The position numbers were made by a program, and so were the translations under genes. A stretch of 64,000 bases of DNA from Phycisphaerae bacterium (GTDB lineage: Bacteria > Planctomycetota > Phycisphaerae > UBA1845 > Fen-1342). Shown one piece after another: positions 1 through 64,000 of this stretch. The stretch covers positions 160,001-224,000 of the forward strand of contig CAXXWX010000006.1 of assembly GCA_963675745.2 (NCBI GenBank), given 5' to 3'. Below the pieces are notes generated by a model that was not told where the DNA came from, searched no databases, and was given only the letters and a program-made list of their open reading frames with translations. Every line of letters starts with the position of its first letter. Position 1 is the stretch's first letter.

Positions 1-1560
1 GTTCTGGTCGAAGGCCATGTTCTGGTGATGGCACAGCCGACACGATTCATCATCGCCCAGCGCGCTCACGTGGTCGTCATGGGCAAACGGCACGAAGCGC
101 CAATCACGATTGCCGTCAATCAGCATCACGCGGACGGGCGACGGTCTGAGCGCGGCCGGCACGTTGCCGGACAGACTGGATATGTGAAAGATGCGCCGCT
201 GGGGCGCGGGCGCGGGTGTGGCCAGGGCCTCCACCGTGCGCGACAGGTGTACCGGCGTGGGCCGCGGCTTGGCCCCGAAAATGGCGTCGCGGGGCAGGCA
301 TCCGATCGCCAGTGCCGCCGCCAGGATAAACACCAGCGAGTGTCGTCTGAACGCCGGTGTGAACGATCCTGCCCGCTCCGACTGGCGGAGGTCGTCTTCC
401 AGGTCTCCGCCACTGGTCGGCGCCGGGTGATGGTCGTCGATGATCCGCAGATTCTCGTTGAAGAAGATGAAGACCAGCGCGGCGCCGGCGACAATCCCGC
501 AGCTCACGGCCAACTCGATCCAGGTCGGGAAATACGCCATACCCTCGGGGCGCTGGAAAGCGACGATGCAGATGTTGAAGCGATAGCCAATCGCGCCGAA
601 AACCGTCATGGTCGATGTGGTTGCCAGCCCGGGGATGCTGGAGCGCACGCGCGGGATCGCCAGCAGCGTGCCGGGGATTACCGCGCTGAGCAGCATCTCG
701 ACCAGAAAGACCCCGGCCTGCCACGAACCATCAAGCGCGCCGGGCAGCACGCCGCGATACCACAGGTCACCGATGCGCATGAGCGCGTAGACCAGCAGGA
801 CGATCGAAGCGAGCCGACCCAGGCCCGCGAGCAGATCCACCTGCACCTTGTGGCCAAACAACCAGGCCGATAGCAGGGATTCGAGCGTTACGATCATTAG
901 CCCGAGGCCTGTCGCGGAGACAAAGAACAGAATGTAGACGATCGGGCTGTACCAGAGCGGATGCACGCGGAACGGCTGGATTAGAAAGAGCGATCCCAGT
1001 GACGACTGGTGCAGCGTGGATAGCACAATACCGGCGATGACCAGCGGAATGGTCAGGGCCTTGACGATCGACAGAATCTTCTGAAACAGCGGGCGGTGGA
1101 ACAACGGGTGTTCGAGAACCGCCGGGCTGAACTCCAGCGCCAGGACCGTGAGATAGCACATGACGCACATGGCTACTTCAAACAGCACCGAGTGGTGCTG
1201 CGGGAAGATCATAGGGTGCCAGATGTTCCAGGGGATACCGAGGTCGTACAGCAGGCCGACGGCGACCGCGATATAGCCGAGCAGCGCCGTTAGAATCGCC
1301 GGGCGTGCAAAACCGTGATAGCGTTGGAATCCGAAGATGTAGACCAGGGCGGCGACGACGAACCCACCGGCGGCCAGGGCGACACCGGCCATCACATCGA
1401 ATGCGATCCAGAAGCCCCAGGGGGCCACGTCGGTCAATCCGCTGGTGGCGCCGATGCCGTGGGTAAAGCGGGCCACGGTAACCACCGCCCAGACCCCCAT
1501 AAAGGCCCAGAGGATGGTCTTTACGCGCTCCAGATTACGGTTTACGACCGTTTTAATCAT
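1..1560 (-). CDS. NrfD/HybB (HmcC-like) membrane subunit fused to a C-terminal c-type cytochrome domain; 3' end lies outside the window
   Basis: Not in the ORF track because no stop is reached. Read by hand from ATG 1560, which overlaps the stop of the upstream Fe-S gene: MIKTVVNRNLERVKTILWAFMGVWAVVTVARFTHGIGATSGLTDVAPWGFWIAFDVMAGVALAAGGF (HybB/NrfD-type start). The same frame ends ...VPFAHDDHVSALGDDESCRLCHHQNMAFDQN (CxxCH). Confidence 0.85.
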   Translation of the reverse strand, partial: MIKTVVNRNLERVKTILWAFMGVWAVVTVARFTHGIGATSGLTDVAPWGFWIAFDVMAGVALAAGGFVVAALVYIFGFQRYHGFARPAILTALLGYIAVAVGLLYDLGIPWNIWHPMIFPQHHSVLFEVAMCVMCYLTVLALEFSPAVLEHPLFHRPLFQKILSIVKALTIPLVIAGIVLSTLHQSSLGSLFLIQPFRVHPLWYSPIVYILFFVSATGLGLMIVTLESLLSAWLFGHKVQVDLLAGLGRLASIVLLVYALMRIGDLWYRGVLPGALDGSWQAGVFLVEMLLSAVIPGTLLAIPRVRSSIPGLATTSTMTVFGAIGYRFNICIVAFQRPEGMAYFPTWIELAVSCGIVAGAALVFIFFNENLRIIDDHHPAPTSGGDLEDDLRQSERAGSFTPAFRRHSLVFILAAALAIGCLPRDAIFGAKPRPTPVHLSRTVEALATPAPAPQRRIFHISSLSGNVPAALRPSPVRVMLIDGNRDWRFVPFAHDDHVSALGDDESCRLCHHQNMAFDQN

Positions 1561-2404
1561 ATCGATCGTCCAGGGCGTCTTCGCGTGACGCCTGCCCCGC
1601 GGCGTGGCGCTCAGCCGCCTCAGCCTGAAGTTTCATACGCCTGCCGATGATCCAATAGATCCCGCTCATCAGCCCCGCCACGCCGAGCGCGATGGGCGGC
1701 ACCTTCGAGATTGCGGCCCAGGTTCGTTCGGGCAATGGCTCGTCGCCAAGTTCCGGCCGCCAACCGAGGAAATCGAGCGGGCCGTCTGAAATGTAGAGCA
1801 CGGACACCCCGCCGACCTCGTACCAGCCGAAGATGTTGCGCTCGGGCTCATCATGCGGCTGGTAATAGCGCTGCGGCTCGGCCTTGAACCGTCGCAGAGC
1901 CTCGGCGCGCATCTCGTTGCGCGTGCCGAATATGGTGGCATTGTAGGGACAGGCCTCGGTACAGGCGGGTTGCTGGCCCTTCTCTATGCGCTGGTAGCAG
2001 AGAATGCACTTGCGCACGAGCGGAACCGGGCTTTCCCACTGGTAGCGCGGAATGCCGTAGGGGCAGGCCATCATGCAGTAGCGGCAACCCATGCAGCGCC
2101 CCTCGTCATAAACCACGGGGCCGTTGGGGAGCTTCTGCAGCGCGCCCACAATGCAGGCCGACACGCAGGCCGGCTCAGCGCAATGCCGGCATTGCTGCCG
2201 TACATAGCGGTTCCCCGGTCGGCGGAGAATCGTGGTAAAGCGCGTCGCCGACAGGTCATCGATCTTGCGCTTCCAGCGCCACGCCTGGTCACGACCCAAC
2301 TCATACGTCTGCTGGCAGGCGTGGACACAGGTCTCGCACCCGGTGCAGCGCGTAGTGTCGGTCAGAATCGCGACCATCTTGTCGTTATCAACGGTGTGAT
2401 TCAT
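1553..2404 (-). CDS. 4Fe-4S dicluster electron-transfer subunit (HybA/HmcB/NrfC-like) with C-terminal TM anchor
   Basis: CTGCETCVHAC, CRHCAEPACVSAC, CMGCRYCMMACP and KCILC...PACTEACP motifs; hydrophobic C-terminal helix. Confidence 0.9.
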   Translation of the reverse strand: MNHTVDNDKMVAILTDTTRCTGCETCVHACQQTYELGRDQAWRWKRKIDDLSATRFTTILRRPGNRYVRQQCRHCAEPACVSACIVGALQKLPNGPVVYDEGRCMGCRYCMMACPYGIPRYQWESPVPLVRKCILCYQRIEKGQQPACTEACPYNATIFGTRNEMRAEALRRFKAEPQRYYQPHDEPERNIFGWYEVGGVSVLYISDGPLDFLGWRPELGDEPLPERTWAAISKVPPIALGVAGLMSGIYWIIGRRMKLQAEAAERHAAGQASREDALDDRYD

Positions 2405-2417
2405 CGTCTCAACAGCC

Positions 2418-3149
2418 TTATGCTGCGCCGGCCGGTATTCCCGGCGCCGTTGGCGCCGGTGCCGACCAGGCGGCTTCCGGCACGGCGTCCGTTAAGCGCG
2501 TGTGCACGCACGTGAGCATACGCGCGAAGGGGATCATCACGAAGACCACGGCGGCGCTCACGAGGTGCAGCAGCAGCATCACGTGGTAATCCAGCGGGCT
2601 CCACGACGGGTGCATCGCCATCGTCCCGGTCGCAAACGGTACGATCATGACCAACGGGTTAAGGAAGCTCCACGGCGCTTCCATGGCGCGCAGCGTGGGT
2701 GAATACAGACGCATCAAGAACAGCATGACCCCTGTGAGAATCGTCACGACCGCGAAGGTGTCGGCGTATTTGACCGGCAGCGTTACCCACGACAAGCCGA
2801 TGCCGCGCTCGATCAGGTAGACGTGTGCAACCATGAATGCGGGCACGATGATGGCGCATATCCGAAAAATCAGAGACACGGCGCAGATAGCCAGGTGATA
2901 GCAGAACATGCGCGTGCTGCCACCAGGGCGCATCCGCCGCAGTACGATGCTGGGCAGGAAAAACCAGAGGAGTCGCATGCGCAGCTTGCGCCAGAAGAGC
3001 GCGCGATCGGACATGGTGAGGTAGGCTCCGAGCGCATCGGAGAAGCTGAACGCCGCCTGCCGCAGCAGCCCAAAGATCATCAGCGCAAAGGCAAAACGAA
3101 AGAGCGGCCCTTGGGCTACTTCAAGAAGAAAGAGAATCGTCTGATTCAC
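2418..3149 (-). CDS. NarI/HmcE-like cytochrome b membrane protein (degenerate)
   Basis: GPLFRFAF start, about 5 TM segments, LLH...IPF motif; directly upstream of the Fe-S and NrfD genes; GTG 3149 chosen as start. Confidence 0.65.
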   Translation of the reverse strand: MNQTILFLLEVAQGPLFRFAFALMIFGLLRQAAFSFSDALGAYLTMSDRALFWRKLRMRLLWFFLPSIVLRRMRPGGSTRMFCYHLAICAVSLIFRICAIIVPAFMVAHVYLIERGIGLSWVTLPVKYADTFAVVTILTGVMLFLMRLYSPTLRAMEAPWSFLNPLVMIVPFATGTMAMHPSWSPLDYHVMLLLHLVSAAVVFVMIPFARMLTCVHTRLTDAVPEAAWSAPAPTAPGIPAGAA

Positions 3150-3343
3150 GAGGTCACTCGGATATGTTCCGTAGCTGCGCGACCAGGCCGGCCTGGCCGC
3201 GGCTCGTAGCTCAGTGACCGTTGGACCACATTCCAGCGACAAAACTGGAATTAATGCTCCACGTTCTATCGACATTGTGACGCGCTATCGTTCTGTCCGC
3301 AAGGTCTCGCGCCGCGGGTCGCACAATGCCCCGTCGCTCCCGG

Positions 3344-5140
<1,797 letters not shown>

Positions 5141-5213
5141 GAAGCTCACTAATCACGCGTCGCCTCGCCGGCCACGCGCCTGGTGCGCTCCGACCGGCCG
5201 GCTGGAATCCGGC

Positions 5214-5219
5214 ATTATA
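5214..5219 (-). promoter_or_regulatory. Putative -10 element of lepA
   Basis: Perfect TATAAT on the minus strand about 75 bp upstream of the lepA ATG, in very GC-rich DNA. Confidence 0.4.
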
Positions 5220-5345
5220 GCGATTCGCCCGCGTTATGCTGGCCCGTCCGCGAATCGGGGAGTCAGCCGGGGTGCGTGACACTTGGGGCGGGACGTTGGC
5301 AGGGGTGGTCCGGTGAAGCTTGCCCCAGAGGGGCATGGGGCCGGT

Positions 5346-5649
5346 GCCACGGGTGGCAGCGCAGCGTAACCGGTGAGCGCAGTCTGCTCAGCCGCGACTC
5401 CTCGCCCTGAAGGGGCGCAGGCGCATGGCCACGGGTGCAGCGCAGCGCAACCCGTGGATCGGATGCGGGCTGACATGTCATTCCGCCCCGCAGGGGCGGG
5501 GGAGGCGCGCAGGCCGGGGACCTTCACGGGATCGAGCACGACGCGCGATACCTGGAGGGCTGATCGCATCTTCCGCCGCCCCTGCGGGGCGGAGAGCTTG
5601 TGGTGGCGGACCGTGTCCACGGGTTGCGCTGCGCTCCACCCGTGGCTAC
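5346..5649. repeat. Cluster of REP-like palindromes arranged as an inverted doublet
   Basis: GCCACGGGTG(G)CAGCGCAGCG(C/T)AACC(C/G)GTG at 5346-5375 and 5428-5458, inverted copy at 5616-5649; CGCCCC-N3-GGGGCG type hairpins at 5403-5417, 5483-5499 and 5576-5592. Confidence 0.8.
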
Positions 5650-5697
5650 GCGCCCACGCTCCTCCGGAGCGAAACGCTCGTGCCCGGGCCGCTGGCA

Positions 5698-5800
5698 CGG
5701 ATGACCACACACCGCCGATTCTGTCACGGACCCGCCCCTCCCCGCGTGAACGCGCTGCGCACCCGGATGACCACACGCCGCCGATTCTGTCACGGACCCG
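5698..5800. repeat. 37-bp direct repeat, 2 copies, 29-bp spacer
   Basis: CGGATGACCACAC(A/G)CCGCCGATTCTGTCACGGACCCG at 5698-5734 and 5764-5800. Confidence 0.9.
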
Positions 5801-6082
5801 TCAGCCGAACAGCAGGCGGTACAGGGCGATCGAGGTTGGCAGCAGGAAAATCACCAGCAGCCATTTGGCCCTGCGACGTGATGTCGAGCCGGCACCCGCC
5901 GGACGCGTGATCCACCGGTCGCAATACGGGCACCACTCCGTATCCTCGTAAATCTCACGCTGGCAATGCGGGCACGTGACCGTGGCGGTATCACCCCCAT
6001 CTTCGCCAAAACGCCGCAGGTCGGCGTCCAACGGCTCCTCATCCAGCTCGTCGTGCTCGTCGTAGGGCGATTCCGGGGACAT
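5801..6082 (-). CDS. Small zinc-ribbon membrane protein
   Basis: Acidic N-terminus, CPHC...CPYC, C-terminal TM helix; 6 bp downstream of the isochorismatase gene. Confidence 0.75.
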   Translation of the reverse strand: MSPESPYDEHDELDEEPLDADLRRFGEDGGDTATVTCPHCQREIYEDTEWCPYCDRWITRPAGAGSTSRRRAKWLLVIFLLPTSIALYRLLFG

Positions 6083-6088
6083 ATCGGT

Positions 6089-6643
6089 TTACTTGACGAT
6101 CGGCAGCATGCGCTTGAAGAGCTCGGTACCGGCCTGTTTCATGAGCTCGAAGATCGCCGACTCCACGGTTGTTACGATCACCCCATCCGCCCGCATGCGC
6201 TCGAAGGCGACCTGGCGATCGCTCGGCCGGCGCGAGCTGACCGCGTCTGCCAGCACAAACGGCTGCATTTGGAGATCGAGCAGATCCAATGCCGTCTGCT
6301 GGACGCAAACGTGCGTCTCTACGCCAACGATCAGCACTTGCGATCGCTTCTGCGCGGACAGATGCTCGCGCGCGCGTTCGTCCGCACAGACACTGAATGT
6401 CGTCTTGGTGATCTGTGGCGTTATGCCGGCGGCTTCGAGGACGCGCCGGTCCGTGGGGCCGAGGCCCTTGGGGTACTGTTCGGACAGCGTCAGCGGGAGC
6501 TCCATCACGCGCGCGGCGCCGATCATCTTGATGGTCGCCGTCGTAATGCTGTCGCAGTTGTGTATGTGTGGCAGCATGCGCTCCTGCATGTCGATGACAA
6601 GCAGTTGCGCGTGTGCCGTGTCGAGTCGCGTGAGTGGGGCCAT
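6089..6643 (-). CDS. Isochorismatase family (YcaC-like) hydrolase
   Basis: LLVIDMQER, EQYPKGLGPT, KTTFS, GVETHVCVQQT; AGGAG RBS before ATG 6643. Confidence 0.92.
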   Translation of the reverse strand: MAPLTRLDTAHAQLLVIDMQERMLPHIHNCDSITTATIKMIGAARVMELPLTLSEQYPKGLGPTDRRVLEAAGITPQITKTTFSVCADERAREHLSAQKRSQVLIVGVETHVCVQQTALDLLDLQMQPFVLADAVSSRRPSDRQVAFERMRADGVIVTTVESAIFELMKQAGTELFKRMLPIVK

Positions 6644-6819
6644 GTAGTGCTCCTGCGCGCCGGCCACAAATGCCGCGATAAGCCGCCGGTAGTGTGCCAC
6701 AGGCCCGGCCGCGTGGCAAAGGTCTGACGCGCGTGTTGCTCAATTCGCCGCGCTTTGTGCTGGACCGTGGTTGACGACTACGGTAGCATTCATGTCGGTT
6801 TTCGAGTGAGGAGTGCGTC

Positions 6820-7587
6820 ATGGACGACCGCTTGGAGGCGATGGATCGCAGCGGGGAAGCTGTAACCATCGACACTAATCGACAGATTGACATCGACTCG
6901 GCCTTTGCCGCGCCGGTTGCGCCGACACCCAAAGCGCCGCGACGGCCAAAACGACCGCGTCGTCCCGCGGCCGAGGCAAAACCAGACACCGAGTCAACAG
7001 AGTCCGAAACCGATGGCGTGGATGTCGTGCGCGTGGTGGAGGCACTGCTCTTCTCGTCCGACGCGCCGCTCAGCGCTGCTCGATTGGCCGAACTGGCCGG
7101 CACCGGTACTCCCGGCGTGATGCGCAAGTACATCGACGAGCTCAACAGCCAGTACGCCGCCGCCGGGCTTTCCTTCCGCGTGGAGAAGATCGCCGGCGGA
7201 TACCAGTTGCTCACTGAGCCGGTGTATCGGCCGTGGCTCGCCAAGCTCAATCAGCATCGCCGGCGCACACGCCTCAGCAATGCCGCTCTCGAGACGCTTT
7301 CAATCGTCGCGTACAAGCAGCCGATCATCCGTGCCGAGATTGAGGCGATCCGCGGCGTGGCGTGTGGGGATTCGCTGAACCGGCTGCGCGAAATGGGACT
7401 CGTCAAGGTCATCGGTCGCGCGGACATGGTCGGCCGCCCGATGCTCTACGGGACGACCAAGCGCTTCCTGGATCTGTTCGGCCTCGGTGATATCGAGGAT
7501 CTGCCCGCGCTCGAGACGATCGTCCTGCGCCGCGCCCCCGACGACGCCGAAGACGAGCAACCCGAACCCACGGCCGCCAGCGCGTAG
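6820..7587 (+). CDS. scpB: SMC-Scp complex subunit ScpB
   Basis: VEALLF, LSNAALETLSIVAYKQPI.RAEIEAIRGV, GRPMLYGTTKRFLDLFGL; GAGGAG RBS. Confidence 0.95.
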   Translation: MDDRLEAMDRSGEAVTIDTNRQIDIDSAFAAPVAPTPKAPRRPKRPRRPAAEAKPDTESTESETDGVDVVRVVEALLFSSDAPLSAARLAELAGTGTPGVMRKYIDELNSQYAAAGLSFRVEKIAGGYQLLTEPVYRPWLAKLNQHRRRTRLSNAALETLSIVAYKQPIIRAEIEAIRGVACGDSLNRLREMGLVKVIGRADMVGRPMLYGTTKRFLDLFGLGDIEDLPALETIVLRRAPDDAEDEQPEPTAASA

Positions 7588-7598
7588 CGTCCACGCCT

Positions 7599-7823
7599 TA
7601 ACATAGCGGCCACCCCCTAACGTAGCGGCCATCCCGTAACGTAGCGGCCGACGCCCTCGTCGGCCGAAGAGCATGCCAACGCGAACAGCCGTCAGCATGG
7701 CACCCCTGAATTCGTAGCGGCCGCCCTCCCCGAGCCGGCCGTCGAGGACCCAGACAAGCCGCGGCGCAGGCGCCCGTTGGTTCGCCCACCCAAGCTGCGA
7801 ACCCCATTCGCCATCGCCGCTAC
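7599..7823. repeat. GTAG-type REP-like cluster with 19-bp tandem copies of the REP end
   Basis: TAAC(A/G)TAGCGGCC at 7599, 7618 and 7637; full hairpin GTAG-CGGCCGACG-ccct-CGTCGGCCG at 7641-7666; another copy at 7714-7741; inverted end GCCGCTAC at 7816-7823. Confidence 0.75.
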
Positions 7824-7870
7824 GACCAGCCGGCACCGCTCTACAATCACCGTTGAAAGGCACGTGTGAG

Positions 7871-8083
7871 ATGAAGCCACTGATCGTAATGCTGCTCGGA
7901 GCCGCCGCTGGCGGGGCGCTTGGCTATTCGCAGGTGCTCTGCTGGAACGGGCAGTGTATCTTCCTGGGTACCTGGTACGGCGGCGCTCTGCTCGGCGGCG
8001 GTCTCGGATTGATGCTCGCCAGCAGCCGCACCATCCCCGCCACCACCCCTCCGGATTCCACCCGGCCGCCGGACGACCAGTGA
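7871..8083 (+). CDS. Small two-TM membrane protein (DUF6132-like)
   Basis: GAAAGGALGY...CWNGQC...YGGALLG pattern. Confidence 0.6.
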   Translation: MKPLIVMLLGAAAGGALGYSQVLCWNGQCIFLGTWYGGALLGGGLGLMLASSRTIPATTPPDSTRPPDDQ

Positions 8084-8395
8084 GCCAACGGCGGCATCCT
8101 GGGATGCAGACTACTGACCAGCGGGCCAGAACGCCACTTGACCACGCGCCAAGCCAGCACCCGCTGAACGCGCAGGCCGGTCTTGGCGAGTCGTAAATCT
8201 ATTTATAGCAAAGTTTTACGCCGCCACCCACCCACCGCCGGAGTGCATTGTGGACGATATTTGGCGCGATTCTCACCTAAATATCGGCGTTTTGTCGATG
8301 GCGCGATATAATCAGGCTCGGGCAGGGGTCGCGCACTCGGAGGGCGCGGCATGCGATCAGGCTAGGTGGAAAAGGCTACTCCAAGGAGGTTGCGA

Positions 8396-9367
8396 ATGAG
8401 CAGGAAATCTGCGCTGATTGTCTCCCTATCAATCTTGGGCGTGTGTGCGCCCGCTCTATTGGCTCAGACCGTGCCCGGCTACACGGTCTCACACTATGCC
8501 ACCGTGGAAACCGCGGACGAAATGACGTTCGCGCCCGATGGCACACTGTTCCTCGGCACGCAGCGGACCTCAACCGCCACCGAAATCAGCCGTGTTCCGG
8601 CGGGTGGCGGCGTGGGCGTCGCGTACGGGCCGACTTTTGTCGATGCTAACGCCGTGCTCTACGACGGCACCGGCGCGATCAGCGGCACCGCCGGCTCGGT
8701 GCTGGTGGCCGGTCAACGCGTCGTTGGCGGTCCCGGCGGCATCTTCGCGGTCTTGCCGGACGAGTCGATGGTTGACCTGGGAACGCTTACCACGTCCTAC
8801 AACACCAACTCGATGGCATTCGACACCTTCGGTCGGGTATTGCTGGCCCACGACACGACCAATCCGAACATCAACAGTCAGATCGGGATTTGGGACGGCG
8901 TCGCGGAGTCGATTCTCACGAACCTGCCGGCCAACAACTCGACCGTGTGGACAGATTATGCCACCGGTCGTGTTTATGTCGGCTCGACCGACGGTATGGT
9001 CCACGTTTATGACGATGCGACCGGCGCTGATCTGGCTCCGGGTGGCCTTGTCACCGGCCTCACCACCGTCTGGACCTCTCCGCTGACGCTGGGACCCGGC
9101 GGCCCGCTGTGGGGCAATGACCTGTACGTGATCGATCGTGGGCCGGGCAACCTGCTGCGCGTCGATCCGTTCACCGGCGCGAACACGATCATCGGCACCG
9201 GCTTCGGCGACATCGTGAACGACATGGCCTCTGACATCGCGTTCGGTCCGGACGGCGCGATGTACGTAAGCATGTTCCAGCGTAATGAAGTCCTGCGCAT
9301 CGTCCCCGAGCCGACGACACTGTCGCTGCTCGGCCTGGCCGCGCTGGGGCTGATTCGCCGCCGCTAA
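8396..9367 (+). CDS. PEP-CTERM sorting-signal surface protein with beta-propeller-like repeats
   Basis: AAGGAGG RBS, signal peptide, FAPDGTLF and IAFGPDGAMYVS blades, C-terminus VPEPTTLSLLGLAALGLIRRR. Confidence 0.92.
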   Translation: MSRKSALIVSLSILGVCAPALLAQTVPGYTVSHYATVETADEMTFAPDGTLFLGTQRTSTATEISRVPAGGGVGVAYGPTFVDANAVLYDGTGAISGTAGSVLVAGQRVVGGPGGIFAVLPDESMVDLGTLTTSYNTNSMAFDTFGRVLLAHDTTNPNINSQIGIWDGVAESILTNLPANNSTVWTDYATGRVYVGSTDGMVHVYDDATGADLAPGGLVTGLTTVWTSPLTLGPGGPLWGNDLYVIDRGPGNLLRVDPFTGANTIIGTGFGDIVNDMASDIAFGPDGAMYVSMFQRNEVLRIVPEPTTLSLLGLAALGLIRRR

Positions 9368-9409
9368 ACCGGCGTCGAATTCGAGAATCGGAAATCAAAC
9401 AAAGGGCGG
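9119..9409 (+). repeat. 291-bp direct repeat, copy 1 (3' end of the PEP-CTERM gene plus the left arm of its terminator)
   Basis: Matches 11167-11457 with 9 substitutions by manual alignment; offset 2048 bp. Confidence 0.95.
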
Positions 9410-9439
9410 ACCGTCACCAACAGACGGCCCGCCCTTTGT
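9399..9439 (+). terminator. Terminator-like hairpin after the PEP-CTERM gene
   Basis: ACAAAGGGCGGACCGTC-loop-GACGGCCCGCCCTTTGT. Confidence 0.7.
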
Positions 9440-9470
9440 CATGCGCGGATGACCGCAAGGGAAGACACGA

Positions 9471-9493
9471 AAAATCTTCCTGACACCTTTTCT
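9471..9493. repeat. 23-bp inverted repeat, left copy
   Basis: AAAATCTTCCTGACACCTTTTCT; exact reverse complement at 11481-11503. Confidence 0.9.
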
Positions 9494-9663
9494 TTTGATC
9501 ACCTTTTCCGGGCTTTGCCCGGCCGCGCGTCCATTACACGTTTCGTCCGCAATTGAGTTGGCATCACTGCCATCGCCATGATACTCTGGAGATGTCGTGT
9601 CGCATGGGGAGCCGGCGCGTCGCTTGCTTGCCTTGCAGATCGGCGGTGGTTGAGGGGTGGTAA

Positions 9664-11142
9664 GTGAGTTCGATAGGTGAGTCCGTGTCGATCAAGTGCC
9701 GTTGCACCTGTGGGGCGTCGATCCGCGCGCCCCGCTCCGCGGTCGGCCGGCGAGTGCGTTGCCCGAAGTGCCGGAATGTGATGACGCTGGTACCGGAGAA
9801 GGGTCAGCAACCTGCTGCGAGGTCGGTGGCGGCCGCCGCGAAGCCGGCACCGCGCAAGACGCCCACCAAGCGGATTCACGCCAATTGCGAATGCGGCGCC
9901 AAGTTGGCGGTCCACCCCGATCTCGCCGGTCGAGTGGCCAAGTGTCCCAAGTGCGGCGGCCGCATCAAAATCCCTGGCAGGCCCCCGTCACGGCCGCCCG
10001 CCGTCGTCGAGAGCGATTTGGACGACGCGCTCGCGGCACTGGCCGGCGGCGAGAACCTCCCGCGTCCCGATCCCGCGCCGCCGCCGCTGGACCAAGGCGG
10101 CTATGCTCTCAAGCCCGAGGCCGCTGAACCACCGCCAGGCGGCGCTGCCCCGGAGCCAATGAAGCCATCCGGGCCCGCGATGCCGTGCAAGTGCTGCGGT
10201 AAGCAGTACCCGCCGGGCGTCAAAATCTGCGTTGAATGCGGCTTGGACCTGAAGACCGGGCGGCCGCTCTTGATGACCGATGACAACTCGCTCGACAAAG
10301 CCTACATCTACGCCGAGAGTATTCTGGGCTGGCTGAGCTGGCTGATCGGCGTTGGTGTGTATCCGATCGCATCGGAAGCGTTCGGCACGCGCACGCCGTG
10401 GGTCATTCGCGGTGTCGGCGCGCTGACCGTGGTGGTCAGTCTGTGGTTCTTGGCGTCATGGCTCACGGAAGGCGAGACCGTCGCCACGCTCAACCTTATG
10501 CTCTGGACCGGGGCGGGCGATCCGTCTGCTTTCTGGCCGGAGGGCGTCGGGTATCACAATTCGCAGCTCATCACGCATGCGTTCCTGCACGCTGACCCGA
10601 TCCATCTCGCGGGCAACATGCTCTTTTTGTTCGTGTTCGGCTCGCGCGTGAATGCGTTAATCGGCAACGCGCTCACCGTCGCGCTTTATCCACTGCTCGC
10701 AGTGGCGGCGGGGTTGGCGCACATGGCGGCGACGGCGAATGACGACCTCGGCCCGATGCTCGGCGCCTCGGGCGCCGTGATGGGCCTGGCCGGGATGTAC
10801 CTCGTGTTCTTCCCGATCCACAAAGTGCATATGGCCGCGTGGTGGCGCTGGGGGCTGCTGGGCGGATTTCAGTTGCACCTGAAGATTTGGTCGACGCGCG
10901 GCCTTTGGGTCGTGATGTTCTATATCGCGTTCGACATCCTTTACACCAGCATTGGCCTCGAAGACGACGTTGCGCACTGGGCGCATCTCGGCGGGTTCCT
11001 CACCGGCGTCGCGCTCGCGATCACGCTGATGGCCGCCCGGTTGGTCAACGCCCGCGGCGGCGACCTGCTGACGCTCACTCTGGGCCGCGCCGCATGGGCG
11101 ATCATCGGCAAGCCGAACCGGCCAGGGATTGCACTGCCGTGA
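9664..11142 (+). CDS. Rhomboid intramembrane serine protease with three N-terminal zinc-ribbon modules
   Basis: FLHADPIHLAGNMLFL, GASGAV and AHWAHLGG; CTC..CPKC, CEC..CPKC and CKCC..CVEC; start codon uncertain. Confidence 0.9.
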   Translation: MSSIGESVSIKCRCTCGASIRAPRSAVGRRVRCPKCRNVMTLVPEKGQQPAARSVAAAAKPAPRKTPTKRIHANCECGAKLAVHPDLAGRVAKCPKCGGRIKIPGRPPSRPPAVVESDLDDALAALAGGENLPRPDPAPPPLDQGGYALKPEAAEPPPGGAAPEPMKPSGPAMPCKCCGKQYPPGVKICVECGLDLKTGRPLLMTDDNSLDKAYIYAESILGWLSWLIGVGVYPIASEAFGTRTPWVIRGVGALTVVVSLWFLASWLTEGETVATLNLMLWTGAGDPSAFWPEGVGYHNSQLITHAFLHADPIHLAGNMLFLFVFGSRVNALIGNALTVALYPLLAVAAGLAHMAATANDDLGPMLGASGAVMGLAGMYLVFFPIHKVHMAAWWRWGLLGGFQLHLKIWSTRGLWVVMFYIAFDILYTSIGLEDDVAHWAHLGGFLTGVALAITLMAARLVNARGGDLLTLTLGRAAWAIIGKPNRPGIALP

Positions 11143-11148
11143 TCACGC

Positions 11149-11415
11149 GTGCCAGCGCGCGCCGAGGATCTATACGTGGTCGATCGTGGGCCGGGCAACC
11201 TGCTGCGCGTCGATCCGTTCACCGGTGCGAACACGATCATCGGCACCGGCTTCGGCGACATCGTGAACGACATGGCCTCTGACATCGCGTTCGGTCCGGA
11301 CGGCGCGATGTACGTGAGCATGTTCCAGCGTAATGAAGTCCTGCGCATCGTCCCCGAGCCGACGACACTGTCGCTGCTCGGCCTGGCCGCGCTGGGGCTG
11401 ATTCGCCGCCGCTAA
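11149..11415 (+). pseudogene. 5'-truncated duplicate of the PEP-CTERM gene (last blades plus sorting signal, no signal peptide)
   Basis: DLYVVDRGPGNLLRVDPF...VPEPTTLSLLGLAALGLIRRR matches the C-terminus of 8396-9367 except for one I>V. Confidence 0.8.
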
Positions 11416-11457
11416 ACCGGCGTCGAATTCGAGAGTCGGAAACAACACAAAGGGCGG
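11167..11457 (+). repeat. 291-bp direct repeat, copy 2
   Basis: Matches 9119-9409; ends inside the terminator arm. Confidence 0.95.
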
Positions 11458-11503
11458 GAACAGAAAAGGTGTCAGGGAACAGAAAAGGTGTCAGGAAGAT
11501 TTT
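11457..11503. repeat. 23-bp inverted repeat, right copy, within a 19-bp tandem duplication
   Basis: GGAACAGAAAAGGTGTCAG twice (11457-11475, 11476-11494); AGAAAAGGTGTCAGGAAGATTTT at 11481-11503. Confidence 0.9.
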
Positions 11504-11527
11504 CTGGCGTCATTGGCGCTGGAAAAG

Positions 11528-11550
11528 CACGGCTCACAGAGCCGTGGCAC
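11528..11550 (-). repeat. GTGCCAC-type REP-like palindrome
   Basis: Reverse complement GTGCCACGGCTCTGTGAGCCGTG; 1-mismatch copy at 24878-24900. Confidence 0.7.
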
Positions 11551-11564
11551 ACGTGTGCGTGGAC

Positions 11565-11627
11565 GCTGACGGCTGATGGCTGACGGCTGAGAGCTGATCG
11601 CTGAAAGCCGACCGCTGATCGCCGAGC
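11565..11627. repeat. Heptamer tandem repeat (GCYGANN)9
   Basis: gctgacg gctgatg gctgacg gctgaga gctgatc gctgaaa gccgacc gctgatc gccgagc. Confidence 0.9.
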
Positions 11628-11629
11628 GC

Positions 11630-13159
11630 TCATTCGGCCCCCGCGTCATCTCTCGCCACCGCGTGCAGCTCGCCACTCTCGCGCAGCAGCTTCAACGACG
11701 TGTCGATGTCTTCGCCAAACTGGCGGTCGCGGTCGGCGTGGGGGATGTGTGCCCGCACCAGCTTGTGCAGGCTGCGCGGGCCGACGCCCGGCTCTATCGG
11801 CATGCGGAAATCGATGGCCTGGGCGGCGCACATCAGCTCTATCGCGTAGACGGTCTCCACCCGGTCCAACACCTCATAACACTTCAACGCCGACGTCGCC
11901 CCCATGCTCACATGATCTTCCTGTCCCAATGACGTCGGGATCGAATCGACACTCGCCGGCGTCGCCAGCACCTTGCACTCGTTCACCAACGCCGCCGCCG
12001 TGTATTGCGGCAGCATGAACCCGCTGTTTAATCCGGTGTCCTGCATCAGCAACGGCGGGAGGCCCTCGGCACCGGCCAACAGCGCGTAGATGCGGCGTTC
12101 GCTGATGCTCGCCAGATCGGTGAGCGCGATCGCCAGATAGTCGAGCACCAGCGCGAGCGGCGCACCATGGAAGTTGCCGCCGCTGATCGCATCATCTTCA
12201 AACACCAGCGGGTTGTCGGTGACGCTGTTGATCTCGCGCGCAACGGTCTGGCGGAAGTGGCAAAGCGCGTCACGAAAGGCCCCGTGTACCTGGGGCGCGC
12301 AGCGGAATGAGTATTGATCCTGCACGCGCTCGCACGTGGCGTGTGAGGCGAGAATCTCGCTTTCACGCATGTGCCGGCGGACGTTGGCGGCGACGGTTTG
12401 CGCGCCCGGGTGCGGGCGCAGATCGTGTAGGCGCTGGTCCGCCGGGCGCACGCTGCCGCGCATACCTTCCAGCGATGCGCACAGGATCAGGTCCGCCAGA
12501 TCCGCCAACCGTGCCGCGCGCACGCCGACATTGGCGGCATAGGAGCTCATCAGTTGCGTGCCGTTGATAAGCGCCAGCCCCTCCTTGGCGACCAGCCTGA
12601 TCGGCTCGATCCGCAGTTTCCTCAGGATCTCCGCCGCGGGCCGTTCACCGTCGCGAGTGTTAACCTGACCGCGGCCGATCAGCGGCAGAAACAGATGCGC
12701 CAACGGGGCCAGGTCGCCACTGGCGCCCAACGAGCCGCGGCCCGGCACGACGGAGAGCAGATCATGGTCCAGATGCAGGGCCAATCGCTCGATCACTTCG
12801 GGCCGCACACCGCTGTGGCCGCGCAGCAGCATGTGCGTCTTGAACAGCAGCATCCAGCGCACTATCTCGCCGGGCACGGGCGGTCCGACACCGACGGCGT
12901 GTGAAATCAGCAGATTTTCCTGGAGCGCATCCAGTTGGTTATCGTCGATGCGCACGTTCTTGAGATGCCCGAAGCCGGTGTTTATGCCATAGATTGCATC
13001 GCCGCGACGGGCCAGGGCATCGACCCAGCCGCGCGCGCGACCGGCGCGTTCGAGCCCGGCTGCCGCCAGGGTCACCTTCAGCGGCCGGCCGAGGCACTCG
13101 TCCAGCATGTCGAAGTCCAGCGCCCGGTCGCCAAGCTCCAGTGCGTAAGGTGTCATCAA
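11630..13159 (-). CDS. hutH: Histidine ammonia-lyase
   Basis: YGINTGFG, LLISHAVGVG (SH substrate residues), GASGDLAPLAH (MIO), KEGLALINGTQ, QEDHVSMG. Confidence 0.95.
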   Translation of the reverse strand: MMTPYALELGDRALDFDMLDECLGRPLKVTLAAAGLERAGRARGWVDALARRGDAIYGINTGFGHLKNVRIDDNQLDALQENLLISHAVGVGPPVPGEIVRWMLLFKTHMLLRGHSGVRPEVIERLALHLDHDLLSVVPGRGSLGASGDLAPLAHLFLPLIGRGQVNTRDGERPAAEILRKLRIEPIRLVAKEGLALINGTQLMSSYAANVGVRAARLADLADLILCASLEGMRGSVRPADQRLHDLRPHPGAQTVAANVRRHMRESEILASHATCERVQDQYSFRCAPQVHGAFRDALCHFRQTVAREINSVTDNPLVFEDDAISGGNFHGAPLALVLDYLAIALTDLASISERRIYALLAGAEGLPPLLMQDTGLNSGFMLPQYTAAALVNECKVLATPASVDSIPTSLGQEDHVSMGATSALKCYEVLDRVETVYAIELMCAAQAIDFRMPIEPGVGPRSLHKLVRAHIPHADRDRQFGEDIDTSLKLLRESGELHAVARDDAGAE

Positions 13160-15891
13160 TCTCTCTCCGATGCCAAGGCGCTGACATCCGCGGTGACGTG
13201 GTCGATGAACTCGAGCAACGGCGGCAGCCCGGCCGCCACCATCCGCTCATCGATTTCCGCACGCAACGCCGCCCTGGTCTGTACCGCGTGATACTCCTCC
13301 GGCAGCGCCAGGTTGACCAGGTCGAGGGGCGCGATGGCGCCGTCGACGAGCTTGAGCCGGTACACCTGGCCACCGTCTTCCGGCGGTCGGGCGAAGTATA
13401 CCCAGCGCTTGTCACGCCGGTCATAGGGCATTGTTTCGGGAATCAGCGCCGGGTATGGATCGTCGCCGGGCAGTGCGATGCGCCGAGCCTCCTGCTGACC
13501 GATGTCGAAGCGAATGAGCCCCTGATCGCTCGTGAGGAAAAATACCGGCGTCTCCCGGTCGCACAGGCCGCGGGGAAAGAGCTGTGTGAGTGTGGCCAAT
13601 TGCAGCCGCTCGGCGATCCACGCTGACGACCAGATGCTCCCGCCGGCGGTCTCGATCAGGAACTGCGGACCGCCGCGCAGGGCGACGTGTACGATGCGTT
13701 TGTCCTCGACGATCGGGGCGATCCACCCGATCTCGGGGAGGTCGGGGTCGCTGACATATTCGCCGCCGGCGCGGATATCCGCGCGCAAGAACTCGGCCAT
13801 TTCTGGGTAATCTGACGTCATGCGCGCGCCGGCCGTGCCGTCACGCACATCCGCCGCGAACTGAGCAAACACCGGGCCGACGTACCGATCAAACGCCGGG
13901 ATATCCGTCGTGTGAATATTCAACCGCACGGCGTCAGTTACGCCGAGTTCGATGACGCGGCGCCGGCCGTACGCCCAGGCGCTGCCGTCGGCCCGGCAGT
14001 ATCCGAGCCAGGGCCAGTTCAAGGGCCCGGCGTACCAGGAGGGTGTGGGTGGTGCCAGCCGGGTTCGCGAGCTTCCGTCCGCCGTGACGCGCATGAGTCG
14101 GTGATCGCGCATAACCAGAATCCACGCCGTGCCCATATCGATCGGCACGGCCAGCAGCGGACGCTCATCGTTGTCGGAAAGCTGCTCGATGAAGTCAATC
14201 GTGGATCGCAGCGCGTTGGCCCCCGTGACCGCCGGCGCGGCGGACAACGCCGCTGCCGCCTGCTCCACGCGGTCGGCCGCCAAGTGCCGCAGCACGTCGA
14301 TCTCGGCGGTAATGGCGTCGTCGCGCGCATACTCCCGTGCGCTGGCGAAGATCCTGTCGCGGGGCTGGTCACGCGTGTATTCGAGCAGGGCCAGCGCCCG
14401 CGCGAACGTCGGGGCGTCGGCGCGCGGCAGGCCGGGGAGCAGCACCGCAAGGTGCTCCCGAACGGCTTCGGCATTCTCCGGCCGCAGGGCCATGCACATC
14501 CAGTAGGCGTACGCCGATCTGCCGCGCTGCCGTGGGACACTCATGATGCGCAGCATCTCCATGACGCGCGCGTCATTGGGAAACTGGTACAGAAAGAAGG
14601 CCACGCGCGCCGCAACCGCTGGGTTGCGGGTCAGTATCGCCGTGTCATCGGCCGGTAGCACGTGGGCCAAAACGTCGCGCGCGTCTGGGAAGAATTGATC
14701 GAGGGCCTCGGCGGGGCGACCCGCGAGAAACGGGAGCCAGGCGTCGGTGTCCACGCGCACCCACTTGTTGATCTGGCTGGGTGGCTGACGCAGGATCACG
14801 CTGCGCGGTTCGATCAGGCGCTGACATTCTGAGCGGAGGTCCAGCTCATGGCACATCCAGCTCACGACCGCCAACATGTTGCCGCCCTGTGTGATGTTGT
14901 CGAGACGGCGCCTGCGAGTGGCCTCATCGCCGGGCACGGCCTCTGGGCGATACTCGTGCCACCACAGCTCGGCGGCCCGCACGAGGGCGTCGATGTAGCG
15001 CCGGGCGGGCACGAGCACGCGCTGAACGCGCAAGTCAGGATCTCTACCAAGGTTGTAAGACGCAGCTTGCGCCTGTTCCCCAATAGCCCACTCGAGCGCG
15101 TACGGGGCCTTGAGTGGACCGTGTAAGTCCAGCGACGATGGGGCGTCCCACATGGTCTGCCACGGCACAAGCGGAACCGGCTCCACCAGTTCCGTCGCGT
15201 CGGCCAGCAGCTCGAGCGCGCGCCCGCGATCGCCGGCGGTAAACGCGATCTGCGCGCGCAGCGCCGCCGACAGCTCGTCTTCCGTGATCGGTGACGGCGC
15301 CCCCTTGGCCAGCTCCAGCAGCCGTTCATATGCCTGTTCGGCGTAGCCGCCCGCATACAGGCGCACAATCTCCGCCACGCGTGGGCCATGGGGCAGGCGA
15401 TAGTTGCTGAATGCTTGAAGCTGGGCCGCATCATCGACGACTATTTCGCGCGGCCCGGTCGGTGTGGCAATGCGAAGCTCGACCCGTTGTCCCGTGTCGG
15501 GCATGGCGGCTTGAAGTTCACGCACGTTATGTACACGCCGGCCGGTCACGTGTGTGATCAGATCGCCGGGGCGCAGCGCGGCATGGGACGCACAACGCAC
15601 GGCCAACACGCCACGTTTTGGCGGAACGATGTTCTCTATGACGTAGCGCAGCCGGCGGCGGACTTCCGGATCGTCGGTGTCGCGCAGGGCGACATTGAGC
15701 GCGTCGCGGATTTGCACGCCGCCCCCCAACAGCTCACGCGTCGCCGCTTCACGGACCTCGTAATCGTCCGCTCCAAGCCGGGCGACAAGCTCATCGATTG
15801 AGCCGCCCGCCGCCGGCATCGTAGACTGGGCGGACGCCGTGACTGCCAGGGCGATCAACAACAGCGAAAGCCGGTGTGGCGTTGTTGTCAT
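13156..15891 (-). CDS. Large exported hypothetical protein (N-terminal HEAT-like and PDZ-like segments)
   Basis: Open frame of about 910 aa, signal peptide, LVARLGADDYEVREAATREL, LRPGDLITHVTGRRV; 4-bp overlap with hutH. Confidence 0.75.
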   Translation of the reverse strand: MTTTPHRLSLLLIALAVTASAQSTMPAAGGSIDELVARLGADDYEVREAATRELLGGGVQIRDALNVALRDTDDPEVRRRLRYVIENIVPPKRGVLAVRCASHAALRPGDLITHVTGRRVHNVRELQAAMPDTGQRVELRIATPTGPREIVVDDAAQLQAFSNYRLPHGPRVAEIVRLYAGGYAEQAYERLLELAKGAPSPITEDELSAALRAQIAFTAGDRGRALELLADATELVEPVPLVPWQTMWDAPSSLDLHGPLKAPYALEWAIGEQAQAASYNLGRDPDLRVQRVLVPARRYIDALVRAAELWWHEYRPEAVPGDEATRRRRLDNITQGGNMLAVVSWMCHELDLRSECQRLIEPRSVILRQPPSQINKWVRVDTDAWLPFLAGRPAEALDQFFPDARDVLAHVLPADDTAILTRNPAVAARVAFFLYQFPNDARVMEMLRIMSVPRQRGRSAYAYWMCMALRPENAEAVREHLAVLLPGLPRADAPTFARALALLEYTRDQPRDRIFASAREYARDDAITAEIDVLRHLAADRVEQAAAALSAAPAVTGANALRSTIDFIEQLSDNDERPLLAVPIDMGTAWILVMRDHRLMRVTADGSSRTRLAPPTPSWYAGPLNWPWLGYCRADGSAWAYGRRRVIELGVTDAVRLNIHTTDIPAFDRYVGPVFAQFAADVRDGTAGARMTSDYPEMAEFLRADIRAGGEYVSDPDLPEIGWIAPIVEDKRIVHVALRGGPQFLIETAGGSIWSSAWIAERLQLATLTQLFPRGLCDRETPVFFLTSDQGLIRFDIGQQEARRIALPGDDPYPALIPETMPYDRRDKRWVYFARPPEDGGQVYRLKLVDGAIAPLDLVNLALPEEYHAVQTRAALRAEIDERMVAAGLPPLLEFIDHVTADVSALASERD

Positions 15892-16263
15892 GCAGGCTCC
15901 GTGTGCGGCGAAGACCACAGTCTATGATGCGTTCCCGCGGAGGCAAGCGATGGGAGATTGGGGAACAGGAGACTGGGCGCCGGGGTCAGTGATTATCGGC
16001 GGTTTGGCACGATCTGGGAGTTGTGAGATCAGCAATTTCTGTGCCAATGACGAGGCAGGTTTTTTCGCGTTGTGTTTGCAAGTCGCGATCGCTAGCTTGG
16101 GATTAGCTGGGGAGCAGCTCTGAGTGTTCAGCGAGACGGGAAGAAGCGCTGCACCGCCACATGAAGATGGCACAGCTCCCCCAGGTATAGAGGCGTTCCG
16201 GCGTGATTGTCGGAGCGCTTCTTTTTTTACGCTTCGCCGGCGCGGGAACTGTCCGGAACTCGA

Positions 16264-16359
16264 CGGCCGGCGGGGCGCCGGCCGCTACTTGCTCCGGCGG
16301 GGCCGGCCGCTACTTTTTCCGGCGGGGCCAGCCGCTACTTTTTCCGGCGGAGCCGGCGG
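16264..16359. repeat. GTAG-type REP followed by a 25-bp REP-derived tandem array
   Basis: CGGCCGGCGGGGCGCCGGCCGCTAC at 16264-16288 (identical to 54115-54139); CCGGCGGGGCC(G/A)GCCGCTACTTTTT at 16294 and 16319, partial at 16344. Confidence 0.85.
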
Positions 16360-16371
16360 AGGGTGCAGGCG

Positions 16372-18369
16372 TTATTCGGCACCCGGCCGGGGCCAGTCAT
16401 CCGTGCGGAATGATGACGCCGGGAGTCCTTCCTGGTTACACAAATTCGGCTGGTCGGCCGCGCCCCAGGCGAAGCGCACGGCGACCGGTTCGGCGACCGC
16501 CTCGCTGGACACGATGACCGTCTCGCCGTCGATTCGGGCTTCCGCCGGGTGAAACTGGCGATCAGCGCCGGCGATTGTGAAGTGCGTGAGGCTCTCACCA
16601 GCGCACGCAAGTCCGCTGCCGACGTGTTCGAACGCCAGGCGAATCTGATCGCCTTCCACCCGCATCGACTTGTACAGCGGTCCGGAATAGACCAGGTCGG
16701 CTTTGCCGTACGTCTTGGCCAGGGCCCAGAGTGCCAGGCGGCGGCCAACATCGACCTTATTGCGCGGGTGGATGTCGGCCGGATTGCCGATGTCCATCGT
16801 CACGGCCATGCCCGTGTTGGCGGTCTTCAGCGTGAGCATCTGGGCTTCGCGCAGCTCGGCGGCCTCGCCGGTATCCCCGCCATAGACAAATGGCGCGATC
16901 TGCACGTAGTAGAACGGGAAGTCACCCTGGTCCCACCGGTTGCGCCAATCGTTGATCAGGGCCGGGAAGAGGGTGCGGTATTGCCGCGCGCGGGTGCGGT
17001 TTGACTCGCCCTGATACCAGATCGCGCCACGCATGCCATAGGGGATCAGCGGCGAAATCATGCCGTTGTACAGCGCTGAAGGCCAGTTCTGGTTCAACGC
17101 AGCGCCGTGCGGCCAGGGCGGCAGGTCGCGTTGTTTCACGCTTACCCGATAGCGCCATGGGCCGGCCAGCGAGAGGGCCGCGGTCGGCCCGGCGTCGGTC
17201 GGGTAGATGCGGAGATCCTCGGGCTTGCCGCGCATGCCGCCGGGGCCGGTGATGTCCACGACACGGATGGCGATGACGTTGCGACCCGATTCAACCGCCG
17301 ATGCCGGCACGGTGTACTTGCGTGGTGTGTACCACGCGCCCAGGTTCTCGTGAGCCCCCACCTGCTTGCCGTTAAGCCAGGTTTTGTCCATGTCATCGAT
17401 CGGCCCCAGCTCGATGGTCAGCGCTTCGCCGTCCCATGCGTCCGGCAGCTCGATCTCCCGGCGGAACCACACGACGCCATCGTGATCCCGGAGGTCATCC
17501 GCGTCCCAGTCGCCGGGCACGTCGATTTGCGCCCAACTCGCATCGTCATACTGCGGCAGCTCCCAGTGCTCGCCGGTTCCCTTATCGCGCTGGTTGAGTG
17601 CATCCCAGCACCGGCGCATGGCTTCTGCCTGTTGCCTTTCGAGCGCACCGGGGTTCGTGCGCTCCTGTTCCAGCGTATGAAGCGCGTCGTCGAAGTCCTT
17701 GAGCGGGCGCAGCGCGGATGCGCTGGTCCACGCCTCGGCAACAGTCCCGCCCCAGCTTGTGTTGATCAGCCCGACGGGCACGTCCAGTTTGCCGTGCAAT
17801 TCGCGTCCGAAGAAGTACGCCACGGCGCTGAAACGCCGCGCCGACTCAGGGCCGCATTCGATCCAGCGGCCTCCGCAGTCCGGTTGTGGTGTGGCGGCGA
17901 ATTTCGGCTGAACGGTAAACAGGCGTATTTGCGGACAATCGGCGGCCTTGATGACTCGCTCGGCATCGTCAGTGGCGCTGAGTGGCCAGGCCATGTTCGA
18001 CTGCCCGGAACAGATCCAGACCTCGCCAATCATCACGTTGGACAACGTGAGCGTGTTTTCGCCGGTGATCGTGATCCGGTGCGGGCCGCCAGCGTCCGGC
18101 GTGGCGATCTTCACAGACCACTTGCCATCCGGCTCGGCCTTGGTGGCAACCGGCACGTCCAGCCAATCCGGCGCGACGCTGATATCTTCGTCCGGTGCAG
18201 CCCAACCCCATAGCGGTGCGTCCATGTTCCGCTGGAGCACCATGTTGTCGCCGATGACGGCGGGCAACTTGATATCCGCGACTGCCGGCGCGGCGTGGCC
18301 CAACAGTACCACGGTAGCTGTAAGCAGGAGGCCGGCGATGTGGCGTTCGTGCGCAGTGCGTCGTGACAT
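16372..18369 (-). CDS. Sialate O-acetylesterase family protein
   Basis: GEVWICSGQSNM, SWGGT, WYQGESN, DIHPRNK; inserted galactose-binding-like domain; signal peptide. Confidence 0.93.
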   Translation of the reverse strand: MSRRTAHERHIAGLLLTATVVLLGHAAPAVADIKLPAVIGDNMVLQRNMDAPLWGWAAPDEDISVAPDWLDVPVATKAEPDGKWSVKIATPDAGGPHRITITGENTLTLSNVMIGEVWICSGQSNMAWPLSATDDAERVIKAADCPQIRLFTVQPKFAATPQPDCGGRWIECGPESARRFSAVAYFFGRELHGKLDVPVGLINTSWGGTVAEAWTSASALRPLKDFDDALHTLEQERTNPGALERQQAEAMRRCWDALNQRDKGTGEHWELPQYDDASWAQIDVPGDWDADDLRDHDGVVWFRREIELPDAWDGEALTIELGPIDDMDKTWLNGKQVGAHENLGAWYTPRKYTVPASAVESGRNVIAIRVVDITGPGGMRGKPEDLRIYPTDAGPTAALSLAGPWRYRVSVKQRDLPPWPHGAALNQNWPSALYNGMISPLIPYGMRGAIWYQGESNRTRARQYRTLFPALINDWRNRWDQGDFPFYYVQIAPFVYGGDTGEAAELREAQMLTLKTANTGMAVTMDIGNPADIHPRNKVDVGRRLALWALAKTYGKADLVYSGPLYKSMRVEGDQIRLAFEHVGSGLACAGESLTHFTIAGADRQFHPAEARIDGETVIVSSEAVAEPVAVRFAWGAADQPNLCNQEGLPASSFRTDDWPRPGAE

Positions 18370-18481
18370 GGTCGTTCTCCAATAGGCGGTGATCACGACA
18401 GCGTAGTTAGCCCGGGCGCCGTGTCAATCGCGCGGCCACGGGGTGTAACGCTCGATGTGCTCGGCAACGCGGGCAGGGTGG

Positions 18482-20005
18482 CTACGGTGGCGAAGCCGCC
18501 GGCGCGCTGGGCATGGGGAAGAGCTCCGATTCTGTCCGATCCGTCGCCATTATGTCGGCGATCTGCTTGACGATCTGCGGATAGCGGTCGGCCAGGTCGC
18601 GCGACTCGCCGATGTCGCTATCGAGATCGTACAGTTCGATCGGCGCTCCGGGACGTTTGGCGATTTTGGTGCGCACCCCCTTCCAGCGGCCCATGCGGAC
18701 CGCCTGTTTCCCGTCGCCGCTGCTGTATTCCCAATAGAGATGATGATGTTTCCGTTGCCCGGGCCGGGCCAACAGCGTTGGCAGGAAACTGATCCCATCA
18801 ATGTCGGCCGGCGGTTCGATGCTGAGAAGCTCGGCGACAGTCGGCAACAAATCCCAAAACGCCGAAATGTGGTCAGAGACGGTGCCGGGCTTGATGTGGC
18901 CCTTCCAGCGTGCGACAAACGGCACGCGAATCCCGCCCTCGTAAACATCGCACTTCAAGCCACGCAGCGGGCCGGTGCTTTGGAAGAATTTGGAGTCGGT
19001 GCCGCCGTTAAACGTCGGCCCGTTGTCGCTGCTGAAAACGACCAGGGTGTTTTCCTCAAGCCCGAGCTGCTCAACCAGGCGCAGCATCCGGCCGACGTCG
19101 CGATCCATGCGCGTGATCATGGCGGCGTATCCCGCTCGCGGTGTCGGGTGTGGCAGATATCCACGGCTGCCATCGTAGGGCTTCTCCGGGAACTTCCCGG
19201 CGTATTCATCAAGCGAGTCGCGCGGTACCTGGATAGCCGCATGGGGGACGGGTGTGGCGAAATACAGGAAGAAGGGGCGGTCCCGGTTGGCACGGATGAA
19301 CTCAAGTGCTTCCGAGATCATGAGGTCGGGAGCGTACTGCTCGCCCCGGTACCGGTCATAGGCGCCGGCATCGGCGGGGGGCCCGTCGATGCGCTGGTGC
19401 GCGCTGAACCACGGATTGCCGTCGAGCAGGTCTTTGTCGCCGTTGCGCCACAGATGTGTCGGGTAATAGTTGTGGGCAACGCGCTGGCAGAGATATCCGT
19501 ACCAATGATCGAAGCCCTGCCGATTGGGCTGGCCGGTCGAGTCGGGGCCGCCGAGTCCCCATTTACCAATGGCACAGGTTGTGTAGCCGTGCTGCTTGAG
19601 CAGTCTGGCGAGCGTGAGCGTGTCTGCCGTCAAAGGGCGCTGGCCCTCCCTGGCGTCGCGCTCCCAGCCGCCCATCTCTGCGTTGTTGCGAATCTGCGCG
19701 TGGCCCGTGTGCTGGCCGGTCAGAAGTGTGCAACGCGACGGTGCGCAGACCGGGCTGCCTGAGTAATGCTGCGTGAACCTCACGCCTTCGCCGGCCAGCC
19801 GATCGATATTCGGCGTGCGGATCTTGCGCTGGCCGTAGCAACCCAGTTCGGCGTAGCCAAGATCGTCCGCAAGAATGTAGATGATGTTGGGGCGTACTGC
19901 CGGTGCGGCGGTGGCGACTACCGCGGCACTCGTCAGCCAGAGGATCACGACGACCGCGGTACGCAGTGCACGGCCGCGGAACTGGTCTGCTGCTCGCATG
20001 CGCAT
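18482..20005 (-). CDS. Arylsulfatase (Cys-type)
   Basis: PNIIYILADDLG, CAPSRCTLLTG, GKWGLG, SSDNG, YEGGIRVP; start uncertain (20005 or 19999). Confidence 0.95.
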   Translation of the reverse strand: MRMRAADQFRGRALRTAVVVILWLTSAAVVATAAPAVRPNIIYILADDLGYAELGCYGQRKIRTPNIDRLAGEGVRFTQHYSGSPVCAPSRCTLLTGQHTGHAQIRNNAEMGGWERDAREGQRPLTADTLTLARLLKQHGYTTCAIGKWGLGGPDSTGQPNRQGFDHWYGYLCQRVAHNYYPTHLWRNGDKDLLDGNPWFSAHQRIDGPPADAGAYDRYRGEQYAPDLMISEALEFIRANRDRPFFLYFATPVPHAAIQVPRDSLDEYAGKFPEKPYDGSRGYLPHPTPRAGYAAMITRMDRDVGRMLRLVEQLGLEENTLVVFSSDNGPTFNGGTDSKFFQSTGPLRGLKCDVYEGGIRVPFVARWKGHIKPGTVSDHISAFWDLLPTVAELLSIEPPADIDGISFLPTLLARPGQRKHHHLYWEYSSGDGKQAVRMGRWKGVRTKIAKRPGAPIELYDLDSDIGESRDLADRYPQIVKQIADIMATDRTESELFPMPSAPAASPP

Positions 20006-20134
20006 CTCGTACGGCGGTGGCCGCGGCGGAGAGACCGCTCTGTTGCCAGACTCGCTGGGTGGTCTCACTACCGCGCGAAAGGTTGATTGGCTGCCGGCCC
20101 CGGTCAGCAAGCCCGTCAGGCGGCGGGTTAACCA

Positions 20135-21097
20135 CTATTCGCCGGACAGCTCCTCCTCGTATTTCTTCAGCGTTTTCTCGACATCGTCGCGCATGGGCCC
20201 CTCGGCGGCGAATTTGACCGCCCGCTGCTGGACCTTGATGGCCTCTTGCTTTTTGTCGCTATCCCACAGAGCACGGGCGTATGTGTCGAGAATAGCGGCG
20301 TTCTCTCCTTCGGTCAGGTCGTTGGCCTGCTTGGCGGCCATGCGCGCGAACTTCAGATCGCGCGTCTTGACGTTCTCATCCGTGAGCACCTTCCAGGCGA
20401 CCTCGTTGAGCATTTCGGAGTCATCTCTGATGGAGGCGTATAGCTCCTTGGCCAGCGCGCGGGCGGCCTCCGCGTCATCCGATTCGCTGACCAGCTCGAG
20501 GTACTTGACCACCAGGTCATACTTCTTCTTGAGTTTGGCCATCTCCTTCTCGGCGACCTCGTCACCGATCTTCTTCAGCGTCTTGACGTCATACTCTTCG
20601 GTGAGAATTTTCTGGATGACCTCCTCCAGCCCGAACATCGGGTGGCCTTCCCAGACGATGTTGCCCTTTTTGTCGACGACGAAACACTGCGGGATGCCGT
20701 TCTTCTTGAAGGCCTTCATATAGCGGTCGCTGGTGGCGCTTTTGTCATCGACGGCCACTGTGTAGTCCATCTTGTCGCCCTGCTTTTTGACAAACTCCTG
20801 GACAAGCTTGGATTTTTCGTCGGAGACGCCCACGAATACGACGCCCTTGTCCTTGTACTTGTGCTGCATCTCGGTCATGTGCGGGATGCCCTTGATGCAC
20901 GGGCCGCACCAGGTCGCCCAGAATTCGACGATATAGATGTTCTGGCCCTGGCCGGCCTTCAGATCGACCGGGTCGCCCTTGACCCACTCTTTGATCTTCA
21001 GCTCCGGCGCCGGATCACCGATCTCGATGGCAAGCACGGGCGCCGCGACGAACAGCAATGCCAGGACCGCCGAAACGGCCACTTGTCGATTATTCAT
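20135..21097 (-). CDS. TlpA/redoxin family thiol-disulfide protein with C-terminal TPR-like helices
   Basis: Signal peptide, VEFWATWCGPC, GIP, LDTYARAL. Confidence 0.92.
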   Translation of the reverse strand: MNNRQVAVSAVLALLFVAAPVLAIEIGDPAPELKIKEWVKGDPVDLKAGQGQNIYIVEFWATWCGPCIKGIPHMTEMQHKYKDKGVVFVGVSDEKSKLVQEFVKKQGDKMDYTVAVDDKSATSDRYMKAFKKNGIPQCFVVDKKGNIVWEGHPMFGLEEVIQKILTEEYDVKTLKKIGDEVAEKEMAKLKKKYDLVVKYLELVSESDDAEAARALAKELYASIRDDSEMLNEVAWKVLTDENVKTRDLKFARMAAKQANDLTEGENAAILDTYARALWDSDKKQEAIKVQQRAVKFAAEGPMRDDVEKTLKKYEEELSGE

Positions 21098-21273
21098 GAT
21101 TGTTCCTTCCGCTGGTGAAAACCCATTTTGCGCACCACGGCGATCGCGTCCGATCGCACAACGTCCGTACGCAACCCAACTGCGTGGATTATAAGCAGAT
21201 TAGGCCTATCAGTGCCCCCCCAGGACGGCCGCGTTGTGTAAATCGGCCCCGTGGTCGAACACGCCGGAGCTGC

Positions 21274-22944
21274 TCACTCTCGCGCCAGAATCTGCTCATC
21301 AGCGATCAGCCGCGCGCGCAAGCGCTCGTAGGCCACGTCCTGAACCGCGGAGCGCTCGTCGATCGCATGGACGGCCGCGGTGGCGGCGGACTGGCCGAGG
21401 ATCATGAACACCGGTTCCATACGGATCGACCCAAAAGCGATGTGCGACGCCGACAGGCACACCGGCACGAGCAGATTGGAGCACTCGGCGCGGCGCGGGA
21501 CGATGGCCCCGAAGCCGATCGGGAAGGGCGGGAAGCCGCCCACCTGCACATCACCCTCGTTGCGCACGTGGCCGTTTTCATCGACGTGGCGCTGCACGTT
21601 GTGCGAATCCATCGTATAGGCCGCCATCGCGATCGGGTCCTTCGCAACCTCGCGCCCCTGGCAGTGGTGCTGGGTCATGACCGACACGCCGACCATACGC
21701 CGAGCCTCGCGGATATAGAGTTGGTGGGGCCAATGACCGTTGTCCACAAACTCGTCGCGCGGCAGCCCCCACTGGCCGTACTTCTCGCGGATGGTCGGCG
21801 GCACGCGCGGGTGATGCTGAAGCGTCCAGAGCAGGCCCTTCTGCCACGATTCATGGGCCGCGATGATGCGGGCGCGCGTGTCGTAATCGGCTTCCGCGTA
21901 TTCGTAGTTCATCCCGATGAAGTCGTTTGAGATGCCCCCCGAGTTGTTCGAGTCGGTCTTGCGATTGGGCATCAGACTGAGCGTGAAAAACCGATCCTGC
22001 TGGCCGGCTTCGATGGCCCGGAAGAGTATCTCGTATCTCGCCTCGTCGTAGTCGGCGGGCTTGTCCACCGGCACGCGATTACGCGGCACGTCAGTCAGGC
22101 ACATGCGGAAGCAGTAGGCTTGCAGCCGGTGATCGCCGCTGCCATCTTCGCCGGGGTCGGTGTTGACTCCAGGTAGCAGTCCACTGGCAGGGTCACCCTG
22201 GCGGACATACGCGTCGATCCCGCCCGGGAGCTGATTCTTGGTGGCGCGTGCCGTTTGGACGCCGTTCAATGTCTCGTCATAGGTTGCGTTTGACTCTCTG
22301 CCAACCACATATTTCACGCCGGCCCGGGCCATCAGGTCACCTTCGTACGTGGCGTCGATGAACACCCGGGCGCTGAACTTGCGACCGTCTTCTGTGCGCA
22401 GCGCCACGATGCGGGCCCCGTCCTTAAGAACACCTCCGCCGAGATCCAGCCGCGCGTGCATGACCGTGACGCCGGCTTCGGAGATCATGTCGTTGAAGAC
22501 CTTCTCGGCGACGTGTGGCTCAAAGACCCACATCGATGCGTCTTCCGGCCCAATCCGCGCACCCTGGGCCTGACCGCCAAACTCATCGCGAGCTTGCCAG
22601 CGCCACGCATCGTCGTCGCGGTAATGTCTCCAAACTTGACGGTAGAATTGGCGGCTGAGCCCGCCGATCACCTGCTTGTTGCCGATGTCGGTCCAACCGA
22701 GACCGCCGCTGGACATGCCGCCCAGGTGCCGGTCTGGCGAAATCAGCACAACCTGTTTGCCCATCTTCGCGACCTGCACGGCCGCAATGACGCCGGCGGA
22801 CGTTCCACCATAAACGACCACATCCGCGGCCTGAGACGCCGGGAGCGGTGTAGCGGCGCGGGACGTTGGCTGGGCGCTGGAGAATTGGCATGTGGCCGCC
22901 CCAATGAGGGTGACCGCCAACGATAGATGGTTTGTCAGGCTCAT
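21274..22944 (-). CDS. FAD-dependent oxidoreductase (exported)
   Basis: VVVYGGTSAG, IDATYEGDL, YIREARR, SASHIAFGSIRMEP. Confidence 0.92.
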   Translation of the reverse strand: MSLTNHLSLAVTLIGAATCQFSSAQPTSRAATPLPASQAADVVVYGGTSAGVIAAVQVAKMGKQVVLISPDRHLGGMSSGGLGWTDIGNKQVIGGLSRQFYRQVWRHYRDDDAWRWQARDEFGGQAQGARIGPEDASMWVFEPHVAEKVFNDMISEAGVTVMHARLDLGGGVLKDGARIVALRTEDGRKFSARVFIDATYEGDLMARAGVKYVVGRESNATYDETLNGVQTARATKNQLPGGIDAYVRQGDPASGLLPGVNTDPGEDGSGDHRLQAYCFRMCLTDVPRNRVPVDKPADYDEARYEILFRAIEAGQQDRFFTLSLMPNRKTDSNNSGGISNDFIGMNYEYAEADYDTRARIIAAHESWQKGLLWTLQHHPRVPPTIREKYGQWGLPRDEFVDNGHWPHQLYIREARRMVGVSVMTQHHCQGREVAKDPIAMAAYTMDSHNVQRHVDENGHVRNEGDVQVGGFPPFPIGFGAIVPRRAECSNLLVPVCLSASHIAFGSIRMEPVFMILGQSAATAAVHAIDERSAVQDVAYERLRARLIADEQILARE

Positions 22945-23049
22945 GGCTTGCCAGTCCCGTTCGGAAGATGGGGTTGGGCCGCGGTATCGGGTTGTTCAGG
23001 CAGTGAAACCCATTGGGCACAAACCAGTGCCACAGCCTTGGGATTGGTC

Positions 23050-23457
23050 CTAGCGTTTTCGCAGCCGCAGGAGGTTCTGGACCAGCTCGACGAGTTCGAG
23101 CTTATTCACGGGTTTGGTAATGAACTCGTCAGCGCCGCACTCGCGAGCACGCTCCAGGTCACCGACTTCGTTCAGCGCCGTCACCATCACCACCTGGATG
23201 TCGCGGCGACGGGGATCTTCCTTGATCAGACGGCAGACTTCGTAGCCGCTTTTCTTTGGCATCATGATATCCAGCAGGATCAGGTCGGGCTGATGGTCTT
23301 CAATCGCCGCCAGCGTCGCCTGGCCATCGCTGGCGGTGACCACGTCGACGGGTAGCTGTTCGAGGTAGGCCTCCAGCAATTCGAGAATCTGCGGATTGTC
23401 GTCGGCGATGAGCACCCTGGCGCGCGAAGCAGCATCGGCGTCACTGGTCGGCATCAT
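23050..23457 (-). CDS. Single-domain response regulator
   Basis: LIADD, DLILLDIMMP, VTAL, FITKP; AAGGGAG RBS. Confidence 0.93.
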   Translation of the reverse strand: MMPTSDADAASRARVLIADDNPQILELLEAYLEQLPVDVVTASDGQATLAAIEDHQPDLILLDIMMPKKSGYEVCRLIKEDPRRRDIQVVMVTALNEVGDLERARECGADEFITKPVNKLELVELVQNLLRLRKR

Positions 23458-23612
23458 GCACTCCCTTGGGCTGTTTCCAGCGTGCATTCTTGCGGAAAGC
23501 GACCCGGAATGTAAAGGCAGCGAACCGCAGAAGTAGGAAGCCGGAAACGCGCCAGCGCAGACTCTGTCCACCCGGGGCCGGCCCCGCTGTCTCGGGCACC
23601 TCATATTTCGGC

Positions 23613-23647
23613 CTTCTTACTTCTGACTTCTAACTTCTTACTTCTCA
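23613..23647. repeat. Heptamer tandem repeat (CTTCTNA)5
   Basis: cttctta cttctga cttctaa cttctta cttctca. Confidence 0.85.
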
Positions 23648-23787
23648 AATATGCTCCCCGCGCCTTTGCTTGTCTGGAATCCTGGGGCCGTATATAGTGA
23701 ATGTGGCCCGGACAATCAGCGCTCCCGGTAGGTGCGGGGACGCGCTTGTGTATTGACCATCCGGCGATTCGAACGGAGAGCACAACC

Positions 23788-24852
23788 ATGTTCAGCACGC
23801 GCCCGACTGCGGGACTTGTCTCCGGATGCCTGGTGATGGCGGCATTGCTTACCGCCTTGGTAGCCACGGGTTGCGCTTCCGGTCGGAATGGGATCGACGT
23901 ATTCGGCTCGCCGTTCCAGAGCAGCAGCGGAACCACCAGCACAGGGACCACCGGCCCCGGCAGCACCGGCATCGGCATTGGTGCCGGAACCGCCAATACT
24001 GGAAGCCGAGCGGACGTGGACCCGTGTACCGAGACGGAAGAGCGCAAGTACATCCGCATCAGCATGCGCAACGACATTCCGGTCGACAATGTTCACTATT
24101 TCCTGACGTTTATCGCGTACATCAACGACCCGAACGGCGTAGACGGCTATACGGACGGCGCCGTGTGTCCGGCCGATGAAGCTCTCTACCGCTCCAACGG
24201 CTACTCGATCAAGGTGAACGCCGGCGAACAACGCGTGTTCGGCAACTACTGCATCGATGGCCCCGCGCTGATCTGGTACTATCAGAGCGGGCGTTTTCGC
24301 AGCACCGGCGTCGGGAGCACCGATTTCGCCTCGGCCATCGGTCAGGCGCGCGGCACGGTGCCGACCTACGACGCGTTCTTCAGCAGTGCCGGCGCCCGCA
24401 TCCCGGTACCCAACATCATAATGTTCCACAATCCCGGTACTGGTGAAGGGGCGGCGCTGATTGTCGACGAGCCAAGCGCGAACCCATGCGACCCCGCGGC
24501 GGTTGACCGCACCTCAAATTGCGCGCGCGATGCCTTCTACTACGTTGACGACTCGGACCTGATGTCCGGAACGCCCACCCTCGGCCCCGGGTCGGGCAGG
24601 CGTGTCCCCAATGAGATCCAGGATACGCTGTGTGTCACCGAGGGGGATCTGACGCGCGGCTATCACACGTTGGCGCCGTCCGGCGTCACGCCGGCCACCG
24701 CGCTTGATCACGAGTTCCTTCGCGGCGGGAAGATCGAGTACGTTTTCATTCGCGCCGACCAGGATCCGCCCATCCCTCAGCTTCTGTGGAAGGTAACCGA
24801 CGAGCGCGGCGCGCTGGTCCACGACTTTGATTCGCGCTCCGGCACCAACTAG
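23788..24852 (+). CDS. Hypothetical lipoprotein
   Basis: GGAGAG RBS, hydrophobic signal with ATGC lipobox-like site, Gly/Thr linker, several Cys. Confidence 0.75.
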   Translation: MFSTRPTAGLVSGCLVMAALLTALVATGCASGRNGIDVFGSPFQSSSGTTSTGTTGPGSTGIGIGAGTANTGSRADVDPCTETEERKYIRISMRNDIPVDNVHYFLTFIAYINDPNGVDGYTDGAVCPADEALYRSNGYSIKVNAGEQRVFGNYCIDGPALIWYYQSGRFRSTGVGSTDFASAIGQARGTVPTYDAFFSSAGARIPVPNIIMFHNPGTGEGAALIVDEPSANPCDPAAVDRTSNCARDAFYYVDDSDLMSGTPTLGPGSGRRVPNEIQDTLCVTEGDLTRGYHTLAPSGVTPATALDHEFLRGGKIEYVFIRADQDPPIPQLLWKVTDERGALVHDFDSRSGTN

Positions 24853-24877
24853 CGCAGTTCCAGCAATCATCTGGTCG

Positions 24878-24940
24878 GTGCCACGGCCCTGTGAGCCGTG
24901 AGTTTCGTATCGGAACCGCACTGCTCGAGTGCAGTGGCAC
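24878..24940. repeat. Inverted pair of GTGCCAC-type REP-like palindromes
   Basis: GTGCCACGGCCCTGTGAGCCGTG (24878-24900) and CACTGCTCGAGTGCAGTGGCAC (24919-24940) between convergent genes. Confidence 0.7.
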
Positions 24941-25070
24941 AGCGAGCCGATTTCGACAGCGCCAGCTCCTCATTGAGTACGCCCGTCTTGTGAAACGCGA
25001 ACCGCCCACCGGTTGAAGCGGCGTTGGCGCGCACGTCCGGCTTACTGCGCGCGGAGGGCCGAACTCCGGG

Positions 25071-26234
25071 CTACGGTGCGGGATTCGTGGTCGGCGTTGG
25101 CTGAGTCTCCGGCGATTCCTGCGCCTCGTCGGTGGGCGGCGGCTGAACTGCCGGCGCGGTGAGCGACACGCCCAGCGCCTGGAGTTGGCGGCGCGCCACA
25201 TCGTCGTCGGGATTCAGCTCCAACGCTCGTCGCAGCGGCGCGATCGCCGCCTCGGATTGGTTGGTTCGCATCAGCAGCAAGCCGTAATCGCGCTGATAAT
25301 CCGCATTATCAGGCACGTACTCGATCGCTTTCTTCATGAACTCGAGAATCTGGTGGTATGAAATCAGCCGCGCCGTCTCGGCCTGCATCAGCTGCAGTTC
25401 AGCAACTTCCATGCTCAGTGCCGCGGCGCGCGGCTTGTTGACGTCGAGGACCTGGTCGGTCGGTTGTCGCCCGGGCCCCATCACGGCCAGTTGCTGGAAA
25501 CTCTGCTGGAGCGCGAGCATGTGGACCTGAAGGGCGCTCAGCAACTGCTGCAATGCGTCGACGTCGGCGGCATCGGCGGCGATCCGATCGCGCGCGATCT
25601 GTTCCAGGTTCACCGCCTCTTCCGCGGCCCGCTCCAGTTGTGCGGCTTCCACCAGCGTCATCACCAGCGTCTGACGCGTTACGTAGTCATCCGGGCGCCC
25701 GTTCACGGCCTGCTCCGCGAGCTGAACGGCTTTCAGTGATTTCTTGAGCCCACGATAGGTCTCGGCAAGCAGACGTCGAACCAGTGATATCTGGTCCTGC
25801 GCGGCGCGCTGTTCGGCCTTTTCCAGGTAAATCTCGGCCTGTTTGAACTGCCGCGTCGCCAGGTACAGACGCCCGAGCCCCAGATTGGCGTAGTAGTCGT
25901 TGGGATTGGCCCGGTAGACCTCCAGGAACAGCTCGCGCGCTTTCTTGATGTCGCGCTTCAGGAGGGACAACTCCGCGTTCAGCGCTTTGACCTCCTGATC
26001 ATCCTCGGCGCGCGAGCGCGCGACAACGATGTACGGCACGGCGGCTTCGTATTTCTCGCTGTCCAACAGGTCGCGCGCGTTGCGGACCAGCTCCTCGAGG
26101 GACATGCCCTGGAGGCGATCGATCTCGGCCTGGTCGAGCTTCTCTTCAGCCGGGCCGGGCTCAATCTGTTGAGCGGCCGCTGTCACCCCCAGCAGCGGGA
26201 GCACACACACCAAGGCTATCCACCGTCGCATCAT
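25071..26234 (-). CDS. Exported tetratricopeptide-repeat protein
   Basis: Signal peptide; TPR patterns ANLGLGRLYL and ALELNPDD. Confidence 0.85.
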   Translation of the reverse strand: MMRRWIALVCVLPLLGVTAAAQQIEPGPAEEKLDQAEIDRLQGMSLEELVRNARDLLDSEKYEAAVPYIVVARSRAEDDQEVKALNAELSLLKRDIKKARELFLEVYRANPNDYYANLGLGRLYLATRQFKQAEIYLEKAEQRAAQDQISLVRRLLAETYRGLKKSLKAVQLAEQAVNGRPDDYVTRQTLVMTLVEAAQLERAAEEAVNLEQIARDRIAADAADVDALQQLLSALQVHMLALQQSFQQLAVMGPGRQPTDQVLDVNKPRAAALSMEVAELQLMQAETARLISYHQILEFMKKAIEYVPDNADYQRDYGLLLMRTNQSEAAIAPLRRALELNPDDDVARRQLQALGVSLTAPAVQPPPTDEAQESPETQPTPTTNPAP

Positions 26235-26328
26235 CGTATCCAACTCCCGCGGCTCTGCGCCGCCATGTGAGCACTGTTAAACGCACCGCCAGGCCGACCC
26301 GCGCTGAATCCGGACGACGGCGACAGCA

Positions 26329-27642
26329 TTATGGGCGATTTTGGGCGGCGCTGTAAGGTTCGGCGGGCGCTATTACGTTGTTGTCGCGCGCCAACGTTAG
26401 TCGCACGCTGTTCAGGGCCACATGCGCCGTCCGCAACCGGATTACATCGCGCGGGAGCTGGCCGAAGCGCTGCTCATGAACCGTGACTGCGTCACGCGTC
26501 GCCAGCCCGATGTAGACCAGCCCCACGGGCTTTTCGACCGAGCCGCCGCCGGGCCCCGCAACACCGGTCACCGAGATTGCCAGGTCGCTGTCGAAACGGG
26601 CGCGACAGCCCTGCGCCAGGGCACTCGCGACCGGCGCGCTCACGGCGCCGTGCTCAGCGAGCATGCCCTCCTCTACTCCTACGAGTGCGCGCTTGGCTTC
26701 GTTCGAATAGCACACTACGCCACCCAGCATATAGGCGCTGCTGCCGGGAATATCGGTAAGCTCCTTGGCAATCAGCCCGCCGGTGCATGACTCGGCCGTG
26801 CTCACCGTCATCCGCTTATCGGCGAGAAGTCGGCCCACCGCTGAAGAAAGGGTATCCTCGCCGTACCCAAAGACCACCGCACCCAGGCGGCTCTCCACGA
26901 CTTGCCGGGTATGTGTCAGGAGTGCATCGGCCCGTTCACGGGTTGCCGCCGTCGCGTTGATCCGCACACTGATGATCCCCAGCGCGGCCGTTGTGCCAAG
27001 CTCCGGGTTGCGTCCGCGCTGCATCAGGTCCGCGAGGCGCTCGCCGATGGCTGACTCGCCCATGCCGAAAGTGCGGATGGTACACGTGCGTAACACGCCG
27101 CCGCGCGCGGCGGCGGCCAGCGCCGGAGCCACATCGCGATCGAACATCGCCTTCATCTCGAATGGCACACCCGGCAGGGCGAAACACGGCCTACCCAGCA
27201 GCGTCATGGCGAGGCCTGGCGCCGTGCCACAGGTGTTGGCGATTGCCGCCGCGCCGCGCGGGCGCATGGCCTGGGCCCGGTTGGGTTCCGGCATGCGGCG
27301 ATTGCGCTGGGCGAAGTATGCGCGAATCTGCTCGAAACCGGCCGCGTCAAATACGAGCGCTTCACCGCTGGCGGTCGCCAGGGCCACACGCGTCAGGTCG
27401 TCATCGGTCGGACCCAGCCCACCGGTCACGATCAGCACATCTGAGGCTTGCGCCGCGCTGGTCAGTGCTTCGCAAATCGGCAGAAGCTCGTCCGGGACGG
27501 TCACGTGGCGCTCGGCGCGCACGCCCAACGCGGCCAGTCGCGCGGCGATCCAGGCCGAGTTGGTGTCGACGGTCTGCCCGAGCGTCAACTCGGTGCCGAT
27601 TGAGACAATCGAGGCTGTCTGCACGCGCAACTCCCGATTCAA
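26329..27642 (-). CDS. cinA: Competence/damage-inducible protein A (molybdopterin-binding-like domain plus NMN deamidase PncC domain)
   Basis: IGTELTLGQTVDTNS, TGGLGPTDDDLT, GTAPG, AESCTGG, GVAGPGGGS..KPVGLV. Confidence 0.95.
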   Translation of the reverse strand: MNRELRVQTASIVSIGTELTLGQTVDTNSAWIAARLAALGVRAERHVTVPDELLPICEALTSAAQASDVLIVTGGLGPTDDDLTRVALATASGEALVFDAAGFEQIRAYFAQRNRRMPEPNRAQAMRPRGAAAIANTCGTAPGLAMTLLGRPCFALPGVPFEMKAMFDRDVAPALAAAARGGVLRTCTIRTFGMGESAIGERLADLMQRGRNPELGTTAALGIISVRINATAATRERADALLTHTRQVVESRLGAVVFGYGEDTLSSAVGRLLADKRMTVSTAESCTGGLIAKELTDIPGSSAYMLGGVVCYSNEAKRALVGVEEGMLAEHGAVSAPVASALAQGCRARFDSDLAISVTGVAGPGGGSVEKPVGLVYIGLATRDAVTVHEQRFGQLPRDVIRLRTAHVALNSVRLTLARDNNVIAPAEPYSAAQNRP

Positions 27643-27706
27643 CTCCCCGGGGCGAAGTCTATCCGATCTGCGGAACCGGCGAGGAAGAGCAAGGGCGCAT
27701 TTTTCG

Positions 27707-27715
27707 TGCTAGAAT
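27707..27715 (+). promoter_or_regulatory. Putative extended -10 promoter of the tRNA
   Basis: TGcTAGAAT about 24 bp upstream of the tRNA 5' end. Confidence 0.45.
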
Positions 27716-27738
27716 GACCCCCTGTCCGCGGGAAGCCG

Positions 27739-27812
27739 GGGCCAGTAGCCCAACCGGCAGAGGCACAGGACTTAAAATCCTGCAAGTGCGGGTTCGAGTC
27801 CCGCCTGGCCCA
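27739..27812 (+). tRNA. tRNA-Leu (anticodon TAA), short variable loop, CCA not encoded
   Basis: Acceptor GGGCCAG/CTGGCCC plus A; anticodon arm CAGGA-CTTAAAA-TCCTG; T arm GCGGG-TTCGAGT-CCCGC. Confidence 0.95.
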
Positions 27813-27911
27813 GTTTGGAATGTTTGCGGCGGCGCTGTCATTCGATGACACGAGCGTCGCCCCACAGTCGCGATCGCACCGAGGTTCTTCGATCGCCACA
27901 GGAGATTGTTT

Positions 27912-28154
27912 ATGTCGGATCAGCCGTCACTCGAGCAACGCGTAAGAGCCGTAATCGATGAATTCCGCCCGCTGACTCAATCCCATGGCGGTGACGTCGA
28001 GTTCGTCGAGATGGGCAGCGACAACATCGTCAAGGTACGCCTCCAGGGCGCCTGCCACGGCTGCCCGGGCGCCACGCAGACACTCAAGATGGGGCTCGAA
28101 CAGTACCTGCGCAGCAAGGTCCCCGAAATAGGCAGTGTCGAACAGGTGATGTAG
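27912..28154 (+). CDS. NifU-like (Nfu) Fe-S carrier protein
   Basis: RPLTQSHGGDVEFV, VRLQGACHGCPGATQTLKMGLE; AGGAG RBS. Confidence 0.93.
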   Translation: MSDQPSLEQRVRAVIDEFRPLTQSHGGDVEFVEMGSDNIVKVRLQGACHGCPGATQTLKMGLEQYLRSKVPEIGSVEQVM

Positions 28155-28180
28155 CGGCCTGCGCCTCGCAGGCCGTCGCC
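28151..28180 (+). repeat. GTAG-type REP-like palindrome overlapping the Nfu stop codon
   Basis: GTAGCGGCCTGCGCCTCGCAGGCCGTCGCC; exact reverse complement at 55485-55514. Confidence 0.85.
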
Positions 28181-28282
28181 GCCAGCCAGGGCTCTTTATG
28201 CTCGGCGTCCGGCGAGGCGGCGGCCGTTACGCCTTCGCCGAACCGCAACGCCAAGCGCGACATTCCTCCGGTGGCGACGGAC

Positions 28283-29779
28283 CTAAATTCCGTACAGCGG
28301 GCCGAACTTGGCGCGCAGATACGCCATGAACGGCTTGGCCGTAAGACCCTCGCCCGTGACGACCTCGGCCAACTCGTTGGCGCGGTAGCGCATGCCGTGC
28401 TTGTGGATGTTGTCGCGCAGCCACTCGCGCAGCGGCCCCAACTCGCCGCGGCGGATCTGGTCATCCAGATCGGGCAGGGCCTGCTTTGCAGCCGCAAAGA
28501 ACTGCGCTGCGTACAAATTCCCCAACTGATAGGTCGGGAAATAGCCGAAGATGCCCATGCTCCAGTGGATGTCCTGCAAGCACCCCTGGGCGTTGTCCGG
28601 CGGCGTGATGCCGACGTATTCCTCGAACAGACTGTTCCACTTGTCCGGAACGTCGCGGGTGGCGAGTTTGCCCGCGATCATCTGCCGCTCGATGTTGAAA
28701 CGCAGCATGATGTGCAGGCCATACGTAACCTCGTCGGCCTCGACGCGGATCAAGCTTGGGCGGACGTTGTTGATCGCAAAATGGAACGCGGGCAACGGCA
28801 CATCCGCCATGACCGGGAAAGTGCGCTGGAAGTCCGCGTAGAAATGTTCCCAGAAAGGCAGGCTGCGACCGACCTGGTTCTCCCAGAGCCGTGATTGGGA
28901 TTCGTGAATGCCCAGCGAAACACTGCTGCACATCGGCGTCCCGGTGTGCTGCGGATCGAGCCCCTGCTCATAGAGCCCGTGTCCGGCCTCGTGCATGGTG
29001 CCGAACAGCGCCATGGGGAAGTAATTCCGGTCATAGCGCGTTGTCAGGCGGACGTCGTTGGGTGTCGCCCCCGAACAGAAGGGATGCACGGCCACATCCA
29101 GACGACCCGCCTCTTTGTCGAAAGTCATCGCGTCGAGCACGCGACGGCCGAACTCCTGCTGTTTGTCCACCGGGCAGTCGCGTTTCAGAATCTCCAGATC
29201 AGGCTGGCGGGGTGCGTCCTTGATCGCCGCGACCAACGGCACCAGATCCTCTTTCAAATCATCGAAGACGGCCTGTACGTCCGCGGCTCGCGCCCCCGGC
29301 TCATACTCATCCATCAGCGCGTCGTACGGCTCCGTGTCCCAGCCGATCTTGTCGGCGACCTCGCGTTTCAGATCGAGCAGCTTGTCGAGGTGCGGTGCGA
29401 ACTGGTCGAAGTCAGAATCGGCCCGGGCCTTGGCCCAGGCGGCCTGAGCGAGAGAGGTGGCCTTGGCGATGTCCTTCACGAGCTGAGTAGGCAGCTTCAC
29501 GTCGCGGTCATAGATGCGGCGGGTCTCGCGCAGATTGGTCCGCACCACGAAGTCGTCGTCCTCTTCCTGTTCGGCTTTGGCCAACAGGCTGCCAAGCTCG
29601 GGGCTGGTCTGCTTGTCATGGGCTATGCCGGCAATCAACGCGAGCTGGTTCGCCCGGTTGGCGGAGGCTTTCTTGGGCATGTAGGTTTCCTGATCCCAGC
29701 CCAGCAAAGCGCCAACCTGCTGCACGGTGGCGACGTCCTTGACCAGTCTGATCAGTTGTTCGTAGGTTTCACTTGGCAC
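28283..29779 (-). CDS. Carboxypeptidase, family M32
   Basis: LLGWDQETYMP, HPF, HEAGH, HESQSR, IRVEADE, GCLQDIHW, YFPTY; GGAGGA RBS before GTG 29779. Confidence 0.96.
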   Translation of the reverse strand: MPSETYEQLIRLVKDVATVQQVGALLGWDQETYMPKKASANRANQLALIAGIAHDKQTSPELGSLLAKAEQEEDDDFVVRTNLRETRRIYDRDVKLPTQLVKDIAKATSLAQAAWAKARADSDFDQFAPHLDKLLDLKREVADKIGWDTEPYDALMDEYEPGARAADVQAVFDDLKEDLVPLVAAIKDAPRQPDLEILKRDCPVDKQQEFGRRVLDAMTFDKEAGRLDVAVHPFCSGATPNDVRLTTRYDRNYFPMALFGTMHEAGHGLYEQGLDPQHTGTPMCSSVSLGIHESQSRLWENQVGRSLPFWEHFYADFQRTFPVMADVPLPAFHFAINNVRPSLIRVEADEVTYGLHIMLRFNIERQMIAGKLATRDVPDKWNSLFEEYVGITPPDNAQGCLQDIHWSMGIFGYFPTYQLGNLYAAQFFAAAKQALPDLDDQIRRGELGPLREWLRDNIHKHGMRYRANELAEVVTGEGLTAKPFMAYLRAKFGPLYGI

Positions 29780-29869
29780 GGGGGGTCCTCCACTCGCCTG
29801 ATCCTGATGAACCGGAACCGCCATCTTATCAATCCGGTGAAGCCGGGTACAGGCATGCCGCGGCGGGGG

Positions 29870-30250
29870 TCACTCATCGTTGCGGGGTGCAAAACTGCAG
29901 ACCAGCCCGCCGGCCGGCGCGCGAGTGATCCGCATGTGGCCGCGCAGCAGCGCGCCGGCCAGCTCGGCGTCGAGGGTGTCGGTGGCATAATGCTCCACTG
30001 ACGCGCGGCCACTATCCAACCGGCGCACATGTCCGCGGTCGCCGCTCAATTCGCCCTCGAAATCAAGGTACACCCGGCGGTGGTCGTGGATGCGCTCGGC
30101 GGGGATCGGCTCGGAGGTCGTCAGCGGATTATGCGCCAGACGCCATGTCGCCAGCAGCGGCAGCGCCGGCACCTCGAACAGAACATCCCAGTGGATGCCA
30201 GGGTCCGGCACCGAAGATCCGGTCGTATCGTGTTCGAGGACAACGAACAT
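29870..30250 (-). CDS. Stand-alone LigD N-terminal (3'-phosphoesterase-like) domain protein
   Basis: FVVLEH...HWD...E...TWR...DHRRVYLDFEG...G.V...D.G pattern. Confidence 0.75.
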   Translation of the reverse strand: MFVVLEHDTTGSSVPDPGIHWDVLFEVPALPLLATWRLAHNPLTTSEPIPAERIHDHRRVYLDFEGELSGDRGHVRRLDSGRASVEHYATDTLDAELAGALLRGHMRITRAPAGGLVCSFAPRNDE

Positions 30251-30298
30251 GCGGCCTTCCAGTTCGCCGGGCGCATTGTCCGGGCGGGCCCGCCGCCG

Positions 30299-30892
30299 TC
30301 AGTGGGAAATGGGCTCGGCCTCGCCGAAGAGTCTGTCGATCTCGCGTGACAGCTCGATGGCCTGGCCCGCGTTATCGCGCACGTGCAGAACGCCCGCGAA
30401 CTCCAGGGGGCCGAGCAACTCCGGCGCAACGCCAAGCTGGGCCACGGGTTGCAGCAGTGACCGCTCGAGCTTGACCTTCAGTCTGTTGCCGGACCTGCTC
30501 CTCTTCGGGTATGCGAAGCCGGTCCCGCGATATACCGCGTGTCCCTCGTCGGACAGGACGACGTAGCGCAGTGTGGCGTTGGTCATGGAGCTGTGAGCGA
30601 AGGTCTTGCCCGGGCGTGGGCGCCAGAACATGTGAATGTGCAACAATTCGCGAACAGCGCCGGTGACGCGCGAGGCCATGGTGGCTTCGGCGAGAATCTG
30701 GTAGTCGCCGTTTCCACAGGCCTGGTATACGCAGTCAGTGATCTCGATCTGGTAGCCGGCAAGTGTCGAGGCGTGATCCCGTACGAGCACGTTTATCGAC
30801 GACCGGTTGTCGGTACAGGCGGAGCAACTGACCAGCAGGGCGGCTGCGCCGAGCAGGCAGAGGTGACGGCATTGGCGGCGACGATCAATCAT
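30299..30892 (-). CDS. Hypothetical lipoprotein
   Basis: Basic N-terminus, hydrophobic stretch, SAC; overlaps the stop of the upstream amidohydrolase. Confidence 0.7.
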   Translation of the reverse strand: MIDRRRQCRHLCLLGAAALLVSCSACTDNRSSINVLVRDHASTLAGYQIEITDCVYQACGNGDYQILAEATMASRVTGAVRELLHIHMFWRPRPGKTFAHSSMTNATLRYVVLSDEGHAVYRGTGFAYPKRSRSGNRLKVKLERSLLQPVAQLGVAPELLGPLEFAGVLHVRDNAGQAIELSREIDRLFGEAEPISH

Positions 30893-31760
30893 CGTCGGTC
30901 AGTATCGATTGTCTACGCGGCCGACTGGAACCAAGGGTGTGCTCGATGCCGAGCAATTCGAGCGCGTCACGCTCGACGATGCCGCGCAACTGCTCACGCG
31001 GGATGGTGATCAGGTTGGTGCCATGGCTGACCTGGTTGACTGAATACAGCGCCTCGATGCCCGCCGCCGGCGAGCGATATGGGAAGTCGCTGCCGAACAG
31101 CAACTTGTCCATCACGCCGTATTCGTAGGCCGCCAGCAGGGTGTTGTAGGCCAGCCAGGGACGCCGCAGCAGTCCGGCGATGTCGGCGTACACGTGTTGA
31201 TGCTTGCTCAGGACCGCGATGGCCTCTTCCGCCCAGGGGCAGCCCAGGTGCGACATCACGATGCGCAAGTCGGGAAACTCGCGGGCGACCTCATCAATCA
31301 GCAGCGGGCGCGCGAATTCCATTTTCGCCGACGGGCAGCGCAGGCTCTGGTCGACAAACACCGGCAGGCCGCGTTCCGCGCACGCCTCGTACAGCCGCAT
31401 AGCTTGCGTCGCGGCCGGGTGATAGTTCTGCATGGGCGGGGAGATGGTCACGCCCTTGAGCTGGAGCTCCTCCTGAGCGGCGCGCACCTGCCCGATACAG
31501 TCGGCATCGTTCGGATCGATCCCCGCAAAGCCGATCATCTTCTGTGAGTAGCGCTTGACGTATCCGGCGACGAAGTCGTTAGGGATCTCGGCATCCAGGT
31601 ATCGGCTGGTGAGTCCGTGGACGATCGCCAGATCAACGGGGGCGACCGCCGCGAGATGCCGCTCAGCGTCGGCGTGCAACGGCCGAGCTTCCTCGACGCG
31701 CACGGTGCGTCCAAGCCAGTCCAGCGAATCCCATACCTGCGTGTGACAGTCGACGATCAT
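30885..31760 (-). CDS. Amidohydrolase family protein (amidohydro_2-like)
   Basis: IVDCHT, FPDLRIVMSHLG.PW, KLLFGSDFP. Confidence 0.9.
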   Translation of the reverse strand: MIVDCHTQVWDSLDWLGRTVRVEEARPLHADAERHLAAVAPVDLAIVHGLTSRYLDAEIPNDFVAGYVKRYSQKMIGFAGIDPNDADCIGQVRAAQEELQLKGVTISPPMQNYHPAATQAMRLYEACAERGLPVFVDQSLRCPSAKMEFARPLLIDEVAREFPDLRIVMSHLGCPWAEEAIAVLSKHQHVYADIAGLLRRPWLAYNTLLAAYEYGVMDKLLFGSDFPYRSPAAGIEALYSVNQVSHGTNLITIPREQLRGIVERDALELLGIEHTLGSSRPRRQSILTDDD

Positions 31761-31968
31761 GTTCGGCGATCAGTGTCTCCGCGAATTCACGACCGTGGCT
31801 ACATGCCCGGTGTGCCGCCGCGGACCGCGTTCATCGGAGGTTCGGCTGCATCCCCGACTCCGCCACCGCTGCGCACGGCGCTCGATATTGATGGCGCGCG
31901 CACTCGCGACTCGGGATTGACCGCGCGCTGCCCACGCCCCACATGCTACCTTGCCGCAGGCGCGGCGG

Positions 31969-32523
31969 TCAAGCATCCGGGTTGTGATCGTCCGTGTTGG
32001 GCTGCTGGCGCAGCAGCGTGACGGCCTCTGCGGCGCTGCCGGCGACGAGGGGCTGGGGGCTGCCCGGCTGGTGGTTACCGATGATCTCCACCAGCGAGCG
32101 CCAATAATCGCCGAGCAGGACCAGCGGCCGGGCCGGGCGCAGAAAACGCTTGGCGGCAAATTCCCAAACGGCGGCCAGTTCGAGCAGGGTGCCCGTGCCG
32201 CCCGGCAAGACTACATACGCGTCCGCCAGGCGCATCAGCGTGTTTACGCGTTGAAAGAGGTCAAACGTGGGGATTTCCTGTCGAATGTGGCGATTGGGAC
32301 CGCTTCGTCGCCGGATTGTGGCACACGTAACCCCGATGGTGTGGCCACCCGCCTCCATGGCACCCTCGGCCGCGGCGGCCATCGTGCCACCATATCCCCC
32401 GTTACACACCGTCCACCCGGCTTCCGCTATCGCCCGACCCAGCCGGCGGGCCTCTGCGTAAGCCGGGTCGGCCGCGACGACAGTTCCCGATCCGAACACC
32501 GTGATGACGGTCCGTCGTTGCAT
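31969..32523 (-). CDS. LOG family protein
   Basis: ITVFGS, NGGYGGTM.A, LPGGTGTLLE; GGAG RBS. Confidence 0.9.
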   Translation of the reverse strand: MQRRTVITVFGSGTVVAADPAYAEARRLGRAIAEAGWTVCNGGYGGTMAAAAEGAMEAGGHTIGVTCATIRRRSGPNRHIRQEIPTFDLFQRVNTLMRLADAYVVLPGGTGTLLELAAVWEFAAKRFLRPARPLVLLGDYWRSLVEIIGNHQPGSPQPLVAGSAAEAVTLLRQQPNTDDHNPDA

Positions 32524-32573
32524 CAAGAATCTCCGGCGATGCGTGGCCTGCGTAGTATAGCGAATGGGGCAAG

Positions 32574-32608
32574 AGAGCAGGGAACAGGGAACAGGGAACG
32601 GGGAACAG
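32574..32608. repeat. Heptamer tandem repeat (GGAACAG-like)5
   Basis: agagcag ggaacag ggaacag ggaacgg ggaacag, with a partly complementary tract at 32631-32660. Confidence 0.8.
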
Positions 32609-32662
32609 TGTGATATCCCGCCGACCACCGCCCTGTTCCCCGGTCACTGCCCTTTGTCCCGG

Positions 32663-33406
32663 CTACGCATCCAGCAGGATAATCTCGACGTGGCCGGGGC
32701 CGTGTACGCCCGTGACGAGTGTGCTTTCGATGTCCGCGGTTTTGCTCGGGCCGGTGATCAGGTTGATGTTCGCGGGTAACGGCGGGCCCTCCGAAAGGAG
32801 CGCGAAGTAGTCGACCAGGTCGGGCAGTATCTGCTCGCCGCGGACCAGCGCGATGTGTACGGGTGGGGCGAGTGTCGCCGAGCGTGGGGCAGTCTCGCTC
32901 GACGCCCAGATCAGCGAACCGGTCTCGGCGACGGCGCCGGCCACGCCGGTGATGGCGGCGTCCACATCGAAGAAAGTGGCCTTGTCCATGGCGGACGTGA
33001 CCGTCAGCCCGGACGCGCGCAGCGCGTCGGCCAACCGCGCGCCGCACTCCTCGCCGCCGATGACCATCACGGTGGCATCGAGGTAAACGGCCTCCACGTT
33101 ATGCTCGCGCAAGACTTCGCGCAATATGGCGAGCCAGTCCGCGTGCCGCGCGTCATGGACGCCGCAACCGGCCGACCGCGCCTCGCTGATGAATCGCGCT
33201 ACGAGATCATCTGCGCGGCTAACCTCGCGCGCTGCCTCACCGAAATCTTCTTCCTGAGCACTACGCGCCGCCGCCGCCTGCTCGCGCGTCTGACCTCGCC
33301 CGCCGGGCCGTTTGTCGCGGCGTTTGAGTCCGGCGATGAACTCGCGCAGCACGGCATCCGCCGCCGGCGCCGGTCGGTCATTACCGTCAGTCGGGTGATT
33401 CATCAC
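32663..33406 (-). CDS. lutC: Lactate utilization protein C (LUD domain)
   Basis: AVAETGS, PPVHIA, ITGPSKTADIE.TLVTGVHGP; last gene of lutABC. Confidence 0.9.
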   Translation of the reverse strand: MMNHPTDGNDRPAPAADAVLREFIAGLKRRDKRPGGRGQTREQAAAARSAQEEDFGEAAREVSRADDLVARFISEARSAGCGVHDARHADWLAILREVLREHNVEAVYLDATVMVIGGEECGARLADALRASGLTVTSAMDKATFFDVDAAITGVAGAVAETGSLIWASSETAPRSATLAPPVHIALVRGEQILPDLVDYFALLSEGPPLPANINLITGPSKTADIESTLVTGVHGPGHVEIILLDA

Positions 33407-34793
33407 CCAGTCCTTTCAGCCAACGCTTGCGGAAACTGTCTTTCGGCGGCGTCGGCATATCCCGCGACCGGGTCCAGGCCTTCAGCGGGCCGATACCGGT
33501 GTGCGACCACTCGCGACCGCCGCGGCCTAACCAGCTACGCATCAGCCATTGTCCCAAACGGTAGAGCTCCGGCCGGCGCATCGCGGAGCCCCACAGCCAC
33601 ATGCCAAGCCGTTTCGATAGCGGCTGGGTGTGCGTCGCGCGCCCGCGCAGCTTCAGCAGCAACGATGGTATGTCCAGCTTCACCGGACAGGCAACGGCAC
33701 ACACACCGCACAGGCTTGATGCGCGCGGCAGGTCGGCGTGCTGGGACAGGCCGCCAAGCAGTGGCATCAGCACCGAGCCGATCGGTCCCGGATAGACGCT
33801 GTTGTAGGCATGGCCGCCGACGTTGCGATAGACCGGGCAGGCGTTCAGACAGGCGCCGCAGCGGATGCAGCTCAACACGGCGCGAAACTCGCCGGCCCAG
33901 ATGTCCGATCGCCCATTGTCCAGCAGCACGACGTGCAGATGTTCCGGGCCGTCGGGGTCGGCGGGGCGCTTCGCGCCGGTGATCAGCGTCGTGTATACCC
34001 CCATCGGCTGACCGGTCGTCGAGCGCGAGATCAACTTCAGCAGCACCGGCAAGTCACTCAAACGCGGGACGAGCTTCTCGATACCCATCAAGGCCACGTG
34101 TACGCGCGGCTGCGTCGTCGTCATGCGGCCGTTGCCCTCGTTGGTCAAAATGCAGAGCGTACCGCTCTCGGCGACGCCGAAATTCACGCCGGTAATGCCG
34201 AGATCGCAGCGCCGGAAGATGTCCCGCAAGTGCGCGCGGGCGATCATGGTCAGCGCGGTGGGGTCTTCCGTGTATTCGCAGCCGATCTCGCGCGTCATCG
34301 CCCTTGCGATCTGCGCGCGGTCCTTGTGGATGATCGGGCTGACGATGTGACTCGGGCGATCGTGATCGATCTGGACAATGAACTCGCCCAGATCAGTCTC
34401 GACGCAGCGCACGCCGGCCGACTCTAACGCGTCGTTAAGCCGTACCTCCTCGGTGGTCATGCTCTTGGCCTTGACGGCCAGCCGTGATTCGTGTTGCCGG
34501 GCAATGTCACAGACAATGCGCCGGGCGGCGACGGCGTCTTTCGCGAAGTGTACGTGCCCGCCATGACGCTCGACCTGGGCGGCGAACTGTTCGAGATAAC
34601 GCGGCAGCTCGTCGAGTGCGTGACGCTTGATTTGCTCGGCCATCGAGCGCAGCGCCTCGGCATCGCGCAGCTTGGCGAGCGCGTCGACGCGCTGCGCGAC
34701 CTTCTTGAAGGTGGTCGAGTGTACGGCGCGCATCAGCCGCTCGTCGGCCTGCGCTGCGCAAACGCGCTCGCGGAATGTGCTTGGCGCGCTCAT
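33387..34793 (-). CDS. lutB: Lactate utilization Fe-S protein B
   Basis: KAKSMTTEE, ETDLGEFI, TNEGNGR, CIRCGACLNACPVY, YPGPIG. Confidence 0.95.
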   Translation of the reverse strand: MSAPSTFRERVCAAQADERLMRAVHSTTFKKVAQRVDALAKLRDAEALRSMAEQIKRHALDELPRYLEQFAAQVERHGGHVHFAKDAVAARRIVCDIARQHESRLAVKAKSMTTEEVRLNDALESAGVRCVETDLGEFIVQIDHDRPSHIVSPIIHKDRAQIARAMTREIGCEYTEDPTALTMIARAHLRDIFRRCDLGITGVNFGVAESGTLCILTNEGNGRMTTTQPRVHVALMGIEKLVPRLSDLPVLLKLISRSTTGQPMGVYTTLITGAKRPADPDGPEHLHVVLLDNGRSDIWAGEFRAVLSCIRCGACLNACPVYRNVGGHAYNSVYPGPIGSVLMPLLGGLSQHADLPRASSLCGVCAVACPVKLDIPSLLLKLRGRATHTQPLSKRLGMWLWGSAMRRPELYRLGQWLMRSWLGRGGREWSHTGIGPLKAWTRSRDMPTPPKDSFRKRWLKGLGDESPD

Positions 34794-35530
34794 CCTTCCG
34801 GCTCCATGAGTCCCAGGGACTCAGCCAGGCACTCCGCCAGGTGCTTGAAACGCAGATCGAGTTCCCGACGACGCGCCCCGCCCGCGAGATTCAAACCACA
34901 CCCCCCCTCGTTGCAGATCACCAGCCGCGCCCCGCTCGCGACCAGATCGTCGAGCTTGTCTTCCAGCATCGCCCCGCTGATTTCCGGAAAATCAACGGCG
35001 AACATGCCGCCAAAGCCGCAACACAAGTCGGCGTGCGGGGGCGGTTGCACGCGGTTACCCTCCCCGGCCAGCCAGCCGCAAAGATCGGCAACCGTGTACA
35101 CCCCGCGCGCATGGCACGGATAGTGATACGTGACCGGCTCATTGAATCTGACGTGATCGGCGATGTCCACCGCGATCCGGTCCCGCAGAAACGTGGCGAA
35201 CTCATGCGTCTTGTGTGCGAGACGTTGGGCCGCGGTAGCCCACTCAGCTTCATCGGCAAGCAGCTCCGCGTAGTGGTCCTTCAGCATCGTCGCGCATGAC
35301 GCGGACGGCGTAACAACGTGCTCGTACGGCTCGAAAATCTCAATCAGGCGCCGGGCCAGTGGTTTCGCCGCGTCACAAAAACCGCTGTTGAACGCCGGCT
35401 GGCCGCAGCAGGTCTGCTCGGCGGGGAACTCAACCTCGCAGCCGAAGTGGCGCAGCACACGCACGACCGCTTCGCCAACACGCGGATAAAAAGTGTCCGT
35501 CAGGCAGGTTATGAACAGCGCCACGCGCAT
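34790..35530 (-). CDS. lutA: Lactate utilization protein A (two CCG domains)
   Basis: MRVALFITCL.D, QTCCGQPAFNSG, YHYPCH, CCGFGG.F. Confidence 0.93.
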   Translation of the reverse strand: MRVALFITCLTDTFYPRVGEAVVRVLRHFGCEVEFPAEQTCCGQPAFNSGFCDAAKPLARRLIEIFEPYEHVVTPSASCATMLKDHYAELLADEAEWATAAQRLAHKTHEFATFLRDRIAVDIADHVRFNEPVTYHYPCHARGVYTVADLCGWLAGEGNRVQPPPHADLCCGFGGMFAVDFPEISGAMLEDKLDDLVASGARLVICNEGGCGLNLAGGARRRELDLRFKHLAECLAESLGLMEPEG

Positions 35531-35777
35531 GAAAACTCCGGCCGGGTTTCCCGGGCAAGCGTGGCGCGGCAAACAAAGGCGACCGCGCATGCGCCGGTCG
35601 CGCGCATTGTAGCGGCGGCGGCGACTCTGCGGGAATGTCACGGCCGGTTAGTGCAGAGCAGTATGGAAAATTGGGAATGCGGGTTGAAGGTCTCATGGGG
35701 ACTGGTGAGAATGACGCGTAGATGAGTGGGTATGGTGTGCGCGTAACGTCTGTTCACCTGGGCTGTCTGGGAGGTGC

Positions 35778-36668
35778 TTGACCGTGACATCACGACAATG
35801 CTGCCGTCGCGCCGCATGGGTTCCATGCGTTGTGCTTCTAACCGTCGTCGGCTGCGTGATCACCACGCCCACGCCGATCGAGATCACGCCGACAGTGCTA
35901 ACCGCCGCGATTGAAGGACGGGCATACTCGGCCGGGCTGATCAACACCGGCGGCGGCGACACCACCTGGTCGATCGCCAGCGGCCAGTTGCCCGACGGAC
36001 TGTTTCTGGGCAGTGAAAGCGGCGTCATAACCGGAACGCCCACACTGCCGGGAACCTACTCGTTCACCGTCAAAGCCCGCTCCGGAACCCAGTCGGGCGA
36101 AATAAACTACAGCCTGCAAGTGATCTCAATGCTGCGCGTGCAAGCCAGCCTGGCCAATCCGCAGGTGGATGTGGCTTATAGTGCCGCATTGCTGCCATCG
36201 GGCGGTCTCGCGCCGTACACCTACTCGTCTGTAGGGCTGCCGGCGGGATTGAGCCTGGACTCTGATACCGGCGTAATCTCGGGTTCACCCGTGGTTCCCG
36301 CCCAGAGCGTACAACTCCAATTCACGGTCACCGACAGCAACGCCGGCGCGTTGCGACAGACCGCGACCACAACCGTGTTTGTGATGGTCCGCCCGCGGCC
36401 GGTGAGTATCACGACTACGGAACTGCCGAACGCCACGTTGCACACGGCATATACGCAGGCCGTTGCCATCGCGGACGGGCTGGGGCCCTACAGCTTTGCA
36501 ATTACCAGCGGAACTTTGTCTGGCAGCGGACTGCGCCTGGATACGAGCACCGGAGCAATCACGGGCACTCCGGCACAGGCCGGCATCTTTGAATTCACCG
36601 TCCGCGTGACGGATAGTGACGTGCCGCCCAACGTTGCCTCGCAGGCGCTGTCAATCGTTGTTGAATAG
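35778..36668 (+). CDS. Lipoprotein with three putative Ig (He_PIG-like) domains
   Basis: VVGC lipobox-like site; repeats LPDGL.L....GVITGTPT, LPAGLSLDSDTGVISGSP and GLRLDTSTGAITGTP; start uncertain. Confidence 0.85.
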   Translation: MTVTSRQCCRRAAWVPCVVLLTVVGCVITTPTPIEITPTVLTAAIEGRAYSAGLINTGGGDTTWSIASGQLPDGLFLGSESGVITGTPTLPGTYSFTVKARSGTQSGEINYSLQVISMLRVQASLANPQVDVAYSAALLPSGGLAPYTYSSVGLPAGLSLDSDTGVISGSPVVPAQSVQLQFTVTDSNAGALRQTATTTVFVMVRPRPVSITTTELPNATLHTAYTQAVAIADGLGPYSFAITSGTLSGSGLRLDTSTGAITGTPAQAGIFEFTVRVTDSDVPPNVASQALSIVVE

Positions 36669-36738
36669 CCGCCGGGGCCGATCAGCGCGCCCCGGACGCG
36701 CGCAACCGCGAATCACTCGCGCTCGGATGGAGCAGAAC

Positions 36739-37440
36739 ATGAACAGACTGGGCATGCTAGTAACACTGGGCATCATGCTGGGGCTCGTATGCGGCGGTTG
36801 CGCCATTGAAGTCGATGTCCCATCTGATGGCGGCAGCGCGATCACCGCGCCGCTCGATCAGGCCAACGCGACGATAACGATCGAAGGACTGGCCTCTACC
36901 GGTCAGGCCACGGTGACCGCGCGCCTGACCGATTCTCGCGGCCGGCTGATCGAGCTCGGCAGCGGCCAGGCGGTATTCGTCGCCGGCCAGCAGTTGACCG
37001 GACCGAATCTCAATGGTGACTACGTGGCCACCATCGGCGCCGCCGGCGAGTACATCATCGAGGCCTCGGAGCCGTCGCTGGGTATCCAATCGACCACGGT
37101 GTCGGCGCCGCCGGGGTTCCTGATCCTCACGCCGGAGCCGCAGGACACGGCCTCGCTGGCCGGTTTCACGATGACCTGGGATGGCGCCAACCCGAATCTG
37201 ACTGTAATGATCAACCTGCGCCAGAATGTCTTCGGCCAGGATCGCGAACGCAGCTTTGGCCCCTTTGCCGACACCGGCACTCAGACGTTCGGCGCCGACA
37301 ATCTCAGCGGGTTTCAGCAAGGGGCGCCGTTGGTGGCCGAGGTGGTCAAGAGCACCACGCGAAGCAGCCTGAACGGTTTCCAAAGCGCGACCGTGGAATC
37401 AACCTTCACCCAATCCGTGCTCGTCAACCCCGGCCCGTAA
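36739..37440 (+). CDS. Hypothetical lipoprotein (beta-rich)
   Basis: GGAG RBS; MNRLGMLVTLGIMLGLVCGGC signal. Confidence 0.75.
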   Translation: MNRLGMLVTLGIMLGLVCGGCAIEVDVPSDGGSAITAPLDQANATITIEGLASTGQATVTARLTDSRGRLIELGSGQAVFVAGQQLTGPNLNGDYVATIGAAGEYIIEASEPSLGIQSTTVSAPPGFLILTPEPQDTASLAGFTMTWDGANPNLTVMINLRQNVFGQDRERSFGPFADTGTQTFGADNLSGFQQGAPLVAEVVKSTTRSSLNGFQSATVESTFTQSVLVNPGP

Positions 37441-37463
37441 AGGCCACCCACGCCGAACGAGTA

Positions 37464-37498
37464 CGGCACGGACAGGCGGGGCAAGCCTGTCCGTGCCG
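37464..37498. terminator. Perfect 14-bp hairpin between convergent genes
   Basis: CGGCACGGACAGGC-ggggcaa-GCCTGTCCGTGCCG; no U-tract, so may instead be REP-like. Confidence 0.55.
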
Positions 37499-37544
37499 CT
37501 CGGCGAGGTAAGGGGTTAAGCCAGTCATAAAAGCGTGGGCAGCA

Positions 37545-38246
37545 TCACTCGGTCTTGCCGGGAGGCAGGATGGGATCTGCCGTGTCGTTAAACGCCAGGT
37601 CCGTGTCGGGTTCGACCCAGAGCCGCAATTCCGTGATCTCGTGGGTTACGCGTGCTTCTCGCGAAAGCTCACGCCCGCGCCCGAAGCCATATCCGTTATC
37701 AACCACAAAGCGGCGTACGCTTCCCGGCAGCAGCGGCCCCCGGAATAGTTCGTGATCAACCTCAAACGCCAGCGGCGTGGCAACCGCCGCGACGATCTCC
37801 CGGTCGGGCGCTGCACCAGGGTTGCTGACTGAAATGCGCGCCGTCAGGAGTGAGACGGTTTCCGCGCCGTTGTTGGCCACCTCGACAATCACACAGTATC
37901 GATCGCTGTCCTCGCCATACGGAGCGATGCTGGTGCTGAAGTCGAGCTGGTCGCGATAGGTGGGATCGCGGCGATCGTTGAAGGCGTCGGCGATCAACGG
38001 TGGGGCGATCTCGCGCCAGTTCCGAAGTTCCTGGAGCACGCTCTTCGCCATGTCGGCCGAGTCGCCGGTCAGACGGGCGACCAGATCCAGCGCCACATCC
38101 GTTTTCTTGTCCGCCACCCATAGCCCGTACATTCCCAGGAGAGTCGCACAGACAATGGTGACAATCAGGAATCCGAAGAATCCCTGCGCGATCGCGGTGA
38201 AGAACCCGCCCTTCTTGTTGACCACGACTGATGGCTGCGTGCTCAT
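37545..38246 (-). CDS. Hypothetical membrane-anchored protein
   Basis: AAGGAG RBS, N-terminal TM helix, 233-aa open frame. Confidence 0.75.
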   Translation of the reverse strand: MSTQPSVVVNKKGGFFTAIAQGFFGFLIVTIVCATLLGMYGLWVADKKTDVALDLVARLTGDSADMAKSVLQELRNWREIAPPLIADAFNDRRDPTYRDQLDFSTSIAPYGEDSDRYCVIVEVANNGAETVSLLTARISVSNPGAAPDREIVAAVATPLAFEVDHELFRGPLLPGSVRRFVVDNGYGFGRGRELSREARVTHEITELRLWVEPDTDLAFNDTADPILPPGKTE

Positions 38247-38469
38247 GGCCTTGCTCCTTCAGTGTCGGCGTCTTGTCGCGGCCGGCTGCCGGCCCGCTAC
38301 GCCTACTGATACGTTCCAACGTGGACTTCGCATCTGGACTGGTATTATTGCCCAAGTGGCTCAGAAATACCGTCGGAAAACGTCGGCCCCGCGCGGGGAC
38401 ACGGCGCCCACTTGCCGATCGTGTACAATGTGGTCGGCGTACGTGGTGCGGACCGCTGCGAGGCGTATC

Positions 38470-39393
38470 ATGCGACATCAAAAGACCATCATTATCGGCT
38501 GTTTGCTCGCGTGTCTATCGACACTCACCGCTTGTGACCTGCCAATTGTCCCGATGGACGAGTTCGTCAATATGGCCAGCGAGCTGGCCCTGTTGCCAGA
38601 GGCCACCTGCGAAGAGCTCAAGGTCTCCTTCGGCGTGCCGCATCTCCAGACCGTCGATGTTCCTTCCGAGGCCGGCATCGCATACGAAGAGGTCATGCTC
38701 GAGAACATCAGCGGCGAGTTGATCCGCGTCTGGTACATTCCCAGCACGCTCGATCGCGGCACGGTAATCCTGTCAAACGGCGCGGTCGGCAACATGGCCT
38801 GTTTCCTCTACGTAACCCACATGCTGCGCGCCGACGGCTGGTCCGTGGTCATGTATGACTTCCAGGGCTTTGGCGGCAGCACCGGGCAGCCTTCGCTGCT
38901 CTCGCTCTACGGCGATCTCGATGTCGTGCTCGATTGGACGCTGGCGCGCACCGGGCGCGAGCAGGTGACCTTGATGGGCGTGTCGATCGGCACGATTCCG
39001 TCGGTGGCTCATGCCGTCAGCCGCCCGGATGACGTAAACGCCATCGTTCTGGATGGGCCGATCTCGTTGACGGTTGAGGTGGCCGCCTTCGCGGCACTGC
39101 TGGGTGGCGATATATCGCCCTATATGGCGCTGCTGGGCGACGAGGCCCTGTTCCAGGCTCAGTTTCCCCGCGTCAGGCAGCCGACGTTCGTGTTTCTCTA
39201 CGGGCTCGACGAATTCGCCACCGCCGAGGTGTTCGAAGAGATTACGGCGGACCTGCCGCCGCCGATGGAGATCATCAAGTTCCCACACCTGCCGCACGCG
39301 CGCGGACCATATCTGGAAACGGCGACTTATTTCTACCAACTCGACCGGTTTCTGGCCTCGGTCTGGTCGGACCTGGCGGAATTTGTTCGGTGA
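38470..39393 (+). CDS. Alpha/beta hydrolase, predicted lipoprotein
   Basis: LTAC lipobox, YDFQGFGGSTG, GVSIG nucleophile elbow, downstream D and H. Confidence 0.88.
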   Translation: MRHQKTIIIGCLLACLSTLTACDLPIVPMDEFVNMASELALLPEATCEELKVSFGVPHLQTVDVPSEAGIAYEEVMLENISGELIRVWYIPSTLDRGTVILSNGAVGNMACFLYVTHMLRADGWSVVMYDFQGFGGSTGQPSLLSLYGDLDVVLDWTLARTGREQVTLMGVSIGTIPSVAHAVSRPDDVNAIVLDGPISLTVEVAAFAALLGGDISPYMALLGDEALFQAQFPRVRQPTFVFLYGLDEFATAEVFEEITADLPPPMEIIKFPHLPHARGPYLETATYFYQLDRFLASVWSDLAEFVR

Positions 39394-39643
39394 GTCTCGC
39401 TGCGCTCGACCTCCGCTACCCGGCTGAGTACTGATGACCTCAGCCCCTTGTCGTGACGCTGGCGAGGCAGTAGTTGGCGACGCGACGTCACTGGCTGAAG
39501 TCTATTGCCTCTCTCGGCGCCAACCTGCCGGCGGTCACTTGTCGGGCCGGCGCCTGATCCCCTAGAATGAACCACCCCGCCACCCCCGCTGGGACGGTGG
39601 GCGGCGTGACCCCCGGGCACCCTGGTTTGGAGGAGTCGGTCTG

Positions 39644-40024
39644 ATGGCGGTTCCCGCAGATTGCAAATTCGCTCAGACGCACGAATGGTACAAGGTGGAC
39701 GGAAATGTCGTGACCGTCGGCATCTCCCAGTTCGCCGCCGACGAGCTCACCGACATTACCTATGTCGAAATCCCCGAGGTCGGCACGGCCGTCGAGGCCG
39801 GGACCGGGATCGGCGAGATCGAGTCGGTGAAAGCCACCAGCGAAATCTACGCCGCCGTCGGTGGCAAGATCATTGAAATCAACACGCGCCTGGCCGACGA
39901 GCCGGAGTTGTTGAACACCGATCCATTCGGCGAAGGGTGGATAGTGAAGATTGAGACCAGCGATTTGTCCCCGCTCGAAAAGATGATGGACGCCGCCGCG
40001 TATGAGAAGATGATCGCGGAATAA
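39644..40024 (+). CDS. gcvH: Glycine cleavage system H protein
   Basis: THEW, GISQFA, IESVKATSEIYA (lipoyl Lys), DPFGEGW. Confidence 0.97.
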   Translation: MAVPADCKFAQTHEWYKVDGNVVTVGISQFAADELTDITYVEIPEVGTAVEAGTGIGEIESVKATSEIYAAVGGKIIEINTRLADEPELLNTDPFGEGWIVKIETSDLSPLEKMMDAAAYEKMIAE

Positions 40025-40067
40025 GCGTCGGTCGATACGGCGCGGTTACCCGTGGAACCCACAAGCA

Positions 40068-41411
40068 ATGGACTACCTGCAACTCAGCGGACAAGACCGC
40101 CAATCAATGCTGGCCGCGATCGGCGTACAGCGCGTCGACGATCTGTTCCAGGACATCCCCGGACAACTTCGCGTGCGCGGGCTGCTCGAAATCCCGCCGC
40201 CGCTGAGCGAGCCGGAACTCCTGGCCGATCTCAATCAGCTCGCCTTGCGGAATCGAACGGCGGACTGCGCGCGCTGCTTTCTAGGCTGCGGCGCATACGA
40301 CCACTTCATTCCGTCGGTCGTTGACAGTCTGGCCGCGCAGAATGGTTTCCTGACCGCCTACACGCCTTACCAGGCCGAAGCCTCACAGGGCATCCTCCAG
40401 AATTTCTTCGAGTTCCAGACGATGGTCTGCGAGCTGACCGGCATGGATGTATCCAACGCGTCGCTTTACGACGTCGCCACCGCGCTGGTCGAAGCCGTGT
40501 TCATGGCGCGCAGCGCCACCAAGCGGCCGAATGTGGTCTGCGGCCAGGCCGTGCATCCCGATTGCCTGCGCGTGCTGCAAACGTACCTGGCCGAGGAGCC
40601 CGGCGAGGTTCGCGTTGCGGCGGAGGCAGTCGGGCGCATCAACCCCATGACGCTGTCAGACCTGGTTGATGAACGAACCGCCGCCATAGTCGTGCAATCG
40701 CCGAACCTGTTCGGCCAGATAGAGAACCTGGCCGACATTGCGACGATGGCGCGGCAGTGCGGCGCATTGCTGATTGTGGTGATGGATCCGATCAGCGTCG
40801 GCGTGCTCAAGCGGCCCGGCGACGTCGGCGCGGATATCGTCGTCGCCGAGGGCCAGCCGCTCGGGCTGCCGCTCCAGTATGGCGGGCCGTATCTCGGTCT
40901 GTTGGCGTGCAAGCAGAGCCACATGCGCCGCATGCCCGGGCGTCTGATCGGGCAAACGGTGGATGCCGACGGCCGCCGGGCGTTTTGTCTGACTCTGCAA
41001 ACACGCGAGCAGCACATCCGCCGCGAGAAGGCCACGAGCAACATCTGCACCAACCAGGGGCTGATGGCCACGCGCGCGGCGATCTACATGTCGGCGGTCG
41101 GCCGCGGCGGCCTAAGGCGTATTGCCGAGCTTTGTGTCCACAAGGCGCACTACGCCGCCCAGCGCATCGCGACGCTCCCGGGCTACACCCTGCGTTTTGA
41201 TGGACCGTTCTTCAAAGAGTTCGTGGTCATCAGCGAACGGCCGGTGGCAAAGGTGCTGGCGCACTGCCGCGACGCGGGAGTACACGCGGGGGTGCCGCTG
41301 GGCCCCTGGTTCGACGAGCTGGAAAACTGCTTTGCCGTGGCCGTCACCGAGAAGCGGACAAAGGATGATATTGACGCGCTGGTGGATGCGCTGGCGACCG
41401 TGGATGGGTAG
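40068..41411 (+). CDS. gcvPA: Glycine dehydrogenase subunit 1
   Basis: TAYTPYQAEASQG, SNASLYD, GGPYLG, TREQHIRREKATSNICTNQ. Confidence 0.97.
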   Translation: MDYLQLSGQDRQSMLAAIGVQRVDDLFQDIPGQLRVRGLLEIPPPLSEPELLADLNQLALRNRTADCARCFLGCGAYDHFIPSVVDSLAAQNGFLTAYTPYQAEASQGILQNFFEFQTMVCELTGMDVSNASLYDVATALVEAVFMARSATKRPNVVCGQAVHPDCLRVLQTYLAEEPGEVRVAAEAVGRINPMTLSDLVDERTAAIVVQSPNLFGQIENLADIATMARQCGALLIVVMDPISVGVLKRPGDVGADIVVAEGQPLGLPLQYGGPYLGLLACKQSHMRRMPGRLIGQTVDADGRRAFCLTLQTREQHIRREKATSNICTNQGLMATRAAIYMSAVGRGGLRRIAELCVHKAHYAAQRIATLPGYTLRFDGPFFKEFVVISERPVAKVLAHCRDAGVHAGVPLGPWFDELENCFAVAVTEKRTKDDIDALVDALATVDG

Positions 41412-41446
41412 TGGCGTTTCAGGCCGTGAATGAGTGAGAACAACGC

Positions 41447-42908
41447 ATGCGGGACGATCCCAAACGAGCCTTGCCGCTGATATTCGAACAGAGCCGCGCC
41501 GGGTTGTGCGCGGTCAGCCTGCCGGGGTGCGATGTGCCGGCGTGCGACCTGGAGACCGCCATCCCCGCCGAACTGCGTTGCGAGCAGCCGCCGGCGCTGC
41601 CGGAAGTCGGCGAATTGGACGTCGTTCGGCATTTCACGCGGCTCAATCAACGCGCATTCAGCGTCGATACCAATTTCTACCCGCTCGGCTCGTGCACCAT
41701 GAAGTACAACCCGAAGATCAACGAGCGGGCGGCGGCATTACCCGGCCTGGTCAACCTGCACCCCTACCAGGACGACGCCGATGTGCAGGGCATGCTCGAG
41801 TTGCTATATCGCACCCGCGCTATGCTCGAACAGATCACCGGGTTTCATGAGGCGTCACTGCAACCCGCGGCAGGAGCCCATGGCGAGCTCACCAGCCTGT
41901 TTGTCATCAACGCCTTTCACCGAGACCACGGCGGGCCCCGATCCAAGGTGCTCACGCCCGACTCGGCTCATGGCACCAACCCGGCTTCATGCGCCGTCTG
42001 CGGTCGCCAGGCGGTGCCGGTCAAATCGATGGCGGATGGCTCGGTTGATCTGAACGACTTGCGCGCGCTGGTTGATGAAGATACCGCCGCCATGATGCTG
42101 ACGTTTCCCAACACGGTCGGCAAGTTTGAGCGTCACATCGCGGAGATCGCCGAGATTCTCCATGCGAAGGGCGCGCTGCTCTACGTTGACGGCGCGAATC
42201 TCAACGCGATCTGCGGTATTACGCGCCCGGCTGATCTGGGCGCCGACATCATGCACTTTAACACGCACAAGACCTTCAGCACGCCGCACGGCGGCGGCGG
42301 TCCGGGGGCGGGCCCCATCGCCTGCGTGATGAAGCTATCGCCCTACCTGCCCGTACCGCAGGTGATGAAGCGCGATGATGGCAGCTTCTATTGGAACGCC
42401 GATCGCCCGCGCTCGATCGGGAAAGTGCGCTCATTCTATGGCCAGATCGGCGTGCTGGTGCGGGCCTATACGTTCTTGCGCGCGCTTGGAAACAGCGGGT
42501 TGCGCGCCGCCAGCGAGACCGCCGTGCTCGCGGCGAATTACCTCGCCGCCAGGCTCAAAGACCACTACACCCTGCCTTACGGCGGTCCGTATGGCCACGA
42601 GTTCATTCTGCTGCCCGAAATGGAAAAACAGGGCATCAGCGAACTCGACGTGGCCAAGCGTCTGATTGACTATCGGTTTTCACCCGCCGACGATGAGTTG
42701 GCCGGTGCCGCACTGTCTGATGATCGAGCCGACCGAGACCGAGTCGAAGCAGACGCTTGATGACTTCGCCGACGCGATGATCCAGATAAAGCGCGAGGCG
42801 CTCGAGGAGCCGGACAAGGTCAAGCGCGCGCCGCACAACGCGCCGGTCCGCCGTCTCGATGAGGTCGCCGCCGCCCGCAAGCCGATTCTGCGCTGGCAGG
42901 CTGAGTGA
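41447..42908 (+). pseudogene. gcvPB: Glycine dehydrogenase subunit 2, interrupted by a +1 frameshift near 42673 (true lesion or sequence error)
   Basis: YPLGSCTMKYNPK, HFNTHKTFSTPHGGGGPG; the conserved DYGFHPPT...[10 protein letters not shown] continues in the next frame (42666-42908). Confidence 0.9.
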
Positions 42909-42947
42909 ATTCGCGCGGGTCAGCCGACGATGCGCTGACACAACCGC

Positions 42948-44133
42948 TTACCACACCCCCGGGATCTTCGTGCCGCACTTCGGGCAGTGGCCGGCTTTCA
43001 TGTTGTTGGCCGCCACGCGGAAGCCGATGCGGCGGATTAGGTCGTGGCCGCAGCCGTGGCAATACGTGTTCTCGCCGGGGTGCATCGGCACGTTCCCCGC
43101 ATATACGTAGCGCACACCGGCGTCCAGCGCGATCTGGCGGCAACGCTCAATCGTCTTGACCGGCGTGCTGGGCAGGTTGGTTACCCGGTAAGTCGGGTGA
43201 AACCGTGTGAAGTGCATCGGTACGTCCGGCCCGAGATGTGCGACGACCCACTCGCTCATTTCCCTGATCTCGGCGGCCGAGTCGTTCAGCGTCGGGATGA
43301 TCAGCACCACCATCTCAAACCAGATGCCGATGTCCTTCAGTGTCTCCAGCGTCGCCAGCACCGGTTTGAGCTCGCCATCGCACGAGTCGGCGTAGAACTT
43401 CTGCGTGAACGCCTTGAAGTCGATCTTCACCGCCGATAAGTGGTGGCAGAGTTGACGCAGCGGGGCTTCCTGGATGTAGCCGTTTGAGATCATCACGCTG
43501 CCAATGCCCGACTCGCGCGCCAGCTTGGCCGTGTCGTGCATGTATTCGTAGAAGATGACCGGTTCGGAGTAGGTATATGCGATCGTCGGACATCCACTGG
43601 ATTGGCAAGCGGCGACCAGGCGAGCGGGGGTTACCGGCGTGCTCTCCACCTGCTCCGGGCGGAACTGGCTGATCCGCCAGTTCTGGCAGAACTTGCACTC
43701 CATGTTGCAGCCCGCCGTCGCTATCGAAAACGCCTTTGTCCCTGGACGGAAGTGAAAGAGCGGTTTCTTCTCGATCGGATCCACGTTCGCCGAGCAGAGC
43801 GCGCCATAGACCAGCGTCTGGTACTCGCCGCGCACATTCTCGCGCACGCCGCAATAGCCGCGCTCGAGTTCCGCGACGTGGCACTCCCGCGGGCACAGCA
43901 CGCACTTGATTTCGTCAGTCGCCGTGTTGTTCCCAGAACATCGCCCGGCGGCGCACGACGCCTTTCAGTAGCGGCCCCGAAAGAGCGCCGGTGCCGGCCG
44001 TATCCTGTGCAAACACGCAGCCGGCACCCAACGCGCATGCACCGCCAGCAAGCCCCCAGCGCAGCAGTTCGCGGCGCGATGGCTGTGAGAAGACGTCGTC
44101 GAGGTTGTCCACGTCAGACCTCGATACGTTCAA
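42948..44133 (-). pseudogene. amrS: AmmeMemoRadiSam system radical SAM enzyme with Tat signal, split by a +1 frameshift at 43917 (true lesion, recoding or sequence error)
   Basis: DPIEKKPLFHF.PG, AGCNMECKFCQNW.ISQ, AYTYSEP, HFTRFHP.Y, C-terminal CxxC pairs; the upstream frame has SRRELL and AMFWEQ and joins to DEIKCVLCPREC. Confidence 0.88.
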
Positions 44134-45118
44134 TCCTCTTCAAGTCACTGACGCCCAGGCCCTGCGCCCCCGCCGTGGCAATGTACGTCGGCGGGCGGCC
44201 GGCATCGGCGAGGGACTCCATGCCCTGTGCGGCGCGGTGTTTTTCGAGGTAGTCGACACCGACAGCATCCAGCGCCACGAAGTCGGTGCTGGTGATCATC
44301 CCGCCGAATCGCCAATCGTAGGCGCGTTTCCTCATCGGCCCGCCTTCGTACTGCCCGAGCGTTCCATCACAGACGGTCAAGCGCCACTTGTCGCGAATGA
44401 ACGGGTGCCTGACGATGTCGGCGATGTATGGATCGCAACGGTTGCCGTGATACTTATTGGGGTTGTGGATCGCGCCGTAGAAGTTCTTCATGCCCAGCGA
44501 GGCCCCGGCAATGCCATGGTCCTTGAGCACGGGGGCCGAAATGAGCGCGTCGATGCGCTCGGCCAGAATTTTCGAGAAACAGGAGCCGATCTTGCCGCTG
44601 GTTTGCACGTCGCGCTGATAGCCTCCGCCCAGCCGGCTGGCGTCGGTTCCGCGACACTGCACGCCCTTGCCTGACTTGTTGAGCTTGAATCCCGCGCGTT
44701 CCAGCTCGGAATCGAAACGGTCCCAGATGACAATGTTCTCCGCGGGGACATCCGCCTGCCGCAAGCCGGCGACGATGGCATCCACGACCGCCGGCTGTGT
44801 TGTGCGGCCGAGGCAATTGACCTTGATACCAATGCGTTCGGTCGGCTTGAAGAGCTTGCGCCACGCGCTGGCGGCATCCGCGGACTTGGTCAGCTTCTGC
44901 ATCGACGCATCCAGCATCTTGCACAGCAGATCCGCGTGCTCGCTTATCTCCCCTTTCAGCAGGGCGTCGTCGCGGGCGATCGCGACCAGCGCGCCCGGCG
45001 CCGCGGCACCCTCCTCCGCCCAGACTTGCTCGAATGGCACCGCGGCCCCGGCGACCACCGCCCCTACTTGTGCGAGAAACTGCCGTCGACTCGTGAGATC
45101 TGGCCCATGCATCAGCAT
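44114..45118 (-). CDS. DUF362 domain protein with Tat signal peptide
   Basis: SRRQFL, IGIKVNC, PVLKDH, SLGMKNFYG, DFVALD. Confidence 0.88.
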   Translation of the reverse strand: MLMHGPDLTSRRQFLAQVGAVVAGAAVPFEQVWAEEGAAAPGALVAIARDDALLKGEISEHADLLCKMLDASMQKLTKSADAASAWRKLFKPTERIGIKVNCLGRTTQPAVVDAIVAGLRQADVPAENIVIWDRFDSELERAGFKLNKSGKGVQCRGTDASRLGGGYQRDVQTSGKIGSCFSKILAERIDALISAPVLKDHGIAGASLGMKNFYGAIHNPNKYHGNRCDPYIADIVRHPFIRDKWRLTVCDGTLGQYEGGPMRKRAYDWRFGGMITSTDFVALDAVGVDYLEKHRAAQGMESLADAGRPPTYIATAGAQGLGVSDLKRIERIEV

Positions 45119-45160
45119 TCCGCCTTTCTGCCGATTGCGACACTGCCGCGACCGGCGGGT

Positions 45161-46669
45161 CTAATCACACCCCGGCTCGCCGAAAACTTCCGCTTCAAAC
45201 GAATATATCTCCGTGTCGCGTTGCTTCCAAGCATCATTTGGCAAACCTGCCTTGCGGCAGGTCTGCGCGAGGAACTCTTCCCGTCGCCAGCCCCGCTCAT
45301 AGGCCACCTGGGGCAGCAAAACGCCGCGCCGTCCGCCGCGCGCTATCAGCAATCCGTGCTGACCAATGATGATGTCCCCCGTGGACTTCATGCGTTGCAT
45401 CGGCGTCAGGTAGCTGATTTCAATGTCCAGATCGTCAAGCTCGCCGGCCGTGACCGGATTGTGTACAAAGCGGCGATCGCGACACGCCGCCACCGCGTTG
45501 CTGATTACAGCCTCGTACAGCGGCCCCGTGGCCAGCATGTTGCCGATACACCCCCGCAGCTCGCCGTGGTTTTGCAGCGTCACAAAACACGCGCCGTCGC
45601 CGCGCAGCTTGGCGGGCAAGTCGGCGGCGCTCGCCGCGGGCACTTCCTGGCTTTGCAGATAGGCCTTCACCGTGGCACGGGCCATCTTCAGCAACCTGTC
45701 GCGCTCGTCGGCCGCCAGCGTGCCTTGCCGCGGCGTGAAAACGAACGACTGGTAGGTGACGCTGTTGGTCCAATCACCGGTGATCTGGCCGGATGTGTCA
45801 AAAGCCGCGCGCGTTGCCCGGGCACCGCCGCGCATCGACAGCACACGCAGCAGGAGTCGTACGGCACCGCGCCCGCAAATTGTATCGCTTGTCTTGTCGA
45901 GGTGGGCGGCGAAACCGTCGTAGTCGCAGCGCTCAATCGCTGTGGCGGCTTTGTCCGCCAGGTCGCGCAGGCGCGTCGGCACATCCTCGCTGAATGGCTG
46001 GTAACCGTAGTTAGGCCCGAAGTGAGTGAAGTCAGTGCTGGCGACCAGCAGCGTCTCGTCATCAATCAGCGGGAGCAGGGCGTGTGCCGCTCGCGCGCAG
46101 TCATCGTCAGACATCCGCCCGACCAGGAGCGGCACCAGCGAGAAACTGCCCAGCGCGCGCTGCAGGAAGGGCAATTGCAGTTCGAGCGAGTGTTCGCGCG
46201 CGCCGACGCCGGTGTGTGCGCCGTATAGCTCCGAAGTCCGCAGCGCCGCAAATGCTTCGCGGTCGAGGGCAACGTCTCCCAGCGGCGTCGCATAGGCGGA
46301 CAAGTCGTCCGGCACATCCACGCCCTTGTACGAGCCCGCGTAACGATGATCCAACGCCAGCACGATCACGCGCTTGTAGGTGTGCCCACGCAGAGCGGCG
46401 TAGGCCGCCGCCGCCACCGGTGCGCTGAACCGGTAGCCCGCGTGCGGGCTGATCAGCGCGACGGGTTTGCCTGTTGTTTTGGGGGGGCCGTGCTTATCGA
46501 GCAGGCCGTCAATCTGCTTCGTGAGCTCAGCCGGGTCAGCCGGGTACCAGGTCCCGGCAAAACCTGCCGGTCGGACCTTCGCCTCATCTTTGGCACAGGC
46601 GTGCCCGATCGAGGCAACACCTGCGGCCGCCAGCAGAACAAAGACAGCGCTAATTCGTGCCGCGGGCAT
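45161..46669 (-). CDS. amrB: Fused AmmeMemoRadiSam protein B (Memo-like) and protein A (AMMECR1-like), with signal peptide
   Basis: RPAGFAGTWYP, PHAGY, EHSLELQLPFLQ, STDFTH, TICG; then CFVTL...LRGCIG, GVLLPQVA, CRKAGL. Confidence 0.93.
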   Translation of the reverse strand: MPAARISAVFVLLAAAGVASIGHACAKDEAKVRPAGFAGTWYPADPAELTKQIDGLLDKHGPPKTTGKPVALISPHAGYRFSAPVAAAAYAALRGHTYKRVIVLALDHRYAGSYKGVDVPDDLSAYATPLGDVALDREAFAALRTSELYGAHTGVGAREHSLELQLPFLQRALGSFSLVPLLVGRMSDDDCARAAHALLPLIDDETLLVASTDFTHFGPNYGYQPFSEDVPTRLRDLADKAATAIERCDYDGFAAHLDKTSDTICGRGAVRLLLRVLSMRGGARATRAAFDTSGQITGDWTNSVTYQSFVFTPRQGTLAADERDRLLKMARATVKAYLQSQEVPAASAADLPAKLRGDGACFVTLQNHGELRGCIGNMLATGPLYEAVISNAVAACRDRRFVHNPVTAGELDDLDIEISYLTPMQRMKSTGDIIIGQHGLLIARGGRRGVLLPQVAYERGWRREEFLAQTCRKAGLPNDAWKQRDTEIYSFEAEVFGEPGCD

Positions 46670-46752
46670 GGGATACGCCTCCATCACCATTCACTGATGG
46701 ATTGTACCGCGAGGTCTCCCGGAGCGCCGGTCCGCGCCGTGCGACCTGCCTG

Positions 46753-47709
46753 CTAAGGTGTCGATGGCTCGGCGGGGCGCTCATTCTCCGCCGGCGCGGC
46801 CTCGCGACTGATCATCGGCAGCAAGGATTTGCAGATACTGACAACCTTGTCATCAACATCCAGGAACCGGTCAAAACCGAGTGGCTTGAGCGTGTCGGGG
46901 TGTTGCGTATGTACCGTCTGGAGGAATATGGCGGCCTTCACAGCTATCTGGCTGTCCAGCGCGGGCGAAGCCAGCACCAGCAAGTCCGGAACGGCTTCCG
47001 TGCGCGCTAGTGTCGCCAGCTTTCGTTGACAGGGCGCATCTGGTCGCTCGTCGGACAGCGGGTAGTGCAGCCAATCAGTCATGTCGACGAAAGCCGCGTC
47101 GACCGTCCCATCGAGCACCAGCTTGGCCCGACGTTGTGCATCGCCCACATGACGCCAAAGCGGCAGATCGAGCAATTCATAGCCGGCCAGGTCGGATTTC
47201 TGTAGTCCGTTGGCCGCTAGCAACGCCAGGGCGGCGTAATGGCACCGTGAATCGTAGGACGTGCCAAAAGCAACGCGCTTGCCACGCAGGTCATCGATCG
47301 ACTTGATCTCGCCGTCAGCCCGCACGATCAACAGTGCCGGATACACCGCGGGTTTGCCGCATTTCGCCGGCATCGCCAGGACACTTACGTTGTCCACGCC
47401 CTTCAGTTGGGCGAATTGGGCCGGCGTCGCAACGGCCAGCTTGTACCATCCGCTATCAAGTTGCGCCACCGCCTGAAACGTGAAACATGGCTCCAGGCGC
47501 ACGGGGCGCCCGATATCGTCGCTCAACTTGGCTAACAACGGATCGTAGGGTGAGAACGGGTTTATCAGGTTCACCGCGTCGTCGGTTACCAGCGCCATAC
47601 GCAGGGGCTGGCCGAGCCCGAACAGGTTGATGAACGTCCGACACCCGGTGCCGGCCGCGATAGTTGCGGCCATCAGCGATAAAGCAATCGTTATCCGGAT
47701 TCCTCGCAT
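46753..47709 (-). CDS. PhnD-like (phosphate/phosphonate-type) substrate-binding lipoprotein
   Basis: GTGC lipobox-like site, IVRADGEIKSIDDLRGKRVAFG, VLDGTVDAA; GAGGAG RBS; no ABC permease nearby. Confidence 0.8.
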   Translation of the reverse strand: MRGIRITIALSLMAATIAAGTGCRTFINLFGLGQPLRMALVTDDAVNLINPFSPYDPLLAKLSDDIGRPVRLEPCFTFQAVAQLDSGWYKLAVATPAQFAQLKGVDNVSVLAMPAKCGKPAVYPALLIVRADGEIKSIDDLRGKRVAFGTSYDSRCHYAALALLAANGLQKSDLAGYELLDLPLWRHVGDAQRRAKLVLDGTVDAAFVDMTDWLHYPLSDERPDAPCQRKLATLARTEAVPDLLVLASPALDSQIAVKAAIFLQTVHTQHPDTLKPLGFDRFLDVDDKVVSICKSLLPMISREAAPAENERPAEPSTP

Positions 47710-47743
47710 GGTAAACTCCTCGTGACTACTCCGTTGTCAGCGG

Positions 47744-48712
47744 TCAGGATTCCATGTCAACCAGCACATCTCGATCAAATACCGGTCCTTCGGTACACGA
47801 TAAGGCCCAGCGCCAGCCTTGCGGCGCGCCGGCGTCGTGCGCACGCACAACGCAGGACAGGCACGTCCCCATCCCGCAGCCCATCATCCGCTCGATACAC
47901 AATTGACAGTCCATGTCAAATGCGCGCGTCATCCGCGCGACGCCGCGCAACATCGCCTCGGGGCCGCAAGCATACACGATCGGGCGTCGTGCGGTCCCGG
48001 CGAGCTGCTCCCGCCAGCACGACAGTCCATCCGTTACGCGGCCGCACAACCCCAGCGAGCCATCGTCAGTGGTTAGAATGGTACCGTATCTGCCGCCGTT
48101 CGGAAAACGCACGCACGATGTCGGCGTGGTCGGATCCGTGGGATTGTCAATGACCCGCACCGGCATCAGAGCGCCCGTGGTCGCGCCAAACACAGCGGTC
48201 ACATCGCGCCTGCCCGCCTCGCACAATGTGCGCGCGAGGTAAAGCAGTGGCGGGATGCCGACACCGCCGCCCACCAGCGCGATTGGCCGTTCAATATTCG
48301 TAACAGCAAAGCCGTTACCGAACGGACCGCTGACGTTTACCACATCTCCCGCGCATCGAGTGGCCAACCAATGTGTCCCTGGACCGACCGTTCGCAGTAT
48401 GACAACCAGGTGTACTCGGCTGTCGTCGCCGGTCCAGCGGTCTGCGATGCTGAGCGGTCGCCGCAACAGCACTTCCCCGCCACACTTCGTGTTGTCGCTC
48501 AGCCCAGGCAGTGTGCCGTCACGCCACTCGCATGTGGCTGTCGGCGTAGCGGCGCCCTCGCCGCAGCGCACTTGAAGAAACTGCCCGGGCCGCGACTCGG
48601 GAAACTCGTCGGCGAGCAGTTCGAGCGCGACGTGCGCTTTGCACAGCGGCGTGTTGCGCAGCACCCGGGTGTCGATCGCGCAGGCGGTCGTGGTCTGCGT
48701 GTTGCCGGTCAT
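47744..48712 (-). CDS. pyrK: Dihydroorotate dehydrogenase electron-transfer subunit-like FAD/[2Fe-2S] protein
   Basis: PGQF, LRRPLSI, VGGGVGIPP, YACGPEAM, ERMMGCGMGTCLSC...CTEGPVF. Confidence 0.88.
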   Translation of the reverse strand: MTGNTQTTTACAIDTRVLRNTPLCKAHVALELLADEFPESRPGQFLQVRCGEGAATPTATCEWRDGTLPGLSDNTKCGGEVLLRRPLSIADRWTGDDSRVHLVVILRTVGPGTHWLATRCAGDVVNVSGPFGNGFAVTNIERPIALVGGGVGIPPLLYLARTLCEAGRRDVTAVFGATTGALMPVRVIDNPTDPTTPTSCVRFPNGGRYGTILTTDDGSLGLCGRVTDGLSCWREQLAGTARRPIVYACGPEAMLRGVARMTRAFDMDCQLCIERMMGCGMGTCLSCVVRAHDAGAPQGWRWALSCTEGPVFDRDVLVDMES

Positions 48713-49184
48713 CGGCCTGGTCGCTCCGGAGAGGCCACTGCGCTATTGTTTCACGCGCGTGCCATGCCTTATAAACTCCGTCGCGCGACAGTAAAGCTCA
48801 CCGCGTACGCGCTGCAAAAAAAACTTCCGGGACCAAGCCTGATGGTTGGTCCCGGAAGCGCGCCACGGCTAGAACAGCCGCAAATTCCGTTCTTCTCTCC
48901 TGGTCGAGCCGGTCGCCCGACCACCTGGAATATACTCGATCGGTCAACGGGTGTCCACTTGCCGACTGTTTTTTACGCGGAGCGCAGTCAGTTGTGTAAT
49001 GTGTTGCAAATAAAATACTTACGCGCCGCGACATTCCCTCTAGAGGTTGTGAATACCCAGCCGGCAGCCGGGCGCGCAACCGCGCACGAAATTGGTCAAA
49101 AAACCCAAGTCGTGACCTGTCAGCAGGTTGTGAAAGCGTCAAACCTGGCTTGTGTCCCGGCGACGGTCCGCCACAATCACCGAC

Positions 49185-49592
49185 ATGGACCAAAAGCCGG
49201 TCAACGTTGCGCTTGCCCTTGTCCACTGTGATGATCGTTGGTTGGTTGCCCGCAGAAAACCGCGGGCGCATCTGGGCTCGCTTTGGGAGTTTCCTGGTGG
49301 GAAGGTCCAGGCCGGCGAGCACCCACGCGACGCCGCGGCGCGTGAGTTGCGCGAAGAGTGCGGCGTGGAGGCAACGCCGGAGCGTCTGCTACGTGCTGTC
49401 CGCTGGCGTTACCCCGATCGCTGCGTGTTGCTGATACCGGTTGTCTGCCGCTGGGTGCGCGGCGCGGGCCGGGCGCTGGAGAGCGATGAGTGCCGTTGGG
49501 TCTCTGCCGCGGAGCTGGCGCAACTGAACATGCCGGCCGCGAACGACGGCATCATCGCGCAATTGGCCGCACAGGAATCGCAATTGCACTAA
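49185..49592 (+). CDS. NUDIX hydrolase (MutT-like)
   Basis: WEFPGGKVQAGE....AAARELREECG Nudix box, MPAAN. Confidence 0.9.
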   Translation: MDQKPVNVALALVHCDDRWLVARRKPRAHLGSLWEFPGGKVQAGEHPRDAAARELREECGVEATPERLLRAVRWRYPDRCVLLIPVVCRWVRGAGRALESDECRWVSAAELAQLNMPAANDGIIAQLAAQESQLH

Positions 49593-49629
49593 GTGATATC
49601 CAGGAGTGATTCACCACACGGGAGACACC

Positions 49630-52242
49630 ATGTACCGACCATTTGTTTTGGCTGTTCTGCTGACCACCGTGTTCGCCGGAAGCCACCCCACCGCGATCGC
49701 CGCCGGCCATCGTGACTGGACAGTTGTCCCGTTGGGTTCGTTCCAGTTGGACCAGGATGAGCAGGATATCGTGATTCGCCGTCCATACGATCGTTTCGGC
49801 GTAATTCAAACGCCGATCGCGTTGCTGGCCGTGCCGGACCGGGCACAGATTGCATCGGGCGAACCGATGAAGATCACGATGTCGATCGGGGAGACAACCT
49901 TTCCTGAGTGGAACATCGACTCGCCGGGGCAGATCTACGTCATCGGTGTCGAAGTCCAACAACGGCATGCCACCCAAGCAAACGCCGCCCTGACAATGCA
50001 CGTGCGTGTTGAAGGTGCGGCGGCGCCGGTACAGTTGATCGCCAGCGCCCCACCAGACCTTTGTCTGGCCGGCGCCCACTGGGTTGGACCGCTGGCCGCG
50101 CGTGTGGAGCAGTTGGAACGCGGGTTGCCTCGCGAGTACCTGACCGCGGCCCTGGCGAGCAACGTTGTGCCACTGGATCAGGCGCGGGCGGAGTTTGCCC
50201 GCCTGTCCGAATCCGCCGATCCGCGGATCGCCAGATATGCCCGCGAGAAACTCCGGCGGATCGACTTCGTCATCGCGGAGCGCAGTGCATCCGAGGATTT
50301 CGCCGGCCACTATCGCCTCGGCCTCTACGCACAGCAGTGCGGGCTTTACCGACACGCCCTGACGCACTTCGCCATGGCGACGTCGTTCGACGGTGCAAGT
50401 GCGTTTGAACGCAGCGACGCTCTGTACCGGCTGGCGGAGGCGATGATGCGCTGTGGGGAGCCCATCAGCCGCGTGGCCGACGTGGCGGAGCAGGCCGGCA
50501 TCGCGGCGGCCGTCAAAGCCAACACCTGGGATGTCTGCCTGGCCGTCCTGATGGCCGAGCACACCGACGAGGTCAGTGAAGACGGGGCCGCGACAGAACC
50601 GAAGCGCATGCGCCCAGATCAGATCGAGACGTTGAAGCGCGACTGGGGGATTGTGGAGAAGATGGTTTTCGGTGCTTCCGGCGGCTACTTGCGCCTCAAG
50701 ACGCGAGTCATCCAGGTACCCAGCAACCAGCGCGTTGCTTACGACGTCTTCGGCGGTTGGTTACCGGGGCCGGCCGACGGGTTTCTCAGCCAGCGTGGCG
50801 ATGTTGACGTTGTCATGTCGTTTCGGCCCGGAGGGGCTTCGGTGACAGGCGGCGCCGATTGTGGCCCCGACGGTTCCGCAATGGTGGACATTGGCCCGGA
50901 ACGCGGATGGGAGGTCTTTCTTCACGAGTGGAACCACTCGTTCGACTGGGCACGCATCACCGGGGAGACTTGCGCAGGCTATCCAATCACACACCATTCA
51001 GATGGTTGCGGATACCAGCCCATTCCGTCCATGGGCTATGGACATCTTTCCAGTATGCGCTACTGGGCCCCACCGGGCATGTACCAACGCACCGAGCTGG
51101 CGGATACCGACCCCGGCACGGGTTATGTCCGCAACTGGTGGCTGGGCCAGCCGCACGCCATTGACGATGATCCCCCCGCCCAGGGCACGCCAACCGCACG
51201 ACACGCGCGTGAATTCGGCCCGGATCGCTTCAGTGAAGCCGACAGAGACTACAGCGGATTCGACGGCAACTTCATCGACCTGCTTCCCCATCTAACCGAG
51301 ACTTTGGGCGCCGAGCGCCCCGTCTGGTGTGTCACGCAGGCGACCACGCATGTCTGGTCTCCCGAGCGGCGCGCCGTACGCCTGTGGCTTGGTCACAATG
51401 ATGGCATGGCGGTCTGGGTCAATAACGAGCTGGTGCATCGGGGGGATTACTACGCCATCGCGAAGTTTGAGGACCAGAACTGGCCCAACATGGCGTGTAC
51501 GGGGGCCCTGCTGCTGCAAGGTTGGAACCGGATTGACGTGGCGGTCGAATCATGGCCGGCGCCGTTCGACAAAGGCTATGGGTTCTCGGTTCGCATCTGT
51601 GATTACGACAACCATGAGATTCCGGATCTGAAGATCGCCACGGCGGGCAGTGACGCACCGACGACAATTGCTCCCGACGCGCTCGCCCCGCGTTTCGGGA
51701 GGTTCTACAAGTGGGATCAGGTGCGCGACGACTACTACTGGAAACTCCCGCGCATTACCGCCGAGGACTTGCGCGATCATTGCGGGCTGGCTGACGGCGC
51801 CACGCTTTCCGTCGTGAGCAACATCGGCCCCACCAAGGGCTTTCTGGCCATTGGAGCATCGTCGGACAAGAGCGATGGCACGCTGCTACCGATCCCCGAC
51901 GATTGGGACCGCGAGCGCGATCGTGACGAGCGGGTCAACAACATCATGGACTACAACCGCGAGGCGATCGCGGTCTACCCGTTCGAGATGCGCGGGCAAA
52001 CTCGGCATCTGCTGATCATGCGGCCGGAAGCGGTCGGCCCATATCTCAAATGTCTCAACGAAGCCCCCGACGCAGCACGCGTGTACGCGGATAAGCCGGT
52101 GAGCGATCGCATTGTCGGGTATCTGCTGACCGGCCGGAACATCGGTGAGCAGGAGGGTGTCCGCGCCTGGGTTGTGGCGGAGGCGATGCTGCCCGCGCCG
52201 CTGCCGCTTGATGAGGAAGATCTGCTGGCGCCGCTGCCATAG
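49630..52242 (+). CDS. Large exported hypothetical protein with HExxH motif (putative metallopeptidase)
   Basis: GGAG RBS, signal peptide, TPR-like segment, VFLHEWNHSF, jelly-roll-like RLWLGHNDGMAVWVNNELV. Confidence 0.75.
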   Translation: MYRPFVLAVLLTTVFAGSHPTAIAAGHRDWTVVPLGSFQLDQDEQDIVIRRPYDRFGVIQTPIALLAVPDRAQIASGEPMKITMSIGETTFPEWNIDSPGQIYVIGVEVQQRHATQANAALTMHVRVEGAAAPVQLIASAPPDLCLAGAHWVGPLAARVEQLERGLPREYLTAALASNVVPLDQARAEFARLSESADPRIARYAREKLRRIDFVIAERSASEDFAGHYRLGLYAQQCGLYRHALTHFAMATSFDGASAFERSDALYRLAEAMMRCGEPISRVADVAEQAGIAAAVKANTWDVCLAVLMAEHTDEVSEDGAATEPKRMRPDQIETLKRDWGIVEKMVFGASGGYLRLKTRVIQVPSNQRVAYDVFGGWLPGPADGFLSQRGDVDVVMSFRPGGASVTGGADCGPDGSAMVDIGPERGWEVFLHEWNHSFDWARITGETCAGYPITHHSDGCGYQPIPSMGYGHLSSMRYWAPPGMYQRTELADTDPGTGYVRNWWLGQPHAIDDDPPAQGTPTARHAREFGPDRFSEADRDYSGFDGNFIDLLPHLTETLGAERPVWCVTQATTHVWSPERRAVRLWLGHNDGMAVWVNNELVHRGDYYAIAKFEDQNWPNMACTGALLLQGWNRIDVAVESWPAPFDKGYGFSVRICDYDNHEIPDLKIATAGSDAPTTIAPDALAPRFGRFYKWDQVRDDYYWKLPRITAEDLRDHCGLADGATLSVVSNIGPTKGFLAIGASSDKSDGTLLPIPDDWDRERDRDERVNNIMDYNREAIAVYPFEMRGQTRHLLIMRPEAVGPYLKCLNEAPDAARVYADKPVSDRIVGYLLTGRNIGEQEGVRAWVVAEAMLPAPLPLDEEDLLAPLP

Positions 52243-52272
52243 GTAATCGGCGACCGGGTACGATGAGCACCG

Positions 52273-52938
52273 ATGGCTCCGGATTCGGATGCAAACGAAC
52301 GCAGCGCTGAGCGCGAGCGGATGGTGCGCGAGCAGCTTGCAGGGCGGGGGGTCGCGGCGTCGCGCGTGTTGGACGCCATGCGTAGCGTTCCGCGTGAGTG
52401 GTTCATGGCCGCCGACCTGCAAGGGCGGGCGTACTCCGACGCCGCCCACCCTATCGACTGCGGGCAGACGATCTCCCAACCTTACATGGTGGCGCGCATG
52501 ACTGAGTGCCTGGCGCTCAGTGGCGGCGAGCGCGTGCTGGAAATCGGGACGGGCTCCGGATACCAGACGTCGATCCTGGCACTGCTCGCCGGCCACATAT
52601 ACACGGTGGAGTGGCACCTGCTCCTGATGAACAAGGCGGCCGACTGCCTCGCGCGACTCAGTCTCGCTAATGTGACCTATCGCTGCGGCGACGGTTCAGT
52701 CGGTTGGCCCGAGCACGCGCCGTATGAGGCGATCCTGGTGGCGGCCGGCGCTCCCGAGGTGCCCGAGGCGCTGTGCGAGCAACTGGCCGACGGCGGGCGT
52801 CTGGTGATTCCGGTGGGCGATGCGCACGAACAGACACTCATCACGGTCACCAGGTGCGGGGATCATTACGAGCGCGACGTGGGGCTGCGCTGCCGGTTCG
52901 TGAAGCTTGTCGGGCAGGCCGGCTGGCAGGCGCGTTAG
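52273..52938 (+). CDS. pcm: Protein-L-isoaspartate O-methyltransferase
   Basis: GQTISQPYMVA.M, VLEIGTGSGYQ, GDGSVGWPEHAPY, QLADGGRLVIPVG. Confidence 0.96.
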   Translation: MAPDSDANERSAERERMVREQLAGRGVAASRVLDAMRSVPREWFMAADLQGRAYSDAAHPIDCGQTISQPYMVARMTECLALSGGERVLEIGTGSGYQTSILALLAGHIYTVEWHLLLMNKAADCLARLSLANVTYRCGDGSVGWPEHAPYEAILVAAGAPEVPEALCEQLADGGRLVIPVGDAHEQTLITVTRCGDHYERDVGLRCRFVKLVGQAGWQAR

Positions 52939-53999
52939 ACGTTGAACTTGAACGTGATAAGATCGCCGTCCTGCACGATGTAGTGCTTGTGCTCCTGGCG
53001 CACCACGCCGGCCGACTTGGCCTCTCTGAAGTCTCCGGCGGCGAACAGGTCCTTGAACGCCACCGTTTCGGCACGGATGAACCCGCGCGCGATATCCGTG
53101 TGGATTTTGCCGGCGGCATCCACGGCGCAGGTGCCCTTGGGAATGGCCCAGGCGCGGACCTCTTCCGGGCCACCACCCGTGAGGAAACAAATCATGCCGA
53201 GCGCATCGAAGCAGGCGCGGATGATGCGATCACGGGCCAGGGCGCGAATTCCATAGCCATCCATGAACTCGCGCCGGTCCGCCGGATCGACCAGCGCGAT
53301 TTCGGCCTCGAGAGCGGCGGAAAGCGCAAACGTATCCGCCGCGTGCGGGTCACGAAACGCCGGTTCCTGCCCAATCTGGTCCTCGCCGATGTTGATCAAG
53401 GCGACCAACGGCTTCTGCGTGAGAAAGCCGAAGCTGCGGAGCATCTTCTCGGGCTCGCCCGGTTGGACGATCTCGCTGAGCGGGCGTTCGCGTTCGAGCG
53501 CATCCTGGCAATGGCGCAGCAGCTCGAGCTCGCGTTTCTGGGTGTCGCGGTCCTTGGTGGGTTTTCCGATCGCCTTCTCCAGCTTTTCCACGCGGCTGGA
53601 GCAGATCAGAAGATCCGCCAACAACATCTCGTCACGAAGTTGTGAGAAATCTCGCTTTGGGTCAATCGTGGGCGCGTGGCTCGGAACCGATTCCGACTCG
53701 AATGCCCGGAGCACCACCAGCAGCGCGTCCGACTGGCGCAGTGTCGGCAGGTGCTTCTCCAGCCCCGCCCGCTCACCGTCACCTTCACCGCTGCCGGGGA
53801 GGTCGACGAACTCCATCACCGCTTCGGTCAGCCGTTTGGGCTTGAACAGCTTGTACAGAAACTCCAGGCGTGGTTCGGGGATCTTGACGGCGGCGAGCGT
53901 CTCATCGGCCATGTGCGCCGGATCCACCGTGATGCCCGAGACTGCCGTAAAAACGGCCGATTTCCCCGAATAAGGGAATCCGACAATTGTCACGCGCAT
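52935..53999 (-). CDS. ychF: YchF/Obg-like ATPase with DUF933 domain (divergent)
   Basis: GFPYSGKS, FVDLPG, LTQKP, EVRAW, AGKIHTDIARGFIRAE, YIVQDGD. Confidence 0.88.
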   Translation of the reverse strand: MRVTIVGFPYSGKSAVFTAVSGITVDPAHMADETLAAVKIPEPRLEFLYKLFKPKRLTEAVMEFVDLPGSGEGDGERAGLEKHLPTLRQSDALLVVLRAFESESVPSHAPTIDPKRDFSQLRDEMLLADLLICSSRVEKLEKAIGKPTKDRDTQKRELELLRHCQDALERERPLSEIVQPGEPEKMLRSFGFLTQKPLVALINIGEDQIGQEPAFRDPHAADTFALSAALEAEIALVDPADRREFMDGYGIRALARDRIIRACFDALGMICFLTGGGPEEVRAWAIPKGTCAVDAAGKIHTDIARGFIRAETVAFKDLFAAGDFREAKSAGVVRQEHKHYIVQDGDLITFKFNV

Positions 54000-54060
54000 C
54001 GAACCGCTCCTCGAACCGTATGGCCAGTGCCCAGGAACCTACAGCGATACCAACGCCCCA

Positions 54061-54139
54061 CAGCGGCCTGCGTTTTGCAGGCCAGTGCGGCAAACCGGCG
54101 TTTCCGCCGTCCTACGGCCGGCGGGGCGCCGGCCGCTAC
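54061..54139. repeat. Inverted doublet of GTAG-type REP-like palindromes
   Basis: CAGCGGCCTGCGTTTTGCAGGCC (54061-54083) and CGGCCGGCGGGGCGCCGGCCGCTAC (54115-54139). Confidence 0.75.
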
Positions 54140-54335
54140 ATTGCAGCACGCCGCAAACGATCACTACACCGGACATCCAGGTCCACCATCGCGAAGTACA
54201 CGCATGATTCGCGGCCGCGCGAGCGCGACGGACCGCTAAGCCTTGTCTGTCATTCCGGCCGATGTACAATAGCGTCGGTGATGGCGCGTGGATAGGCAAG
54301 CCATCAGATTCGAGTCCTGTGGGGATCGGGTGTCT

Positions 54336-54899
54336 GTGCGCAATCCACTGAGCGATCTGAGGATACAGTTCCTCAAACTGGCGGGACTGGCCGTCCTGGT
54401 GCCGCTGTTGCAGGGTTGCCCGCCAGAGGACTTCCCCAACGCCATCGATGCACTTCAGCCTGAAGTGGATGAGATCATCAATGACCCGGTGAATACGCCC
54501 CAGGAACGACGCGAGGCGCTGGCGGCACTTGGTCTGAGTCCGGCGACCATCAACGGGCTGCTGCAGTCGGAACGAACCGGAAACCAGTTCGGCGGCACCT
54601 TGAGGTCGGCGTATGCCAAAGTGACCGAGCCGGCGTTCGCCGAATTGACCCCCGACGAGGTTCAACTCTACGCCGACGCTGTCGCCGAGGCAGATTCCAC
54701 CGTGGCGTATAGCCTGAGTGACGTACAAGCGCAGGAAGTGCAGAGCGCGTTTGTGGCAAACGCGCTGAACTCTCCGGCCGACGTGGAAGCGTTCCTGTCC
54801 GACCCCACCAAGGATGTGCCGGGGAGCACTACCGTTGCGGTGCTACAGGATGTGTTCGTTGACTTCGACCCAGAGGAAGTTGTGGACCAGATACCATAA
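54336..54899 (+). CDS. Hypothetical acidic lipoprotein
   Basis: LAGLAVLVPLLQGC lipobox; start uncertain. Confidence 0.7.
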   Translation: MRNPLSDLRIQFLKLAGLAVLVPLLQGCPPEDFPNAIDALQPEVDEIINDPVNTPQERREALAALGLSPATINGLLQSERTGNQFGGTLRSAYAKVTEPAFAELTPDEVQLYADAVAEADSTVAYSLSDVQAQEVQSAFVANALNSPADVEAFLSDPTKDVPGSTTVAVLQDVFVDFDPEEVVDQIP

Positions 54900-54911
54900 G
54901 GAGATGGCGCA

Positions 54912-55283
54912 ATGCTTTGTAAGCGGACTATCGCAGTTACCCTCGTGCTCGCGACGGCACTAATGATCGCCGGGTGCCCGGCCGCGGCCACCGACAACTC
55001 GAATCCCGTCACGCGATTGGCCAACGCCGCCTCGGGCGCCGGTAAGATCGCCAACGGCGTCATGACCACGGTGACCCCCGCGGAAGTCGAGGCGATGGCG
55101 ATGACCATCAACGAGTTCAACCCGGAAGTGCCGGCGATCAGCCAGGCCGAAGCGCAGGTCATCATCAATTTCCTGATTGCCAACAACATCAACACGGTGG
55201 AAGACGTCGAAAACCTCGACCCGGCGACCGTGGAAATCCCGGAAGGGCTCGAGGACCTGATCCTGCACTACACCGAGATCTGA
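54912..55283 (+). CDS. Hypothetical acidic lipoprotein
   Basis: AAGGGAG RBS, IAGC lipobox. Confidence 0.75.
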   Translation: MLCKRTIAVTLVLATALMIAGCPAAATDNSNPVTRLANAASGAGKIANGVMTTVTPAEVEAMAMTINEFNPEVPAISQAEAQVIINFLIANNINTVEDVENLDPATVEIPEGLEDLILHYTEI

Positions 55284-55332
55284 TCGGCTGACGGTTTCTG
55301 CTGTAACTGTCAACGTAATCCGGAATCCGAGA

Positions 55333-55370
55333 CGACGAACATCCCTGCTTGATAGCAGGGGTGTTCGTCG
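55333..55370 (+). terminator. 17-bp hairpin after the lipoprotein pair
   Basis: CGACGAACATCCCTGCT-tgat-AGCAGGGGTGTTCGTCG. Confidence 0.6.
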
Positions 55371-55434
55371 CGTCTAATATTGGCGTAGCGTCACGCATGG
55401 TTCGATCAGCCGGCGAAGGTTGCCCGCACATGGC

Positions 55435-55514
55435 GTGGCGGCCGGCGCCGCGCCGGCCGTGGAAGATCGGTGACGCCGTTTTGTGGCGACGGCCTGCGAG
55501 GCGCAGGCCGCTAC
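55435..55514. repeat. Inverted doublet of GTAG/GTGG-type REP-like palindromes
   Basis: GTGG-CGGCCGGCG-ccg-CGCCGGCCG (55435-55459) and the reverse complement of the 28151 element (55485-55514). Confidence 0.8.
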
Positions 55515-55569
55515 GGTGTTGCAAGTGCCAGGCGGTTTGATCGGAGGCGCGCTCCGGAGACCCAGGCGG

Positions 55570-56238
55570 ATGTTCACAGGCATCATTGAGACTGTCGCCG
55601 AGATCGTCACTGCCCGGCCGGGCAGCGCCGTGGCCGGCGCCTCGACAGGTGCGATGCGTCTTGAACTGCGCCTGGGAAGGATGCTCGACGAGATCAGAGA
55701 CGGGGCCAGTGTGGCGGTCAACGGCGTGTGCCTGACGCTTGCCGGCCGACGTGGGGAAATCGCCTGCTTTGACGTTGTCCCCGAGACGTGGCAACGCTCA
55801 AACCTCCGGCTTCTGCGGCCGGGCGACGCGGTCAATATCGAGCGCGCACTTCGGATGGGGGACCGCCTTGACGGTCATTTTGTGCAGGGACACGTGGACG
55901 CAATCGGCCGGTTGGACTCGATTGATCGCGCCGGCGCGGAGTGGAAACTGTGGGTGGCGCTGGCGGCTGAGCCATTGACCTATATCGCTGCAAAGGGCTC
56001 TGTCGCTATCGACGGAATCAGCCTGACCGTCGTTGACGTCGAGTCCGAGCGGTTTTCCGTCGCCATCATTCCCACAACACTGCGCGAGACAAACCTGTCG
56101 CGCCGCGCCCCGGGTGACCAGCTCAACATCGAGACGGACTATCTTGCCCGGCTGGTAATAGGCCGACTGATGGCGCCGCGCGCCACTGGTGGTGGCCTGA
56201 CACTGGACAAGTTGCGCGACGCGGGATTTGCGACATGA
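55570..56238 (+). CDS. ribE: Riboflavin synthase (alpha chain)
   Basis: MFTGII start, SVAVNGVCLT, GHFVQGHVD, KGSVAIDGISLT. Confidence 0.96.
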   Translation: MFTGIIETVAEIVTARPGSAVAGASTGAMRLELRLGRMLDEIRDGASVAVNGVCLTLAGRRGEIACFDVVPETWQRSNLRLLRPGDAVNIERALRMGDRLDGHFVQGHVDAIGRLDSIDRAGAEWKLWVALAAEPLTYIAAKGSVAIDGISLTVVDVESERFSVAIIPTTLRETNLSRRAPGDQLNIETDYLARLVIGRLMAPRATGGGLTLDKLRDAGFAT

Positions 56239-57290
56239 ACGCGCAGCCCGAAAACACTGGTGGCCGGCCACTGATCGGCATCACGATGGGTGATCCGCTG
56301 GGCATCGGCCCCGAGGTGATTGTCAAAGCGCTGGCCGACGCCGACCTGCGCCGCAAGGCGCGCTACCTGGTCTATGGGTTCCATGACGCGCTGGAACTGG
56401 CGGCGGACCAGGCCGAGATCGATGTGTATTGGTGGCGCGAGCCGTACGATCACGGACCGCGGGTGGGCAGCGGCGTGCTGGTGGCCGATTTCGACGACAT
56501 TCGTCCGCCGCGGATAAACGGCGTGCGCGAGGCGGACGCACTGGCCGGCAATGCCTCGCTACAGTTCGTTGAAGAGGCGATCCGCAATCTGCGTGCCGAT
56601 GCGATCGACGCCCTCGTGACGGCCCCGATCAGCAAAGAGGCCTGGAGCCTGGTCAAGCAACGCAGTACCGGTCACACCGAACTGCTGGCGCGACGTTTTA
56701 ACACGCGGCGGGTGACCATGATGTTCGCCGCCCCCCAGTTGCGCGTAGCCCTGGCCAGCACGCACGTGCCCCTCTTTGAGTTGAGAAATCACTTCACCAT
56801 CGGGCTGGTCCATCAGCCAATTGACCTGCTGGATCGCGCCCTGCGCGAGTGGTTCGGCATCGCGCGACCGTTGATTGGTGTGCTGGGGCTGAACCCACAC
56901 GCGGGTGAGGCCGGCCTGCTCGGCGATGAGGAGCGGCGCGTCATCGAACCCGCAATTGCCATGGCGCGCAACAGCGGCATTCGGGTCAGTGGCCCCCTGA
57001 CCCCCGACACCGCTTTCTCCAGCGCTTCGATCGAGCGGTTTGACGGCTTCGTGGCCATGTACCATGACCAGGGATTGATCCCGGTGAAACTGCTCGCCTT
57101 CCATGAGGCCGTCAATCTGACACTCGGCCTCGGCGCGATTCGCACCAGCCCCGACCACGGGACGGCGTTTGATATCGCCGGCAAAAACCTCGCCCATCCC
57201 GGCAGCATGCGCGCCGCGATCGAGTTGGCAATTCGCTTGGCGCAGGTGCGCGGAAACGCGACGGCCACGGCGTCAACAGTGACACCTTGA
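56235..57290 (+). CDS. pdxA: 4-hydroxythreonine-4-phosphate dehydrogenase
   Basis: TMGDPLGIGPE, GHTE, LNPHAGE, MYHDQGLIP.K, RTSPDHGTAFDIAGK. Confidence 0.96.
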   Translation: MNAQPENTGGRPLIGITMGDPLGIGPEVIVKALADADLRRKARYLVYGFHDALELAADQAEIDVYWWREPYDHGPRVGSGVLVADFDDIRPPRINGVREADALAGNASLQFVEEAIRNLRADAIDALVTAPISKEAWSLVKQRSTGHTELLARRFNTRRVTMMFAAPQLRVALASTHVPLFELRNHFTIGLVHQPIDLLDRALREWFGIARPLIGVLGLNPHAGEAGLLGDEERRVIEPAIAMARNSGIRVSGPLTPDTAFSSASIERFDGFVAMYHDQGLIPVKLLAFHEAVNLTLGLGAIRTSPDHGTAFDIAGKNLAHPGSMRAAIELAIRLAQVRGNATATASTVTP

Positions 57291-57369
57291 CTCGCCGCGT
57301 TGGGCGTACAAGCTTGTGAAATGCTACGAGCGGGCGCGCGTCCTTAAACTAATGGCCGCTGCCGAGACG

Positions 57370-57579
57370 CTACACCATGGGCAGGTCAATGGCGGCTTCA
57401 CCCATCAGGTACTGCACCAGGGCCGCTATGGCCGTCGCCGCCAGACTGGTTCCCGCCTCACCCGCCCCGGTGAGCACCGTTTCGCGCACATCAGACTGGC
57501 AATTGGTGAGAACCGCGGCCAAGCCACCGGTGGCGAACACAAGCCAGCGTAGCTGAGCACTTCTGAACCACATACGCAT
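57370..57579 (-). CDS. Small hypothetical lipoprotein or membrane protein (69 aa)
   Basis: AGGAG RBS before ATG 57579, hydrophobic signal ending in LTNC, second hydrophobic helix. Confidence 0.6.
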   Translation of the reverse strand: MRMWFRSAQLRWLVFATGGLAAVLTNCQSDVRETVLTGAGEAGTSLAATAIAALVQYLMGEAAIDLPMV

Positions 57580-57813
57580 CGGACAACTCCTGCATTCCGC
57601 GGCTGCACGACAGCGCCAGCCGGCTTGAACGGTTCGTACGCGTCCCCTGTCTCTGTGCGTATCATCGGCCAGTCCGGCAGGGCGGATTAGCACTCGGCGG
57701 GGGCACACTGTGAGGGATATGGGCGCATTAACTGCGCGACGGCGATCCGGCTTGCGTCAGTTGGGACGACGCGGAGCTCGTATTCCCGGCAACCGATCCT
57801 TGTGCATTACGCC

Positions 57814-60195
57814 TCAACCTGCCAGCGCGACGACGAAGGGGTCGATGTCGCCATTGTTCACCAGACCGTCACCGTCGATGTCGGCGTTGTGACAGCCTGG
57901 ATAGGCGTCTGCGTAAGCGGCGTAGTCGGTCAGCGCCAGCAGGAAGGGGTCGATGTCGCCGTTATTCACGAGGCCATCGCAATTCGTGTCGCCGACCAGA
58001 TAACCTGTCCCGCCTTCGTCGGCGCCGGCGTCGTAGTTCTGCTGCACTTCAGCGGGGCTGAGCGCCCGGTCGTAGATCGCGACGAGACGATACTCACCCA
58101 GCCACGGACGCGTCAGCGGATACTCATCACCCAACAGCAGCCGATCGACCTCAGTGGCATCCCACGTCGAAAAATCGCCCGTCTTCGTGCCGCTGGCCAC
58201 CGGGACCGCGGAGATGTAAATGGTCTCGCTGCCCGTCCATTCGCGGGTATAGACCACGTGCTGGATAGTCGGCACGGCGGAGCCTGGGGGCGTCTCCAGG
58301 CCCGGCGAGCCGGTGGTGTCGGTCTCCGAGGTGCGGAGTTTCACGTCGTAGCAATTGCCGAGTGACTCATCATCACGGCCGTGGCCGAGCGTGAAGTTGC
58401 GCCCGTTGGCCGAACGTGAGAACGTGACTATACGCCCGGGGCCCTCCTGGTATTCGAGCGCCGGCACAATCCACGCTTCGATGGTGAGTTCATTTGTGGC
58501 CTGGCAGTATGTGGCGATTTTCGCAGCAGCCCCCGCCGTACATGCCCGCGCCCCGTCGAACCTGAGCCCCCCAGTCGTCCAGGTGACATCCGCCGGTTCG
58601 TTGATCGTCAAATGGAGCGGCGTTCCGACACCCGATACGTCGTGTACGATGGTCCCGTCAGCCTCTTCGAAGTCGTACATGGCCACCAACCCGTCGAACA
58701 CGCGATTCCACGCCCAGTAGGTAAACTCGACCGAGGAGTCTGGCGCGATGATGTTCGGCGGTGTGGCCTGGTCGTAGATATTGTTGACGGTCAACGTGTA
58801 TGTGGCGCCGGGTGACAGCGGCGAGACAGTGAGCGCGACAATCGACTCATCAACCTGTTGCACCGCGGCCGCGACGGTCACGCCGCCATCAATCACGTAG
58901 TTGCCGGCCACGGCGGCCGAAGTGGGATCGATCGGTTCCGAGAAATAGACCATGACCTCTGTTGGTGCGCCAAAGGAAGACGCCGCGTCCAGGCGGGGAG
59001 GAATCTGGTCGGTGTAGGGGGAGCCGGTCCAATTGGCGTACAGGAAGGGGTTGCCGAAGAGGTTGTTTCCCGACAGCTCTTTGTGGATGTCGCGGTCGGC
59101 GTAGCGCTGATGAATGGCGACCGAGTTTTCGCGCGTATCAAGCAGGTATTTCCATGATTCGCCCAGGTACCAGCCATCACGCATCTGTTCGGTGATGTAG
59201 TTCATACCCTCGGTGCCGTAGCTCCAGCTTGTGCCGCTTGCGGCCTGGCCGGCGCCGGGGCCAAAGGCATATGCGACCGCGATATTGGTGTTGCCGGCGC
59301 TCGCGCCTTCGGCGTAAATGAAATCGCCGCTGTGACACCCGTAGATATGGGCGATCAGCGGTCCGGTGCCGGGCGCGGCCGCCATCACTACGCTGGAATA
59401 CAGGTTGCTGGACGGAATCCCGGTATCCCACTGCTGCAATGTGCTGCTGGCGTGACTCCAGAAGTGGATTATGTCGTAGCTCTGACTGAATATCTGCGCG
59501 CTGAGTTCGGTGCAGTCGACCAGGTCACTGCCCTCGCCGTCGGTTCCGACATTTGCCGAGCCGTAGATGTCCACCAACGCGGGCATGGAGGGAATCGTGC
59601 CGCCCCAGAAGTTACCGTCGTAGTCACTATGACAGGCGACGTAGGCCTGCTTTGTGACGGTGAAGTCGCCCATGTAATAGTCGTGGATCTCGTCGAGCAA
59701 CGCGTTCAGATAGCCGGCGCTGTCCATGATCGGCGGGCGCATCCAGCAGGACCAGATTTCCGGGCCATCGAGCGTGCCCCAGTCGTGGTAGTCGTACCAG
59801 CCATCGCTGTTCAGATCGGTGAACAGGCCGTCGAGGTCTTCGTAAAAGAACGACAAGATGCCCTTGTTGGTACCGAAGGCGGGGTCTTGTTCCCACAAGG
59901 CGTAGGGAATGTGACCGGCCAGGATCACACCGTCTAGCCCGGTGGTGGACCATTCGCTCTGAAGGTATGCCCGAATGTCTTCGGGAGACTGACTTTCAAA
60001 GCTGCCGGTGTGGATTTCCAGGTCGACGGGGAAGCGCGCTTCGACTTCGCCCGCGTAGCGCAGAAGCCGAGTATCGACCTGGTTGTAGAGCGTCTGGTCG
60101 ATCAACAGAATGACCCGGTCGTTGACAGCGAAGGCCGCGGTTGCTGATAGCAGGATCAGCGCGACAGCCACGCCGTGGACGTTCTTCACACTCAC
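57814..60195 (-). CDS. Exported multidomain protein: C25 (gingipain)-like peptidase, Ig-like, LamG-like and dockerin-like domains
   Basis: Signal peptide, GVILAGHIP, FYEDLDG, WSHAS and YGCHSG (His/Cys), NLFGNP, FSEPID, LTIEAWI...IYDRALS, GDTNCDGLVNNGDIDPF repeated. Confidence 0.8.
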   Translation of the reverse strand: MSVKNVHGVAVALILLSATAAFAVNDRVILLIDQTLYNQVDTRLLRYAGEVEARFPVDLEIHTGSFESQSPEDIRAYLQSEWSTTGLDGVILAGHIPYALWEQDPAFGTNKGILSFFYEDLDGLFTDLNSDGWYDYHDWGTLDGPEIWSCWMRPPIMDSAGYLNALLDEIHDYYMGDFTVTKQAYVACHSDYDGNFWGGTIPSMPALVDIYGSANVGTDGEGSDLVDCTELSAQIFSQSYDIIHFWSHASSTLQQWDTGIPSSNLYSSVVMAAAPGTGPLIAHIYGCHSGDFIYAEGASAGNTNIAVAYAFGPGAGQAASGTSWSYGTEGMNYITEQMRDGWYLGESWKYLLDTRENSVAIHQRYADRDIHKELSGNNLFGNPFLYANWTGSPYTDQIPPRLDAASSFGAPTEVMVYFSEPIDPTSAAVAGNYVIDGGVTVAAAVQQVDESIVALTVSPLSPGATYTLTVNNIYDQATPPNIIAPDSSVEFTYWAWNRVFDGLVAMYDFEEADGTIVHDVSGVGTPLHLTINEPADVTWTTGGLRFDGARACTAGAAAKIATYCQATNELTIEAWIVPALEYQEGPGRIVTFSRSANGRNFTLGHGRDDESLGNCYDVKLRTSETDTTGSPGLETPPGSAVPTIQHVVYTREWTGSETIYISAVPVASGTKTGDFSTWDATEVDRLLLGDEYPLTRPWLGEYRLVAIYDRALSPAEVQQNYDAGADEGGTGYLVGDTNCDGLVNNGDIDPFLLALTDYAAYADAYPGCHNADIDGDGLVNNGDIDPFVVALAG

Positions 60196-60349
60196 CAGCG
60201 ATCCTCCGCACGGGGCCGCCGCGGTCGGTGGCGGCGCGGCGCATAAACGGTTTCACCTCCCTTATATCACAACGGCATCCGCCATTGCAATCAGTATGTG
60301 GCTGGTGCGCATGATCTGGCCGGTATGCGCCGCAGTGATGTACGTCGGC

Positions 60350-62578
60350 TTACGGAACAAGCTGCCTGGCCAACTCGGCCGGCGATGTCACCGGCTTTTG
60401 GCAGACGTTGTTCCGGCAGACATAAGCCGCCGGTTTGCCGGCGACCATCTCGCGCGATTCGAACAGCGGCGACGAGATCGCGGCGTCGGCGGTGGCGGGA
60501 TTGCGCAGCAGCACGACGTTGTTGGGAACGTATTGCTTGCGTACGACCTCCAGCAGCGCCCGCGTTTGAGCGTCTTGGGGATCGCCGATGACGACGATCT
60601 CCAACGCGCCGGCCAGGGCGAAATCGATGCCTGACATGAAACACTCGCCGGCGCCAAGGTTGCCGGCCAACCGCGGGCCGAACAACGCAACCATGCGTTC
60701 CGCCCGGGCCCGCAGCCCCGAGTCGCCGAGCATGGCGGACAGGCGCAGCAGGTTTATAAGCTGAACTGAATTGCCGCTGGGCGTGGCCCCGTCATTGACC
60801 TCTTTGCTGCGGGTCAGCAGTTGCTCGTGGTCGTCGGCGGTGAAGAAGAACCCGCCCTGCTCCTCATCCCAGAAGCGCTCGATGGCGGTGTCGTTAAGCG
60901 CTACCGCCGTGGTTAGCCAGCGCTTGTCGAACGTGGCTTCGTACAAGTCGATCAGAGCCTCGATCATGCAGGCATAGTCAGTAATAAAGGCCGTGTCGAC
61001 GGTTTTGCCGTCACGGTAGGCGCGTCGCAGCCGGCCGTCGGCGTACTGATGCGTCAGAACAAAATCCGCGGTGCGCGCGGCGGCCTGGATATATCGGGGT
61101 TCACCGAGCGCCACGCCGCCACGTGCCAGGCTGGCGATCATCAGGCCGTTCCATTCGCAAAGCACCTTGGTGTCCAGGGCCGGCGCCACTCGTTGAGCGC
61201 GCCGCGCCAGCAATTTCCGCCGCGCAGCCTTCAAACGCAGCTCCGCCTCTGCGCGCGAGAGCCCGCGTGACTCCGCGACGGTTTGCAGCGGACGGGTCAC
61301 GTGCAGAACGTTCTTGGCCTCTCCCGGCGCGTGGGGATCCTGCCAGTTGCCGGCGTCACTCACGTTGTAGTAATCGCAGAATAGCTCGGCGTCGCCAGCG
61401 CCGAGGGCGTCCACAACCTCGGCCTTGGTCCACACATAGTACCGGCCCTCTTCATCCTCGCTGTCGGCGTCGCGTGCGCTGTAGAACCCGCCGTCGGGCG
61501 ATTGCAGATCGGCGATGACGTAGTTGAACACCTCGCGTGCCACGTCGGCGTGCCTCTGCTGGCCGGTGTACAGATACGCGTCAATATAGATGCGGCTCAC
61601 GAGGGCCTGGTCATAGAGCATTTTCTCGAAGTGCGGCACGTGCCAGCGGGGATCGGTGCTGTAGCGCGCGAAACCGCCACCCAGATGATCGCGGATGCCG
61701 CCGTTGGCCATGTGGTCGAGCGTGTTCACAACGTGGCCGACGAGCTTGTCGTGGCTGCTCTTATCGTCCTGGCGCCGCCACGCGGAGCGCAGCAGGAGCT
61801 CCAGCGCCATGCTCGGCGGGAACTTGTTGGTTGTGCCGCTGAGCAAGCCGCCATGCTCAGGATCGAAGGCGCCGGCGAGCGCGTCGGCGGCCTGGTCTAC
61901 CTGCGCCAATGTCGGCGTGTCGCCCGCCGCTTCGGTCGCCATTGAGCGCGTCAGCGCATCGGCCAGTTGATCGCCCGCACTGACGAGGTCATCCCGCTGG
62001 TCTCGCCATGCTTCGTGCAGCATCCGGCACAGGCGTTTGAAGCCCGGTCGGCCATAGCGGTCGTCGGGCGGGAAGTAGGTGCCCGCAAAGAACGGCTTGA
62101 GATCGGGCGTGAGAAAGACGCTCATCGGCCAGCCGCCATGGCCGCGCGTGTAGAGCACGGTGGCCCGCATGTATATCTCGTCGAGGTCGGGGCGTTCCTC
62201 GCGATCGACCTTGATGCACACGAAATACTCGTTCATGAGCGCCGCAATCTCGGCGTCTTCAAAGCACTCGTGGGCCATTACATGACACCAGTGGCACGCC
62301 GAGTAACCGATGCTCAGAAAGATCGGGCGATCTGTGCGGCGGGCGGCCTCGAGCGCTTCCGGCCCCCACTCGTACCAGTCCACGGGGTTATGCGCGTGCT
62401 GAAGCAGGTAGGGCGAAGTCGCATGGATCAAGCGGTTGGTGTGGGCTTGCGCCCCCGGTTGCGTGGTTGCTGCCATGTCAGCCTGCTTTCCTTCCGGGGC
62501 GCCTGCGGCCCAACAGGTTGTGAATATCGTCGCCAGCGTGGCCGGTGCGATACCGATCGAAATCCGACTGCCGTTCAT
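60350..62578 (-). CDS. Thioredoxin domain-containing protein (YyaL/SSP411, DUF255) with signal peptide
   Basis: [52 protein letters not shown]. Confidence 0.95.
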
Positions 62579-62712
62579 GCACTCCTACCGGTCGAGTCGC
62601 GGCGCGCCATCCGCGTGGCGCGCGTGGTGCGAACATGCGGCGTGAGCTTCCGCCTCCCGACTCGGGCGCGGTGGCCTTACGGGGGTTCAACGGTCGCCAC
62701 GGGGAGCGGCCG

Positions 62713-64000
62713 CTACGTTGAGAGATTGTATTTCGCGATCTTGTCACGAAGCGTGGTTCGCGGGATTCCCAGGCGTTCGGCGGCGCGCGCCTGGTTACCG
62801 TTGCAATGTTGCAGGGCCATCAGGATCATGCGCTGTTCCACGTCGGCCAGCACTTCATTGAGCGCCGGCTGCGCGTTACCCAGGAACTCGCCGGCCAGCA
62901 GTCGCTCCGCTCGATGGTCGATGGGAGAAGCCGGTTGAATATGCTCCGGGCGGATCTCGCCGCCACCACAGAGGGCCGCCGCGCGCTGAATGACATGCTC
63001 CAATTCGCGCACATTGCCGGGCCAGCTCTCGCGCGTCAATTGCTCGCACGCGGCGGGCGAAAACGCGACGGGGGCGGTACCGCGCGTGATTGGCTGGGCT
63101 TCCAGCATCCTGACGGCGATCAACGCCGCGTCCGACGGCCGTTCGCGCAACGGCGGCATATCAAGGCGGACGCATGCCACGCGGTGGTAGAGCGCCGCAT
63201 CGAAGTCGCCGCTGTCGGCCAGCGCGCGCAGGTTGCGGCGCGTGGTTGCGATCAGACGCGCGTCGCGCTGTCCGGGCGGCGTCTCGGCCTGGCGCAGTAG
63301 TGCCGCTTGCAACTGCTCGGAGACGGCGTCCAGATTGTCCAGAACCAGTGTGCCCCCCCGCGCCTGCTCCATCAGCGAGCTCTTTGGCCGGGCGGTCCGT
63401 TGATCCGCGGGGCCGAACAGCAAGCGTTCGACGTCCGCGGGCGTGGCGCCCGCGCACTGACAAACCACCAGCGCCTTCGTCGATCTGGGGCCATGTTGAT
63501 GAATCGCCTTGGCCAGCGCGGACTTGCCGCTGCCGGTCTCTCCGGTGATCAGGACCGGCTCGACGGTCTGCGCGGCCCGCCGTGCCAGCGCCAGAACCTG
63601 CTTCATTGACGGGCTGCGTGTGACGAGCTCGCCAAACGACATTGTGTCGTCACCGCCGCTTACCGGCGCGTGTTGCGCAAAAAGGGCGGCGACTTTCACC
63701 AGCAGGTCGCGCGTCGCGAAGGGTTTGGTGATGTAGTCATAGGCCCCACGTTTGATCGCCAGCACGGCGTCATCAATCTTGCCGTAGGCACTCATCAGGA
63801 TCACGGCGGTTTCGGGCCGCGCTCGCCGAATCCGAGTCAGCAGCTCCAGTCCGGGCCAATCGGGCAGATCAACCTCCGCCACCACCAGGTCAAGCGGCGT
63901 GCTATCGACAATCCGCCAGGCCGTGGCCGCGTCGGCGGCCTCGAACATCTCGTAGCCGTGTTCGCCCAACTCGAGCTGCAACGTCGCCCGTTTCAGCGGT
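62713..64000 (-). CDS. NtrC-like response regulator (receiver, AAA+, Fis HTH), degenerate; 5' end lies outside the window
   Basis: GAYDYITKPF, GETGSGKS, PPLRER, WPGNVRELEH, GNQARAAERLGIPRTTL. Confidence 0.9.
   Translation of the reverse strand, partial: PLKRATLQLELGEHGYEMFEAADAATAWRIVDSTPLDLVVAEVDLPDWPGLELLTRIRRARPETAVILMSAYGKIDDAVLAIKRGAYDYITKPFATRDLLVKVAALFAQHAPVSGGDDTMSFGELVTRSPSMKQVLALARRAAQTVEPVLITGETGSGKSALAKAIHQHGPRSTKALVVCQCAGATPADVERLLFGPADQRTARPKSSLMEQARGGTLVLDNLDAVSEQLQAALLRQAETPPGQRDARLIATTRRNLRALADSGDFDAALYHRVACVRLDMPPLRERPSDAALIAVRMLEAQPITRGTAPVAFSPAACEQLTRESWPGNVRELEHVIQRAAALCGGGEIRPEHIQPASPIDHRAERLLAGEFLGNAQPALNEVLADVEQRMILMALQHCNGNQARAAERLGIPRTTLRDKIAKYNLST

Follow-up and report, generated by a model that had tools for sequence, protein, structure and literature searches.

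Organization of the locus

Inspection of the window, which is the whole stretch of 64,000 nucleotides analysed from a Phycisphaerae bacterium, revealed the adjacent genes amrB-A, DUF362-1 and amrS, all on the minus strand. An earlier note on this DNA had described three co-oriented and tightly packed genes with export leaders; the genes were found at the positions given beforehand, and the leader letters that it quoted were confirmed (Table 1). The start codon of amrS is a GTG located one base past the stop of DUF362-1, and the start of amrB-A at 46669 is preceded by a GGAGG sequence.

Table 1. Genes and sequence features of the locus (positions in the window)
Feature	Position	Strand	Basis
amrB-A (Memo-like and AMMECR1-like domain fusion)	45161..46669 (alternative start 46690)	-	TIGR04336, TIGR04335, PF01875, PF01871
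Sec-type leader of AmrB-A, without RR motif	46592..46669	-	sequence
DUF362-1, LarA-clan protein	44114..45118	-	PF04015; colinear profile alignment with LarA homologues
Tat-type leader of DUF362-1 (SRRQFL ... VWA)	45017..45118	-	TIGR01409 above cut-off
His-x9-Lys-x12-His motif of DUF362-1	44447..44518	-	conservation and alignment with LarA
amrS, AmmeMemoRadiSam radical SAM enzyme	42948..44112	-	TIGR04337
Tat-type leader of AmrS (SRRELL ... VFA)	44008..44112	-	sequence; conserved in relatives
CxxxCxxC radical SAM motif of AmrS	43686..43709	-	invariant in 108 aligned sequences
One surplus base (apparent frameshift in amrS)	43917..43919		contigs of runs X1 and X2

As assembled, amrS has its leader in one frame and its core in another, while the two are in frame in its relatives. 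Two runs from one sample, X1 (depth 8.3) and X2 (depth 5.4), gave contigs that are each one base shorter at 43917-43919. Since the base is absent from both, the frame break is an assembly error, and the reading of amrS as a true frameshift or pseudogene is ruled out; the repair at 43917 that had been called for thus removes a surplus base. Links with the neighbouring glycine cleavage genes and with the upstream binding-protein gene were rejected, as in the 20 regions compared neither was found repeatedly next to the cassette. Scanning the locus for promoters and terminators gave only chance-level signals.

Family identity of the three proteins

AmrS matched TIGR04337 over its full length with 376 bits (cut-off 220), and AmrB-A matched both TIGR04336 (198 bits, cut-off 26) and TIGR04335 (170 bits, cut-off 99). 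DUF362-1 was recognized by PF04015 with an E value of 2e-21. The CxxxCxxC motif is kept in 120/120 close homologues of AmrS, which carries further cysteine clusters at both ends; its nearest characterised models by sequence are the protein-activating enzymes PflA and YjjW, and a PDB sequence search with AmrS gave no match. AmrB-A could be aligned to MEMO1 (3bcz) and PH0010 (1vaj) and keeps the PHAG, H, EHS, DFTH, CG and LRGCIG motifs, the last being present in 57/57 sequences.

The locus thus shares with the AmmeMemoRadiSam system (TIGR04335 for A, TIGR04336 for B, and TIGR04337) all three models, the clustering of the genes and the catalytic motifs, and the co-occurrence of the three genes by which that system is defined was found. 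It differs from the system in the fusion of B and A, an export leader on every protein, the inserted DUF362 and the co-inherited membrane partners. Separate leaderless amrS, amrA and amrB genes exist elsewhere in the same genome, and the cores of the two sets are only about 40% identical.

Conservation of the export leaders

The leader of DUF362-1 scored 21.7 bits against the Tat model TIGR01409 (cut-off 16.7), whereas that of AmrS reached 18.2 bits against PF10518, under the cut-off of 22.7. A rule combining pattern and hydrophobicity was made for this analysis after a TatFind-like consensus. The rule fires in 117/120 close AmrS homologues, in 0/120 homologues of the leaderless AmrS paralogue and in 68/2383 internal control windows of this genome, which shows that the RR leader of AmrS is not due to chance. 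Some of the homologue searches started from a sequence with a leader and were biased towards matches that have one; a search performed with the catalytic core alone found the RR leader on 12/12 close relatives. The AmrS leader is in frame in 79/80 loci from several phyla, relatives begin upstream of the RR motif, and conserved cysteines are located in its h-region.

A Tat-type leader was also found in 64/68 scored orthologues of DUF362-1; the pattern is absent from 34 of 150 more distant homologues. A hydrophobic leader, defined by threshold, occurs in 50/58 scored AmrB-A orthologues. Its sequence varies freely while hydrophobicity is kept, and some of these leaders, inspected by eye, end in a lipoprotein-like cysteine. 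In two anammox genomes where the genes are unlinked, the leaders are still present on DUF362-1 and AmrB-A. TatC is encoded in the genome (PF00902, over cut-off).

The leaders that the earlier note had read from the letters therefore hold for all three proteins: the Sec-type leader on a Memo/AMMECR1 fusion, whose domain models matched, the SRRQFL...VWA leader on DUF362, and the SRRELL...VFA leader on AmrS, although the last is under the PF10518 cut-off. AmrS and DUF362-1 are probably Tat substrates and AmrB-A a Sec substrate, as predicted from these leaders.

Linkage, phylogeny and distribution

Where the DNA upstream was long enough, leader-bearing amrS is linked to a Tat-DUF362 gene in 66/73 loci; amrB-A is linked to it in 48/55 loci, which bears out the expected association. 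The order of the genes is conserved. In a tree built from AmrS sequences without their leaders, the leader-bearing cores group together, apart from the leaderless ones, as would be expected of a clade. Leader status changes once on this core tree, against a mean of 14.5 changes after shuffling; the tree was made by a quick method, long branches meet in it, and its leaderless cores represent a single subfamily from one order. AmrS of this clade was detected in 13/41 related genomes; all 13 also have the DUF362-1 orthologue, which was found in 0/28 others. These counts were made with identity thresholds that were set after the gaps had been seen and among kin that are not independent. A second group of Tat-AmrS exists with its own partner protein, for which the ESM Atlas gave no usable match.

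Relationship of DUF362-1 to LarA

Residues H159, K169 and H182 in the mature part of DUF362-1 are 98-99% conserved in 136 homologues. A profile alignment with LarA homologues was colinear (P=0.0015) but weak (probability 17%); in this weak match H159 and K169 align exactly with LarA His174 and Lys184, and H182 falls a few columns off His200. The LarA residues serve as catalytic His, cofactor Lys and nickel His, and DUF362 and LarA (PF09861) belong to one Pfam clan, CL0471 (PMC11770544). An earlier LarA comparison had been led by an atypical sequence and yielded only a 28-column match (E 0.054).

While putative equivalents of His174, Lys184 and approximately His200 are kept, LarA His108 and Arg75 are not. 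DUF362-1 further differs from LarA in lacking the C-domain and in bearing a Tat leader, and Lar_N (PF09861) matched neither DUF362-1 nor any other protein of the genome. Judged by sequence, DUF362-1 is a clan relative of LarA only and not a member of the LarA family, and racemase activity is unlikely.

The genome encodes larB, larC and larE. LarC, nearly universal in this order, was found in 38/41 related genomes, with or without the system, so that its co-occurrence among relatives is uninformative; one genome that bears the system, G008 (87% complete), gave no LarC match. In a control set of 14 genomes, that of B. thetaiotaomicron encodes a DUF362 protein but no LarC. Searching with DUF362-1 gave no match among PDB sequences and only unnamed clusters in the ESM Atlas.

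Candidate partners for SAM and electron supply

About 35 kb away, outside the window, lie genes for a SpeE-fold membrane protein, DUF6599, a second Tat-DUF362 (DUF362-2) and a NapH-NapG polyferredoxin. With the same thresholds, a close SpeE-fold membrane protein was present in all 13 system-bearing genomes and in 1/28 others, and a close polyferredoxin in all 13 and in 6/28 others; these 6 genomes have the polyferredoxin module but not the trio. The SpeE-fold gene adjoins amrS in only 23 of the 48 loci with enough downstream DNA. These four likely partners bear on the question of SAM and electron supply raised in the earlier note, from which they and the leaderless paralogues were absent.

The SpeE-fold protein has 14 helices, with the spermidine-synthase-fold domain after 7 predicted helices; the positive-inside pattern predicts this domain to be outside. 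Its halves in the membrane repeat each other (P 8e-6); the major facilitator superfamily is marked by two homologous halves of six helices each, and a PDB search with the membrane part matched no transporter. The GGG motif of the domain is kept in 28/30 sequences, whereas the Asp after GGG was found in 0/28 and the catalytic-loop Asp in 0/27. We take these two Asp to be the aminopropyl-transfer residues of spermidine synthase. Fold and adenosyl-pocket motifs are thus common to SpeE, PRK03612, NF037959 (the fused MFS-spermidine synthase) and the partner; in contrast to them, it stays under all cut-offs, including that of NF037959, lacks both Asp and has its domain between two membrane repeats, predicted outside.

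The polyferredoxin shows NapH and then NapG similarity and contains four helices, and an internal RR precedes the NapG part in 8/8 sequences. The same order and internal RR are found in the polytopic polyferredoxin PFD, a NapH-NapG fusion (Tooke et al. 2017) to which it is likened by layout; that paper reports Tat dependence with reporters for a family member, and the passages compared mention no connection with radical SAM or DUF362 proteins (PMC5449189). The SpeE-fold protein and the polyferredoxin are candidate suppliers of SAM and electrons, and the full system probably extends beyond the three genes of the window.

DISCUSSION

The leaders, the linkage and the core tree agree with the proposal of the earlier note that this is an extracytoplasmic AmmeMemoRadiSam version with a fourth component. 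From the sequence data we consider it fairly probable that in this variant the radical SAM reaction is catalysed on the outer side of the cytoplasmic membrane. AmrS would acquire the Fe-S cluster while still in the cytoplasm and be exported folded by Tat. DUF362-1 would be loaded with a cofactor, for which the nickel-pincer nucleotide or a relative has about an even chance, and would likewise take the Tat route, perhaps in complex with AmrS; AmrB-A would leave by Sec and bind metal outside. The 14-helix SpeE-fold protein may pass SAM out and/or take 5′-deoxyadenosine back, a role to which we give slightly less than an even chance. Against this reading stands that quinol by itself does not reduce strongly enough for a radical SAM cluster. 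More tentatively, electrons could be carried across by the polyferredoxin, whose Fe-S clusters would lie on both sides of the membrane, together with DUF362-2 and DUF6599. AmrS would then cleave SAM, and the radical would abstract hydrogen from a substrate that AmrA/AmrB hold; a hydride-transfer step would fall to DUF362-1. The weakest step concerns the substrate. Rather than cellular RNA or DNA, this would most likely be a small molecule that resides in the envelope or enters it, or a lipid-linked compound; an envelope substrate rather than a nucleic acid is a reasonable assumption. That all this forms a seven-gene machine, with a Tat-exported AmrS, a dedicated SAM/5′-deoxyadenosine transporter whose SAM-fold domain is periplasmic, a transmembrane Fe-S wire and exported DUF362 proteins of a new nickel-pincer hydride-transfer class, is rather unlikely as a whole.

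Alternatively, the proteins might be exported after a radical step in the cytoplasm, where AmrS would mature DUF362-1 or other cargo, or carry one bound SAM out, the periplasmic activity being that of the matured partners. Such a scheme needs neither SAM nor a strong reductant outside, and it is in line with the protein-activating PflA and YjjW as nearest characterised models and with the translational coupling of DUF362-1 and amrS. The HXS antiphage system, in which radical SAM proteins are tied to a periplasmic function as is proposed here, provides a precedent for cytoplasmic maturation of a periplasmic protein; the HXS radical SAM proteins, however, have no signal peptides and are proposed to be cytoplasmic (PMC13128918). 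A cytoplasmic maturase would have no reason for an RR leader kept in 117/120 homologues, AmrB-A with its Sec-type leader should not fold inside, and the SAM-fold domain inherited along with the trio is predicted to face outward. We regard maturation before export as improbable.

The chance is smaller again that the leaders are tethers to the inner face of the membrane, with a membrane lipid or polyprenyl carrier as target. SAM chemistry would then stay cytoplasmic, and the conserved h-region cysteines of the AmrS leader are unusual for a plain signal; Burroughs 2019 is also said to have linked Memo systems to isoprenoid modification. Against tethering, two of the proteins show typical RR-x-FL/LL motifs, h-regions and AxA-like ends, while the third has a different, Sec-type leader that varies and stays hydrophobic as signal peptides do, in some cases with the lipoprotein-like Cys end. 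A shade less probable still is an exported AmrS that does not cleave SAM and acts as an Fe-S electron carrier or as a scaffold for AmrB-A and DUF362-1. It would dispose of the SAM supply problem and suit the extra cysteine clusters, but the CxxxCxxC motif is intact in 120/120 homologues, TIGR04337 is matched over its full length, and the co-occurrence with the adenosyl-binding-fold membrane protein is near one-to-one. An artefact of assembly or start-codon choice is practically negligible: indels are among the errors of this assembly, and in the window the leader does not share the frame of the core, but the disturbance comes from one extra base lying between the two, and 79/80 loci of several phyla have in-frame leaders.

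The common view places radical SAM enzymes in the cytoplasm, since their chemistry depends on SAM, on a strong reductant and on an oxygen-sensitive cluster. In literature searched by phrase we found no mention of an exported radical SAM enzyme, and no paper describing an exported AmmeMemoRadiSam system was found in a search outside which Burroughs 2019 lay. If true, catalysis by a Tat-exported radical SAM enzyme would break the cytoplasm-only rule; SAM would then have to be exported, and low-potential electrons would need a route through the membrane. It would also narrow down what the Memo and AMMECR1 proteins, both with homologues in humans, may do: should their chemistry also take place outside the cell, their substrate is unlikely to be only a cellular nucleic acid.

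An export-tagged trio and its reading frame

The three packed, co-oriented genes that the earlier note had claimed were found, and family models matched them. The amrS gene starts one base past the DUF362-1 stop, and its leader (SRRELL) and core lie in different frames in the window. The apparent frameshift that called for repair proved to be one surplus base: the contigs of two sequencing runs of one sample, possibly the source sample, are each one base shorter at 43917-43919. The amrS frameshift is therefore an assembly error. Both sets of contigs are likewise one base short at the gcvPB break site (42672-42674), also an assembly error, and a further base between genes (42908-42912) is absent from them; other frameshifts of this assembly should be doubted. 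The window also encodes, at 49606-52242, a protein of 878 aa with a signal-like N-terminus and without Pfam or NCBIfam match.

Genes of the trio and their candidate partners
Gene	Position	Strand	Identification or context
amrB-A, Memo-AMMECR1 fusion	45161-46669	minus	above cut-offs of TIGR04336 and TIGR04335
DUF362-1	44114-45118	minus	Tat signal above TIGR01409 cut-off
amrS, AmmeMemoRadiSam radical SAM enzyme	42948-44112	minus	TIGR04337, 376 bits
Membrane protein with spermidine-synthase domain, 800 residues			downstream of trio in relatives
DUF6599 with N-terminal helix			downstream of trio in relatives
DUF362-2, second Tat-DUF362			downstream of trio in relatives
Polyferredoxin			downstream of trio in relatives

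Leaderless amrS, amrA and amrB genes are dispersed on contig C19 of this genome, so the trio in the window is an additional copy that carries export tags. By every sequence criterion tested, it is a member of the AmmeMemoRadiSam family. AmrB-A retains the MEMO1 site motifs and LRGCIG (H81 motif in 41/57, the others in 48-57 of 57).

Conservation of the leaders

When 41 related genomes were searched with the AmrS catalytic core alone, the matches fell into two groups: close ones (61-81% identity) in 13 genomes, this one counted, and distant ones with about 40% identity. The earlier note had considered that close homologues might start downstream of the RR motifs; read by eye, all 12 close relatives carry an in-frame RR leader. 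This is the unbiased count, because the leader was inside the query of both a GTDB genome scan and one further homologue search. The RR leader is absent from 15 of the 16 distant loci that could be scored by eye, L014 being the exception, and L030 was cut off.

The GTDB scan used a leader-bearing relative as query, and the best 80 of 403 loci were kept. Their labels are mostly Phycisphaerae or other Planctomycetota, with some Anaerolineales, Acidobacteriota, Gemmatimonadota, Ca. Abyssobacteria and anammox bacteria. Leaders had been claimed for all three proteins, and all three bore them. Our own Tat rule, an RR pattern plus hydrophobicity modelled on a TatFind-like consensus, was passed by 79/80 AmrS (the remaining one at a contig edge) and by 64/68 scored DUF362-1 (1 at an edge, 3 without; 2 partial matches dropped beforehand). 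A hydrophobic leader was scored in 50/58 AmrB-A, three partial matches having been dropped; by eye, three of the other eight fall marginally below threshold and five have a lipoprotein-like leader farther upstream. The B-A fusion was found in 60/61, and DUF362-2 passed the Tat rule in 7/8. In protein space, 117 of the best 120 AmrS homologues passed, and the other three begin downstream of the RR position. As controls, 68/2383 internal windows and 0/120 of the best homologues of this genome's leaderless AmrS paralogue passed.

Furthermore, leader-bearing cores separate from leaderless ones: in a tree built from 52 catalytic cores with the leaders removed, 35 Tat-bearing rows are split from 17 leaderless rows by one change, against a shuffle mean of 14.5, although this is a quick tree with narrow sampling in which long branches meet. 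TatC is present in this genome. Cysteines in the h-region of the AmrS leader (44008-44070, GxACGAxC) are kept in most relatives.

A second Tat-bearing AmrS group, 41-44% identical to the window's AmrS (L044:2944-5599, L045:5692-8321, L046:7510-10206), lies right behind a protein of 490-520 aa whose N-terminus is hydrophobic; this protein has no Pfam match, and an ESM Atlas search gave nothing usable for it. Three loci of anammox-related genomes (L128, L129, L130) also carry Tat-AmrS; in the last two, a pair of DUF1538 genes comes next, then a small gene, a CBS gene and the SpeE-fold membrane gene. L129 is labeled Deltaproteobacteria, yet groups with Scalindua in a quick core tree. Export in these genomes could be to the anammoxosome.

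Linkage and co-inheritance

The predicted linkage of signal-bearing amrS was borne out: in loci with enough DNA, DUF362-1 lies upstream in 66/73 and amrB-A in 48/55. The membrane protein lies downstream in only 23/48. Four genes often come after the trio in relatives; in this genome they lie at C6:241272-247421, about 35 kb past the trio and beyond the window. Among the 41 genomes, a DUF362-1 orthologue (at least 51%) occurs in exactly the 13 with close AmrS; the same 13 have AmrB-A (also G025, G028 and, more distant, G001), the membrane protein (at least 40%; also G020) and the polyferredoxin (at least 56%; also six others). These thresholds were put at visible gaps post hoc, and related genomes are not independent observations. 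The system is probably larger than the trio, with four further candidate components.

Four of the five genomes with atypical loci have a DUF362-1 orthologue; no match was found in G042. Both anammox genomes have leader-bearing DUF362-1 and AmrB-A unlinked to amrS. In three Gemmatimonadota loci the RR leader is kept on AmrS, with none intact on DUF362-1, which hints that the two might be exported as a complex.

In this genome a DDE transposase (PF13701) adjoins the system's second half, as does a PEP-CTERM gene (L051:4910-6292); these neighbors may have to do with the split between that half and the trio. In G020 (97% complete), the membrane protein, DUF362-2 and polyferredoxin are encoded on contig C10 and AmrS gave no match, and in G001 (68% complete, contig C344) amrB-A adjoins a more distant SpeE-fold gene.

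Candidate partners and cofactors

The membrane protein is predicted to have 7 helices, a soluble domain and 6-7 helices, with loop basic residues enriched so as to place the domain outside. As in MFS carriers, its membrane halves are homologous (score 42 versus at most 20 in 25 shuffles); transporter structures in the PDB gave no match to the membrane part. The domain keeps GGG, S/TxYQ and DAR. However, it differs from spermidine synthase in lacking the GGGDG Asp (present in 0/28) and the catalytic-loop Asp (present in 0/27), residues of aminopropyl transfer. It can therefore probably bind an adenosyl ligand without transferring aminopropyl.

The polyferredoxin resembles NapH and NapG, and 8/8 have an internal RR motif. 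Tooke et al. 2017 (PMC5449189) demonstrated that a member of this family is assembled in a Tat-dependent way.

DUF362 and LarA share Pfam clan CL0471, according to PMC11770544. Profiles of 136 DUF362-1 and 10 LarA homologues matched weakly over 199 columns (P 0.0015; score 32.7 versus at most 22.9 in 30 shuffles). In this weak alignment H159 and K169 take the positions of LarA His174 and Lys184, and H182 lies near His200; LarA His108 and Arg75, in contrast, are not kept. This genome (91% complete) has larB, larC and larE, with no match to Lar_N. Among the 41 genomes DUF362 occurs in 41, LarC in 38 and Lar_N in only 16, so a nickel-pincer cofactor user in this order is left unexplained. Against a link to DUF362-1 count the occurrence of LarC with or without the system and 14 control genomes, in which DUF362 occurs in 5, LarC in 6 and both in only 4. 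The searched parts of PMC13524815 and its supplementary files do not mention DUF362. A pincer cofactor on DUF362-1 is an evenly balanced proposition.

Site of action and relation to earlier work

Leaders, motifs and co-inheritance were read directly from the genomes; export, like the substrate, we infer. AmrS is probably exported and active outside the inner membrane: it would leave folded and act there with AmrB-A and DUF362-1. The SpeE-fold membrane protein would handle SAM or 5'-deoxyadenosine; as a SAM supply route it is a possibility just short of even. The polyferredoxin module would carry electrons, a somewhat more tentative assignment.

The radical step could instead precede export, and PMC13128918 describes radical SAM proteins without leader that mature a periplasmic effector; we consider such an order unlikely here. 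Tethering of the enzymes at the inner membrane face is quite improbable, and a non-catalytic AmrS slightly more so; CxxxCxxC is intact in 120/120 best AmrS homologues, which have extra Cys clusters at both ends.

Burroughs 2019 reportedly extended the gene contexts of Memo to the modification of nucleotide bases and isoprenoids. In the texts as searched, "AmmeMemoRadiSam" occurred as single mentions under titles on other subjects, and AMMECR1, radical SAM and Memo came together only in PMC7159879, which goes no further than citing Burroughs et al. 2019 for the Memo-Ammecr1 systems. Among the papers listed by the same search, none concerned an exported radical SAM enzyme or this system. The variant is thus undescribed in the literature searched, although Burroughs 2019 or its supplement may already note neighbors or leaders, which is the main risk to novelty. 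Judged from its sequences, the system is a real, conserved, export-tagged AmmeMemoRadiSam variant with a candidate supply of SAM and electrons.
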